DNA from: Malacoraja senta
Lineage: Eukaryota
Reading direction: 5' to 3'
DNA: 64,000 nucleotides
NCBI GenBank assembly: GCA_038087875.1
Contig: CM075979.1
Location: 5,270,001-5,334,000, forward strand
A program made the translations under genes and the position numbers. Of the stretch, positions 1-64,000 are shown one piece after another. The first letter of the stretch is position 1; every line of letters begins with the position of its first letter. The notes under the pieces were generated by a model. The model was not told the origin of the DNA. It did no database searches and saw only the letters and a program-made list of their open reading frames with translations.

Positions 1-105
1 AGAAAGGTCGGAATCGAAATGGCAGGGGGAGTTGAAGTGCTGAGCCACCGGGAGATCAGGTTGGTTAATGCGAACCGAGCGGAGGTGTTGGGCGAAGCGA
101 TCGCC
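1..105 (-). mobile_element. Penelope-like element GIY-YIG endonuclease fragment
   Basis: Reverse complement reads [26 protein letters not shown], matching the copy at 45035-45130. Confidence 0.8.
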
Positions 106-1249
106 ATGCCTATGCCATATGTTAACACAGATGTGTTAGCGCACTTGCAGAACGCTTTGATGAACTTCTACCCAATGTGTTTAACTTCTTATTTCTTCTT
201 CCAAGGGTTAAACCTCGACAGTCACCAAACCCCAGCTCCTCCAAAGTTGCCCAGAAGTTCGGTGGTGCCGATAAGTGTCCGCGATGCAGTCAGTCAGTGT
301 ATGCGGCTGAGAAGGTGATCGGAGGAGGGAAGGTATGGAAGATATAACTAACTTATTACCCCAATCCTGCAAATATTCAAGCAATAGATAACATGAAACA
401 GAGTGACTAGATGGAGGATGCCCAGATAGCTGGTATACCTCGTTCAAATATTCAATGAATGGTAGGGGCGGGGGACGGGGGGTGGAACACGTCCCCTCCA
501 TGTTTTGAGAGGTGGGGGACAATCCCCCCCATGTTTTTAATCCGATTTTTAAACGGTGAAAAAAAATCTATTAAAATCTCTGCTTTCCGCAAGACAGTGG
601 GGGTGTCACTGTGCACCGCTTGTTAAATGTCTCTATTAACATCGTATTAACACGATGTGTCACCAATTGCGTTTTTACCTTCAAGTTTTACTGAAGGTAT
701 TCACGGAGAATTTCTTAAAGCTGTCTGATGCGGGTACAGTTACCATTTGAACTGATTGGATGTATTGGTGGATGGAAAAGATTTAAACGAGTATCGGATT
801 TAAATGGGTCAGGTCATAAAGGGCTCCGGTCGAACGTGTTTCCTGGCTGGCTTGCAGGTAAGTCCCTCATTCAGGTCACTCACGTTATTTGGTATGTTTT
901 TCCCATCTCTCACTCCCCTCCAAGTTTGATTCTTCTGTTTGCCTTTATTTGCTACAGTTTTATTTGTTTGTGTTATTTATCACATTGTAGCTTTTGAAAG
1001 ATTCAAGCGGGTATCAGGGCTGAATCGGCACGTTCGCGGGGCCTTTCATCACCCGGCGTGGCTTAAAATCAAGCTACTGCATCGAGGCGATCGAGGCTCT
1101 CGATGTTGAAGCCCCTGGCGGCCGGATTTAGGCCGCGCCGGGCGATGAAAGGCCCCGCGAACGGGCTGATTCAAGCCCCACGGTTCGGGGCGGACGAAGC
1201 TGCTGTTGCTGGAGTTTGGAGTCGGTCACCAACCAGGTCAGCTCCCGAA

Positions 1250-1480
1250 GGTAGACAAAAATGCTGGAGAAACTCAGTGTATGAGAGCATCCATGGAGCG
1301 AAGGAATGGGTGATGTTTCGGGTCGAGACCCTTCCTCAGATCTGGTCTGAGGAAGGTTTGAGGAAGGGTCTTGACCCGAAATGTCTCCTATTTCTTCGCT
1401 CCATAGATGCTGCCTCACCCGCTGAGTTTCTCCAGCATTTTTGTCTATCTTCGATTTTTCCAGCATCTGCAGTTCGTTCT
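1250..1480. mobile_element. Penelope-associated inverted pseudo-LTR pair
   Basis: Arms ...aaatgctggagaaactcag...gagaccc / gaagggtc...ctgagtttctccagcatttt in inverted orientation. Confidence 0.75.
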
Positions 1481-1615
1481 TAAACAGGTCAGTTTCCGAT
1501 GTTACCGTCCACAGGGCCCCACGGCTGAAGCCTCCAAAGTCTCGCGTGCGTGTGTGTGTGAGCGGGGCCACCAAGGAATTATGTCCCCCCCATGTTTTGA
1601 TAGTGATTTCCGCCC

Positions 1616-1895
1616 CGGGGTGGCAGTGGTAGAGTTGCTGCCTCACAGGGCCAGAGACCAGGGTTCGATCCTGACTATGGGTGCTGTCTGCACAGTGTTT
1701 GTACATTCTCCCTGGGTTTTCTCCAGGTGCTCCAGTTTCCTCAGACACTCCAAAGGCATGCAGGTTTGTAGGTTAATTGGCTTCTGTAAATTGTCCCTAG
1801 TGTGTAGGATAGTGTTAGCCTACGGGGTGATCGCAGGTCGGCGTGGACTCAGTGGCTCGAAGGCAGCAACTCTACCGTTGCGCCACCTTGCCCCC
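1616..1895 (+). mobile_element. HE1-like tRNA-derived SINE
   Basis: A/B-box-like head (gtggcagtggtagag...ggttcgatcc) and V-SINE-type body. Confidence 0.8.
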
Positions 1896-2329
1896 CTAAA
1901 TGGCATGCAATGGTAACTCTGTTCTTTTCACAGATGCTGTCTGACGTGCTGAGTGTTTCCAGCATTTTCTGTCTTTATTTAAGAAATCCAGAATCTGCTG
2001 TTCTTTATTTCCATTTGCCTGCCACCACTGCATCTCCCGCCTTCGACATTTTCTCTCGTTGATTCACAGCGGTCTTGTCCCAGTTGTCAAATTTAAAAAG
2101 AATGTAACATTTCTTCTACAGGTCTGCAGCAGTGTGTGTCCATAGTGTTCGAGGATTTATTGAGCCGCTTGCAGCAGGCTCAACATCTGTCTCGGTGCCT
2201 GATGCAAGCCAGGCGTTGTCTTAAGGGGGAAAAAAAGTCAGACTGCCTCCCTCCTTCCTGCCTTTGGAGGTCCTGGCTGGAACTGTTTGCTTGAGCGTTT
2301 AGTGGACTGGGATTAGTCACCTGCAGGAG

Positions 2330-2735
2330 AGATGGTCTGAAGAAGTGTCTCGACCCGAAACGTCACCTATTCCTTTTCTCCAGAGATGCTGCCTGACCCG
2401 CTGAGTTACCCCGGCTTTTTGTGTCTATCTGCAGGAGAGATGAAGCTGGGCTTGGCAAAAGAATGAAACGTTGGGAGGAAAAACTGACCAGGTGGTCTGT
2501 GTAGGAAGGAACTGCAGATGCTGGTTTGCGCCGAAGGTAGACACTAAATGCTGGAGTAACTCAGCGGGTCACGCAGTATATCTGGAGAAAAGGAATGGGT
2601 GGGGGCCCTTCATCAGACTGAGTGTAAGGGGAGAGGGAACTAGAGGTTTGAAAAGTCTCGACCCGAAACATGACCCATTACCTTTCTCTGGAGATGCTGC
2701 CTGACCTGCTGAGTTACTCCAGCATATTGTGTCTA
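2330..2735. mobile_element. Cluster of Penelope-associated pseudo-LTR repeats
   Basis: Three arms of the same family, including hammerhead-like core 2337-2364. Confidence 0.75.
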
Positions 2736-2866
2736 GTCAGCTAGTCTCTTTACCTCTACTCATCCAAATCCTTTCTTCACTATTAATCCAACTAAATTCG
2801 ATTCCTCATTCCTTTCATTCATGTTCCTATATTTAAAAAATACCTTTTCCTTGTGTTTTTGTTGAT

Positions 2867-3066
2867 NNNNNNNNNNNNNNNNNNNNNNNNNNNNNNNNNN
2901 NNNNNNNNNNNNNNNNNNNNNNNNNNNNNNNNNNNNNNNNNNNNNNNNNNNNNNNNNNNNNNNNNNNNNNNNNNNNNNNNNNNNNNNNNNNNNNNNNNNN
3001 NNNNNNNNNNNNNNNNNNNNNNNNNNNNNNNNNNNNNNNNNNNNNNNNNNNNNNNNNNNNNNNNNN
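2867..3066. other. Assembly gap (200 N)
   Basis: Run of N. Confidence 1.
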
Positions 3067-3467
3067 CAGGCAGGTGGGACGAGTGTCGATTGGTGATCTT
3101 GGTCGACAGGGACAAGATGGGCCGGAGGGCCTGTTTCTGTGCTGGGTGACTATGATTCTTACTAGTCCGATGTACTTCTAGTGGGCATTTTCTTTTCAAT
3201 GTTACACAATGGGATGACACACTTTCCAGTGAGTTTACAAGGTATGCAGGAAATCTGTCCCTGAAGGGTTCAAAGAAAACTGGGCCCCAATGAGTTTAAA
3301 GGGAGCATGGGAGACTGGGCTGCAGGGAGTCTAAGAGATCATGGAGACAGGCACCAGTCAGTTTGAAGGGTTCATGGGAAACAAAACCTGCTCAGCCATT
3401 CACCAAGCCATTAGGATTTCTGAATTATCGGATTGTTGATATTAAGCAATAATATCAATTGTTTAAC

Positions 3468-3760
3468 GGCGGCACTGTGACGCAGCAGTAAAGTTGCTGC
3501 CTTACAGCGCTTGTAGCGCCGGAGATCCGGGTTCGATCCCGACTATGGGTTCTGTCTGTACGGAGTTCGTACGTTCTCCCCGTGGGTTTTCTTATAGATC
3601 TTCAGTTTCCTCCCACACTCCAAAGACGTACAGGTTTGTAGGTTAATTGGCTTGGTGGAAGTGTAAATTGTCCCTAGTGTGTAGAATAGTGTCAACGTGC
3701 AGGGATCGCTGGTTGGCACGGACTTGGTGGGCTGAAGGGCCTGTTTCCGCACTGTATCTA
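3468..3760 (+). mobile_element. HE1-like SINE, near full length
   Basis: tRNA-like head, central ctcccacactccaaagacgtacagg, CR1-like tail gaagggcctgtttcc. Confidence 0.85.
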
Positions 3761-6700
3761 AGCAGAATACACTGTAACGTACACACCAACATCATACAAT
3801 TTGAATTTACACAGCATGGTTTATTCTCATTTCCTTTGATGGTTTTGCTTCCCAAGTTTCCCAACAAACCCTCCTCGCCGGGACTGAACGTCACTCTCAT
3901 TAGATAACTGTAAGCACCTGCCTCTGGGATGTGAGGGTAATTTATGTTTTAGTGCAACTTTGCTTGCTTCAGTGTGGCCAGGTTGGTGTGGTACCATGGC
4001 AACCATCTCCTGTGGAGTGCACTCCTGGGGCTCTCACATACACTCTGTGTTCCAGAGATAGAAACCGTATCAGTGTCGACTGACAGCACGAGTAGCTGGG
4101 CCATGAACCCAAACTCCTCGTGCACTTGTTCTTTAATTGCAGTACTGCAGGCAGATGCACAACTCAAACCAATATAATGACACTATGCTGAACATGATGA
4201 GACAGAAGGAACCGCAGATGCTGGAATCTTGCATGGGACACAGAGAGCTGGAGTAACACAACAGGTCAGGCTGCATCTCTGGAGGACAAGGATAAGCAAC
4301 GCTTAGGGTTGGGACCTTTCTACCGTCTGAAGAAGGCAATGCCACCTACCCATGTTCTCCAGAGATGCTGCCTTCAGTTACTCCAGCACTTTGTGTAGCT
4401 TCACCACAATCAACGCCATTGACAGAGGGTTACTTTGCATTTGATATCAATTACCAATTAAAAAGAGCACTTTTTTCAAGAAACTCGTTCATTCCCACCC
4501 CAACCACCCCTCCCTAGGTACTTTCCCCTTTTATAGTGAACTTCTAAGTACTGGGTAACCTCATCCCTTGTAATTGACTCCAAAATCTTCCCAACCATCA
4601 AAGTCAGGCTAACCGGCCTAAAGTTTCCACTCTTCTGCTTTGATTTGTTGGCATTGCTGGCTTCCCTGAAAGCAGCATTGATTGCACTCACATGCCCGTA
4701 AGGGAGCCAAGTAACATAACCCAGCCCATTTCAAAGGGAATAATCCCAATTCCTCAATATGCAGGTGTTACAGAGTATTTCCTCATGGCTAATGCCACTT
4801 CAACTGGTCACATTTGACACCACTGTCGGACTGCCCAGGGGGCTGAATCCTTGTGAAACAAACACTGCCTCTCTACTTAAGATAGATACAAAGTGCTGGA
4901 GTAACTCAGCAAGTCAGGCAGCATCTCTGGAGAAAATGGATAGGTGATGTTTCGGGTCGGGACCCTTCTGCTGCCAGACCCACTGAGTTACTCCAGCATT
5001 TTGTGTCTATTTCTGGTATAAACCAACAATGCAATTCATGTTTTATTACATTATTACTGCTCTTTAATTTCTCGCCTTGCAATAATCTCCATTGTATCTT
5101 TATACACTGCACTGTGATAAACGAAAACCATACAATTTCAACTCCTACCACCGTAGCCGAGTGCCAAAATAACAAGGGCCGCAAATGTACAGAATCATCA
5201 TGAAAAGCCCCAATGCTTGTTTAAAAATTATATTTAATTGGTGACATTGTTCTGGGACATCTTGCAGTTTACACCAGTAGAGTGCAGTAATGTCACCACA
5301 GTTTGCTGCACTATAGACAACCTTGTACTGACGTGAGTTCCAGAGGAACACGAGGATCATGTGCGGAGCCTGGAATTGGAGATGACCACTACACAAATGT
5401 CCCTGATTAGGAACCAATGTGATCTGCCGGCTGAACAGTTAGGATAAAATTCTTCCATCCTTATCCCCTCATCTCACTTTCTGTCCGTTCATCTCTGAAC
5501 CTTTGTACAACCATCTTCGAACCAAAAACCCTCCTCACCTATATCCACCTATCACTTGCCAGACATTGTTCCCCCCCCCCACCTCTCTTCCAGCTTTATC
5601 CCTCCTACCGTTCCATATATGCACTAAAACCTGCCCCTACCTTTCCCTTTAAATCTTTGCCCTCTCACCTTAAACCTGCAGCCTTTAGTTTCTTCATTGC
5701 TGCCTGCAAATGTTACATTGACTGTGGTCTGAGGAGGTGTCCCGATCCAAAACGTCACATATCCATGTTCTCCAGAGATGCTGCCTGACCCGCTGAGTTT
5801 CTCCAGCACATTGCATCTTTTTTTTTTTTTAAGGACACCTTGGTGCTCCTCGTAAGTAGACTACAAGATAATCGATCCAACACCAAACAAGTGGTCCTCT
5901 CTGCACTCTGATGGTTGCCAACTACACAGTGCACCAACCAACAGGTGGTGGGGGGGAGACTATAACGATCCATCACTAATTATATATTAAATGAAATTGG
6001 AAACAACTGGATTTTAATCGTTAGTGCAATGCCCAATTAATTGAAGATGTCAAGTGGAGCAACATCCTCCCAAATACTTAATGAACCCACCTGAAGCATG
6101 ATTTCAATTATATATAAGTTGCCTAAACATTGTCCTGGCGAGTGGGAGATTTCAACCTTCACATGGTCCGCCCTATTTCAACGAATGCAATCAACCTGGC
6201 GTGCACAATCAAATAAGATCAAATAGAACAAGTTGTCCTCCAACTTTAGGCTGTGCACGCCATACGCAAGAAGAAGATACTCTTCCACAGATAGGTAGAT
6301 AATGATCATGGCCACCAAAAGTCTTGAAACAATGAGAACTGTTTCACACACCTGGGCTATTCTAAATCACCTGAATGGCAGCAAAAACATGTTTTACAGA
6401 TATTGCAGCACAAATGCATCACAATCTCGTGGATATTCATGTTTCCTGATAATCTCGGATTGCTAGATTACTTAACCATGATCTGCTTCCAGATTAATCA
6501 ATAATTTATTGGCTTCTCCGAAACCTCTTTAATCAACTGTGGCTTCTCCAAATCCTCAAGTCAGTCAAGCATGATCCCAGATGAAAATTTCATTTTCAAT
6601 GATCTCAGCTAATAAGGGGGGAAGAGTTTGGTTTGACAGGGATGTTTGCTCATATTAGATTGCTGATTCATGTCACAGCAGGCAGTAAATGTATTTTAGT

Positions 6701-7082
6701 GTGATCAATGATTTAGCTCTATCAAAGAGCAGGCTTTGGTACAAAGGACCAAATGCTCCTGTGTCACATCATTATGTGAATGTGACACGCAGACAATTTC
6801 ACCACAAAATGCAGAATTCCATTTGGTTCATTGCACATCTGAGGTAATATAATTGGAGGAGCCATGTTTAATTCAGCTGTTTAAATTGGTGAAAATGACC
6901 CTGCAGAATTTTTTTTGAAGAATATAATATTTTTCCAAGTGTCCCCATCAATATTAATCCATCTTGTGGGCCCGATGTGTATAAGTTTACTGATAGATTG
7001 ACCACATAACAAAGGAATGTATTGGCTGCAAAGCACGGGGACATCATGTGGATTTAATGTGAAATCCTCTAGGTAAATGCAA

Positions 7083-7450
7083 AGATAGACACAAAATGCT
7101 GGAGTAACTCAGCGGGACAGGCAGCATCTCTGAAGGGAAGGGATGGGTGACGTTTCAGGTCGAGACCCTTCTTCAGACTGTCCTACTGAAATAATTTCCA
7201 CGTGCCTCGACTCCATCCTATCTCCCCTGGTCCAATCTCTCCCGACCCATGTCCAAGATACCTCACATGCCCTTCGTCTCTTTAATGACTTCCGCTTTAC
7301 GAGCTCCCACTCCCTCATCCTTACTGCAGTCTGTAAGAAGGGTCTCGACCCGAAACGCCATCCATTCCTTCTCTCTAGAGATGCTGCCTGTTGCTCCAGC
7401 TTTTTGTGCCCATCTTCGGTTTAAACCAGCATCTGCAGTTCCTTCCTGCA
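7083..7450 (+). mobile_element. Truncated Penelope-like element: RT fragment between inverted pseudo-LTR arms
   Basis: Internal 7180-7322 reads CPTEIISTCLDSILSPLVQSLPTHVQDTSHALRLFNDFRF (PLE RT-like), flanked by inverted arms. Confidence 0.75.
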
Positions 7451-8616
7451 CATTAACTAAATGCAAAGATTCTTTCTCTCACAGCTGATGCCATTCATTC
7501 TGGGTTGTGGGAGCCGAGGTGGAGATAGATATTATGTGTGAACGGCCAGAGATTTATTCTCCGTCTCAAAGGGACCCTTTCAATTTGCTTAGTTGGTTAA
7601 TCATTTTCAATTACTTGTTTAATGTATGTGGATCTCTGTGGCTCGAGATGTGTGCAACTGCAGATAGTTGTCAAGGACTTGGGCCAAGTTAACGCCATTG
7701 TCATGAATGCTCAGTTCAAAATGTATGTTTGCACAATTCCATGATCTATCAGTTTGGTGGTACTATTCATTATAAACTTCAGCCTTTTCATCAGCAGCTG
7801 GCTTTGGTTTGATAGATTAATTTGCTTGCGTTATAAGTACGGTACGTAATGTGTGAAGGATGCATGAGGCAAATGTACCCATTATAAATTGAAAGCCTTA
7901 TCCATTTCATTTATTGCCTGTAAATGTCACATCACAGCTTTTAGATGCGTGCGTATTATCTGATTAATTTAGCAGACTGCAAGAAATATCCTGGCATCAC
8001 ACAATAGAACACACTCATACCGCAATGACTGACCTTTCACAAACTGTGCCTGCATTTAATCAGAAACTGCATCCTTACTCACGTTTCCTATGGTGTCTAA
8101 CCAGGATGATAAACAGCACTGGGTAAATGCTCAGCAATCTTCTGACCAAAAGGGCTTCTGAGTCCAGTCACTTGAAAGTCTATTAAAGCAAATGCCGTTA
8201 ATTTTGTAAAGCTAATTATTCATCGCCACTGGCAGGAGGTTAAAGTTTTGCCGTTCATTATTTCAAAGGGCTTTGACTTAATCAAGAAAAAATATGTAAT
8301 TACAGTAATAGTACAGCAAGTGTAATGTTGCTGCAGTTAAAAGCACAAATTGATGACCTTCTCTTGGCATTTTTTTGGCCCACTAATGATATTTATTACA
8401 TACATTCCTTTGTCCACCGCGACATTTATTGAATTACTCCATCACAATATGGTCTGACATATTAATAGGTGAGCACATCTGGATGTTTGTCAGACACAAA
8501 ACACCTCCCAGTGCATTGCTGCAAGGATTTCTCTGGTCATTACCAACTCCTTCCACTTTCAATTGCTCCACGATAACCCTTCCCCCATCAGGTGGTCAGA
8601 TGTGGGGATGTTTACC

Positions 8617-8972
8617 ATAGAGTCAGACAGTGTGGATACAGGCCCTTCGGCCCAATTTGCCCACACCGACCAACATTTCCCATCTACACTAGTACTACCT
8701 GCCTGCGTTTGGCCTATATATCCCTCTAACCCTGTCCTACCTATGAACCTGTCTAATTGTTTCTTAAATGTTGCAATAGTCCTCAACAACCTCCTCCAGC
8801 AGCTTATTTCAGACACCTTTGTGTGAACCCCTCTGATTCCTATTAAATCTTATCCTCGTCACCGTAAACCTATGTCCTCTGGTTCTCGATTCCTCTGCTC
8901 TGGGCAAGAGACTCTGTGCATCTACCCGATCTATTCCTCTCATGACTTTATACGCCTCTTTAAGATCACCAC
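8617..8972 (-). mobile_element. CR1/HER1-like LINE 3' fragment
   Basis: GDLKEAYKVMRGIDRV...SRTRGH motif and CR1 tail. Confidence 0.8.
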
Positions 8973-9345
8973 TTACCCGTGGTATTTTATTTGAGTTAGC
9001 CAGACTGAAGTTTGTGGCCATAAAACACTGATAATATTCATAATGAGCTGATTAATTGAGAAATAACACGTTTCTTATGTTGCAAGGTATTGACCGAGTC
9101 TAAGGTACACAAAAATGCTGGAGAAACTCAGCGGGTGCAGCAGCATCTATGGAGCGAAGGAAATAGGTAACGTTTCGGGCCGAAACCCTTCTTCAGACCG
9201 AGTCTAAGTGTGTAATTAATTCCCTTGACAAAAATGGCTTTACATATTATCAAACTCTCCAATAACATCCTGGGATTCATCACCGACCAAGAAGTACGTT
9301 TACAAGAAGTAAATTCATGTAAGCACCATAATCACACTGTGATGA

Positions 9346-9652
9346 GGGCAGCACAGTGGCACAGCGTTAGATCCACTGCCTTACAGCGCTAGAGACCCGG
9401 GTTAGATCCTGACTACGGGTGCTTGTCTGTACGGAGTTCGTACGTTTTCCCCGTGACTTGCCTGGGATTTCCCCGAGATCTTCAGTTTCCTCCCACACTC
9501 CAAACACGTACAGGTTTATAGGTTAATTGGCTGGGTATAAATGTAAATTATCCCCAGTGTGTGTAGGATAGTGCTAATGTGCGGGGATCGCTGGTTGGTG
9601 CGGACTCAGTGGGCTGAAGAGCCTGTTTGAGTGCTGTATTTCTAAACAACTA
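9346..9652 (+). mobile_element. HE1-like SINE
   Basis: Same family consensus as 3468-3760. Confidence 0.85.
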
Positions 9653-11719
9653 AAAAGGTTGAAGGCTGAAGATTCCACTGGGTGAGTGACTTGCCCATCT
9701 ACATTCTACGACCTTTAAAATAGATTATTCTGATACATATTTCTGTCACATGTTCACGTTGACAAAGCTAACTTTTGTGACCAAAGTTACAGATAGAGGA
9801 ACGTCCAAGGATATCATTTATCAAATGCTATCCGGAAATTCAACAACAGTCTCTCATAAAACTATTAGCTAAATATGAAGTTCATGGATTTAAAGGCAAA
9901 CTATTGACTAAATTAGGATAATGACAAATCAACAGCAGAAACCAAATCATCACCAGACCCTTGAAAGCCTCATTGGAAGCACAGCAAAGATTCACCATAA
10001 TCATAGCTGGACTTTAGGGGTTAAATTATTGGGTAAGTTTATACAAATTATGATTGTTTTCTTGAAATGTAAAAAATTGGGGATAGATATAAAGTTTTAA
10101 AGATATTAAATAGAAAAAGCCCAGAAAGAGAAAAACTCAATTGCATGGGAGATCTGGGAATAAGGAGCCATCTAAAAATCAGAGCCAGACTTTCAGAAAT
10201 GGTTAGGGAGCATATTTTCCTGCCAAATTTTCACAAATCTTGTGCATAGAAGTGTGGAACTAATTTCCACAAAAGGCAATGTGAACCTGGGTCAACTGTT
10301 CCATGGACAATATTAAGGGATATTGTGGTAAAAGTGAATATTTGGATTTGGGTCACAGATTAACTGGATACAATTGAAAGATGGAACATATCCAAAGGGA
10401 TAAGTGGCTTCTGATCCTAATTTCCTACTGATATGTAAAATGCGCAGATCATTTTAAAATATGTTTTCTTCTAAATTCAGACATGTGCACAAGAAGGCAT
10501 TAATTAGAATTAGAGGGGGATAGAAAAATAGGTGCAGGATTAGACCATTCGGCCCTTCGAGCCATTGCTGATCATCTAAAATCAGTACCCCGTTCCTGCT
10601 TTTCCCCATATCCCCGATTCCTTTACCCCTAAGAGCTAAATACAGCATGGAAACAGACCCATCAGCCTGGAATCCTTGCTGACAACAACTACCCATTTAC
10701 TCATATTTTACATCAATCTTGTTTCTATTCTCCCCATATGTTGATCAACTTTCCCCAGATTCTACCACTCATCTAAATACCCAGAGGGGCATACACAGTG
10801 ACCAATTAACCCACATCTTTGGGATGAGGGAGGAAAAACCCAGCCCCCAAAGAACACCTCCAGTTTCAGGAAGAATATGCAAGCTCCACACAGATAACAC
10901 CAGAAGGCAGAATTGAACCTGGGTCTACCATCTGAGCCTACTGTGCTGCCTCAAGTTTCCCTAGTTCAACAATTAAATGATGTGGAAGTTATAAAAATCA
11001 CATTTTATACTGATAAGTACTGTCTGCGCCCACTTTGACAGAACAAGCTCAGTGGTAAGCTGCCGATAAAGATGCTTACCACTGCATAACTAACCGTTTA
11101 TGTTACAAATGCCAACACATTTTCAGATGGGCTAGTTTGCTAGGGTTGTCAGCATTTTTGTATTACCCGTGGATGCTTCTAAAAATCAAAGATTCATCTG
11201 TCAGAAATAGACAGTTAATGTTTCAGGTGAATGACTTTCTCATATTGGGACACGAGTCTGAAATGTTCACTCCCCTCTCTCTTCTCAAATTCTGACGTGG
11301 AGAACTGGGCTTTATTTCAGATCTCCAGCATCTGCTGTACTTTAATATTAAAGTACTTGCTGCAATGATCAAAACCAAGCATGGATAAAGACAAAGTGAC
11401 ATTAAAAGAAATATTAATTTTTACCTCCAACATTTGTCATGATATAAAGTTCATCATCAAGGACCCACACCACACTGGCCACACTCCCATTTTACTCCTG
11501 CCATCGGGAAGGTGGTATAGGAGTCTGAAAACTGTGACCTCCAGGTTCAAAAACAGCTTCTTCCCAACAACCATCAAGCTCTTGAACAGTACAAACACTA
11601 ACCTACAAACTATGAACTGTCTTGGGTGTATACTGAGGACTTAAGGCTTTTTTGTGCTAATCATGTTTTTTTTTTTTAATTTATTGAACTTTTTTTTAAA
11701 TATGATGTTATCCACAAGA

Positions 11720-12165
11720 TTGATCTCAGGAATGAGTAGGTGAACCTATGATGAGCGTTTGTCGACAATGGGCCTGTACTCGCTGGAGTTTAGAAGAAGA
11801 ATGGGGGTCCTCATTGAAACATACAGAATAGTGAAAGGCTTGGTTAGAGTGGATGTGGAGAGGATGTTTCCACTAGTGGGAGAGTCTAGGACTAGAGGTC
11901 ATAGCCTCAGAATTAAAGGACGTTCTTTTATTAAGGAGACGAGGAGAAATGTATTTAGTCAGAGGGTGGTGTATATGTGGAATTATTTGCCACAGGCTGT
12001 GGAGGCCAAGTCAGTGGATATTTTTAAGGCAGAGATAGATATATTCTTGATTAGTACAGGAATCAGATGTTATGGGGAGAAGGCAGGAGACTGGGGTTAG
12101 GAGGGAGAGATAGATCAGCCTTGATTGAATGGCCTAATTCTATTCGTATCACTTATGACATTATG
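11720..12165 (+). mobile_element. CR1 LINE 3' fragment
   Basis: [16 protein letters not shown]...[10 protein letters not shown]...FSQRVV ORF2 C-terminus. Confidence 0.88.
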
Positions 12166-12471
12166 ATCTATGAGTACTTTGTTTACAGATCTGTTAAGCT
12201 GCTGCAAGTAATAATTCGTTTTCAGTACATGTGACAATTAAACACTCTTGACTCAGCTCTTGAACATTGACAAAACAGACTGAGCGTTGGTGCAATTGGA
12301 GACAAGAGGGTATATTCAAGTTCAGGCGTGTCCATACCCGAGAACACAAATCATACATGAAAGTTTATCTTTGAAATTAACGGTCATTTTATCCTCAACA
12401 AGAAATGGTAATTGTAAAAATATCTCATTAAAAAGTGTACAATTTTATACATTTTAAAGTATCAATTTGAT

Positions 12472-12477
12472 TTTAAT
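12472..12477 (-). terminator. Candidate polyadenylation signal (ATTAAA) for ZDHHC13
   Basis: ATTAAA on minus strand ~255 nt after the stop in AT-rich 3' UTR-like sequence; not unique. Confidence 0.3.
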
Positions 12478-12731
12478 CTTATTCACAAATATATGACTTA
12501 CATTTCACCCCTGACATTGATACTCTTTGACAAGTACCCCATTACTTAGTGAAGCCGATCATGTCTCAAAACATTTAAAACAAAGCCACAATTTAAGTTA
12601 TTGAAATCACATATCACCTGAGATGTACATGAATTATACAACTGATAGGAAACGTTTGCCCGTTCTTATCTTCCATCGCAAGCAAGAAATCTATACATAC
12701 GAGTCATTACAAATTTCCCCCCAGACGCTTA

Positions 12732-12870
12732 TCATACAAACTGAAACTGAGTTGTTCTTGGCTGCTCAAGGCTCATGGTGTAAAGCTGACTCCAGTCAAC
12801 TTTGCTTGGTTTAAACAGACCAAAACAGCGGCACTGGAAGAAGTCCACTAGATTCTGGAAACAGCCATGA
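12732..12870 (-). CDS. ZDHHC13: ZDHHC13 terminal exon 17 coding part ([45 protein letters not shown])
   Basis: AG acceptor, PaCCT-type motif, TGA stop. Confidence 0.95.
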
Positions 12871-15800
12871 CTGTAATTAATGAATAACAATTTAATTTTA
12901 ATCACAAACCATGATATGATTAGAAGCATAATGCATCCTCTTTATATTCCACTTGCAACCTCGCTCTACTGGGGCGCGACTGAATGTATCAGGAATCTAA
13001 CCTCACACAAAATAATTAGACGTTTCATTGAGTCTAGCCCTCACCTGTAATATAACATAGGAACAACTGCATCGAGACAGCAGGAATGAAACCCACACCC
13101 ATCCCTTGGACCAGACATTATATTATTGGTGGCCTGGTGCCCAATGACCACGCTTTACAGTGGAAGGCAGTGCCCCAACAATCTCAACCCTAGTTTCACT
13201 TTGGTGAATATCTTGGTCCTCCCCCTGAAGATCAAGGCAATCACTGAACTGAAACTAGTTAACAATTCTAAAATCTGTGACATGTGAGACTAACGCTAAA
13301 CTATTTAATATATTAATCTTCTGTTGCACTAATCACAAGTATTGAACGGGATTAATTGAATGATTAGAGATACAGCGTGGAAACACCGAGTCCACGCCGG
13401 CCAGCGATCCACGTACACTAACGCTACCCTGCACACACGAGGGTCAATTTACCAATGCCAATTAACCTACAAACCTGTACGATTTTGGAGTGTGGGAGGA
13501 AACAGGAGCACCCGGAGAAAACCCACACAAGTCATGGGTAAAACGTACAAACTCCATACAGACAGCATCTGTAGTCAGAATCTAACCCAGGTCTCTGGTG
13601 CTGTAAGGGAGCACCTCTACTGCCGCCACAGTGCGGCCCCCCCATGTCCAAATTTACCTTTTAGTTATTCTGTATCCCTATCAGTGTACACTGTGCTGGA
13701 CTGATAGCCACAGCATTACCACCCTTAGCATTAGGTAATACTCTGGAACAGCTGTGTCTCTTATTTTGATGGCGGTTGGACATATGCTTCAAATTATAAA
13801 AGTTGCTGGCATGAGAAAAAAATGATGGATTACTATGTGCACAACTCCTGGGATTGTGTCACTTGGGCAATTTCTGAAGATTTTATGGCAGCTCTATCAA
13901 TTTTCCAAGGCCGATATTGAGACATGTAAACATTTTGTCGGCCTTCAAATGGCTAGGAAGCAAATTGGAGGACGTTGAGGTGGTATAAGGAACACATCAA
14001 CTTGACTCTGTTGGCCATTTTTTTTGTTTAATCGTAAGCCATTAAACCTCCGTTCCAGGATTTATATAAATACCCAAGGTTGATACATTGGTATGTGGAA
14101 TCTGGTTCATGGAATATGTAATTAAGAAAAAAAATATTCTCTAGATGGGAGGATAAACACAAAAAATCTAAAGGCTGAATTTGATATATCCTATAACATT
14201 AAGATAAAAGAAAAGGAATTCTGCATTTGTCATTTTTGGAATGCTTTAATTAATCTGATAAAGTGCTTATATATATATATGTAATATCTGTTTTTAGTTT
14301 ACAAAAACCTTGAGCAAAACAGTAACCACAAAACTTCCTAATTAGATAGGAGATACAAGAGACTGCAGAAGCTGGAATCTGTAGCGAAAAGAAAATGAAC
14401 AGCGGGAGGAACTCAGCTGCACAGGCAGCTTCTGTGGAGGGAAATGGATAAGTGTCATTCTGGGTTGGGAGCCTTCATCTACAATGAAAGAGTAAAGGGA
14501 AGTATCTAGCAAGCAATCAGTGGATACAGGTGAGAAGTGAATTAATTGGCAGATATCAATAGTTGGAGAGAGAAGGAGAGATAGCAACAGTCTAGGAGAT
14601 GAGTGCTGTAACAATCTACAATCACTCATCCTTATTCAATTCCGCTCTTCACCTTCCTTTAGTGTAAGATTACACAATCAGCAACATTTTTGCTCTTCAC
14701 TTATAACCCTACAGAAACTGTGGCTAACTCCACTCTTCCTTCTCCCATCTGATTTATCAGCCAATCAACTCTTCCTCATCTGTATCCACCCATCGCATGT
14801 TTGTTCATGTTCCCCCCCCCCCCCCCCCCCATCCCCTTTATACTAGTTACTTCCCTTCCATTCTTTCAGATGAACTGAAATGTGTCCATTTCACTCCACT
14901 GCGTGACCTGCTGACTTCCTCCACTGCTCTCTGTTTTCTCTTTATCTCCCTGACGGGAGTAAAGGATACCTTAATGTGCCCCTGAGGTTACAGTCCTGTG
15001 GCATTGCAGTAGAATTGGGTGAAATTGATTTACCATAAATATTATTCTTTTGACAACCGCGAAATACTTACTTGAATGGATTTTGCCGAAGTCCAAGACG
15101 TCCAGAATGTGCATGTTTCATCAGACTGCGCCGTTCGTTTGTTGTTAGACCCAAGTACAAAATCTAGATGGGAAAAAAAAATTAAGCTGTCTGGCTATTT
15201 TTTAAATTTGAACCATAATTTTTAAAAACACATGAAATAAAAATGATGATTAAATTGTTTCGATAAGTAACTGTAATGTCTAGTTTGCGATTCAGCATTT
15301 GATGTTACCCCCTGTACTCTTAACACAGTAAACTTGATCTTAATTCTACAACTTTAGCAGTCTTGCCAAACAAAGAACAGGCACACTCATACATACATTG
15401 CCAGCAGTCAGCAGAGCCAGATCAAGAGAATTGTCAGGATTGAGCAGGCTTGGCAGAATCCTGTAATCCCGAGCACTTAAACCATTCAAAGCACAGACTT
15501 AACCCAAAATGTTCATGACAGAAGACATTTTTTCACAGGCTGCTTCATTGAGTTGGTGCACATTAACTGTGTAAACATTACAAGCTGCACAAAAAATAAA
15601 TACACAGCAAATATGTAATTGATAAACAATATTCTCTGAGAGAGAGTATTTTAAAGAGAAAACAAAGTTCTGCTTTTTCCAAAGGCTGATCCAGCTAAGA
15701 CTTGTTCAACGATGTAAATAGCGGAGTCAGGGGATATGGGGAGAAGGCAGGAACGGGGTACTGATTGGGGATGATCAGCTATGATCACATTGAATGGCGG

Positions 15801-18800
15801 TGCTGGCTCGAAGGGCCAAATGGCCTACTCCTGCACCTATTGTCTATTGTAATGCACAAGTAGTCTTCCAATCGCCGTTTTTGGGATGCCGTTTAGCAGG
15901 AACCAGAGGATAACTTCTCACATAATTGCAGTAGAATGGTTTTAAAGAAAACCATAGTCTACAAAGAACAGATTACTTCCATAAATATATAACACGTGCA
16001 TTACTGCACGCCAGAATTCTCAGGTGATCATTTATGGCAAGGGGGATGGTCGTGCACAACGTTCCCCATCTTCCTCAGGTCTACCGGACATGGCCTGCAG
16101 CGGCACAAAGTGGTAGAGCAGCAGCAGAAGACACTAACAACTTTGCTTGGCCAGGCCAACCCTGCAACATCGCCAGGACAACGGGCCTTTACGACCATCT
16201 TAAGAACCCTATATTTATAACAACTTGGACTTGAATCATGAAATATTATGGCCACTTTTGTATGCTGTCTCAATGTACTATATTACTATCAACTTGTGCT
16301 CAACTAAGATTGTGCTTATGTAGAGTGATACCTTCACTGAACTGTAAGCAAAAGGCATTTCACTGTCCCTCATTGCATGTGACCGCTGCACCATTGCATT
16401 TGCCCCCTTCCCTCCGCCCCACCGTGAAACAGGACATGTTTAGCATAGCACAAAGTTATTTCCAAGGGTCATTCAGAAGCAAGACTATTACCTGATAGAG
16501 CTGGTTTAATAACAGAAAAGTAACCCATGAGGAATGGAATATCACGAGGAGAAAAATCCAAACTATCCACGGAGAACATGAAATAATTTGGGTCAGGAGT
16601 GCCCATAATCCATCCTTCTCGTAGCTGGTTGGACAATGCGAGGACCAATCTACAAGAGTGAAAGAAAAAGATTACTTCCTAGAATGCACCGTGTCCAAAA
16701 TGCTTGAATGCAATCATCCAAATGTAGTAGTTAATGGAACAGACTAATTATTGGACAGACAGTGCTACTGTAAATTATGAATTATTTATTTAAAGTTTTA
16801 TTTTATTTTAATACTGACAATTAGGATCTGTGCCTATAGCTGGCTGGCTCAGGGAAACTAATGTTATTGAGGCAAATCCCACTTGCTGGAGATAGACACA
16901 AAATGCTGGAGTAGCTCAACGGCACGCGCAGCATCCTTGGAGAGAAGGAATTGGTGACATTTCGGGTCGACCCATTCCTTCTCTCCAGAGATGCTGCCTG
17001 TATCCGCTGAGTTACTCTAGCATTTTGTGTCTGTCTTCGGTGCAAACCAGCACCTGCAGTTCTTTCCGACCCACTTGCTGAAGACTCCATGGTCGTGGTC
17101 AAGATTCCAAGAATAAGGGTTTTGTCATTCAGGAAGGGGAAGAAGAAAAATGGGATGCAAATTATTGGATTTCTCCAATTATGACTATTTGCAAAGGTTT
17201 AAGAGACAGATAGATTAATGAGAACAAAATAAATAATAATAATAATAATTCATTTTATTTACTGGCGCCTTTCTAAAACCCAAGGACACCTTACAAGGCA
17301 TAGAATCACAAAAATACAAAACACATAATCGGAGTAAATTAAATATAAAAACACCACAGTACACAAATCAAGGACAGAATTCAAGTACAAAAGAACAAAA
17401 AGAAAATAAGAAACACAATTTGAAAACGAAAGGATATGGATATGGATAGAACAGTAATCCAGGGTTTAAATAACCAGTCACAAACTGTTGGGGTAAATTT
17501 CGGAACCCGAGAGGATGTCGGGATACTTGACAATGTGGGCACTGCAACATGCTTACTGAACATTAATTTTGTTGGCTTAAATGTCAAGTAGAGAATGGTG
17601 CATAGCTAAGTCGTAAGGCCAGATGCTGAACGCCTGAAATAGCCAAAATATATACGGCTGAGCCACTATAAATGAAAAACATGACAAAGTTGCTAAGTCC
17701 CTCACTGGTCCCTCACCCAGATAATGTAAACCCCTGCCATTGTCTGATAATAAAATATATATATAAACCAGTTGTAAGGATCATACAGACTGTGGGATCT
17801 TGACTCTTCTCCCACAGCTCTGTTAGCAATAAAGTTGCTGCTTTTCTCCTTCTCAGGTCTCAGTGAATATTTTGACAGGGCAGGCTTGAGAAGTCATATG
17901 ACCAACTCCTCCTCCTCCTGTATCTTATTCCCTCACTCAAATATTCTTTTGATCTGATCAACTCAGTAGAATTATTGTCCAAATATCCAACAGTATATTC
18001 ATCAACTGATTAATAAACCCAAAGTTAAATTAAAACAGTAAATGCAATGAAATTATTCATTCATTATCGTTGAAAACATTACTGATGCAGTGGTGCTGGT
18101 TTGCAACGGGAACGGTGACGGACGCACCACATATCTCTGTCCTCCAGTTCCTGTGGACTTCTGCCGCTGGAAGTATAGGATTTTGGTGTGTGTGTGCTTT
18201 ATCATCGTTCCTTACAATGCTATGTACGACTGTGATCGCAACTTCTACTGAAGTGTGGATGGCCATTGGCTCGCGAGAAGCTCATCTGCCCTTTGACAGG
18301 TCTTGTTTTTGGTCCTGCTGGGGGTCCACAGCCCCCTCCACACCTGGCAAACCAGGTGGGGGGGGAGACGGTTTAGTCGCCGACTATCCGACCATGGAGC
18401 AGGGAGCACGGGATTACATGGTACCCGTGGCGAGGGGGGGGAAACTCCCCCCGACCTGACCTGAATAAAATAAATAATTCTAATAGATATGCACCCTAAC
18501 TTCTCTACCAATATTTCTTCATGACACAGGAGGTAACCATTTGCCTCATTGAGTTATACTAGTTCTCAGAGCACACCCATCAGTTCCATACACCCACTTT
18601 ACCTCCCATTTCCTTTCACATGCCAATCAATTCCCTTTGATTCTCCTGTTACTCCCTCATACCAGATGCAATGTACAAGAGCTAATTAACTTAGATTAAA
18701 AATAAAAATCACTTTCAAGAAAGAGAAGTACTAATTACAAATATATTTAAAGAAAGATTAAAAGGTCCCCCTCCAATGCTATGAACCTTTCTATTCATGC

Positions 18801-21800
18801 CCTGAGGAACATGCATAAGGACCATCATCAATTTTGTACACGGAACAAACCAGTCGAGGACACGGGAAGTGTGTTCTTCTTGAGCTAAATCAAACACATT
18901 AGAATATGTGTAGGAAGGAACTGCATATGCTGGTTTAAACCGAAGATAAACACAAAGAGTTGGAGTAACTCAGCGAGGCAGGCAGCATCTATGGAGAGAA
19001 GGAATGGGTGACGCTTTGGGTCGGGACCCCTCTTCAGACCCCCTTCTGTGTCTACATTAGAGTGAGTATTTGTTTGTCATCTAAGCGTGACAATGCTGAT
19101 ATTAGTCATATGGTCCTTTTTGGTAATTTGATAAGAAAATGAATCTTGCACAAATGATGTCATTAAGATTTTTGCCTTTAATGAAAGACAACAGGCACAT
19201 CAACATGCAAGAAAATAGAATTCAATTATATTTTAATATTACAATCTTGCTTTTTGAAAGGCAATGAATAGGACTGCGGAAGAATGTCACTTACACACAA
19301 ATGTTCCATAGCTCATCCAGAGAACGAATGTGAACAGGAAAAACAGGAAGCTAACAAAATATCGCTGATTCCAAGCACCTGTTTTGTTAAAGTAAAAACA
19401 TTCTGTGACAAACGAATTGTAACATTTTGATGTTATCTAAGTGCTATGATACTATCTAAATGGCGTCAAGTTGGGAAAAGGGGAAGCACAACGGGATTTG
19501 GGGGGTCCTTGTACATTAGTTTATGAAAGTAAGCATGCAGGTACAGCAGGCAGTGAAGAAAGCGAATGGCATGTTGGCCTTTATAACAAGAGGAATCGAA
19601 TATAGGAGCAAAGAGGTCCTTCTGCAGTTGTACAGAGCCCTAGTGAGACCACAACTGGAGTATTGTATGCAGTTTTGGTCCCCTAATTTGAGGAAGGACA
19701 TTCTTGCTATTGAGGGAGTGCAGCGTAGGTTTACAAGGTTAATTCCCGGGATGGCGGGACTGTCATATGCTGAGAGAATGGAGCAGCTGGGCTTGTACAC
19801 TCTGAAGTTTAGAAGGATGAGAGGGGATCTCATTGAAACATATAAGATTGTTAAGGGCTTGGACACGCTAGAGGCAGGAAACATGTTCCTGATGTTGGGG
19901 GAGTCCAGAACCAGGGGCCACAGTTTAAGAATAAGGAGTAAGCCATTTAGAACGGAGACGAGGAAACACTTTTTCTCACAGAGAGTGGTGAGTCTGTGTA
20001 ATTCTCTGCCTCAGAGTGCGGTGGAGTCAGGTCCTCTGGATGCTTTCAAGAGAGAGCTAGATAGGGCTCTTAAAAATAGCAGTCAGGGGATATGGGGAGA
20101 AGGCAGGAACGGGGTACTGATTGGGGATGATCAGCCATGATCACATTGAATCGAAGGGCTCGAAGGGCCAAATGGCCTACACCTGCACCTAACTAACTCA
20201 GTTTTCGAAAACAAAATATTTCAAAAAAAAAGCATTTGGATCCAACCCAAAGAACTGGACAACCCAACATTGTATTTCGGTGATAATGAAAACTTGCTAT
20301 ATCTTGGAAGATGAATAAGCAGATGGAGTACTACTTCATTAGAGCACAACTAAAAGGCCCCTGGACTATAAATAGTGAAAAACACACAAGGTGGTTGCAA
20401 TAAAATGGTAACAGAAATTAGAATAGATATACAAATCAAAAAATATATATACACTCTCATTCCTCTGAGATTAGAATTATATTAAATTTAAAATATCGTA
20501 ATCAACGGGGCTGCATCTGCAAATCTTTGTCAAGTTTTGTAGCAAATGACAAGGGAAAGCTGGTTAGAGTGGGTTTGCATTTTGATTTGGGCTGATGAAA
20601 GTAGTTTCACCGGTGCTGCACAGATTCAGCGTTGTGACTACTCAAACCTCCCAAATGATGATTATGAAAGAAAGGCCAAGAGAGGAGAGGAGAGAGATTT
20701 ACTATCGTGGGTCCAGAAACAGAACAATTAAATTCTTACTTGCAGCAGCAACACAACAGGTTTGTAAACACATTGGCAAGACATTCGTGTGAAGAGACAA
20801 AAATTAGACTAGGCTTGAGAAACAAACTGACACTGGATGTCGCATAAACCATACTACAAGAAACTCGAGTGCTTTGGTTCCTTAAATAATAGGATTTTCG
20901 TCTGCATTCTAACTTAGAAATAACTTGCTCACTGCACATTCTTGATATATCCAAGCACAACTGGATTTTAAAGAATAACTATAATTTAGCAATTTATTAA
21001 GTGCAATGAAAAGCAAACAATGCAGATGGTTTGGAGATTAACGTAAAAGGGCATTGGCTACCATTATGCAATCCCCATACAGAAGTGACAAGATCGGCTA
21101 GAAAACCATAATTGAGCTGACCTAACCTTAACCATGACACTACAGTTCAAACAAGACCGGTTCCTGGAAGCATCCACCTTGTAACTCAGGGGTAACGACC
21201 AGTGTAGTTTGATTTATTTAGTCATTCCCTGATAACGAAAATTGCAGCATCTCACTGGTTTCTACTTGAAGGCCAACGGGACATTTTTAGCTTAAATTAT
21301 TTCCGCAACTATCGTTCAGAAGTCCAAGAGCTTGCGGATGATAGTCACTGAGAATGCCTTGTAACAAAAGATGACTCACCAATACAGCTTGCAATCCAAA
21401 CACAATGATGATCATACTTGGCCACACAGCAGTCGCAAATGGGACAGTGCTTAGATCGGAGAGGTTTCCGGACCTGAAAATATTTTAAAGCAAACATTTA
21501 TTTTTGCAAAAATTATGTACAACAGGCATCATAAAGGGAAATAGAAGGATCACAGTTGAAAATTATTACAATCACTAATATGGTTTTGTTGAGCAGTGGT
21601 TTTGTTGAGCAGTGGTATTTTGAGGATAATTACTGCAAAAAGCTAGTAGCACCACATGTGGTTAGGGGTTGAGTCAAATCATATTTGAAAACTCTAAGTC
21701 TTGTTCCCACAAATGCACTTGCTGATGACCATCCGATGAATCTATTTGAAGAGACACACTGGCAGAAGTTCTTTTAGGAAGAAAAATTGCTCTTCCTCTT

Positions 21801-24800
21801 TGATTACTGACTTAATAACGAGTTGTAACTAATTCTGAAGTTTAAACAGGCAAATATTCCATTTTTCTTTTGAGATCAACAGATGTTTGCATATTAAAAG
21901 AATCAAGGGATAAGGTTTAGCACAGGAAAGTGACAAAGTGATAAGAGAGCAGTTATGCCGAAGGCTGATTGGCAACTCCTGCATGTAGTGAAGCTTTCTA
22001 TAGCAGCTGTGTGGTTATGTAACACAGAAACTAGTTGTAATAAATTAGTCATTCATTGTTTATGGTTTTGCATTTTATATTGAAAGAGACATTTGACACT
22101 ATCATTTAATTCCCACTAATAAATCTGACAGTTTATAGTTACAGGATCCAACAGCTTACTCTTCCATTTTCTGAAGATGAGGAAAATACAAGAGCTTAGT
22201 CTTTTTCTGCGTTTCCCTGTTATGATCAATCTAATAAACTGAGCCAACACTACCATAATAGATAAAATGTATAAGAAAGAACTACAGATGCTGGTTTAAA
22301 TCAAAGGTAGACACAAAGTGCTGGAGTAACTCAGCGGGTGAGGCGGCAACTCTGGAGGAAAGGAATGGGCGACATTTCGGGTTGGGACCCTTCTTCAGAC
22401 TGAAGGGTCTCGACCCGAAACGTCTGAAGAAGGGTCTCGACCCGAAACGTCGCCCATTCCTTTACTCCAGAAATGCTGCCTCACCCGCTGAGTTACTCCA
22501 GCACTTTGTGACTACCATAATAGATATTGTGTAAACTAATTAACAGTTCAATCTATTGCATGCAAGTGTATTTGTACATGAGTTAGTATTTGTACGATCC
22601 TAGAACTAACAAAGTGAGGTCAAACAAATAATTTTTAAATGTCATGTTGCTCTAAGATTAAATAAATGGTATGTAGCCAAGGTGCTACTACACAAAGAAA
22701 AACAAGGGAGGGGTACTAAGTGCATGAATGAACATCCTTCACACTGGATTAGGTGAAGGAAGGGAAAGTTTGAATGAAATACAAATCTTGAGAGATAAGC
22801 TAGAGGGGAGGAAAGGCAATTCAACTGCAAAATAATTGTTGCATAAAGTAGAAATTGCCAATATTTAACTTAAAGAGAGTTTTGAAAAAACATTTGCCTC
22901 CATAATAATTGTACTTTTGGATACAAATATAAAATTGCCAATAATTTTGGCAAATTAATTCTGTTGAAGAACCGTTTGTCAGTCAACTGTTTAACAATGA
23001 CACTTACAAGACACAAAGTGCAGAAAATTCTTGGGTCGAGGCAATCTGCTTCTGCAAGTGCGACAACAGTCTGGAAAATAAATTAGGAGCATAAATGTAA
23101 TCAACATTCTAAAACAGATTTCAAACATAACTGTTATAGAATATACATTGCCTACAAGTTATTTTATCTTGTATTAGTTTATTTGGCATTGAATAAAAAT
23201 GTAGAAATATATACTTTCAGGCTGAACGATAAAGGAAAACAGGTTAGCCCCTTTCACATCCGTTTCGGAGGTCAGATATCCTTAAGTACTTTCTGAATTC
23301 TCAGTGTTGAAAATGCTATTATCAATTTGCACATAACAAGGTGCCAGAGAAAAACATGCTAATGATTGGATGGTCTGAATTGATGATGTATTTGCCGCAT
23401 CAAAAGTCTTTGCAGAAAATAAAATCTCAAGGTGGTAACAAATTGGATAGAAGATTGGATGGCCAAAAGGCAAAATAATAGGCACACATGGGTCGTTTAT
23501 GTGTACACCAAAATGTAATGACTGGTTTGCCTTGTAGGGTCAACTTTAAATAAACTAGCTGAATGCTTTGAACAAAGGTGCAAAAGACATGGATGCTAAA
23601 TTTACCGATGACATGAAAAATTGTCATCTCATTACAGGAAGGATGTCGAGGCTTTGGAGAGGATGCTCAAGAGGTTTATCAGGATGATGCTTGGATCAGG
23701 TAGTATTAGCTACAAGAGGTTGGACAAACTTGAGTTGTTTTCTCAGGAAATCCAGAGGTTGTGGGGAGACCTGATAGAAGTATTTTAAATGTTGAAGCAT
23801 AAAGAGAGTAGGCAGTCAGAATCATCTTCACAGGCTGGAAATGTCAAAGACTGGATGGCATAAGAGGGAAAGATAGATCAGCCATGATTGAATGGTGGAG
23901 TGGACTCGGGCTGAATGGCCTAATTCTGCTTCTATGACATGAACTTACGAGTCAACATTTAAAAATATGGGCTCACACATTTAAGATTGTGATGAGGCAA
24001 AACTTTCTCTGCAGTTTGTCAGTCTTGGAAATGCTTCCTCAAAGGGCGGTAAAAGGAGTGTTTATATTTTTTAACATTAAGTAAATGTAGTCTTGCAAAC
24101 CAGGAAGAAGAGATGCTGCAGTGGATGTGAATACAGAGTTGAGGTTTCAAACAGCTATAATCTTATTGAATAGGGGAGCAGATTCCAAGTGACTGATTTG
24201 TCAACACCTGCTCCTAATTTGAATGTTCATATATTCAGTTAAAAGATAAATACTGGGCAGGTGACGTGGCATAATTCACCTATTTTTCCTTGAAATAACA
24301 GCATTGCACCTTGTACATCCAACTAAGTAAACAAACGGCTCTCAGATCAACATCTCGTCCAAATTAATGCACATCTGACCATGTAGCATTTCAACCATAC
24401 TGCACTGAGATGTTGGTGATCAAGACTTGAAACCACAACTTCCTGATTCATACAAGAATGCCACTCAATGAAGCAGCCAATACTGAAAGTAGAACTTACT
24501 CCAACAGTGTAGCTTAAGTCATTAGATTTTTGTTGCATCAATTTGATGTAACACAAATTTGAAGTCATTGGATTGTTGTGGCATCAATTTCATCTGTGGC
24601 AAAGACATAGGTACCAAATCTCTCTGGTCTATTTTCATTTCAATTTACTGTCCGTAAAGTAGTCTTAGATACGATAGGAAAGGTCTTTTCTCCCTCTGCT
24701 ACTTTGGCAGTCCCGTTATTTTAAAGACAAATTACGCATTAAACCAGCAGTCATAATCTTTATATTTTAATGTTAAAAGTCACATTCAATTTTATTTTTA

Positions 24801-27800
24801 CTTCTTTGACTAAGGTAAAGAGATAAAAAGCAAATGCAAGTTACAAAGAGAATGGAATGAAAAAAATCAGGGCACAATCAAAAGAAAGTGAGCTCTCTTA
24901 TTGCTAACATCTTTTCAGAAAAGTAAATTCTCATGTATGATTACCTTTTTCTTCTCTTCCTCCGAAGCCTTTATATATCCTGGGCCTACGGACCAGGATT
25001 TATAGAAGTAATAGACACAACCTGTTATGCTGATAGCAAATGGAATCTGAAACTCTGAATAAGGCAAATGTAAGCTTGGTTAAGGAATTTTCAGTAGGTA
25101 ATATATTCTAATATGCAATAATTAGAAAACAAATATTTAAAAGCCATCAAGGATTTGCCCACAAATTTTAAAATTGATAAAGGACATTTAAATCATACAC
25201 ATAGGAAAAGCCAATCATCACTCACTACAACATACAGACGTATCAGACAAAACAAACAGCAAATCTATAATCAATACATTAAAAATCAAACAAAGTGATA
25301 TATTATTCACAGAAACATGATTGAGAAAACTATTGAAAATGAAATAATTTTAGAATAACAGTTTAAATTTAGTTTAAATGCAGTTCAGTACCAAATCTAT
25401 GATAGCATTATAAACAATGATTTTTTTTTCAATGCAAACCAAACATTTAGAGCCAGTGACCACAGATATCAGAGTTACCACACAGACATCAGCACGTGCA
25501 CAATTCAAACCAGGGTTGGACTGAGTCTTCCAATTAACAACTGGTAGTTTATTTTATTTATTATTGTCATGTGTATCGAGGTACAATGAAAAGCTTTTTT
25601 GTTGCATGCTATACAGTCATCGAAAATATTACACATAGTTACAAGCAAGCCGTCCAGTGTATTCTACCTAGCAATAGCAGATCATAGAATCACTGCAACA
25701 CAGGATGCCACACAACCCTTTGAGTTTATGCTGGGTGGCACATGGTGAGCCAGTGATCAATTCCAATTAACTGGTGAATACAATCCAATATTTTGTTTGA
25801 CTGCAGTCTAGTTAAATGAATACTGTTACTGGTCAAGCAAAACATGAGGTCTAGTTATGGGAAGAACTAAGTAAATTGAAGTCATTTGTAAAAGCGGTTC
25901 TTGCAGAAATGATACTTCTCTTGCAAGGATAAAATATATATTAATACTTAAATTACTTCTGTTCTTGCATAAGGGACACATAATTAAAATATCTAAAATA
26001 CCGCAAAAGTTTTGCTAAATAATAGGATAAATATAGAGAGCTTCAACAAATTCTTCCTCAAAGTGTGTCCTTGGCTAGGATCTGAATTAGGAGCTGAAGT
26101 TGGCCACTCAGCCCCTTATGCCTGTTCCAATGATATTCCTAATCTATTCTTTAATTTACTGGACGAGCGTTTTGACTGCAGAGCAGCATATATTGCCCAC
26201 TCCCAAATGCCCTCCGTCATGTGTTGTTGAAATGGTGTTTTCTTAAATCGCTCCCAGTGTAGAGAATTCTCAAAACTGTGCAAAGACATTATCCAAAAGT
26301 ACTGAAAGGAGGCAGACACTCTCCTACAGCTTAAAGGAATAGACAGTTCAGACCATTCCCTTGCATCTGAGATAGGATACGTGTAGAGGGATACGAGTCA
26401 TACGCAGGCAGGTGGGACTAGTGTAGATGGGGCAGGTTGGTCAATGTGGGCAAGTTGGGCTGAAGGGCCTGTTTCTACACTGTGTGACTATGACTATTTC
26501 TGGCAGCTGGGCCTGAGATGCATTTACTGACAGTTTGGAGCAGTGTCTCAGACCAAGGCATTGGAGACTCCAAAAACAGAGTAAAGCTGTTCAATTCTGT
26601 GATTAAATAACATCCGCAGCAGAACTCTGATCAGACCGTGGATCCGCAGGGACACAATGCATTACACATCTAGGCATGGACACACTTTTGAATATAATAT
26701 AGCAGTTGACTGAAATTAGTTTCAATCTGAGGTCACTCTTTTCACACCTGGATTAACAACACACCTGGATTTCACACCTGGATTAACAAAACACACCTGG
26801 ATTAACAAAAAGGATATCGGGCAAGAACCGTATGAACCATGTAATGATCATCCAAAAGACCGACGCTGATAAAAATGCCAATGGAATGTTGCTAAATGTC
26901 TGCACACTCACAAACCGTCTATGGAAGAAAACAAATATTAAACCATGAGTTATTGAATGTCAACTTTCTTCATCTTTTTCTGTCAGTGTTTTACTCTGCT
27001 CATGAAGGTGTCATACCCCTCCGTTGCACACACGTGCCTAATCTCAACCGTATGCTTTACTGTATCAGGTTTCTACAGCTATGCAGGATTGCTCATTCAG
27101 GGCTATGATAAGCTCAGGAAAATGCGCTTATTTTTCTTCCTAGCTTCTGCGAGTCGATTGGAAAATCTGTAGTTAACACAGATTAAGGATCAAACTTTGA
27201 ATTTGTTGTTCCATGTGGTTCAGCTGAACTGCCATGTTAGCAAGGAAGCATACACACAGATTAGTATATTTTTCTGTCCTGGTCCTCCTCCTTGGCCAGA
27301 GCGAGGCCCACCGTAAATTGGAGGAGCTGCACCTCATATTTCGCTTGGGTAGTTTATACCCCAGCGGTATGAACATTGACTTCTCCAATTTCAGGTAGTC
27401 CCTGGTTTCTCCTTCTTTCCCCTCCCCTTCCCAGCTCTCCCACAGCCCACTGTCTCCGCCCTTCCTTTCTTCTTCCCGCCCCCCCCCACCCCCACATCAG
27501 TCTGAAGAAGGGTCTCGACCCAAAACGTCACCAATTTCCATTGCTCCATAGATGCTGCCTCACCCGCTGAGTTTCTCCAGCATTTTTGTCTACCACAGAT
27601 TAGTATAGATAACCAATTTGAAAAGAACATTCTTTCACTAGTTTGTGCATTGCATAATTTAGCCATATTTTAAATATATCTCCTTTCAGATTAATATTGG
27701 AAAGAAACACAAGGCTACTCAGCCCTTCAACCTGCTCCACCCTTCATTAAGGTCATGGCTGATCTTCTGCCTCGGCTCAATTTTCCTGCACTATTTTGAC

Positions 27801-30800
27801 ATCCCTTGATTTTTTAAATATCAAAAAATCTAAACAACCCCAGTTTTGAATCAACTCAACAAGAGTGCTTCATCAACACTCCAGAGCAGGGAATCCGAAA
27901 GAATCATCAGTCACTCTGTAAAGGAATTTCTCCTCAATTCCATTCCAAGAAATTCATCCTTTAAATCCGAATCCTCTGTCCATGGAAATATCCTCCACCA
28001 CAAAGCAATATAGCAATGAGTCTCATCTGAATCTTCTACACCAGAGGCCGAGTCTATTTTATCTCTCTTTGGCAAATCCACCAACCTTGGATATGGATAG
28101 ATACTTTGAGGATCATATGATTAAGAAAATATGCTATAATCTTCATCTATATTGAACTGCTATTTGTTCCATTGTCAATAGCCATAATTGAAATAATAAT
28201 TGTAAAATTCAGATGGTCTCCTGACTCTGCAATACTTGAAGAAACACTGCCCTCTCCTGGTTACACAGTGACACAGAACCGATCAGCAAAGTGTACCGAG
28301 CAAAACATATTTCAAGTCCATATTGAAGCGGGGGCGGTACAGTGGTGCAGCGGCTGCCTCAGCACCAGAGTCCTGGGTCCAATCCTGACCTGGGGTGCTG
28401 TTTGTGCGGAGTTTGCTTGTTCTCCCTGTGACCACGTGGGCTTCTTCCAGTTTCCTCCAACATCCCGAAAGGCATACAGGATGTCCATCATTACCCCTTG
28501 TGTGTAGAGAGTGGGTAAGTGGAATAACGTAGAATTAACGTGAATGAGTGACCAATGGCCAGTGTGGACTCAATGGGCCTGAAGACATGTTTCCATGCTG
28601 TACCTCTAAACTAAAACTAAAACCCATGGTTTCAATATTAACAAATTTACAATTTCATCTGGTTTTGTTGATACCTTATAGGAGTCATTGCACTTCAGAG
28701 ATAACTTTCTATGATCGATCCTGATTAACATTTTACTATTTCAAGCTCCCAGTAATTTCTGGTGTCAGAATTAAGACCTGACAGCAATACACAATAACAT
28801 TCTTTTCCATTTATGCAAGCAAAATTAGAAGATGCTTATCTGAAAAACTTCCATAAAAATTGACAATCAAGTTTTTTTTAAGAGCCGCTGAAAGATGAGT
28901 TTCCCCATCACAAAAATCAAGAGGCTCCCGTTTCATTTGTAAACTTAAAATACTAGCTTGATTAAAATTGTTTTGTGGAAGATTTAGTTCATTGTTTTAT
29001 TCTGTACTTAATTTAGTACATTAAAATCATACTTTCAACAAGTCTTACAGATTAATTGAAGTCTACCAATTCAAGTCAATCATCAGATCATGTGATAAGG
29101 AGTAGAACTAGGCCATTTGGCCTATCAAGTCTACTCTGCCATTCAATCGTGGCTGACCTACCTCTCCCTCCAAACCCCATTCTTCTGCCTTCTCCCCATA
29201 ATCTGACACCCCTACAAATCAAGAAATATAAATATTATCCACTGACTTTGCCTCCAGTCACCTGTGGCAAAGAATTCCACAATATTCTCTTCCCAGGGTG
29301 GAATGATCCCGCATATATTGAAATATCACTGCTAATTATTTGTTTTACAAGCATCACTGTATGTGTGTGTGTAGCCCAAAACTATTTCATCAAAAATATA
29401 ACATTTAAATATATTTAAATTTCTTTTTTAAGCGGTTTTGTGAAGCCCATTACTTAAGAAACTGTGTCAATGTATCAAAAGAAAGCCAAGTTTAATTTTA
29501 ATTTTCTTTTGGGAAATATGATCCATTGTGAAATTACTTCTGATAGTTAAGTGCACAAAAGTAATTCACCAATTATGAATCAGTAGGCAAATGCATCAAT
29601 AAATGTTGGAAATTTTATCAGGGGATCCTGGATCCATCTCAGTTCATGCTTTACATAAGATTCCAAAGAAAGATCATTGATTCACAATGTTAACTGCTGT
29701 CTCATGTGCTGCAGATATTCATTATTTTACTTCATTCCAGCATCCAGCACCCAGTATTTCACATCAAAGTAGATTTCCCAGCTTCAAAATATATCAGCAA
29801 TACTTTAGAAACAAATCAATATCAAAAGCTTGAAATGGGTCATAACACTCAAAACGACAACAAACAAATAATTGTTATGAATGGATATGGTTTAAGTCTT
29901 AACCTTTCGGGTATTGCTTGGTGTTTCACAGCTTTTGTCCCACTACACTACCACGAAACATAAAGTTGGGTAACCATTGTATAGTTATGGATGGGTGTAT
30001 GGTAGGGAAATAAATTTAGGGCGGCACAGTGGTGCAGCGGTAGAGTTGCTGCCTTAGAGAGCCAGAGACTAGGGTTCAATCCTGACCACGAGTGCTGTCG
30101 GTCAGAGTTTGTACATTCTCCCTGGGACCGCGTGGGTTTTCCCCGGGTGCTCCAGTTACTACCCACACGCCAAAGACCTAGGTTATTTGGATTTGGTAAA
30201 GATTGTAAATTGTCCCTAATGTGTAGAATAGTGCTAGTCTACGTTGATCGCTGGGCGGCACAGACTTGGTCGGCTGAAGGGCCTGTTTCCACGCTATATC
30301 TCTAAAGTCTAAACAAGGAATGAATGCTGGAATGAATTAGCACCCACATCGTATTCCAGAAAAGAATGAATAAAAATGAAAGGACCATAAGAGAATTAAG
30401 ATACATGTGCAAACACAGACACCTACCTTACTACAAGCTGTATTATAAACCAAGTGGTAACAAACAATATTCCTTTCAGAAGCCAGGAGTCAGATTCCAT
30501 GTCTGCTATGTAGCCCGTCACCCATATCACTCCCACTGCCATCACAAATAACAGGAGAAGCTGCGGTTCAAAAAGACAAATCAGTCAACATTCTTCTTCT
30601 TTATATTTCGTTCTTCAGCATTCTAATGCACGACAGGCAAAGAAAGGAAGGGATTCTGATAAGGGGTCAGAGAGAACTGGTTTTATTAGTAAATGTTCCA
30701 TTCAGAGGGAGGGCGTTGCATTGGATCGAATTCTGGGGAATTTGAGTAGGGCAAGTGAAACAATGCCTTTTCATTTATTTATTCACAGGGTGTGAGCATC

Positions 30801-33800
30801 ACAGAAGGCCAACACCTCATAGTCCATCTCTAATTACCCTTCCTCTCAACATCCTACCAGATCATTTCAGTTACGAAAAATAAAAGTTAACCATGTTGCT
30901 GGTTCGAGAGTCACAAATAGGCCCTATAGGTGGTAACTACGAATCAGGCGGTGGCCATTTGGCCCATCAGGACAATGACAGCTTCTCGCAGAGCAATTTA
31001 ATCAGTCCCAGTCACCCCAGTCCTTACTCAACTGCAGGCTGGCAATTTATTCCTTCGAGTGCCTGTCAGGCCTTTCTTTATTCTTTTGCAACTTATCCAT
31101 ATGAATGTGGAATTTACAGGAGGAAATTGGAGACCCAGCAGAAAGAGATGCAGTCGTGGGGATGAATGTGCAAACTCCACATCAAGAGCACCCAGTCAGG
31201 ACTGAACATGGGGCTGTCTGGAGCAAAGTCTGTCCACTGCACTACAATATTTCTCGCATTTTTCGTCCTCACTGCATATTTCTAGCCTGCACAATATTTT
31301 AGTGTAGAAACGAACTGCAGATGTTGGTTAACACACCAAAGGACATTGCTGGAGCAATAAAACAACTTAGCACTATATAATCAAATACACTATAGAACAA
31401 TGCATTCCTAGAATCAAAACCCATTCACAAGAAAATACTCTTGATTGCCTACCTTGTACTTTTCAAAATTCTTGAGAAATTTTGTCATAAAATGACTTCT
31501 ACTTCTGTGCACATTTGCGTCAATCAAACAGCGGATGATCCAGGGATTTCTGTTTTGCTGGGCCAGCCCCAAAGGAGTTTCTCCCTGGAAACAATTTAGT
31601 AAATTTTAGTTTCACCAGTGAGAGGATAGGTTAGAACATTTTAAATTCTTCGTTAAAAATTATTCTTCAAAGTTCAGAAACATTAAGCTCAGAAGTATAT
31701 CAACATCCAACTGCAACGATTTGAGGATAAATTTAAGGAAACTAAACTTGCAACATTAGATCTTCTTAATCAGACAGCATAAAACTACATTCATTTTTAT
31801 TTTAAATTCAATGTAATTTCCTTGCTCTTTTCTTTTTACTCTGTTGGCTAAAAGGGAACATTAGGTTAGTTTCACTTCCCAGCTCGTGGCCCAGAGACCT
31901 GCTTGATCGCACCATGGCCCTGGTTCAGTAACTTGAATGCCCAGGGGGCTTCAGAAAGCAGGTAGACAACGCCCGGTCCATCAGCGGTACGGACCTCACC
32001 ACCACAGGAAGGCATTGTCACAAAAAGGCAGCTAATATCAAAGACCCACACCACCATGGTAATGCTCCCATCTTGGGACTACCAGTGAAAAGGTGGTACA
32101 GGAGCCCGAGAACAATGTCCTCCAGGTTTAAAAAATAGCTTCTTCCCAGTAACCATTAGGCTTCTGAACACTGCATAACATTAAACACAATACCACCTCA
32201 TCAACTCTGATCTACTTGTTTTGGCTGCACTGTGTACTTCGCTTTTACATTATTATAGTCTGGTTACATGGTATTATTAATTATTACTTTATTATATAAA
32301 TGATCATTGTCTATTTATGTGTTATTAATGGCCCTGTAAAGCTGCATCGAGCAATGATTTCATTGTTCCGTTGCCAGTAGGTTTGACTCTCAGACCTGAT
32401 GCAGGGCTTTGACCCAAAACGTCCATAGATGTTGCTCGACTCACTGAGTTCATCGATTATTTGTTACTTCCGAATAAAGGTTCATCTATTTAAGGTGTTG
32501 TTGAGGAAGAATTTCATGTCTCAGGATAATTAATTTTTAGAATTCTTTACTCCAGATCCACAGCCATTTAACGTATTCAATGTTAAGACAGGTAGACATT
32601 TAAACAGCAAAGGAAACCGCAGGTAATGGAAGGGAGCAGGGAAATTGTCCCCAAAACAATGATCTTATTGAAGGGTTCAGCAGACTCAAAGGATAAATTG
32701 CACTTGCTCCTCCCTCCCCCACCCCACCCCCCCCCCCCCCCGGGAGGGAATGCAGGGGTTACTAGAAATTAGAGATATCAAGCTTTTTTGTGTTGATCAG
32801 TGAAATGAGCCAAACTACTATGCACAACTGAATGTACTCATTGAATGATCTATGGATTCACATGCTGTACATTATCCACTTTCATCCATACTTGTGCTAC
32901 TATTGAAGGCAATCAGGAAAGCTTAATTAAAACAAAACTCAGTTGAATGTGTGATCGACTTAAATGCATCTTGACGAATATTACACAGAAGAGCTAGGTA
33001 CTCACCATTGCATTTTTAACTTCAACATTTGCACCAACAGTCAGCAGCACATTCACTGCTGCCACATTTCCCGACATTACTGCCCAGTGTAGAGGTGTGT
33101 TCTTGTGTAATTTGTCAACAGCATTTATTGAAGCATTTAATTTAATGAGAAACCTGGTAGGCTCTGGCCTGGATGAAAGAGAACATAACAACTGTAGTGC
33201 TGGTTAAATGTACCATTACACACATGCAAAGACATGCCATAAACATTCTACACTTACCCTATTATTTTGGAAGTTGCAAGCATTAACGGTGTCTGTCCGT
33301 TCACGTCAGCAGCATCCACGTCCTTAAACAACAGAAAACATCTCAAAAGTCAAGAGTGGTTTCTCGTCATATGTACCGAAAGGGAACATTGAATTTCTTA
33401 CATGCAGCAACACAACAGGTTTATAAACCTAGTACTCAATAGATAATATAAACGGACAGAAAAGTTCAATTAAAAAAACAATAGTGTAAAATAAGGCCAA
33501 AGTCTCCAGTGCATTCAAGGCAATTTGTAGTTCGGAGTTTAGTTGGAGTTTGCAGCATTCAATAGCTTGATGGTTGTTGGGAATTGTCATGTCTAATTTT
33601 AAAAAACGAATGTTTGATTTTAAGGCAATCAAGAAGTAGTTATTATATGTTTATAATATATATTATAATAATGCTCTGTCCTGTAAATTTCAATGGAGTC
33701 GTGCCATGTCCTGCCCTGTCCTATAAATTTCAAATATGGGTCATCCTCCTTTACAGGAAAGAGAGGAATACCATGTTAGTCTGAACATTCCATCTAAGGT

Positions 33801-36800
33801 GAAATTAAATTTGACAATTAACTTCAGGACTCTTCACAAAGTAATCAATGGATGACAATCCAGTACAAAACAAAGTTCAGTCTGTGAACCTTAGCTATGT
33901 GTAGGAAGGAACTGCAGATGCTGCTTTAAATCAAAGGTAGACACAAAATGCTGGAGTAACTCAGCAGGATAGGCAGCATCTCTGGAGAGAAGGAATGAAT
34001 GACGTTTCGGGTCGAGACCCTTCTTCAGACTGAGCTATGTTAGCTGTGTTATTGCAATGGAGTTCTGCAGCTTTTGAGGTTTGAGAAATTCCATCGCACA
34101 ACAATACTTTCAGTCCTCATGTCTCATACTGCTATGACTGAAATAGTAGTGACTGGGTGGGAACAGACATTTCATAACTGCATATGTGCACCAAAGCACA
34201 TTAACTTGAGGAAGAGCATGTAGATTAACTCAATACCTTTCCTACTGAAATAATGAAAGGCATTGATTTGAAATAAGGACAAACTGAACATACCTGACCT
34301 TTGGCTACAAGGTAAGCAATGATTGCCATTTGCTGGAATTGAACTGCAAGATGAAGACATGTGAATCCTTCCCTATCGACTAAGGAGGGGTCTGCTCCAT
34401 ACTTCATCAGTAGCACCATCATAGACAAGTGGCCTTGTCTGAAATAAAACAAAAGGACTTGAATATTGTTTTTAAAAATCCACTTTAACCTATTGATCTT
34501 TCAGCTGGCAAACAGTTCAGTATTTTTTGTTAACTGGAAAAAGGTTACATTTTATCTATTATAGATCCTCTGACACATCGTATGTTTTCATCATTGTGGT
34601 TTGAATATGAATGCAACTTCGAGCTACAGTTTACGTTGTAGCAGAAACCACATTTCCTTTATTAGAATATCCTGTTTGAGCTTTCACTTCTCACTCCTAC
34701 CATCTCAAACTGATGCACAGTTGCACAATTTTAGATTAGATATATTTTTGTGGAAACTTAAGTCTGCTTCTTCAGTACTATAGAAACATAGAAAATAGGT
34801 ACAGGAGGCCATTCGGCCCTTCGAGCCAGCACCGCCATTCATTGTGATCATGGCTGATCGTCCCCTATCAATAACCCGTGCCTGCCTTCTCCCCATATCC
34901 CTTGACTCCACTTGCCCCTAGAGCTCTATCTAACTCTCTCTTAAATCCTGAATGGGTTAGTGATGCCAAAGGAATTCATGTTTATAACATTTATTGGAGA
35001 GTACTGTTCACAGCAAAATGATGGATACATCCGTCCACTGTTCAATAAGTGAGGTTGGAAAAAAATAAAGCAAGAAATGGCTGCCCGGTGGCTTAGCGGG
35101 AGAGTTGCTGCTTACAGCACCGGAGATCCGGGTTCGATCCCAACTACGGGAGCTGTCTGTGTGAAGTGTGCACGTTCTCCCCGTGACGTTTCTCAGAGAT
35201 CTTCGGTTTCCTTCCACACTCCAACGACGTAGAGGTTTGTAGGTTAATTGGCTTGGTGTAAGTGTAAATTGTCCTGCGTGTGTAGGATAGTGTTAATGTT
35301 CGGGTATCGCTGGTTGGTGCGGATTCTGTGGCGAAGGGCCCGTTTCCATGCTGTACCTCTGAACTAAACTGGAACAAAAACACTGTCATGGTACTCCAGA
35401 ATCAATTCTCAGGGTTATGTGCAACCAAGACCAGAGTATAGAACACTGTACAAAACCATGAGGGGTAGATAGAGAAGGGGAATGCACACAGTACGTTTTC
35501 TGAGGTAAGATGAATGAAAACCTAGAGGGTGTTGTTTGAGGGGCAGGTATGTAAAAAGGAACCGGAGGTGCAATTTATTTCCCCTCACAGGTTGTGTGTA
35601 TATGGAATGAACTGCCAGATTAAGTGGTTGAGCCGTGTGCAGCGACAACAACAACATTTAATAGACATTTGGATAGGTACATGGATAGGAAAGGTTAAGA
35701 TGTCAAATGTGAGCAAATGGAACTAGTTTATTTGATCATCTTAGTTAATATGGACGAGTTGGCCCAAAAGGCATGTTTCCTGCTATATTACTTTACAACT
35801 TTGTATTTGTCATTTCGAAACAAGAAACGAAACCAACTCATTTATTTTTTGTAACACGGAAGAGATATATAAACAAACCAAGATTAAGAAGAATTTCATT
35901 AACAAGAGGAACTCAATTTCCAATTCCTATGATTACATCGCACAACACGATGTAATACAAGTACTGCTGATTAGGTTGAAACATTTTTAAATACTTGCAG
36001 TCAAACTTTAAGTAATAGTCAGCAAATTAAGATGTCTCCTGTCAAAAGATTATTATTTGCATCAGTATTCCAAATTCAGAGAATCATTGAATAGTTACAG
36101 CAGAGGCCAGTGTGCCCATCATGTTCAGACTGACTCCCCATCTCAGCCTTGCAAATTTTTCTTCACCGTTTATCTGTCCAATTCCCTCTCAACACGAACA
36201 TTTATGCTCTGTGCTCAAAGTTGGAAGATAGATGAATTCTAAAATGAATTCAATCAAAATGGTGAGATAAGAGATCAGAAGGTGACAGAAATAAATCTTT
36301 CCCACGTATATTTGGTAATGACATCTACTTTACAATACATTTTTAAAGCTTACGTTCAAATATTAAATATTTCTGGAACTCTACCTGGTCGCCCAGTGAA
36401 GAGCAGTTGAATTTAAATCTCCACCAAGCTGATCCACAATTGCACCTTTCGAAATATAGTAGCTGTAGATGGAGATGGGTACATTTAGTACAATATATGA
36501 ACAATGGTAAAGGGCCTGCCCCACGGGCATGCGGCAAGCGCGACCTAACCGGAAGCGGGGGCCGCGCGGAGGTTGAGTGATCCCCGTACAGGGCCTGTCC
36601 CACGAGCATGCGGCAAGCCCCACCAAACCGGAAGCGGGGGCCGTGCGGAGGTCGAGTGACGTCAAGACGGTGCGTATGGCGTCGAGGCGGTGCGCACGGC
36701 CTCGATGCGGCTGCGTACGGCGTCGAGGTGGTGCGCACGGCTGTCAATGCGACGCACACGGCCTCGATGCGGCAGGCCGTTGCCGCGCGTAATTTTTGAA

Positions 36801-39800
36801 CAATGTCACTTTTTCGGAGCCCCGCACGATGTCGGGACCAGCTCCGCACAACTCCATACGGCTCCGGCGATCGAAGTGGGACCGGCCCCGCGACCTCCGC
36901 ACGGCCCCCGCTTCCGGTTGGGTCGCGCTTGCCACATGGAGTTGCATGCCCGAGGGACAGGCCCTTAATGTTAATTTTTTTGGTGTATAATTTAAGAGTA
37001 CAAAAATAATAAAATATCTTACCTGACAAGCTCTGTTCGGTTATTGATAGCTGCCCAGTGAAGCAACGTCACATTTTCTTTGTCAGGCTGTCGGACATCA
37101 TAACCAGCTTCGATCAGCTCTTTACATCTGTCTATTATTCCATATCTGCAAAGTGTAAAATGCAATCTTAGAAAAAAATGGAGATAAAGCTGGACCACGA
37201 GTCTCCAAATTCAAAACTAAAATCCCGAGTAGCCCTTGTTTGGGCGCCTACAGGCGACTGCCAGGGACTAGTTTTAATCGAATTCACCTACGACTCCTGG
37301 CGACAACCCACGCCAGCACCTCCGTCAACCTCCAACATGCTGAAACTTTTGCGGCAGTCGCCTGTAGTCGCCCAAACAATCGCCTAAGTGGGACAGGCCC
37401 ATAAAGCTATCACATTTCAAATATCCTTTGTACCCTTCTCTTGATCTGTAGCTGGTATAACAAAAATAAATCAAATTATAACACATGCCAACAGAATTCA
37501 ATGAAAATGAACCCCTCATTGATATAAAAATCATGCTTTTATTGGATTTTTATTTTCATACCAACATCAGGCTTGATGCGATTGCACATGACATTTTGCA
37601 ATTTCTCAGATCATGTATACCCTCATTGTAACCTTCCCTCTTGTTTATTACCTCATGTTATCCAGTTTCAAACTCGATTCAACAAAGATCTTCCATCTTC
37701 TATATTTGCCATTTTATGCTTGCATATGGCTAGACATGCAAAAGCATTCACGGGTTTGAGTTTTTTCCTCAAGAGGGAAAGTAATTACATGAGATAGACA
37801 CAAAATGTTGAAGTAACTCAGCGGGTCATGCAGCATCTCAGGGGGGAAATGGAAAGGTGATGTTTTATCACCATTTTCTCTGGAGATGCTGCCTGAGCCG
37901 CTGAGTTACTCCAGCATTTTGTGTCTATCTTTGGTATAAACCAACATCTGCCATTCCTTGTTATTACAAGAACTTTGCAGCCAAGATAACCTCAAGAGTT
38001 GACATTTACATACCAGTTCATAGCAAATACCCACTCGAACTTACTGTGTGGCTCTTACAATGTCCCAATTACTATGATCTTCCATGAAGGCAAGATCACT
38101 GTGATGTTTATCTGGACTCGTGGCCTGACTCGAACTGTTATATTGCTCCTGGTGCTTTTGAGCTCCATGATATCCATGAGAACAATTGTGCTGACACTGT
38201 AAAAAAACATTAGTTTAATTACACCAAATGAGACAATGAATAAGTAAAAAAAAATCTTAGAGCAGCGTGAAAACAACTGATACTGCTGGCCGCAATATTA
38301 CAGTCGTAAGGAATCAAAGTATTATTTGCATTATAAAATGGAAGAGAAAGGCTGTGTAAATTACACTGGCTGAAAGTTATATGAGAATTGTCAAACTGTT
38401 TCTCCTCCTATTTCATATTCCCAGAATACTCTACATAAATTTCTTCCTTAATAAAAAGAGTAAACCCTGGAAATATTCACCAGGTTCCGGCAGTATCAGT
38501 GGAGAGAGAAACAGAGTAAACACTTTAGGTCAATGAGATTTCATCAGATCTCATTTGCACTCATTTCTCTTCTCAGCACAGATACATTTTCCAAAGCAAG
38601 GAAACAACAACAAAATATATATACAAGCGTGCAAATGCAGTTACTTGAAGCACTAATAAACAATAGATACGATGTGCACCAAAAAATAATGTAATTAAAA
38701 TCACCCATATTTGTTCTATTCAACCATCACTCACATGGTTATCCATTGTTGCAACCTGAGCCAGTAGTGTAATTAATCTGGTACTATAATTAGAGCATTG
38801 GCCTCCCAGGCAATATCCATACTCTCGAGTCCAGATAGATACAAGATACAAAGGATTTATTAGCCAAGTATGTAAGAACATACAAGGAATTTGATTTGCA
38901 ATACAGTCAATAAATAATAGGTGCAGGAGTAGGCCATTCGGCCCTTCAAGCCTGCACCGCCATTCAATGTGATCATGGCTGATCATCCACAATCAGTATC
39001 CTGTTCCTGCCTTCTCCCCATGTCCCCTGACTCCGCTATCTTTAAGAGCTCTATCTAACTCTCTCTTGAACGCATCCAGGAAACGGGCCTCCACCGCCTT
39101 CCGAGGCAGAGAATTCCACAAACTCTGTGTGAAAAAGTGTTTCCTCATCTCCATTCTAAATGGCTTACCATCTTAAAATGTGGCCCCTGGTTCTGGACTC
39201 CTCCAACATCAGGAACATGTTTCCTGCCTCTAGCATGTCCAAACCCTGAATAATCTTATATATTTCAATAAGATAACCTCTCATCCTTCTAAATTCCAGA
39301 GTATACAAGCCCAGCCGCTCCATTCTATCAACATATGACAATCCCGCCATCCCGGGAATTAACCTGGTGAACCTTACGCTGCACTCCCTCAATAGCAAGA
39401 ATATCCTTCTCAAACTTGGAGATCAAAACTGCATCCAATACTCCAGGTGTGGTCTCACTAGGGCCCTGTACAACTGCAGAAGGGCCTCTTTGCTCCTACA
39501 CTCAACTCCTTGTTATGAAGGTCAACGTGCCATTCACTTTTTTCACTGCTGCTGTACCTGCATGCTTACTTTCATTGACTGATGAACAAGGACCCCAGAT
39601 CCCGTTGTACTTCCTCTTTTCCCAATTTGATACCATTTAGATAGTAATCTGCCACCAGTTTTTGCCACCAAAGTGGATAACCTCAGATTTATCCACATTA
39701 AACTGCATCTGCCAAGCATCTGCCCACTCACCCTACCGGTCCAAGTCACCCTGCACCCTCATAGCATCCTCTTCACAGTTCATACTGCCACCCAGCTTTG

Positions 39801-42800
39801 TGTCATCTGCAAATTTGCTAATGTTACTTTGAATCCCTTCAACTAAATCTTTCATGTATATTGTAAATAGCTGCGGTCCCACTAGTCACTGCCTGCCATT
39901 CTGAAAGGGACCCGTTAATCCCAACTCTTTGTTTCCTGTCTGCCAACCAATTTTCTATCCATGTCAGCACTCTACCCCCAATACCATGTGCTCTAATTTT
40001 GCCCACTAATCTCCTATGTGGGACCTTATCAAATGCTTTCTGAAAGCCCACGTACTACATCCACTGGCTCTCCCTTGTCCATTTGTTTCCTGTTGCTTTA
40101 CATACCTAGTTACATCCTCAAAAAGTTCCAGAAAGATTAGTCAAGCATGATCTCCTCTTCGTAAATCCATGCTGACTTGGACCGATCCTGCTACTGCTAT
40201 CCAAATGTGCCGCTATTTCATCTTTTATAATTCACTCCAGCATTTCCCCACCACGATGTCAGGCTAACTGGTCTATAATTCCCTGTTTTCTCTCTGTCGC
40301 CTTTCTTAAAAAAGTGGGATAACACAAGCTACCCTCTAATCCACAGAAACTGATCCTGAATGTATAGAACATTGGAAAATGATTACCAATGCGTCCACGA
40401 TTTCCAGAGCCACCTCCTTAAGTACCCTGGGATGCAGACCATCAGGCCCTGGGGATTTATCAGTTTTCAGTCCCATCAGTCTACCCAACACCATTTCCTG
40501 CCTAATGTGCATTTCTTTCAGTTCCTCCGTCACCCTACATCAGGGAGATTGTTTGTGTCCTCCTTAGTGAAGACGGATCTAAAGTACCTGTTCAACTCGT
40601 CTACCATCTCCTTGTTCCCCATAATAAATTCACTTTTTTCAGTCTTCAATGGTCCAACTTTGGTCTGAACTAATTTTCCTCTTTACATACCTAAAGAAAT
40701 TACTATCCTCCTTTTTATTCTTGGCTAGCTTACCTTCGTACCTCATCTTTTCTCCCCGTATTGCCTTTTTAGTTATCTTCTGTTGCTCTTTAAAAGTTAC
40801 CCAATCCTCTGGCTTCTGCTCATCTTTGCTATGTTATACTTCTTTTTTATTTTTATACTGTCCCTGACTTCCCTTGTCAGCCACGGTTGCCCCTTACTCC
40901 CCCTTGGAATCTTTCTTCTTCTTTGGAATGAACTGATCCTGCACCTTTTGTATTATTCCCAGAAATACCTGCCGTTGTTGTTCCACTGTCATCCTTGCTA
41001 GGGTATCTTTCCAGTCAATTTTGGTCAGCTCCTCCCTCATGGCTCCATAGTCCCCTTTGTTCAACTGTAATACTGACACCTCTGATTTACCCTTCTCCCT
41101 CTCAAATTGTAGATTAAAACTTATCATATTATGGTCACTACCTCCTAATGGCTCCTTTATCTCGAGTTCCCTTATCAAATCCAGTTCATTACACAACACT
41201 AAATCCGGAATTGCCTTCTCCCTGGTAGGCTCCAGTACAAGCTGCTCTAAGAATCCATCACGGAGGAAGAAACTCCCTTTCTTCAAGTCAAGTCAAGTCA
41301 CTTTTATTTCTATAACACATTTAAAAAACAACTCTCGTTGACCGGTGCTTTACATTGATTGATTGATTATTGATTATACCTTTAATAATCCTTTGCAGGA
41401 AATTACAATGCCACGACAGCTTCAAGACAGACATAACACCACAAATAGCTTCCATACTTAACAAGTTAAAATACAAGTTAAAATACAAGTTAAATACAAT
41501 TAATTTTAAAAAGTGGTTATTTATGCGCATTATATAACCTTATCGCAGCTGGTAAACAGGACTTCCTATGTCTCTCGTTTTGCACATTGGCGCAATCAGT
41601 CTCTGACTGAAGCTGCTGCATCTTGATCACCTTCAGGGCATGGAGTGGGTGAGTGGGGTTGGTCATTATAGAACCCAGTTTTTTCAGAGTTCTGGCCTCT
41701 GCCACCTGCTGGACCGTTCGTTGCTCAGCCCCATTGGTGGAGGTACTAACGTTATACAACAGTGGTTCATAGATTAAGTACATACATAAATACATACATG
41801 TAGCCCTCCCTCAGAGGATGTCAAGAAAGGCTTGAGAGTAAAGATGAGTTTTAAATCTCGACTTAAAAGAGTCGATGAAGGGGGCAGTTCTGATGGGAAG
41901 AGCGCAGCACATCATCGGTGCCCCGCTCCCTGCCATGGATGCCCTCCACCGAAAACGGTGTCTGAAACGGGCTGGGAAGATCATTAAAGACCCCTCCACC
42001 CCAACCATGGACTGTTTGCCCTCCTCCCGTCAGGAGGCAGTACAGGAGCCTCAGGTCTCGTACCAGTAGGATGAGGAACAGCTTCTACAATTATACCGTC
42101 GCATTGCTGAACTCGGAGTCCCGCCGATAGATTCCTCCGGTCCTCCGTCCCCATTGTTAATTATTCTGTATTTTTTATTATTCTGTATCCTCTTTTTTTA
42201 AATTTCTATATTGCACTACTACTACGGACTGACGCACAACTGCATTTCGTTGTACCCATACTCAGTATTTGTGCAATGACATTAAAGTTGAATTGAATTG
42301 AATTGAAAAAAAAAAAAATGCTGTTCCAGTCTAGGAGCTGCAACCGCAAAAGCGCGGTCGCCCCTGAGGTTATGCCTAGACCGCGGGATGGTCAGTAACC
42401 CCAAGTCGGCCGGTCTGAGGGACCTGGAGGGTGGTGTGGTGGGTAAGCAGACTTTTGATGTAGGTGGGGGGCAAGCCCGTTGAGGGCTTTGTAAACATAA
42501 AGAAGGATCTTGAAATTTATTTGGAACCGCACAGGGAGCCAGTGGAGAGAGGCCAGAATCGGGGTGGATGTGGTCCCTTTTCCAGGTGCCCGTTAGCGTT
42601 TTGGACCAGTTGCAGGCGGGACACGGAAGATTGGCTGATGCCTGTGTAAAGGGGTGTTGCAGTAATCGAGAAGGGAGGAGATAAATGTGTGGATGATCTT
42701 TTCGAGGTCGTCAAACTGGAGGAATTGTTTTATTTTAGCTATCGTCCGATGCTGGAAGAAGCTAGCTTTTACCACGGCATTTGTCAAATTTCAACACCGA

Positions 42801-45800
42801 GTCAAATATCACGCCAAGGTTTTTGATGTGAGGTTTGAGTAATGGGGTAAGGCTTCCAACGCTGCCTGCTATCGTTTTGATTGAGTCCGAGGGGCCGAGA
42901 AGGATGACCTCAGACTTACTCTCGTTTAGTTGGAGGATGTTCTGAGCCATCCAACACTTTATATCCTCGAGGCAGTGGATAAGGTTAAGTAGATTTGATC
43001 GGTTGTTAGGCTTCAGGGGGAGATAGAGTTGCGTATCGTCTGCACAGCAATGGAAGGAAATGCCGTTGCCTTTGAATGACTTGGCCTAAGGGGACGCTGG
43101 CCTTGGGGTCCAGCACCAACCTGATTTTCCCAGTCTACCTGCATGTTGAAATCTCCCATAACAACCATAGCATTACCTTTATGACATGCCAATTTTAACT
43201 CTTGATTCAACTTGCACCCTTATATCCAGGCTACAGTCATACCAAAAAAGCAGCAAGACACACAACCACATAAAAATCAATATAAACATCCACCACAGTG
43301 CACTGAGATGGAAGGCAATAACGTATTATCTTCTTCACAGTAGATAATACATATATCAATACTAATCAAATCAATCAAGTTAAAATGTTTAAATCTAAAG
43401 CTAATTCAAATGTTGAAAATATGGAGCAGATCAATAAGCATCTGGCAAAATACAAGTAAAAATTCCAGTTTGAAGACTTTGTCAAAACAAGGGAATAAGA
43501 AAAATAATTTGTTTTAAATTGCAGAGAGAAAGTAGGATGGAGAGGACAAAGGGATTATCTCTTATGGCTAGAGTTGCCATGGGGCTAAGTTAAAGGTGGT
43601 TACCTAGTTAACAGGTTAATCAGGCTGGTAAAAGAGAAAACAACCGTGTACAAAGTATTAAAAATCGTGACACGAAAAGCTATAGGAAAAATCCAACATG
43701 TCACTCAATGCTCGTTGAAGGAGAGAAACTCCGCAACATTAGAAGGATGACTCACAGCGAAATGGACCAGTTCAGATACAGGCACAAAAAAAGCATTGAT
43801 TAATTTGATATTGAATCGGGAAGGTGAAACGAGTCAAGAGTGAAGATGAGGTCCTCCTGCTCAAACTTACAATGAGACTCTTATGAAAGTGTAGAAGGCC
43901 ACTGACAGGTCAGAGTAGGAGATTGATCATTAAAGTTACAAGCAACAGGAAACTAAGGGTCATACCTGCAGACTGAAGTTTGTACTGCTTCTTTCCTGAG
44001 TAAAGGCTCAACAGCTCTCCATCAACACACTTATTTATCTGTTTACAGTTGTTCTCATATTGAACAATTCCTTCTACACATGTTATCCATATCAACTATG
44101 GACCCAAGCTATGGCTGTCTTTTTGTGGATGAGGTTAGATCTTATTAGATGCAGGGCGAGTTGGTCAACTCAATACAAAATCTGCTCGATGGAAGGAGTC
44201 AGAGGGTGGTAGTGGAAGATTCTTTTTCATATTGGGGGCATCGTGTGCCACGGGTCCTGTACTTGGTCCATTTATTCGTCATCTATATTAACGATTTGGT
44301 GAGAATGTTGCTGGCATGGTTAGGGTTATCTAAGATTATAGAAGGATCCAGATTAATGGGCAAGTGGTCCAAGGAATGGCTGATGGAATTTAATTGAATA
44401 CGTGTGAAGTGTTGCATTTATGGCAAGTTAAACCAGGACAGCACTTACACAGAAAATAGCAAGTTCCTGGAGTTGTCAAATAAAAAGACCCAAGGGGTAC
44501 TAGTACATAGTTTATTGAAAGCAGCCACACGGGTAGACTGGAGGTGGTGCTTAGCACGCTTGGCTTTATTGGTCAGGAGATTGGTCAGGAGTACAAGAGT
44601 TGGGATGCCCAAACCACTATCAATTAATCCACATTTAGAGTATTGTATGCAGTTTTTAATTGCTTAGCCATATGAAGGATGAGCTGGAATGCGTGCAGAA
44701 AAGATTCATCAGGGTGTAAATCAGGACTGGAGGTTTTGAGTTAGAAACATAAACTGAAAAGAGTCACAGAGCTAAACAGCAAAGAGACAGGCCCTTGTCA
44801 ATTCTTCCCTTCCCTCCCATACCACCCCCTCCCTCCCCTGGTAACTTTCCCCTTGCAACCGCAAGAGATGCAACACTTGTCCCTTCACCTCCCCCCTCCA
44901 CTCCATTCAAGGACCCAAGCAGTCGTTGTCCAGGTGCGACAGAGGTTCACCTGCATCTCCTCCAACCTCATCTATTGCATTCGCTGCTCTAGATGCCAGC
45001 TGATCTACATCGGTGAGACCAAGCGGAGGCTTGGCGATCGTTTCGCCAAACACCTCCGGTCGGTCCGCAATAACCAACCTGAACTCCTGGTGGCTCAGCA
45101 CTTCAACTCCCCCTCCCATTCCGTATCTGACCTCTCTGTCCTGGGTCTCCTCCATGGCCACAGCGAGCAACACCGTAAATTGGAGGAAATGCACCTCATA
45201 TTCCGCTTGGGNNNNNNNNNNNNNNNNNNNNNNNNNNNNNNNNNNNNNNNNNNNNNNNNNNNNNNNNNNNNNNNNNNNNNNNNNNNNNNNNNNNNNNNNN
45301 NNNNNNNNNNNNNNNNNNNNNNNNNNNNNNNNNNNNNNNNNNNNNNNNNNNNNNNNNNNNNNNNNNNNNNNNNNNNNNNNNNNNNNNNNNNNNNNNNNNN
45401 NNNNNNNNNNNGATAAATGTGAGGTTAACCACTTTCGTGCCAAGAACAGGAAGGCAGATTATTATCTGAATGTTGCCAGATTAGGAAAAGGGGAGGTGCA
45501 ACAAGACTTGCACATCAGTCACTGAATGAAAGCATGCACGTACAGCAGGGAGCTAATGGCATGTTGGCCTTCATTGCGCGAGGATTTGAGTTTAGGCGCA
45601 AGGAGATCCTACTGCAGTTGTACACGGCCCTGGTGAGACCGCACCTGAAGTATTGTGTGTAATTCTGGTCTCCTAATTTGAGGAAGGACATTATTGCTAT
45701 TGAGGGAGTGCAGGTAGGTTCACCAGGTTAATTCCCGGGATGGCGGGAACTGACATATGATGAAAGAATGGGTCGATTGGGCTTGTATTCACTGGAATTT

Positions 45801-48467
45801 AGAAGGATGAGAGATCTTATGGAAACATAAAATTCTTAAATGATTGGACAAATCCTGGAAAAATGTTCCCAATGTTGGGGGAGTCCAGAACCAGGGGTCA
45901 CAGTTTAAGAATAAGAGGTAGGCCAGTTAGGACTGAGATGAGGAAAAAAAATTTCACCCTGAGAGTTGTGAATCTGTGGGATTCTCTGCCACAGAAGGCA
46001 GTGGAGGCCAATTCACTGGAGGGTTTCAAGAGAGAGTTAGATATCTTAAAGATGGCAGAGTCAGGGGATTTAGCTCTTAGGGCTAAACGAATCAAGGGAT
46101 ATGGGGAAAAAGCAGGAACAGGGTAATGATTTTAGATGATCAGCCATGATCATATTGAATCATATTGCTGGCTCGAAAGGCTGAGTGGCCTACTCCTGCA
46201 CCTATTTTTCTATGTTTCTTGTTCTTGCCACCAAAGTGGATAACCTCACATTTATCTGCATTATACTGCATCTGCCCACTCACCCAACCTATCCAAGTCA
46301 CCCTGCAGCCTCAAAGCATCCTTCTCGCAGCTCACACTGCCACCCAGCTTTGTGTCAAGTAATTTTAACAAGATTCCACCAGCAGTCATGTCTTCCCTTC
46401 TGTTTCACTTGGCATTCGTGAGTTCCTTATTAGCTCCTCCACCTACAGTAACATTCCCCCGTTTTCAGTTCTTAAAAACATTTGTACTTTTATCTCTCCC
46501 CTTCCACCGTCCAAGGAATTAAGCAGTAATCCCATCTACTATAGTGACTCATTTGCTCTTTCTCTATTCTAGTGTACTGCACTTTCTGCTCACAGTGTCG
46601 TCTCTTCTACACTGAATGAACACACAAAGATTGGGTGAACACTATGATGAGCATTTGGATTAAATCCACAGGTAAGCTTTCTGTTCTCTGCAATGTTCAT
46701 TCTCCATTCCACTGTCCCTCTCATGGCATAATGTGGTGGACCTTTCCCACAGTTCTGCATTTCATACATTTACATTCCTTTGTTTGTTATCTCTCAGTAA
46801 TTTTCCTCCTTAACCTATCAACCACTTAACTTAATCAATAGCCTGTCACCGGTGTAACCATGAATTCACTCAATCCATTCATCCCTACCCCTCTCTTCAA
46901 TATAAAACTAACTTATTTCCAAATTCTGATTAAGAGTTATTGATCTGAAACATTAAACTGTTTCTCTTTCTGCAGATCGTGCCTAGTCAGTTGAGTGTTC
47001 CCAACATTTCCAGTTTCATTTTGATTTTCACACCTGTTCTGATTTATTCAAATTCAAAATCTGTCAACTCATACTTGGCACACATGTAAAAGGAAATACA
47101 TTTCATTTAAATTAGGTAAACGATTTATTGGTATGTATAACTGGTTGAGAATTTTGGAAAATGGAACTGTAGTGCAGGAAGTACACATGTTGCTAACGAA
47201 ACTGTCACGCCTTCCTTTACTAGGCTCCTTTTACCCTTCCCCCACCCAGCCCGCCCTCTTAGAGATACAGCATGGAAACAGGCCCTACGTCCCACTCGCA
47301 CTGATTCCCTGCCATCTCACTTTCTCATCTATGCCCAACACATTAGGGACCTTTTTTTTTTTAATGGCCAATTAAGCTAAAAACCCACACGTCTTTGGGA
47401 TATGGGAGAAAACCAAAGCACACGGAAGGCAATGCATTCACAGGGAGAACGTGCAAACTCCACACAGACAGCGCCCGAGGTCAGGATCAAACCCAGGTGT
47501 GAGGCAGCAACTCTACCAGTTTGTGCCTTTGTACTACTTCCATCTTACCCGCTCCTTGGGTCTTTCCTTCCTTTCTACCTCCCAAGGCCTCTTGTTCAAC
47601 CACCACGACCTCTCCCCCCCCCCATCCAGTGTATGCCCCAGGCCCCTTACTCACCACCCCATTGCACACCCCAAGCTTCTTCCTTTCCCCCTCCTCTGCC
47701 CAGACCCCTAACTAATCCCCCTCATCGCAAACCTCTCTCATTCTTTACCTTTCCCCAGGTCCCTTCCCCTCACCGGCACTCCAGATAGCTTCCTTTACCG
47801 CACCCACCCTCAGCTCATCCTGCACGCCATCACTATCCTCGCTGCACCACAGATGCCTCATCAACCAGAGGGGTTCTGCTGGCTGATACACACTCTCCCA
47901 CCCTTTCCGTCGCCACTCTATCCCAACCCCCTTCCTCCCCACTCTAACCCCCCCCCCCCCTCCACACTCTTCCCCTCCCTCCATGTCCACACTCTCTCCA
48001 TCCTCTCACATTCCTGGTCCAGTCCCCTGTCCCTGCAGTGGGGAGGGGGGGCAGTATTTATATCATGCACATTCCTCACCTCCCTGTACACTGTCCCCCC
48101 CCCCCTTTCTTACCTCACTCCTGGTCTGTGCCTGGGGGAGAAGGAGGGGGGGGGGGAGTACCATCTTCACCCCGCGCCCCCCCCGGTCCACACTCCATCC
48201 CCTCCCCCTCCCCCGGTCCACACTCCATCCCCTCCCCCCCCCCCCCCGGGTCCACACTCCATCCCCCCCTCGAGTCCACACTCCATCCCCTCCACCCCCC
48301 GGGTCCACATTCCATCCCCTCCCCCCCGGGTACACACACCACTCCCCCCCCCTCTGGTCCACCCCATGTGCCTGGGGGGTGGGGGGGAAAGAAGGCCAGT
48401 ATGTCCCCTCCCATCCCCCCCACTCCCCGGTATGTACCTCACGGCCGCCCTCGGGCCACTCCTCCAT
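12732..48467 (-). CDS. ZDHHC13: Palmitoyltransferase ZDHHC13 (HIP14L), complete 17-exon gene span; 1878 nt CDS, 625 aa
   Basis: 17 exons joined by hand with consistent phases and canonical splice sites (15 GT-AG introns, one AT-AC). They give ankyrin repeats ([26 protein letters not shown]), TM helices, the DHHC-CRD ([31 protein letters not shown]), TTNE and C-terminal [22 protein letters not shown]. The short exon 1 followed by C..SHG, plus GPEPT and SDSWLLKG, fits ZDHHC13 better than paralog ZDHHC17. Confidence 0.92.
13365..13637 (-). mobile_element. HE1-like SINE
   Basis: Reverse complement of SINE consensus. Confidence 0.8.
15072..15163 (-). CDS. ZDHHC13: ZDHHC13 exon 16 ([31 protein letters not shown])
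   Basis: 92 nt, AG/GT, TTxE motif and NPF. Confidence 0.95.
16492..16649 (-). CDS. ZDHHC13: ZDHHC13 exon 15 ([27 protein letters not shown]...LLNQLYQ)
   Basis: 158 nt, AG/GT. Confidence 0.95.
19295..19378 (-). CDS. ZDHHC13: ZDHHC13 exon 14 ([27 protein letters not shown])
   Basis: 84 nt, AG/GT, NxRYF motif and TM. Confidence 0.93.
19450..20190 (+). mobile_element. CR1 LINE 3' portion (young copy, long open ORF2 end)
   Basis: 205-aa ORF with [34 protein letters not shown]. Confidence 0.92.
21380..21473 (-). CDS. ZDHHC13: ZDHHC13 exon 13 ([32 protein letters not shown])
   Basis: 94 nt, AG/GT, DHHC catalytic motif at 21402-21413. Confidence 0.97.
22265..22510. mobile_element. Penelope-associated inverted pseudo-LTR element with 16-bp target-site duplication
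   Basis: ACTACCATAATAGATA at 22249-22264 and 22511-22526; inverted arms; tandem hammerhead-like cores. Confidence 0.85.
23008..23070 (-). CDS. ZDHHC13: ZDHHC13 exon 12 ([21 protein letters not shown])
   Basis: 63 nt, AG/GT, FCxxC start of CRD. Confidence 0.95.
23530..24225 (+). mobile_element. Old degenerate CR1 fragments
   Basis: KFTDD-like RT motif remnant and CR1 3' motifs. Confidence 0.65.
24945..25069 (-). CDS. ZDHHC13: ZDHHC13 exon 11 ([11 protein letters not shown]...[20 protein letters not shown])
   Basis: 125 nt, AC acceptor, GT donor. Confidence 0.93.
25070..26817 (-). other. ZDHHC13: U12-type (minor spliceosome) AT-AC intron 10 of ZDHHC13
   Basis: 5' end ATATCCTTT; 3' end TTCCTTAAC branch site followed by CAAGCTTAC; frame joins as G|AT = Asp. 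Confidence 0.93.
26743..26810. repeat. Short tandem repeat CACACCTGGATTAACAA, ~4 copies
   Basis: Seen directly, abutting the U12 donor. Confidence 0.85.
26818..26918 (-). CDS. ZDHHC13: ZDHHC13 exon 10 ([33 protein letters not shown])
   Basis: 101 nt, AG acceptor, ATATCCTTT U12 donor. Confidence 0.92.
27272..27595 (+). mobile_element. Penelope-like element 3' end (GIY-YIG C-terminus plus terminal repeat)
   Basis: [28 protein letters not shown] followed by pyrimidine tract and pseudo-LTR arm. Confidence 0.85.
28330..28622 (+). mobile_element. HE1-like SINE (diverged)
   Basis: SINE head and ctaaactaaa tail. Confidence 0.75.
30019..30312 (+). mobile_element. HE1-like SINE
   Basis: Family consensus. 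Confidence 0.85.
30427..30560 (-). CDS. ZDHHC13: ZDHHC13 exon 9 ([30 protein letters not shown]...)
   Basis: 134 nt, AG/GT, TM segments, SDSWLLKG motif. Confidence 0.93.
31453..31584 (-). CDS. ZDHHC13: ZDHHC13 exon 8 ([17 protein letters not shown]...FEKYK)
   Basis: 132 nt, AG/GT. Confidence 0.93.
33006..33168 (-). CDS. ZDHHC13: ZDHHC13 exon 7 ([13 protein letters not shown]...[11 protein letters not shown]...KNAM)
   Basis: 163 nt, AG/GT, ankyrin repeat. Confidence 0.95.
33258..33322 (-). CDS. ZDHHC13: ZDHHC13 exon 6 ([22 protein letters not shown])
   Basis: 65 nt, AG/GT. Confidence 0.95.
33901..34032 (-). mobile_element. Solo Penelope-associated repeat arm with 8-bp flanking duplication AGCTATGT
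   Basis: AGCTATGT at 33893-33900 and 34033-34040; perfect hammerhead-like core at 34001-34028 (minus). Confidence 0.8.
34294..34438 (-). CDS. ZDHHC13: ZDHHC13 exon 5 ([48 protein letters not shown])
   Basis: 145 nt, AG/GT, ankyrin repeats. Confidence 0.96.
35079..35370 (+). mobile_element. HE1-like SINE
   Basis: Family consensus. Confidence 0.85.
36385..36462 (-). CDS. ZDHHC13: ZDHHC13 exon 4 ([26 protein letters not shown])
   Basis: 78 nt, AG/GT, ankyrin repeat. Confidence 0.96.
36511..36965. mobile_element. PIF/Harbinger-type MITE in ZDHHC13 intron 3
   Basis: TIRs AGGGCCTG(T/C)CC...GGGACAGGCCCT with long subterminal inverted arms; TAA duplication at 36508-36510 and 36966-36968. Confidence 0.85.
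37023..37145 (-). CDS. ZDHHC13: ZDHHC13 exon 3 ([40 protein letters not shown])
   Basis: 123 nt, AG/GT, ankyrin repeat. Confidence 0.96.
37230..37401. mobile_element. One-ended remnant of a related Harbinger-type MITE
   Basis: Ends GTGGGACAGGCCC; internal GGCGAC/GTCGCC inverted motifs. Confidence 0.6.
38045..38196 (-). CDS. ZDHHC13: ZDHHC13 exon 2 ([11 protein letters not shown]...[13 protein letters not shown])
   Basis: ttttacag acceptor, gtaagt donor, 152 nt; DIVxATQ motif. Confidence 0.92.
41282..43098 (-). mobile_element. L2-clade LINE 3' part (itself interrupted)
   Basis: [39 protein letters not shown] motifs; (tcaag)n tail at 41283-41300. Confidence 0.8.
41900..42317 (+). mobile_element. 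Rex1/Babar-like LINE 3' fragment
   Basis: [10 protein letters not shown]...KIIKDPS.P motifs, R.RNSF, (TTGAA)n + polyA tail. Confidence 0.7.
44100..44745 (+). mobile_element. Old CR1 RT fragment
   Basis: [29 protein letters not shown] remnants. Confidence 0.75.
44800..45211 (+). mobile_element. Penelope-like element GIY-YIG endonuclease region
   Basis: [36 protein letters not shown]...VAQHFN...H...E..LIFRL. Confidence 0.9.
45212..45411. other. Assembly gap (200 N)
   Basis: Run of N. Confidence 1.
45412..46220 (+). mobile_element. CR1 LINE 3' portion
   Basis: Same family as 19450-20190. Confidence 0.88.
48178..48362. repeat. Minisatellite, ~24-26 bp unit CCCCGGTCCACACTCCATCCCCT, ~6-7 degenerate copies
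   Basis: Repeated GTCCACACTCCATCCC core seen directly. Confidence 0.85.
48438..48467 (-). CDS. ZDHHC13: ZDHHC13 coding exon 1 ([10 protein letters not shown])
   Basis: ATG in AGGATGG context inside a CpG island; 30 nt then GAG|GTACAT donor, phase 0 matching exon 2. Confidence 0.75.
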
Positions 48468-49443
48468 CCTCCCGCTCTCCTCGCCGCTCCCCCACTTTCC
48501 TTCCTTCCCGCCCGCCCGCCCGTCGCCGTCCACCACCACCACCACCACGCCGCGCGCGCGCGCTCCCGCCCGTCGCCGTCATCCACCACGCCGCGCGCGC
48601 TCCCGCCCGTCGCCGTCCACCACGCCGCGCGCGCGCCCGTCGCCGTCCTCCACCACGTTGCGCCGCTCCGCCCGGGCGACCGGCCAGCGCGCGCGCGCTC
48701 CCCCGCTCCACGCGTCATCGCGCACGTCGCCAGGGCAACGGGCCGGCGCGCGCTCCCCGCGTTCACCACGTTGCGCCGCTCCGCCCGGGCAACCACGCGT
48801 CATCGCGCAGCCTCGCGCTCGTCGCCAGGGCAACGGGCCGTCGCGCGCGCTCCCCTACCCCGCCCCCCCCCCCGGGGGGCCGGGCTTCACCTGACGGTTG
48901 GAGCGGCCGCCGCCCCGGACCCTGCATGTGCCATTCCCAGGGTCAGGACAGGTGAGCTCCTGAGGCGACAGGTAATGCAGCCCCCCCCCCCTCTCCCCTC
49001 CTCCTCCACCAAACATCTATATAAAGATAAATGCATTGTATCCAAACACTTATCCTTGTCTGAAGAAGGATGTCTCGACCCGAAACGTCACCTATTCCTT
49101 CTCTCCAGAGAAGCTGCCAGTCCCGCTGAGTTACTTCACCTTTTTGTGTGTTTATCTTCGGTTTAAACCAGTATTTGCAGTTCCTTCTTATATTTATCCT
49201 TGGAGGGCGAGTTTCAAGTCTGAGGAGAAGAATCATCAGCCAAACAGCGGACATCCCACTCAAGAAGGTGAAGTTTGCACTGAAGGGGCCTTCACCTGGT
49301 CAAATTGAATTGGACAGAGTCCCATAAATATTGTGTCCCTGAGAGATGCATCAGCCATGATTGAATGGTGGAGCAGACTTGATGGGCCGAATGGCCTAAT
49401 TCTGCTCCTTGAACTTCTGAAGAAGGTCCATGATTCTGCGAAT

Positions 49444-50298
49444 AGGGAGGTTTCACGGCAGTCGGGTCACGACCCCCATGACCCGTACTGTTGCTACGCT
49501 ACGCCAAATGGATTACACGCGATGAACTGCAGGTACTTACCATTGTTTCCAGCGTTAAAACCCGCCGAAATTGTCCATTTTTGCGCTGTAAATAATTATG
49601 GAAATCGGGATAAGCGTGAGAGACATTTACCTACATCAGAATTCAAAAGTGAGGAGAAATGACGGTAGATAGAAGCGAGAGCTGAAGGGACAACAACCAA
49701 AGTGCTTGGCGAACATTGGCCGTTTGCTCACTGCATTTCATCAACTAAGGCATTATTTGTGTTTTTTCTTGATTCCTTTGGCATTAAAAAGTTTCAGAAG
49801 GGATAAATCTGGTAAAAAAGTGGGTTTTTACATACAAAAATAAAACGCCTCTGAAGCAAAATTTACAACCAGATTTATCACTTCTGAGACTTTTTAGATA
49901 CCAAAGGAATCAAGAAAAAAACCAAACAATGCCTTACCGTTAATGAAATGCAGTGAGCAAACGCGATAAATTCCAATATTTTCAATTCCGATATCTGCAC
50001 AGCCAATGTTCGCCAAGCACTTTAGCTGTTGTTGTCCCTTCAGCTCTCGCTTCTCTTTACCTTCATTTCGCTTCACTTTTGGGATTCTGAAGTTGGGTAC
50101 ATGTCTCTCACACTTACCCCGACTTTCACAATTTTTTACAGCGAAAAAAATCAACATTTTGGCGGGTTTTAACAGGTAGGAAAGTACGCGTTTCTAGCAT
50201 TAATAACATATACCGGAAGTTACGTATGTCCTCCAGATGGATTAAGCGGCTCCGTGCGTCAAGCCCTATGACCCAGTGACCTTACGTGCAACCCCCCT
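49444..50298. mobile_element. Palindromic non-autonomous DNA transposon with two inverted THAP-domain remnants (ISL2EU/Harbinger-like)
   Basis: AT|AGGGAGGTTTCACG ... CGTGCAACCCCCCT|AT termini; arms encode F.AV.NC...FRIPK...RVCSLHF remnants on opposite strands. Confidence 0.7.
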
Positions 50299-50878
50299 AT
50301 AGGTCCTGGGTTTGGATATTCTGCATTAATTACTCATCTCCCTTCACCTGAAAGCATCCCTAATATCTCTACAGGGCACAATTGATTACCCTGTCATCAG
50401 CACGCTGTGACAGAAATATGTGCCATTCACAAAATTCGCTGCAGATGAATGCCTTGAGTATTCTGATAGCATCTCCAAACCCATGACATGAAAGATGGCA
50501 CCCAAGTCAGGCAACTCTCAGATCCCAGAGTGATCATTACGATCAAGTCGTCAAGTTTATTCGTCACATACACATACGAGATGTGCAGTGAAATGAAAAG
50601 TGGCAATGCTCGCGGACTTTGTGCAATAAACAAACAAACTACAAACAGAATGGAACAGAATCACATATTCTTTTACATATTACATATTGTGGGAGGAAGG
50701 AAAAAGGAAAAAAAAAACAGCAATTAAAAAAACCCAGTAGAATGGTACAGTAACTCCACACTTTTAAACCTGTCATTGTTGGCGGCTTGATTGTAATCAT
50801 GTGTCGTCTTTTATCAGTAATGGCATGTACATATGTGCTTTACAGTAGTAGTTTTGAATTGTAGAATGAAGAATATCA

Positions 50879-51258
50879 GGAGTTTGTACGTTCCCCCTGT
50901 GACCTACGTGGATTTTCTCTGAGATTGACATTAGACAAGAGACAATAGGTGCAGGAGTAGGCCATTTGGCCCTTCAAGCCAGCACCGCCATTCACTGTGA
51001 CCATGGCTGATCATCCACAATCAATACCCCGTTCCTGCCTTCTCCCCATATACCTTGACTCGACTATCTTTAAGAGCTCTATCTTTGGTTTCCTCCCACA
51101 CACCAAAGATGTACAGGTTTGTAGGTTAATTGGCTTGGTAAATTTGTAAATTGTCCCTAGTGTGTGTAGGACAGCGTTAGTGTATGGGTATCCCTGGTCG
51201 GTGCGGACTCTGTGGGCCGAAGAGCCTGTTTCCACACTCTATCTCCAAACTAAACTAA
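50879..51258 (+). mobile_element. HE1-like SINE fragment interrupted by an antisense CR1 3' tail (~50930-51082)
   Basis: SINE sequence resumes after the CR1 tail. Confidence 0.7.
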
Positions 51259-52084
51259 AATAAGGTGTTTCTTGATGGGAAATAAAATAATGGAACAGCA
51301 TAGATACATTCAAATGGAAAGTAGATAAGCACAAAAAGGGGGTAGGAACTGTGGGAGAAATGGGTGGAGGCTCATAATCATAGTCAGACAGTGCAGCACA
51401 TGTGAAGTTTAATTACTCCACCCCACAAGAGTGGAATGACTGGCTTCTGAATTGTAATTGCTCAATGGTTCAATGGTTTCTTTATTATCACCTCTACCAA
51501 GGTACAACAAAATAATTTTTTTGCATAAAGAACAGAAAGACTCTCAGCATACAGTCCCCCGGTTAGTACAGAATGTACAGACCAACCCAATGAGTATGCA
51601 AGAGTCACGATTTTGGCGCCATTTTGCAGTCGCAGCTGCAAAATAGTTGTATTAAGGAGAGTTGTAGCTGTCGCCTCCATTCCGATCGTCCCGCGAACTG
51701 TCGTCCCTCTCTTTGCATGGCCCACTTCAGCCCATGTTCCCTGGGGGGCACCTCCCGCAGCCAACCTTGAGGGCATGGAAGGTCAGAACCCCCCCTCCCA
51801 GTTCTTCTTACCGGGCCTTTTGTCCAAAATTTGTCACCTTCTCCCTCCATCCTCCTCTCCAATTCTCCGTCTTCAGGGGGTGCACCTTCCTTCTCCAGGC
51901 TATGCATCATATTGCATAAATTACGCATAAATTATAAGTGATTTGGGATTTCTTTATTTTTAACCCTGGTATAGCAGAGGCTGGTTTCCAATTGTATTGG
52001 TCCATCTAATCATTGGATCTAGACCTTGCTCTCGTGTTCAACAGCTAATCCACGTTAAAGGAAACCACAGAGACCCAATCAGAT

Positions 52085-52860
52085 CCCTTCAACTAACACT
52101 CTCTTCCGCTTGGTGGAACTTGCCTGCACCCTCAACAACCTCTCTTTTGACCGCCCTCACTACCCTCTTCCTACACCTCATCCACCCTCTCCTGCGAGGA
52201 TGACATCCCTTACTATCAATTTCTCCATCTCTGCCGCATCTGCTCCCAAGATGAGGATTTCCACTAGGACACCTGAGATGTCCTCTTTCTTCATAAATGT
52301 GGTTTCACTCTCTGCTATTGTTGATGAATTCCATATCTGTGTCCCCTCTCTGCTCAGTGTCCTGCAGTTCTGCTCTTACTCCCCCTCCTGCAGCTGGGAC
52401 AAGGATAGAGTTCTCCTGGTCCTTACCTTTTACCCCACCAGCTTCTGCAACCTGCACATCATTCTCCGACATTTCCGCCACCTTCAAAATGATTGCACCA
52501 TCAGTCCTTCAATCTCCCTGGTCCTGTCCGGCAGAAGGTACAGAAGTTTGAAAACGGGCACCACCAGACTCAGGAACAGCTTCTTCTCCTCTGTCATTCG
52601 GCTTCTGAAAGGTCCTTCCATAAGATCGGGTCATGTCCGATTCACCTCTATCCCAATGTGGACTTTGGACTGTCTATGGAACTGGTGCGCTACAATGCTG
52701 ATGAACATATATCCTGCACTCTGCATCGTGCTCTTTTCTCTAACTATTACAGTTGAATTTGATTTGATTGTATTTCTGTATCGTGTTATCTGATTCATTT
52801 TGATAGAATGCAAAACAGAGGTTTTCACTGTACTTCGGTAAACGATACATAATAAACTAA
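52085..52860 (+). mobile_element. Degenerate Penelope-like RT fragment followed by Rex1-like 3' end
   Basis: LVELACTLNNLSFD, DRV.LVLTFYP..ILRHFRHLQND; then SGRRYRSLKT.TTRLRNSFF. Confidence 0.7.
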
Positions 52861-53224
52861 AACCTATGGAGTCTCGTGCAGGGACCTATTTCAGGTCTCT
52901 AAGTCCTCTTTCAGATCCTCATTCATCCCCATACTGTGTGTGACGTCATCTCCACCTTTCAGCGAGTGTTTGTCTTCGCAACCTTCTCGGTTCCCTCTTC
53001 AAACTGCCAACCACCAATCTGCTAAATAATGCCATCCCAACCATCTGATCTGTGCATGTGATCAACCATCTTCCATTCTACCAACCCATTATCCCCTAAA
53101 TGAAATCATGAGCCAAAAACAAGAACTCAGCGGGTCAGGCTGTCTCTGGTCGAGACCCGAGACGTCACCAATTCCTTCTCTCCATAGATGTCTCCCGTTG
53201 AATTACTCCAGCATTTTGTGTCTA

Positions 53225-54068
53225 AAAAGGTGAATTTATTATGGGGAACAAGGAAATGGCAGATGAGTTGAACAGGTACTTTGGATCTGTCTTCACTAAG
53301 GAGAACACAAACAATCTTCCTGATATAGTAGTGGCAAGAGGATCTGGGGTGACGGAGGAACTGAAGGAAATCCATATTAGGCAGGAAATGGTGTTGGATA
53401 GACTGATGGGACTGAAGGCTGATAAATCCCCAGGGCCTGATGGTCTGCATCCCAGGGTACTTAAGGAAGTGGCTCTAGAAATCGTGGATGCATTGGTGAT
53501 AATTTCCCAATGTTCTATAGACTCAGGTTCAGTTCCTGTGGATTGGATGGTAGCTAATGTTATCCCACTTATTAAGAAAGGCAGGAGAGAGAAAACAGGG
53601 AATTATAGACCAGTTAGCCTGACATCGGTGGTGGGGAAGATGCAGGAGTCAATTATAAAAGATGAGATAGCCGAACATTTGGATAGCAGTAACAGGATCG
53701 GTATGAGTCAGCATGGATTTACGAAGGGGAAATCATGCTTGACTAATCTTCTGGAATTTTTTGAAGATGTAACTAGGAAAATGGACAAGGGAGAGCCAGT
53801 GGATGTAGTGTACCTGGACTTTTAGAAAGCATTTGATAATGTCCCACATAGGAGATTAGCGGGCAAAATTAGGGCACATGGTATTGGGGGTAGAGTGCTG
53901 ACATGGATAGAGAAGTGGTTGGCCGACAGGAAACAAAGAGGAGGGATTAACGGGTCCCTTTCAGAATGGCAGACAGTGACTAGTGGGGGACAGTGACTAG
54001 CAAGGCTCGGTGCTGGGACCGCAGCTATTTACAATATACATCAATGATTTGGATGAAGGGATTCAAAG
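53225..54068 (+). mobile_element. CR1 LINE RT fragment (young)
   Basis: 194-aa ORF with [36 protein letters not shown]. Confidence 0.92.
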
Positions 54069-54838
54069 TAAGCTGGAAGAGAGGTGGGGGTGGATCCAAG
54101 CCAGCCAAGTGAAAGGTGGATACAGCTTTCTTCCTCCCACACCCACAATCAATCTGAAGAAGGGTCCCGACCCGAAACGTCACCTATCCATGTTCTCTGG
54201 AGATGCTGCCTGAGCTGCTGAGTTACGCCAGCACATGTGCATTTTTAAGGGACAATTTTTAAGGGATCTTTTCAAGGGATGAGTTACTGCAGCACTTTGT
54301 GTCTTTTTGGGAAGGGTTTAGTGGGGGGGGGGGGGGATAGTGGGAGAAATGGGTGCACATCCAGGTGGGGCACGGGGGGGGGGGAGGGGGGAGAGAGTAT
54401 CTGTTTGAGGGACGTTTAGGTTCACACTGAGCACAAGTATTTCCAGTATTCTCGGGATATGAAGAAGGGTCCCTACTCGAAGTGTCACCTGTCCATGTTG
54501 TTCAGAGATGCTGCCTGACCTGCTGAGTTACTCCAGCACTCTGTGAAATGTCATCTATCCAGGTTCGATACCAAACGCCGGAGTAACTCAGCGGGCCCGG
54601 CAGCATCTATGGACACCCTTCTTTAAACGTCTCGACCCGAAACGTCACCCATTCCTTCTCTCCAGAGATGCTGCCTGTGCCGCTGAGCTACTCCAGCGTT
54701 TAATGTCTATCTTTGGTATAAACCAGCATCTGCGGGTACTTTTCCTTGCATTATATTTGCAGCATCTATTGCCTTCCAGCGCCCCGCTGTGCTTTGCCTT
54801 TGCTCCCAGTGTTGCGTAAGGTGTGACAGGGTTGTCTG

Positions 54839-54949
54839 CCAATCAGGGCGGGGAGATCGCTGGGAGGCGACACCCTTTCTGGCGCTGCCGTGTGAAGCGC
54901 TCTTCCTCCCGTGTATCAAAGTCCATTGCCGAGAGAGTGCGAGCGAGGT
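54839..54949 (+). promoter_or_regulatory. Candidate promoter / non-coding first exon of the LDH-like gene
   Basis: CCAAT (54839-54843) next to a GGGCGGGG GC box (54846-54853) in a locally CpG-rich patch, followed by GAG|GTAGGA donor at 54948. Confidence 0.45.
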
Positions 54950-55557
54950 AGGACTGAACCTTGGATGCAGCTTTGGGAATAGTTTTGAAGGGGGAACCGA
55001 GAAGGTTGCGAAGACAAACACTCGCTGAAAGGTGGAGAGGACGTCGTCAAAACAGGTCAGATCTGTATTTCTAAACTAGACTAAACTGCAATATGTTGAA
55101 GATAGACACAAAATGCCAGAGTAACTCGGTGGAACAGGCAGCATCTCCGGATAGAAGGAATAGGTGACGTTTCGGGTCGAGACCCTTCTTTAGACTGAGA
55201 GTCAGGGGAGAGGTTTTGGGGGGGGGGGGGGGTTGGGGGCACAGAGATAAGGAAGGGTAGGGAATGAAAACGAGACATCAAAGGGATGCGGCTCAAAGAA
55301 AATGCTTAATAACATATTGCATGTAGAAACAAGGAACTGCAGATAATAATAATAATAATACATTTTATTTATTGTTGGTTTATACCAAAAATAGACACAA
55401 GTGCTGGTCGGATGATGGTTTAGTTCACAACTGTGGCAGTGAAATATGTTCTGCTGAGTCAGGGATGAAGTTGGTCTGGCCTTCAGTTCAGAGTTCACTG
55501 CTGCTGCAAGATCAGAGGCCAAGCATCAAGTGTAAAATCAAATCAAGATTAGTTTGA

Positions 55558-55773
55558 TATCATACACTAGCACTATCCTACACAATTTATAATTTACAGA
55601 GTCAATTAACCCACAAACCTGTACATCTTTGGAGTGTGGAAGGAAACCGGAGCACCCGGAGAAAACCCACGCGGTCACAGGGAGAACGTACTAATTCCGT
55701 ACAGACAGCACCCGTAGTCAGGATCTAACCCAGGTCTCTGGTGTTGCAAGACTACCGCTGTATCACGGTGCGG
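55558..55773 (-). mobile_element. HE1-like SINE
   Basis: Reverse complement of family consensus. Confidence 0.78.
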
Positions 55774-56253
55774 TCAGAAAGCATTTTCAATGTAATAAAA
55801 AGGAACTGCAGGTACCAGTTTAGAAACATAGTAACATAGAAAATAGGTGCAGGAGGAGGCCGTTCGGCCCTTCGAGCCAGCACCGCCATTCATTGTGATC
55901 ATGGCTGATCGTCCCGTTTATACCGAAGATAGGCACAAAGTGCTGGAGTAACTCAGCGGGTCAGGCAGCATCTCTGGAGAAAGCAGATGGGTGACATTTC
56001 GGGTCGGGACCCTTATTGAAGAAACGAAACGTCACCTGTCCATGTTCTCCTTGACCCGCTGAGTTTCTCCATGCAAAAATAAAATGGAAATATTAACATC
56101 ACACTTGAGGCACAGATTCAGAAAATACTTTGTTGCCAATTGTCACTATTTTTAAAAATAACTTTGCTCATTTTATTTGCACCATATGAGTCAATGTCTT
56201 TTTCTCCTTTTTAGATTTCTGATCTTTTGTAGTTGACAGCACAATTAAAGACG

Positions 56254-56379
56254 ATGAGTATACAAGATGATCTGTTCAAAGTGATAGTCCCACCAGTGTC
56301 TTTCAAACCTTCTTCAAAGGTCTCAATAGTGGGCGTTGGGGAAGTTGGCATGGCATGTGCTGTTGTCATTGCACAGAAG
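56254..56379 (+). CDS. LDH-like first coding exon (N-terminal arm + GxGxxG)
   Basis: ACGATGA start, AAG|GTAACA donor, 126 nt; upstream acceptors at 56214 or 56232. Confidence 0.92.
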
Positions 56380-59300
56380 GTAACATATAACATTCAGTAT
56401 TGAGTGTACTCGTTTTAATTTTTTATCTATTTTTGTTAAAGATTCAGACATAATAAACAAATTAATGAACTAGCAAAGTGTATTTATATTTCACCTTTCT
56501 GAACCATATTTATTGAAATTAGTCAGGAAACAACTAATCCTATTAGTGTCAGAACCTGAACTACTATCCTGCAGTCCTGAAATACTAACTTTGACCAGAC
56601 TTTATTGGCTTTATCTTGCACTAAACTTTATTCCCTTAGCGTGTATCGGTACACTGTGAATTGCTCGATTGCAACCATGTATTGTCTTTCTGCTGGCTGG
56701 TTAGCACACAACAAAAGCTTTTCACTATACCTCGGTACACGTGACAGTAAACTAAACTGAATTGAACTGAGAACCTAGGAGGACTCAAAATGACAATCAC
56801 TCAGCTTTTCAAAATAGACTCAAGCGTAATTACTTTGACAGGAGCTACCTAGGAATTCCAGATGCGTAGATATTGAAGAGGGGTGCAGATTCATCTCTGA
56901 TATGAAACATACTTCAACATTGTGTTGGAAGGAACTGCAGATGCTGGTTTACACTGATGATAGACCCAAGATGCTGGAGTAACTCAGCGGGTTAGGCAGC
57001 ATCTCTGGAGAAAAGGAATAGGTGATGTTTCGGGTCGAGAACCTTCTTCAGACTGAGAGTCAGGGGAGAGGGAGGGGGAAACTAGACTACCTCTAGTTTC
57101 ATTCTTACCTGACTGTCAGTCTAAAGAAGGGTCTCGACCCGAAGCATCACCTGATGCTGCCTGACCTGCTGAGTAACTCCATTCAGCAACATTGGTTGTC
57201 CCAATGCTCACAAAGGCCTTGAGACGAACTAACTTTCTTGACGACTATATAAGCATTTGAAGTATTCTTACAGTGTTGCCTCAGCCATGTCAGAATATAT
57301 TAGTCAATTTGCACATAACATACTCCCACTGACAGCGCTGGGATAATAGGTAAATAATTTGTTTCAATGGCCTGGGCTGAGGGACATTACTGCCTATTAA
57401 ATAGATGTTAATGCCAAATAAAAGGATTTAAGAGACAGGGATTCCTGGTTACAAAAACCTTAATTTTGATATGTTCAGATAATATGGCTTTTGCCATTGA
57501 GAAATATTGCGCTTTGGTTGTCAATTGGCTGAAGCAATATTCTTAGCAAGGTTTTTGCAGATGGGTACATTTTGAACACGGTAGCAAATTTGACTCTTGC
57601 CTCAGAATCTCGGTTTCGATGGTAAAATTATCTCTGACATTGTTAACTAAAACCTTGATAGCAGCTTCTAGCTTCTGTTCTTGCACAGTTAAATACAGAA
57701 TGAAAACAACTTTCATTTACATGGCACCTTTAACGCAGCAGTGATGGTCTTTGGCACTGGCCCGTATGTGTCAAAGATGGATGCCAACTGTTGGTGTCTG
57801 GACCAGCGATTGGGCATTCTTGATGAAAGGAAAATGTAAATATCTGATCACTTAGAATCACCTCAACAATACACTTCTGACATGGAAACATCACAAAGAC
57901 AAGTCTAAATCCAGTGTTTTCCATTTATTCCCTTTTACAGAGTTTAGCCGACGAGTTGGTCCTTGTCGATAGGCGGGCAGACAAACTTAAGGGGGAATCA
58001 ATGGATTTGATGCATGGTAGTCTGTTTATGAAATGCAGAATAAAAGCCGATACAGGTTTGTGATGGGTCATGGGATTTATTGTGATATAATTCTGTTCAA
58101 TATTTGAAGAAACATTAGATTTTAAGCTTGTCTTTGTCCATCTACCTATTTATTGTCTATCTGTATTTCTGACTGCCATCATAAGTTATGTACAATGGAA
58201 ATAGTGTAATCTTCAGGCAATAATATATAGTATTAAATATATGTTAAATATTATTGTATATATTAAATATATGTTAAATATTATTTTTAGAATACAATAT
58301 GTTCTGCCAGAGAAGGAATCAGATACTATATTATCAATAATATTATATGCTAAATATATATATTTATGAGGAAGTTGCCAGGACCCAAAGGCCTGAGTTA
58401 TAGGAAGAGCTTGAGCAGACTACGACTTTATTCCTTTGAGCACAGGAAGATGAGGGGTGATCTTAAAGAGGTGTGTTAGATCACGAGTGGAATAGATAGG
58501 GTAAATGCACAGTCTTTTACCCAGAATAGGGGAATCAAGAACCAGAGGACATGGGTTTAAGGTGAGGGGGATAGGGAGGTAGATTTAATAGGAACCTGAG
58601 GGGCACCTTTTTCACACAAAGGGTGGTAGGTATATGGAACGAGCTGCCAGCGTAGCTAATTGAGGCAGGAACTAACACAACACTTTAAAAATATGGATAT
58701 AATAGATTTAGAGGGATATGGGCCAAATGCAGGCAGGTGTGCCAAGTGTAGTTGGGGCATGTTGGTCGGTGTGGGCCAGTTGGGCCAAAGGGCCTGTTTC
58801 TAGGCTGTCTGACTCGATGACTCTCACAAATGCTCATTTCAGTTTGTTCCATGAGCTCCCATGCTTATTAAATAGAGTGATACAGCACAGAAAATGACCA
58901 ACTCGTCCATACTGACCAAAATGCCAACCTGAGCTAGTCACTTTAACCTGTGTTTGGCCCTCATCCCTCTCGATCTTTCCTTTCCATATACCTGTCCAAA
59001 TGCTTTTAAATGGTGTAATAGTTTCCACTTCTACCATTTCCTCTGGGAGCTAGTTCTGTGTACACACCACCTTCTGTATGGAAAACCTGCTCCTCAGGTT
59101 CCCTTTAAATCTTTACCTTCTCACCTTTAACTTATTGCCCATAGCTTCAGTTTATCCTACCTTGAGAAAAAGACTGTGACCATCCACCTTTTCTTTGCCC
59201 TTTTTGATATTATAAACCTTTTCTTTACTCCAGGGAAAATGGTGTCTGCTTATCTCTTTAAGGAGTTCCTGCTTATAACTCGAGTCCTGGAGTCCAGGTA

Positions 59301-61751
59301 ACATCCTTGTGAAATGTTACTGCACTCTCATATCCTCCCTATAATTTGACGACCAGAATTGCACACAATACTTCAAGTGCAGTCTCGCCAACGTCTTGTA
59401 CAACTGTAACATGATGTCCCACCTCTTATGCTCAATGCCAATGAAGCGAAGCATAACATATTCTTTCTTCACCATCCTGTCTATACCGGGCTTTGTAATA
59501 TAGTTCCAATCTAATAATAATCTCCCTCTGTCCCAGAATTCCAGTATGAGCAAGAGATGCCATTCCTTCCTCGAGACTAACTCAGTGGCATAAGCCTCCT
59601 GCCACTCAGTAGCACTAAAATATCTTGGTGGTAACTGGATTGGTGACAGCAGAGATTATCTGCCTTCATAAAGTCGTTGCAGCAAGCAGCACGGGAAGGG
59701 ACTTGTGAATGGGTGGGCAGAAAGCTGCTTGTTCAGTGAGCAATAAGCAGCTCTGGCAGTGAAGCCATCTTCCAACTAGTGGTAAATGCCGGCAGCAAAT
59801 ACTTGTCAGTGAAGAAGGTTGACTCTCTGAATTGACTGACTGGAAGATACGCCCCACTGAGCCCACACTGACCATCGATCACCCTATTACACTAGTTATC
59901 TGTTATTCTGCAGTTGTACAGAGCCCTAGTGAGACCACACCTGGAGTATTGTGTACAGTTTTGGTCCCCTAATTTGAGGAAGGACATTCTTGCTATTGAG
60001 GGAGTGCAGCGTAGGTTTACATGGTTAATTCCCGGGATGGCGGGACTGTCATATGCTGAGAGAATGGAGCAGCTGGGCTTGTACACTCTGGAGTTTAGAA
60101 GGATGAGAGGGAATCTCATTGAAACATATAAGATTGTTAAGGGTTTGGACACGCTAGAGGCAGGAAATGTGTTCCCGATGTTGGGAGAGTCCAGAACCAG
60201 GGGCCACAGTTTAAGAATAAGGAGTAAGCCATTTAGAACGGAGACGAGGAAACACTTTTTCTCACAGAGAGTGGTAAGTATGTTGAATTCTCTGTCTCAG
60301 AGGGCAGTGGAGGCGGGTTCTCTGGATGCTTTCAAGAGAGAGCTAGATAGGGCTCTTAAAAATAGCAGAGTCAGGGGATATGGGGAGAAGGCAGGAATGG
60401 AGTACTGATTGGGGATGATCAGCCAAGATCACATTGAATGGCGGTGGTGCTGGCTCAAAGGGCCGAATGGCCTACTCCTGCACCTATTGTCTATTGTCTA
60501 TTGTTATTCCACTTCCTCATCCACTCGCTACACACTAGGGGCAATTTTCCAGAGGCCAATTAATCTACAAACCTGCAAGTACTTGGGATGTGGGAGGAAA
60601 CCAGAGCACCCAAAGGAAACTCACTGGAAGAACATGCTAAACTCCACACAGAAAGTGTCTGAGGCTGGGATCAAACCCAGGTCCAGTCAATGGGCTTGCA
60701 TCTCCCCACTAAACAGGAGTCACTTTCACCCATATACGATAGATCAGGATATAAGCCATTCAGAAGCATCTCTGCACTGGATACGTTCTGCACTGCTTTA
60801 ATGCTTTTGCTGACTTACTAAAGTAGAGGGAAGAAATTGAATTCCTGTTTGAACGACCAAAGCTTTTTAAAAGTAACACTTCCAAAAGCTTGAAGAGCTA
60901 CCGAAGAGCTTGCTGATTGTTTCATAAGACCGTGACTGATTTGTTTTTTAAAAACTTGAAAACAGGTTGTGTCAACTCATCAACATTTTTTCTCTTGAAT
61001 TCAGCAGTTCTTAGAACTTTGGATAACATTACCCAATATGACTTTCAGTTTTTTTTAGTTCAGAGTTACGGCGCGGAAACAAGCCCTTCGGCCCACCGAC
61101 TCCGCACTGACCAGTGATCCACACACATGAACACAATAACACACCGGGGACAATTTACATTTCTGCCGAGCCAATAGACCTACAAACCTGTAGGTCTTTG
61201 GGGTGTGGGAGGAATCCGAAGATCTCGGAGAATACCCACACAGGTCACGGGGAGAACGTACAAACTCCATAAAGATAGCACCCATAGTCAGGATTGATCA
61301 CGGGTCTCTGGCGCTGGAGGCAGCAACTCTACCGCTGCACCACCGTGCCGCCTGGATTCTCACTCCTTGTTCTTAAATGAGTGAAATTCTATGTGGGTTT
61401 TAATGAATGGTGTCAGATACTGTGCAGATTGGCAGTGCTGAGGAATTATGTTATAATAGAAAAAAGGGAGTAAAGTGTTTGCTGAGTCCAAGTCTGGTTG
61501 CATTGCTTGCATTTAAAATACCTACCTTTCATATTTAACTGATTGATGTTTTTCTTTCCCCAATTACCATTCTACAGATTTTAAAGTTACACAAGATTCT
61601 AAGATTTGCATTGTCTGTGCTGGTGTGCGGATGAAAGGACAAAAAACAGATGCAAATCAGCTAAAGGGCAACGTTGCTCTCTACAAGGAGATAATCCCTC
61701 AATTGGCTAAGCACAATCCATCTGCCGTTTTGCTGATCGTCTCTCAGCCAG
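56254..61751 (+). CDS. L-lactate dehydrogenase-family protein (divergent LDH paralog), 5' part: 3 coding exons, gene continues beyond window
   Basis: Spliced 415 nt: [138 protein letters not shown]. Rossmann GxGxxG, ADEL.LVD, KLKGE.MDL.HGSLF; exon sizes 126/115/174 and phases match vertebrate LDH (126/118/174). Confidence 0.92.
56920..57180. mobile_element. Penelope-associated inverted pseudo-LTR pair
   Basis: Inverted arms with hammerhead-like cores. Confidence 0.75.
57941..58055 (+). CDS. LDH-like second coding exon
   Basis: ccttttacag acceptor, G|GTTTG donor, 115 nt. Confidence 0.92.
58365..59485. mobile_element. Two CR1 3' fragments in tail-to-tail orientation (58365-58822 +, 58870-59485 -)
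   Basis: CR1 3' motifs on both strands. Confidence 0.75.
59905..60502 (+). mobile_element. CR1 LINE 3' portion (young)
   Basis: 164-aa ORF nearly identical to the 19523-20140 copy; (ctattgt)n tail. Confidence 0.92.
61055..61331 (-). mobile_element. HE1-like SINE
   Basis: Reverse complement of family consensus. Confidence 0.85.
61578..61751 (+). CDS. LDH-like third coding exon (active-site loop)
   Basis: tctacag acceptor, G|GTAAAA donor, 174 nt, open frame. Confidence 0.92.
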
Positions 61752-62084
61752 GTAAAAGATGATCGATTGGCGATTACTGTGAACGTCTTCACTTTCATCC
61801 GTGAATCCAATTTTCTTTTATAATTCTTCTTGGGGTAATGGACGTCACTGATATTTATTGTAGATCCCTCGTTACGTCCCGAGTGGCCTGTCTGCCTATT
61901 TCACAGGACAGATATACGAGTCAAATGCCGTTGTGTCTGGTGAACTTGCAGGCCAGAGTTGCTAAGGACAGCAGTTTTCCATCTTCAAAGGACATGTGTG
62001 AATTTTCTCGGTCTCTATGACAATCCAGTAGTTTCAATATCTTGGAGTACAGAGGCAAACTTTTAGGTCACTGGACTACCTAAC

Positions 62085-62462
62085 TAAAGTCTCATATTTC
62101 GCTTGGGCAGTTTACAACCCAGCAGTATGAATATTGACTTCTCTAACCTCAAGTAATCCTTGCTTTCCCTCTCTCACCATCCCTACCCCATCCTAGTTTT
62201 CCAATTAGTTTGACTGTCCTCCTGATTAAATTTTTCTTTGTATGCCTAGTTGTCACCTTCCCCAAGATAACAATGATCTATTCTACATTTTCCTACCTTT
62301 GTCCCCTTTGATCTCTCGTTTTCACTCCTTACCCTTCCATATCTCGATGTCTCCCTCTCCCCTGCCTCTGAAGAAGGGTTTCGATCAGAAACGTCACCCA
62401 TTCCTTCTCTCCAGAGATGCTGCCTGTCCCGCTGAGTTACTCCAGCATTTTGTGTCAATCTA
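62085..62462 (+). mobile_element. Penelope-like element 3' end
   Basis: [19 protein letters not shown] then pseudo-LTR arm. Confidence 0.8.
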
Positions 62463-64000
62463 AAACTTGGAGCCACTGATCCAGATAAATGAGTGATCCA
62501 ATATCACCATGGCTGATAGGGAATTTAAATTCAAATAAGTCAAAAGACATCTGGAATTTAAAAATAAAAATGTTTTTATCTACTAACTTTCAAACCCCTT
62601 GTAAATTGTAAAATTCTTATAAAATACATCTGGTTCACCCATTTCTTTCAGGGAAGGAAATCTCTTCTTTTTTCTTGTCCATGAGTGACTTCAGACCCAT
62701 CAAAATGGTTGACTTTTAACTACATCCACTATTTAGAGGTGGACAATGTTAAACGTTATTCCCTTTATCCTGTATCTGCACACTGTGGACGGCTTGATTG
62801 CAATCATGTACAGTCCTTCCACTGACTGGATAGCACGCAAACTTTTCACTGTCCCTCGGTACACGTGACAATAAACTAAACTAAACTTAACAAATACTAG
62901 CATTGCCGCCCATGTTCACATTGTGTAATCCAGTTACTGCGATGGAAATGTTTTATAGATTCCAGATTATTTTAACAAACTGAATTTACGTAACCCAGTT
63001 GGCAAGGTGAAAAATTACCATTGGCATCACAACGTTTTGGATTATTAGTCCAGTAATGTAATCACTGTGCCAAAATCTGGAATACTGTACATCACATCGC
63101 AATTTTATTTGTTTCAGATATTTTAGATATTTTACTGGAGTAAAGATTTGAACTTGCATGCACAAGGAATTGCAGATGCTGGTTTACAAAAAAAAGACAC
63201 ACCAGGGTTTGTGTCTTTTATTTAAACCTGAATATTTTCCTTTATAATGATTACTAATTGTTTAATTGTTCCAACAGTATTTTCTATCCTTCCTCATTTC
63301 TTACAGATATTGGCTCCTTGCCAGGCAATCTGTGCCTTCTGGTTCAACATCCGTTGTGCTAGATGTTTCATGCAAGTTCATGAAAGAGTTTTATGGCCTG
63401 TAAAACAATACATTGATTTTGAAGTAGTTAAATACAGAAGCCAAAGTGCACTAATTGCAGTCCTATGATTGATCCCAGGAATAGATAAAGAACATACACA
63501 GAGGGCTGGGGTAACTCAACAGGTCAGACATTTCTGGTCGGGTCCCTTTCTGGGTCACTGAAAATTCACCTATCTTCTCCAGCAATGCTACCTGACCCTC
63601 TGAGTTGCTCCAGCATTGTGTGTCTTTTTTTTGTAAACCATCATCTGCAGTTCTTTGTTTCTACACAAGACTGGGTAATCTCGTTATTAAAGTGTAATAG
63701 AATCATAGAACGCTGAAACAGGCCCTTCAGTGAAGGCAATTTGCCATGATCATTTCACCTCCAACTGTGGAGAGTGAATTGATCATTCACCCCCCCCCCC
63801 CCCACCCCCGCTATATTTTTTGAATGTGGGGAGTAACCTGTGAATCTGGAGGAAACCCACTTAGTCAAAGCGAGAATGTGTAAACTGCATGCATGATTGA
63901 AGAAAGGACATTGACCTACCTGCGGCATCTTCAAGTTGTCCCTTGGAATCTTTAGCATGTGTTTAAACAGGAACAGTGGCTAACGAGCAGTGGTGATACC

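What the first reader, a model, noticed from the sequence alone, without database searches (positions are those of the whole stretch)
61619..61750. LDH paralog with a rewritten catalytic loop (Arg106->Asp): new-substrate enzyme or pseudoenzyme
Seen: the mobile loop is [18 protein letters not shown], aligning without gaps to canonical AGARQQEGESRLNLVQRN. The specificity residue Q100 (classical Q102) is Met (61631-61633), the carbonyl-polarising R106 (classical R109) is Asp (61649-61651), and N138 of SNP is Gln (61745-61747). Established: R109 is essentially invariant and required for efficient catalysis in LDH/MDH, and residue 102 sets substrate choice. The three exons are open with intact splice sites and conserved scaffold motifs, which argues against simple decay. 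Inference: a cartilaginous-fish LDH-fold protein that no longer works as a lactate dehydrogenase. It may act on a different (possibly cationic or bulkier) substrate, serve as a regulatory subunit in LDH tetramers, or play a structural role such as a crystallin. H193, R169 and D166 lie outside the window and could not be checked.
Basis: partly seen in the sequence, partly recalled or inferred. Interest (0 to 1): 0.85.

Follow-up and report, generated by a model that had tools for sequence, protein, structure and literature searches.

The report
Catalytically dead LDH paralogue of skates
The window holds the first exons of a transcribed lactate-dehydrogenase-like gene, shared by skates and sharks, that has lost the catalytic histidine and arginine; it is most likely a non-enzymatic "pseudoenzyme", so its database label as an ordinary LDH is misleading.

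Summary
Three LDH-type coding exons lie on the + strand (56254-56379, 57941-58055, 61578-61751). The loop reads [18 protein letters not shown], with Met for Gln100, Asp for Arg106 and SQP for SNP.

- **Orthologues.** 327-aa proteins exist in three other skates (84-91% identical over the window's 138 residues) and two sharks (54-59%). NCBI auto-names them "LDH A/B chain-like".
- **Catalytic residues.** The exon carrying His193 lies just past the window. In all six orthologues His193 is Gln. Arg106 is Asp in skates and Lys in sharks. Asp166, Arg169, the GxGxxG motif and Asp52 are kept.
- **Gene model.** Leucoraja spliced transcripts show a stand-alone gene with a 5'UTR exon and an in-frame stop before the ATG. 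It has no UEV domain, so it is not UEVLD.
- **Synteny and phylogeny.** It lies head-to-head with an ankyrin-DHHC gene in skates and a shark. It branches outside LDHA+LDHB, next to a catalytically intact sturgeon "LDHA-like" paralogue.
- **Selection.** dN/dS among skates is about 0.77, so constraint is weak. An intact frame in three skates is still very unlikely under neutrality (P about 3e-6).

Verdict: a real, conserved, probably inactive LDH paralogue, and a new member of a known kind. Its function is unknown, and moderately interesting.

The parts
54893..55055 (+). Non-coding first exon (5'UTR) of the LDH-like gene, with donor GT at 55056
   Evidence: The 5' ends of three Leucoraja spliced transcripts (L002-L004) align here at 94-95% identity and then jump to 56213/56215. 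The junction reads AAAACAG|GTCAGA. The 5' end of the exon is only as far as the transcripts reach.
56215..56379 (+). Exon carrying the start codon (ATG 56254; coding part 56254-56379, 42 codons, Rossmann beta1-GxGxxG). An in-frame TAG lies at 56230-56232, upstream of the ATG.
   Evidence: Acceptor TTTTTAG|ATTTC and donor AAG|GTAACA. Pfam Ldh_1_N positions 2-23. 88% identical to Amblyraja residues 1-42. Transcript mapping.
57941..58055 (+). Coding exon 2 (115 nt, phase 0 to phase 1), which includes the NAD-ribose-binding Asp (LVLVD)
   Evidence: AG at 57939-40 and GT at 58056-57. Pfam Ldh_1_N positions 25-58. 92% identical to Amblyraja residues 42-80. The exon has the same 115-nt size in three other skates.
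61578..61751 (+). Coding exon 3 (174 nt), holding the rewritten active-site loop (61619-61672) and SQP (61742-61750). Met for Gln100 at 61631-33, Asp for Arg106 at 61649-51, Gln for Asn138 at 61745-47.
   Evidence: AG at 61576-77 and GT at 61752-53. Gapless alignment to solved LDH chains. 91.5% identical to Amblyraja residues 80-138. The exon has the same 174-nt size in relatives.

Best explanation
The window holds the 5' half (UTR exon plus coding exons 1-3 of 7) of a stand-alone, transcribed paralogue of L-lactate dehydrogenase found in skates and sharks. It keeps the LDH fold, the LDHA-type intron positions and the dinucleotide-binding motif, but it has lost the catalytic machinery. His193, the proton donor/acceptor, became Gln before sharks and skates split. 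Arg106 became Lys in sharks and Asp in skates. Skates additionally lost Gln100, Asn138, Asp195, Tyr239 and, in part, Thr248. Most likely it cannot reduce pyruvate or any other 2-oxoacid and works as a non-catalytic LDH-fold protein (a pseudoenzyme).

Shown here: the sequence features, the orthologues, the splicing, the conserved neighbourhood, a frame kept against neutral expectation, and a position outside LDHA and LDHB.

Inferred: loss of activity, from the established roles of His195 and Arg109 in the classical numbering. Also inferred are retained NAD(H) or adenine-nucleotide binding, from GxGxxG and Asp52, and the mode of action. My best guess for the mode of action, at about 30%, is a nucleotide-binding subunit that forms homotetramers or mixed tetramers with LDH-A/B and so modulates or scaffolds them.

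In this window's species the His193 position itself is unread. It lies in the next exon, beyond base 64000.
For: - **Exons, loop and splice sites:**
- **Orthologue family.** 327-aa proteins occur in Leucoraja, Amblyraja, Rhinoraja, Pristiophorus and Heterodontus. Identity to the window over 138 residues is 126, 125, 116, 82 and 75.
- **Catalytic-site table.** His193 is Gln in all six. Arg106 is Asp (skates) or Lys (sharks). Gln100 is Met/Val (skates). Asn138 is Gln (skates) and His or Asn (sharks). Asp166, Arg169, the three Rossmann glycines and Asp52 are kept.
- **Active-site erosion.** Of 87 columns invariant in 24 canonical LDHs, sharks keep 71-73 and skates 62-63. The losses cluster in the loop, Asn138, His193, Asp195, Tyr239 and Thr248.
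- **Gene structure.** Seven coding exons of 126/115/174/174/106/124/165 nt occur in three skates, and each CDS translates exactly to the annotated protein.
- **Expression.** Three Logan contigs from separate sequencing runs carry the uninterrupted 984-nt ORF and map exon by exon to the Leucoraja genome. Eleven further contigs of 1.4-1.9 kb encode close variants.
- **No upstream coding exons.** The UTR exon and an in-frame TAG precede the ATG.
- **Frame maintenance.** Intron alignments of the same loci predict 8.5 frameshifting indels and 4.3 stops in 981 nt across three skates. None is seen, giving P about 3e-6.
- **Fold constraint.** Substitutions fall preferentially at sites that also vary in canonical LDHs: p=9e-9 between sharks, 4e-8 skate versus shark, 0.03 among skates.
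- **Structure.** The AF2 model of the Amblyraja protein has mean pLDDT 89.7 and TM 0.94-0.95 to LDH-A/B models.
- **Conserved neighbourhood.** An Ank+DHHC gene lies head-to-head in Amblyraja, Rhinoraja and Heterodontus, and the matching ankyrin exon is in the window.
- **Literature.** Arg109, Asp168, Arg171 and His195 stay conserved even in family members with changed substrates (PMC4109310).
Against: - dN/dS among skates is 0.75-0.77, with bootstrap intervals of 0.46-1.46 that include 1. The ML estimates scatter around or above 1, so amino-acid constraint in skates is weak.
- The enrichment of substitutions at tolerant sites is only marginal within skates (p=0.03).
- Loop residue 98 (Arg99 of LDHA) is Arg, Gln, Pro or Leu among near-identical transcripts. 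This fits a dead site but also fits a protein of little importance.
- No activity, binding or tissue data exist.
- Expression was shown for Leucoraja-type sequences, not for this window's species.
- The catalytic His position was not read in this genome.
- No shark coding DNA could be fetched, so long-range dN/dS is untested.
Confidence: 0.75

Rival explanations
1. The gene has been losing its function in skates. It is still transcribed and open, but effectively drifting, so the rewritten loop is erosion and not adaptation to any role.
For: dN/dS is 0.75-0.77 with intervals including 1, and dN is 0.5-0.75 of intron divergence. Skates have lost about 10 more canonical-invariant residues than sharks. 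The branch leading to skates is long, at 0.49. Several amino-acid polymorphisms exist, including three alleles at one loop codon.
Against: No frameshift or stop occurs in three full skate CDS, where about 13 disabling events are expected (P about 3e-6). Exon sizes and splice sites are identical in four skates. Correctly spliced full-length mRNAs occur in many runs. The length of 327 aa has been kept since the split from sharks.
Confidence: 0.13
2. It is a neofunctionalised enzyme. The new loop (Met/Val100, Asp106) and Gln193 form an active site for another substrate or another chemistry, possibly a cationic or bulky ligand.
For: The fold, the dinucleotide-binding motif, Asp166 and Arg169 are retained. 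Asp at position 106 is fixed in all four skates. Substrate switches through this loop are well known in the family (PMC4109310).
Against: Members with changed specificity still keep Arg109 and His195, and both are gone here. Gln cannot act as the acid/base. Six of the 18 loop positions differ among four skates, and one is tri-allelic, which is not the pattern of a newly tuned site. Sharks carry a different loop (Gln100, Lys106), so no common new site exists in the family.
Confidence: 0.08
3. It is the lactate-dehydrogenase-like half of UEVLD (UEV3), the known vertebrate fusion of a TSG101-type UEV domain with an LDH-like domain, or a mis-annotated piece of it.
For: This was my first hypothesis. 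UEVLD is a vertebrate LDH-family gene that gained a UEV domain (PMC2926785; PMC12513931). The ankyrin-DHHC neighbour resembles ZDHHC13, which in human lies near LDHA/UEVLD; that placement is from my memory and was not tested.
Against: No UEV-like motifs occur anywhere in the window. Transcripts start with a non-coding exon, and an in-frame TAG precedes the ATG. NCBI models in four species are 327 aa with only the Ldh_1_N and Ldh_1_C domains. A UniProt entry named 'UEV and lactate/malate dehydrogenase domains' is only 29% identical to the skate protein, against 45-48% for ordinary LDHs.
Confidence: 0.02

Closest known systems
Vertebrate L-lactate dehydrogenase A and B chains (EC 1.1.1.27)
   Same: It has the same two Pfam domains and the same fold: TM 0.94-0.95 and 45-48% identity. 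The intron positions match: my recollection of LDHA coding exons is 126/118/174/174/118/124/165, against 126/115/174/174/106/124/165 here. GxGxxG, Asp52, Asp166 and Arg169 are kept.
   Different: The catalytic His193 is Gln, and Arg106 is Asp or Lys. In skates Gln100, Asn138, Asp195 and Tyr239 are also replaced. There are deletions of 1 and 4 codons. It branches outside the LDHA+LDHB clade, and joining it to LDHA is rejected (AU p=0.0004).
Sturgeon 'L-lactate dehydrogenase A chain-like' (Acipenser ruthenus XP_033910189 and Huso/A. oxyrinchus relatives, 332 aa)
   Same: It is the best sister group in the tree (98/99 support). It is also the best BLAST hit of the window's 138 residues, gapless at 49% identity. 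It shares the one-codon-shorter exon 2 region relative to LDHA/B.
   Different: The sturgeon protein keeps every catalytic residue and lacks the 4-codon deletion. The sister relation is favoured but not proven: the alternative with sturgeon outside is not rejected (p=0.16).
UEVLD / UEV3 LDH-like domain
   Same: It is a vertebrate LDH-family member that is not known to act as an LDH, and it descends from a stand-alone LDH-like ancestor (PMC2926785).
   Different: UEVLD carries an N-terminal UEV domain and this gene does not. Identity to a UEVLD entry is only 29%.
Insect LDH-like paralogues (Hymenoptera 'LDH A-like 6A'/'LDH-like' groups; scarab and carrion beetle 'LDH B chain-like')
   Same: These are independent LDH duplicates in which the same positions are hit. 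His193 is Gln, Ser or Tyr; Arg106 is lost; SNP becomes SQP, SKP or TRP; Asp166 and Arg169 are kept.
   Different: They are unrelated duplications inside the insect LDH clade. Their function is equally unknown.

Membership tests
Catalytically competent L-LDH (LDH/MDH superfamily) | Ldh_1_N + Ldh_1_C two-domain fold | tested here: met
   The window exons hit Ldh_1_N. Orthologues carry both domains. The AF2 model has pLDDT 89.7 and TM 0.95 to LDH-A.
Catalytically competent L-LDH (LDH/MDH superfamily) | Dinucleotide-binding GxGxxG and the acidic residue at the end of beta2 (Asp52) | tested here: met
   VGVGEVG and LVLVD are in the window. They are conserved in all orthologues.
Catalytically competent L-LDH (LDH/MDH superfamily) | Catalytic His195 (His193 of human LDHA) | tested here: not met
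   It is Gln in 4 skate and 2 shark sequences. In this genome the codon lies beyond base 64000, so this is inferred from orthologues that are 84-91% identical.
Catalytically competent L-LDH (LDH/MDH superfamily) | Mobile-loop Arg109 (Arg106) | tested here: not met
   GAT (Asp) at 61649-61651. It is Asp in all skates and Lys in sharks.
Catalytically competent L-LDH (LDH/MDH superfamily) | Asp168 and Arg171 (Asp166, Arg169) | tested here: met
   Both are kept in all six orthologues. They were not readable in the window.
Catalytically competent L-LDH (LDH/MDH superfamily) | Specificity residue Gln102 (Gln100) | tested here: not met
   Met at 61631-61633. It is Met or Val in skates, and Gln is kept in sharks.
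UEVLD (UEV3) | N-terminal UEV domain fused to the LDH-like domain | tested here: not met
   No UEV motifs occur in 64 kb. A 5'UTR exon and an in-frame stop precede the ATG. The 327-aa models carry LDH domains only.
UEVLD (UEV3) | LD domain closer to UEVLD than to ordinary LDHs | tested here: not met
   Identity is 29% to a UEVLD entry against 45-48% to LDH-A/B. No tree with UEVLD sequences could be built.
Pseudoenzyme (dead paralogue kept as a gene) | Homologous fold with catalytic residues replaced | tested here: met
Pseudoenzyme (dead paralogue kept as a gene) | Open reading frame kept by selection across species | tested here: met
   The length is 327 aa in sharks and skates. P about 3e-6 for no disabling change in three skates.
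Pseudoenzyme (dead paralogue kept as a gene) | Amino-acid sequence under purifying selection (dN/dS clearly below 1) | tested here: inconclusive
   dN/dS is 0.75-0.77, with a CI of 0.46-1.46 among skates. The site pattern supports fold constraint, strongly for sharks and weakly for skates.
Pseudoenzyme (dead paralogue kept as a gene) | Transcribed and correctly spliced | tested here: met
   Logan contigs L002-L004 carry the whole ORF and map exon by exon. This was shown for Leucoraja, not for this window's species.
Pseudoenzyme (dead paralogue kept as a gene) | No catalytic activity | not testable with these tools
   This needs recombinant protein and assays.
Pseudogene | Stops, frameshifts or lost splice sites | tested here: not met
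   None occurs in the three window exons or in three full orthologous CDS.

The most novel reading that the evidence does not exclude
The elasmobranch gene and the intact sturgeon 'LDHA-like' gene are survivors of a third, ancient jawed-vertebrate LDH lineage that split off before LDHA and LDHB separated. That lineage could be the same stand-alone 'UEVLD ancestor' that later gained a UEV domain in another copy. In elasmobranchs it was converted about 300 million years ago into a non-catalytic, nucleotide-binding LDH subunit. That subunit would regulate LDH tetramers or serve another binding role, and its fast evolution in skates would reflect adaptation and not decay.
Probability: 0.15. Interest if true: 0.65.

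Novelty: new member of a known kind. Interest (0 to 1): 0.45.

Why it matters
LDH is a textbook enzyme, and vertebrate LDH evolution (A, B, C) is a textbook case of isozyme divergence. A further paralogue has been kept since before sharks and skates split. It sits outside LDHA/LDHB and has lost the proton-relay His and the loop Arg.

- **Evolution.** It adds a natural, long-lived 'dead LDH' to that story. It gives a stand-alone counterpart to the poorly understood LDH-like half of UEVLD.
- **Annotation.** Databases call these proteins 'L-lactate dehydrogenase A/B chain-like', which would mislead metabolic reconstructions or isozyme counts in elasmobranchs.
- **Convergence.** The same residues are replaced independently in hymenopteran and beetle LDH duplicates. 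This suggests a repeatable route from LDH to a non-catalytic protein. The skate and shark proteins are easy to express and test.

The weak amino-acid constraint in skates limits the claim. The function may be minor or partly lost there.

Tried and rejected
1. **UEVLD hypothesis.** I rejected it after a motif scan, transcript mapping and the 29% identity to a UEVLD entry.
2. **Single-exon searches.** phmmer of exon 3 against 1.8 billion representatives gave only canonical LDHs at or below 52% identity and a few unrelated divergent LDH-likes. The word-indexed search with the exon alone found nothing because of its length filter.
3. **Following the 'SQP' hit P0039.** It led to a beetle paralogue, not an orthologue.
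4. **Building a full-length query from the exons by reference.** MAFFT overlaid the pieces when no template was present or the template was too distant. Local simulations guided the choice of an ant pseudo-LDH template (A7). That query finally pulled out the elasmobranch family.
5. **Protein-atlas look-ups.** They were uninformative beyond 'LDH'.
6. **AFDB Swiss-Prot search.** It lists only 30 rows, all ordinary LDHs, so it gave no UEVLD comparison.
7. **Run accessions of the transcripts.** None of the three appears in any paper held, so tissue is unknown.
8. **YN00 dN/dS.** It crashed. The ML pairwise estimates are unstable at this low divergence.
9. **Heterodontus DNA.** It could not be fetched, so there is no shark codon analysis.
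10. **The search of earlier findings.** It had nothing for this place or these words.
11. I did not type the 138-residue joined peptide into any database tool, because it has no reference. It would also have been too short for the length filter.
Full report
**1. The observation**

The + strand of the window carries three LDH-like coding exons.

| Exon | Coordinates | Size | Notes |
|---|---|---|---|
| Coding exon 1 | 56254-56379 | 42 codons | starts at an ATG; donor GT at 56380 |
| Coding exon 2 | 57941-58055 | 115 nt | AG before, GT after |
| Coding exon 3 | 61578-61751 | 174 nt | AG before, GT after |

Each exon hits Pfam Ldh_1_N at successive profile positions. Joined, they give an open 138-residue N-terminal half of an LDH.

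Exon 3 aligns without gaps to residues 83-139 of solved LDH-B and LDH-A chains, with a best E-value of 7.6e-9.
- [18 protein letters not shown] lies opposite AGVRQQEGESRLNLVQRN.
- Met (61631-33) replaces Gln100.
- Asp (61649-51) replaces Arg106.
- SQP replaces SNP, with Gln at 61745-47.

**2. Finding relatives**

Direct searches with single exons returned only ordinary LDHs at about 50% identity. I then built a profile from the window's exons laid on a distant template (A7). That search recovered a family of 327-aa proteins:
- Leucoraja erinacea, XP_055505164, named 'LDH A chain-like'.
- Amblyraja radiata, XP_032894587, named 'LDH B chain-like'.
- Rhinoraja longicauda, XP_078271646.
- The sharks Pristiophorus japonicus and Heterodontus francisci.
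- A dozen unnamed contigs from public sequencing runs.

The window's 138 residues match 126, 125, 116, 82 and 75 positions of the Amblyraja, Leucoraja, Rhinoraja, Pristiophorus and Heterodontus proteins. Intron divergence from Leucoraja and Amblyraja is about 5%. The window therefore comes from another skate, and its own protein was not in the database.

**3. Gene model**

In three skate genomes the protein is encoded by seven coding exons of 126/115/174/174/106/124/165 nt, and each reconstructed CDS translates exactly to the annotated protein. As far as I recall, LDHA has 126/118/174/174/118/124/165, which sums to 332 codons plus a stop. The intron positions are thus those of LDHA, with a 1-codon and a 4-codon deletion.

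Three Leucoraja contigs (L002-L004) carry the uninterrupted ORF and map exon by exon to the genome, so they are spliced mRNAs. Their 5' ends map in the window to a non-coding exon at 54893-55055 (donor GT) and then to 56215. An in-frame TAG at 56230-32 precedes the ATG. tblastn finds only coding exons 1-3 in the window. Exon 4 lies 2.4-4.4 kb after exon 3 in the relatives, which puts it just beyond base 64000 here.

**4. What the missing exons say**

In all four skate and both shark sequences the catalytic His193 (classical His195) is Gln: GEQGYG in skates, GEQGDE in sharks. The full picture is below.

| Residue (human LDHA numbering) | Skates | Sharks |
|---|---|---|
| His193 | Gln | Gln |
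| Arg106 | Asp | Lys |
| Gln100 | Met or Val | Gln (kept) |
| Asn138 | Gln | His or Asn |
| Asp195 | Tyr | Asp (kept) |
| Tyr239 | Gln | His |
| Thr248 | Ile or Thr | Thr (kept) |
| Asp166, Arg169 | kept | kept |
| Rossmann glycines, Asp52 | kept | kept |

Of 87 alignment columns invariant in 24 canonical animal LDHs, sharks keep 71-73 and skates 62-63. The losses concentrate in the active-site loop and the catalytic and substrate shell.

Boucher et al. (PMC4109310) note that even family members with altered specificity keep Arg109, Asp168, Arg171 and His195. Losing two of these four, including the acid/base, argues for loss of dehydrogenase activity and against a change of substrate. The loop is also unstable. 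Six of its 18 positions differ among four skates. Residue 98 (Arg99 of LDHA) is Arg, Gln, Pro or Leu among near-identical Leucoraja-type transcripts, in combinations that look like segregating alleles.

**5. Is it under selection?**

Pairwise dN/dS among the three full skate CDS is 0.75-0.77 by NG86, with bootstrap intervals of 0.46-1.46. dN is about 0.5-0.75 of intron divergence.

Three further lines of evidence argue against a decaying gene:
- **Frame maintenance.** Introns of the same loci accumulate enough small indels and substitutions to predict about 8.5 frameshifts and 4.3 stop codons in 981 nt over the three-skate tree. None is present, giving P about 3e-6.
- **Conserved architecture.** Exon sizes, splice sites and the 327-aa length are the same in sharks and skates.
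- **Fold constraint.** Substitutions fall preferentially where canonical LDHs also vary: p=9e-9 between the two sharks, 4e-8 skate versus shark, but only 0.03 among skates.

The AlphaFold model of the Amblyraja protein is confident (mean pLDDT 89.7; lower in the loop). It superposes on LDH-A/B models at TM 0.94-0.95. The picture is a protein whose fold and full length are kept while its active site has been released from constraint. The release is most advanced in skates.

**6. Place in the family**

In a maximum-likelihood tree of 47 LDH-family proteins:
- The window and the elasmobranch proteins form a clade with 100/100 support.
- That clade is sister to a sturgeon 'LDHA chain-like' protein that keeps all catalytic residues (98/99).
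- Together they sit outside the LDHA+LDHB clade (97/99).

Forcing the elasmobranch clade to join LDHA is rejected (AU p=0.0004). Forcing it to join the LDHB-like rows is marginally rejected (p=0.04). Placing the sturgeon outside is not rejected (p=0.16). The gene is therefore not a recent copy of LDHA or LDHB, despite its database names. The exact sister relation is only favoured. The one-codon-shorter exon 2 is shared with the sturgeon protein and invertebrate LDHs.

The gene lies head-to-head with an ankyrin + DHHC palmitoyltransferase gene in Amblyraja, Rhinoraja and Heterodontus. The window has the matching ankyrin exon at 34228-34500 on the minus strand. Its best natural match among solved structures is ZDHHC17. 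The upstream flank is collinear with the other skates.

**7. UEVLD**

I first suspected the LDH-like half of UEVLD. That gene descends from a stand-alone LDH-like ancestor that gained a TSG101-type UEV domain (PMC2926785; PMC12513931). This gene is not UEVLD:
- No UEV motifs occur in the window.
- The mRNA starts with a UTR exon and has a stop before the ATG.
- A UniProt entry named 'UEV and lactate/malate dehydrogenase domains' is only 29% identical, against 45-48% for ordinary LDHs.

I could not obtain UEVLD sequences for a tree. A deep common origin of the two lineages therefore remains open.

**8. How it most likely works**

Shown: an expressed, conserved, LDH-fold protein without the catalytic His and loop Arg.

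Inferred from the established mechanism: no hydride-transfer catalysis. His195 is the proton donor/acceptor paired with Asp168, and Arg109 polarises the carbonyl.

Inferred from retained GxGxxG and Asp52: it may still bind NAD(H) or an adenine nucleotide.

Guess, at about 30%: it assembles into tetramers, alone or with LDH-A/B, and acts as a non-catalytic, nucleotide-binding or modulating subunit. A structural or moonlighting role is equally untested.

**9. Comparison and novelty**

The closest known things are:
- LDH-A/B: same fold and gene structure, but the active site here is dead.
- The sturgeon LDHA-like paralogue: the likely sister, and intact.
- UEVLD's LD domain: a non-LDH member of the family, fused and far more divergent.

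Independent insect duplicates in Hymenoptera and beetles have replaced the same residues: His193 to Gln, Ser or Tyr, and SNP to SQP, SKP or TRP. I found no paper on the elasmobranch gene. It exists only as automatic annotations that call it an LDH chain. It is a new member of a known kind, a pseudoenzyme paralogue of a metabolic enzyme. It is not a new kind.

**10. Verdict**

- Confidence is 0.75 that this is a conserved, transcribed, catalytically dead LDH paralogue.
- Interest is moderate at 0.45. It would be higher if a regulatory role or a third ancient LDH lineage were demonstrated.
- The main caveats are the near-neutral dN/dS in skates, the absence of tissue or biochemical data, and the fact that the His193 codon of this very genome lies just outside the window.

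Noticed in passing
window 34228-34500 (-), and about 48.3-48.8 kb (-) for its first coding exon: There is an ankyrin-repeat exon of a ZDHHC13/17-type palmitoyltransferase gene (Pfam Ank families). Its best natural match among solved structures is ZDHHC17/HIP14. The gene runs head-to-head with the LDH-like gene, about 6 kb from its 5'UTR exon. The same arrangement is seen in Amblyraja, Rhinoraja and Heterodontus. Whether it is the ZDHHC13 or the ZDHHC17 orthologue was not settled.
   Followed up: partly
proteins P0273-P0350, P0146, P0147, P0039 (not in the window): Hymenoptera have two groups of LDH-like paralogues, and scarab and carrion beetles have one. In these the catalytic His is Gln, Ser or Tyr, the loop Arg is lost, and SNP is SQP, SKP or TRP, while Asp166 and Arg169 are kept. 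This is an apparently convergent route to dead LDHs. The proteins are annotated as 'LDH A-like 6A' or 'LDH B chain-like'.
   Followed up: partly
proteins P0203, P0270-P0272 (sturgeons): Sturgeons carry a catalytically intact 332-aa 'LDHA chain-like' protein that is only about 66% identical to fish LDHA and to insect LDH. It groups with the elasmobranch dead LDHs outside LDHA+LDHB. A protein-atlas cluster of 51 chordate 'LDH A chain-like' proteins of 332 aa may be the same lineage. This could be an undescribed third vertebrate LDH lineage.
   Followed up: partly
proteins P0330, P0379, P0381-P0391: Leucoraja-type transcripts show several amino-acid variants in many combinations: Q/P/L at residue 98, V282I, V135A, S16A and others. 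They look like segregating polymorphisms and include a tri-allelic codon in the former active-site loop. One contig (P0385) has an ORF extended 19 residues upstream, because Leucoraja lacks the in-frame TAG that the window has at 56230-32.
   Followed up: no
window 19.4-20.2 kb, 38.9-39.7 kb, 40.3-43.1 kb, 45.4-46.1 kb, 53.2-54.0 kb, 59.9-60.5 kb: The window holds many fragments of reverse-transcriptase/LINE-type ORFs and repeated copies of one element, for example 19451-20191, 38908-39726 and 59906-60496. The same element also occurs in the flanks of the other skates' loci.
   Followed up: no
window 47.7-49.2 kb: A GC-rich, low-complexity stretch gives long spurious ORFs in several frames on both strands (Pro/Gly/Arg-rich, up to 484 codons). 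It lies around the expected 5' end of the DHHC gene and may be a CpG-island-like promoter region.
   Followed up: no
window 2867-3066 and 45212-45411: There are two runs of 200 N (assembly gaps or masks). They were left untouched.
   Followed up: no
Heterodontus locus (no DNA), downstream of the LDH-like gene: In the horn shark the gene spans about 45 kb, against about 12-13 kb in skates. It is followed on the opposite strand by a PR/SET + C2H2 zinc-finger (PRDM-type) gene of 1136 aa.
   Followed up: no
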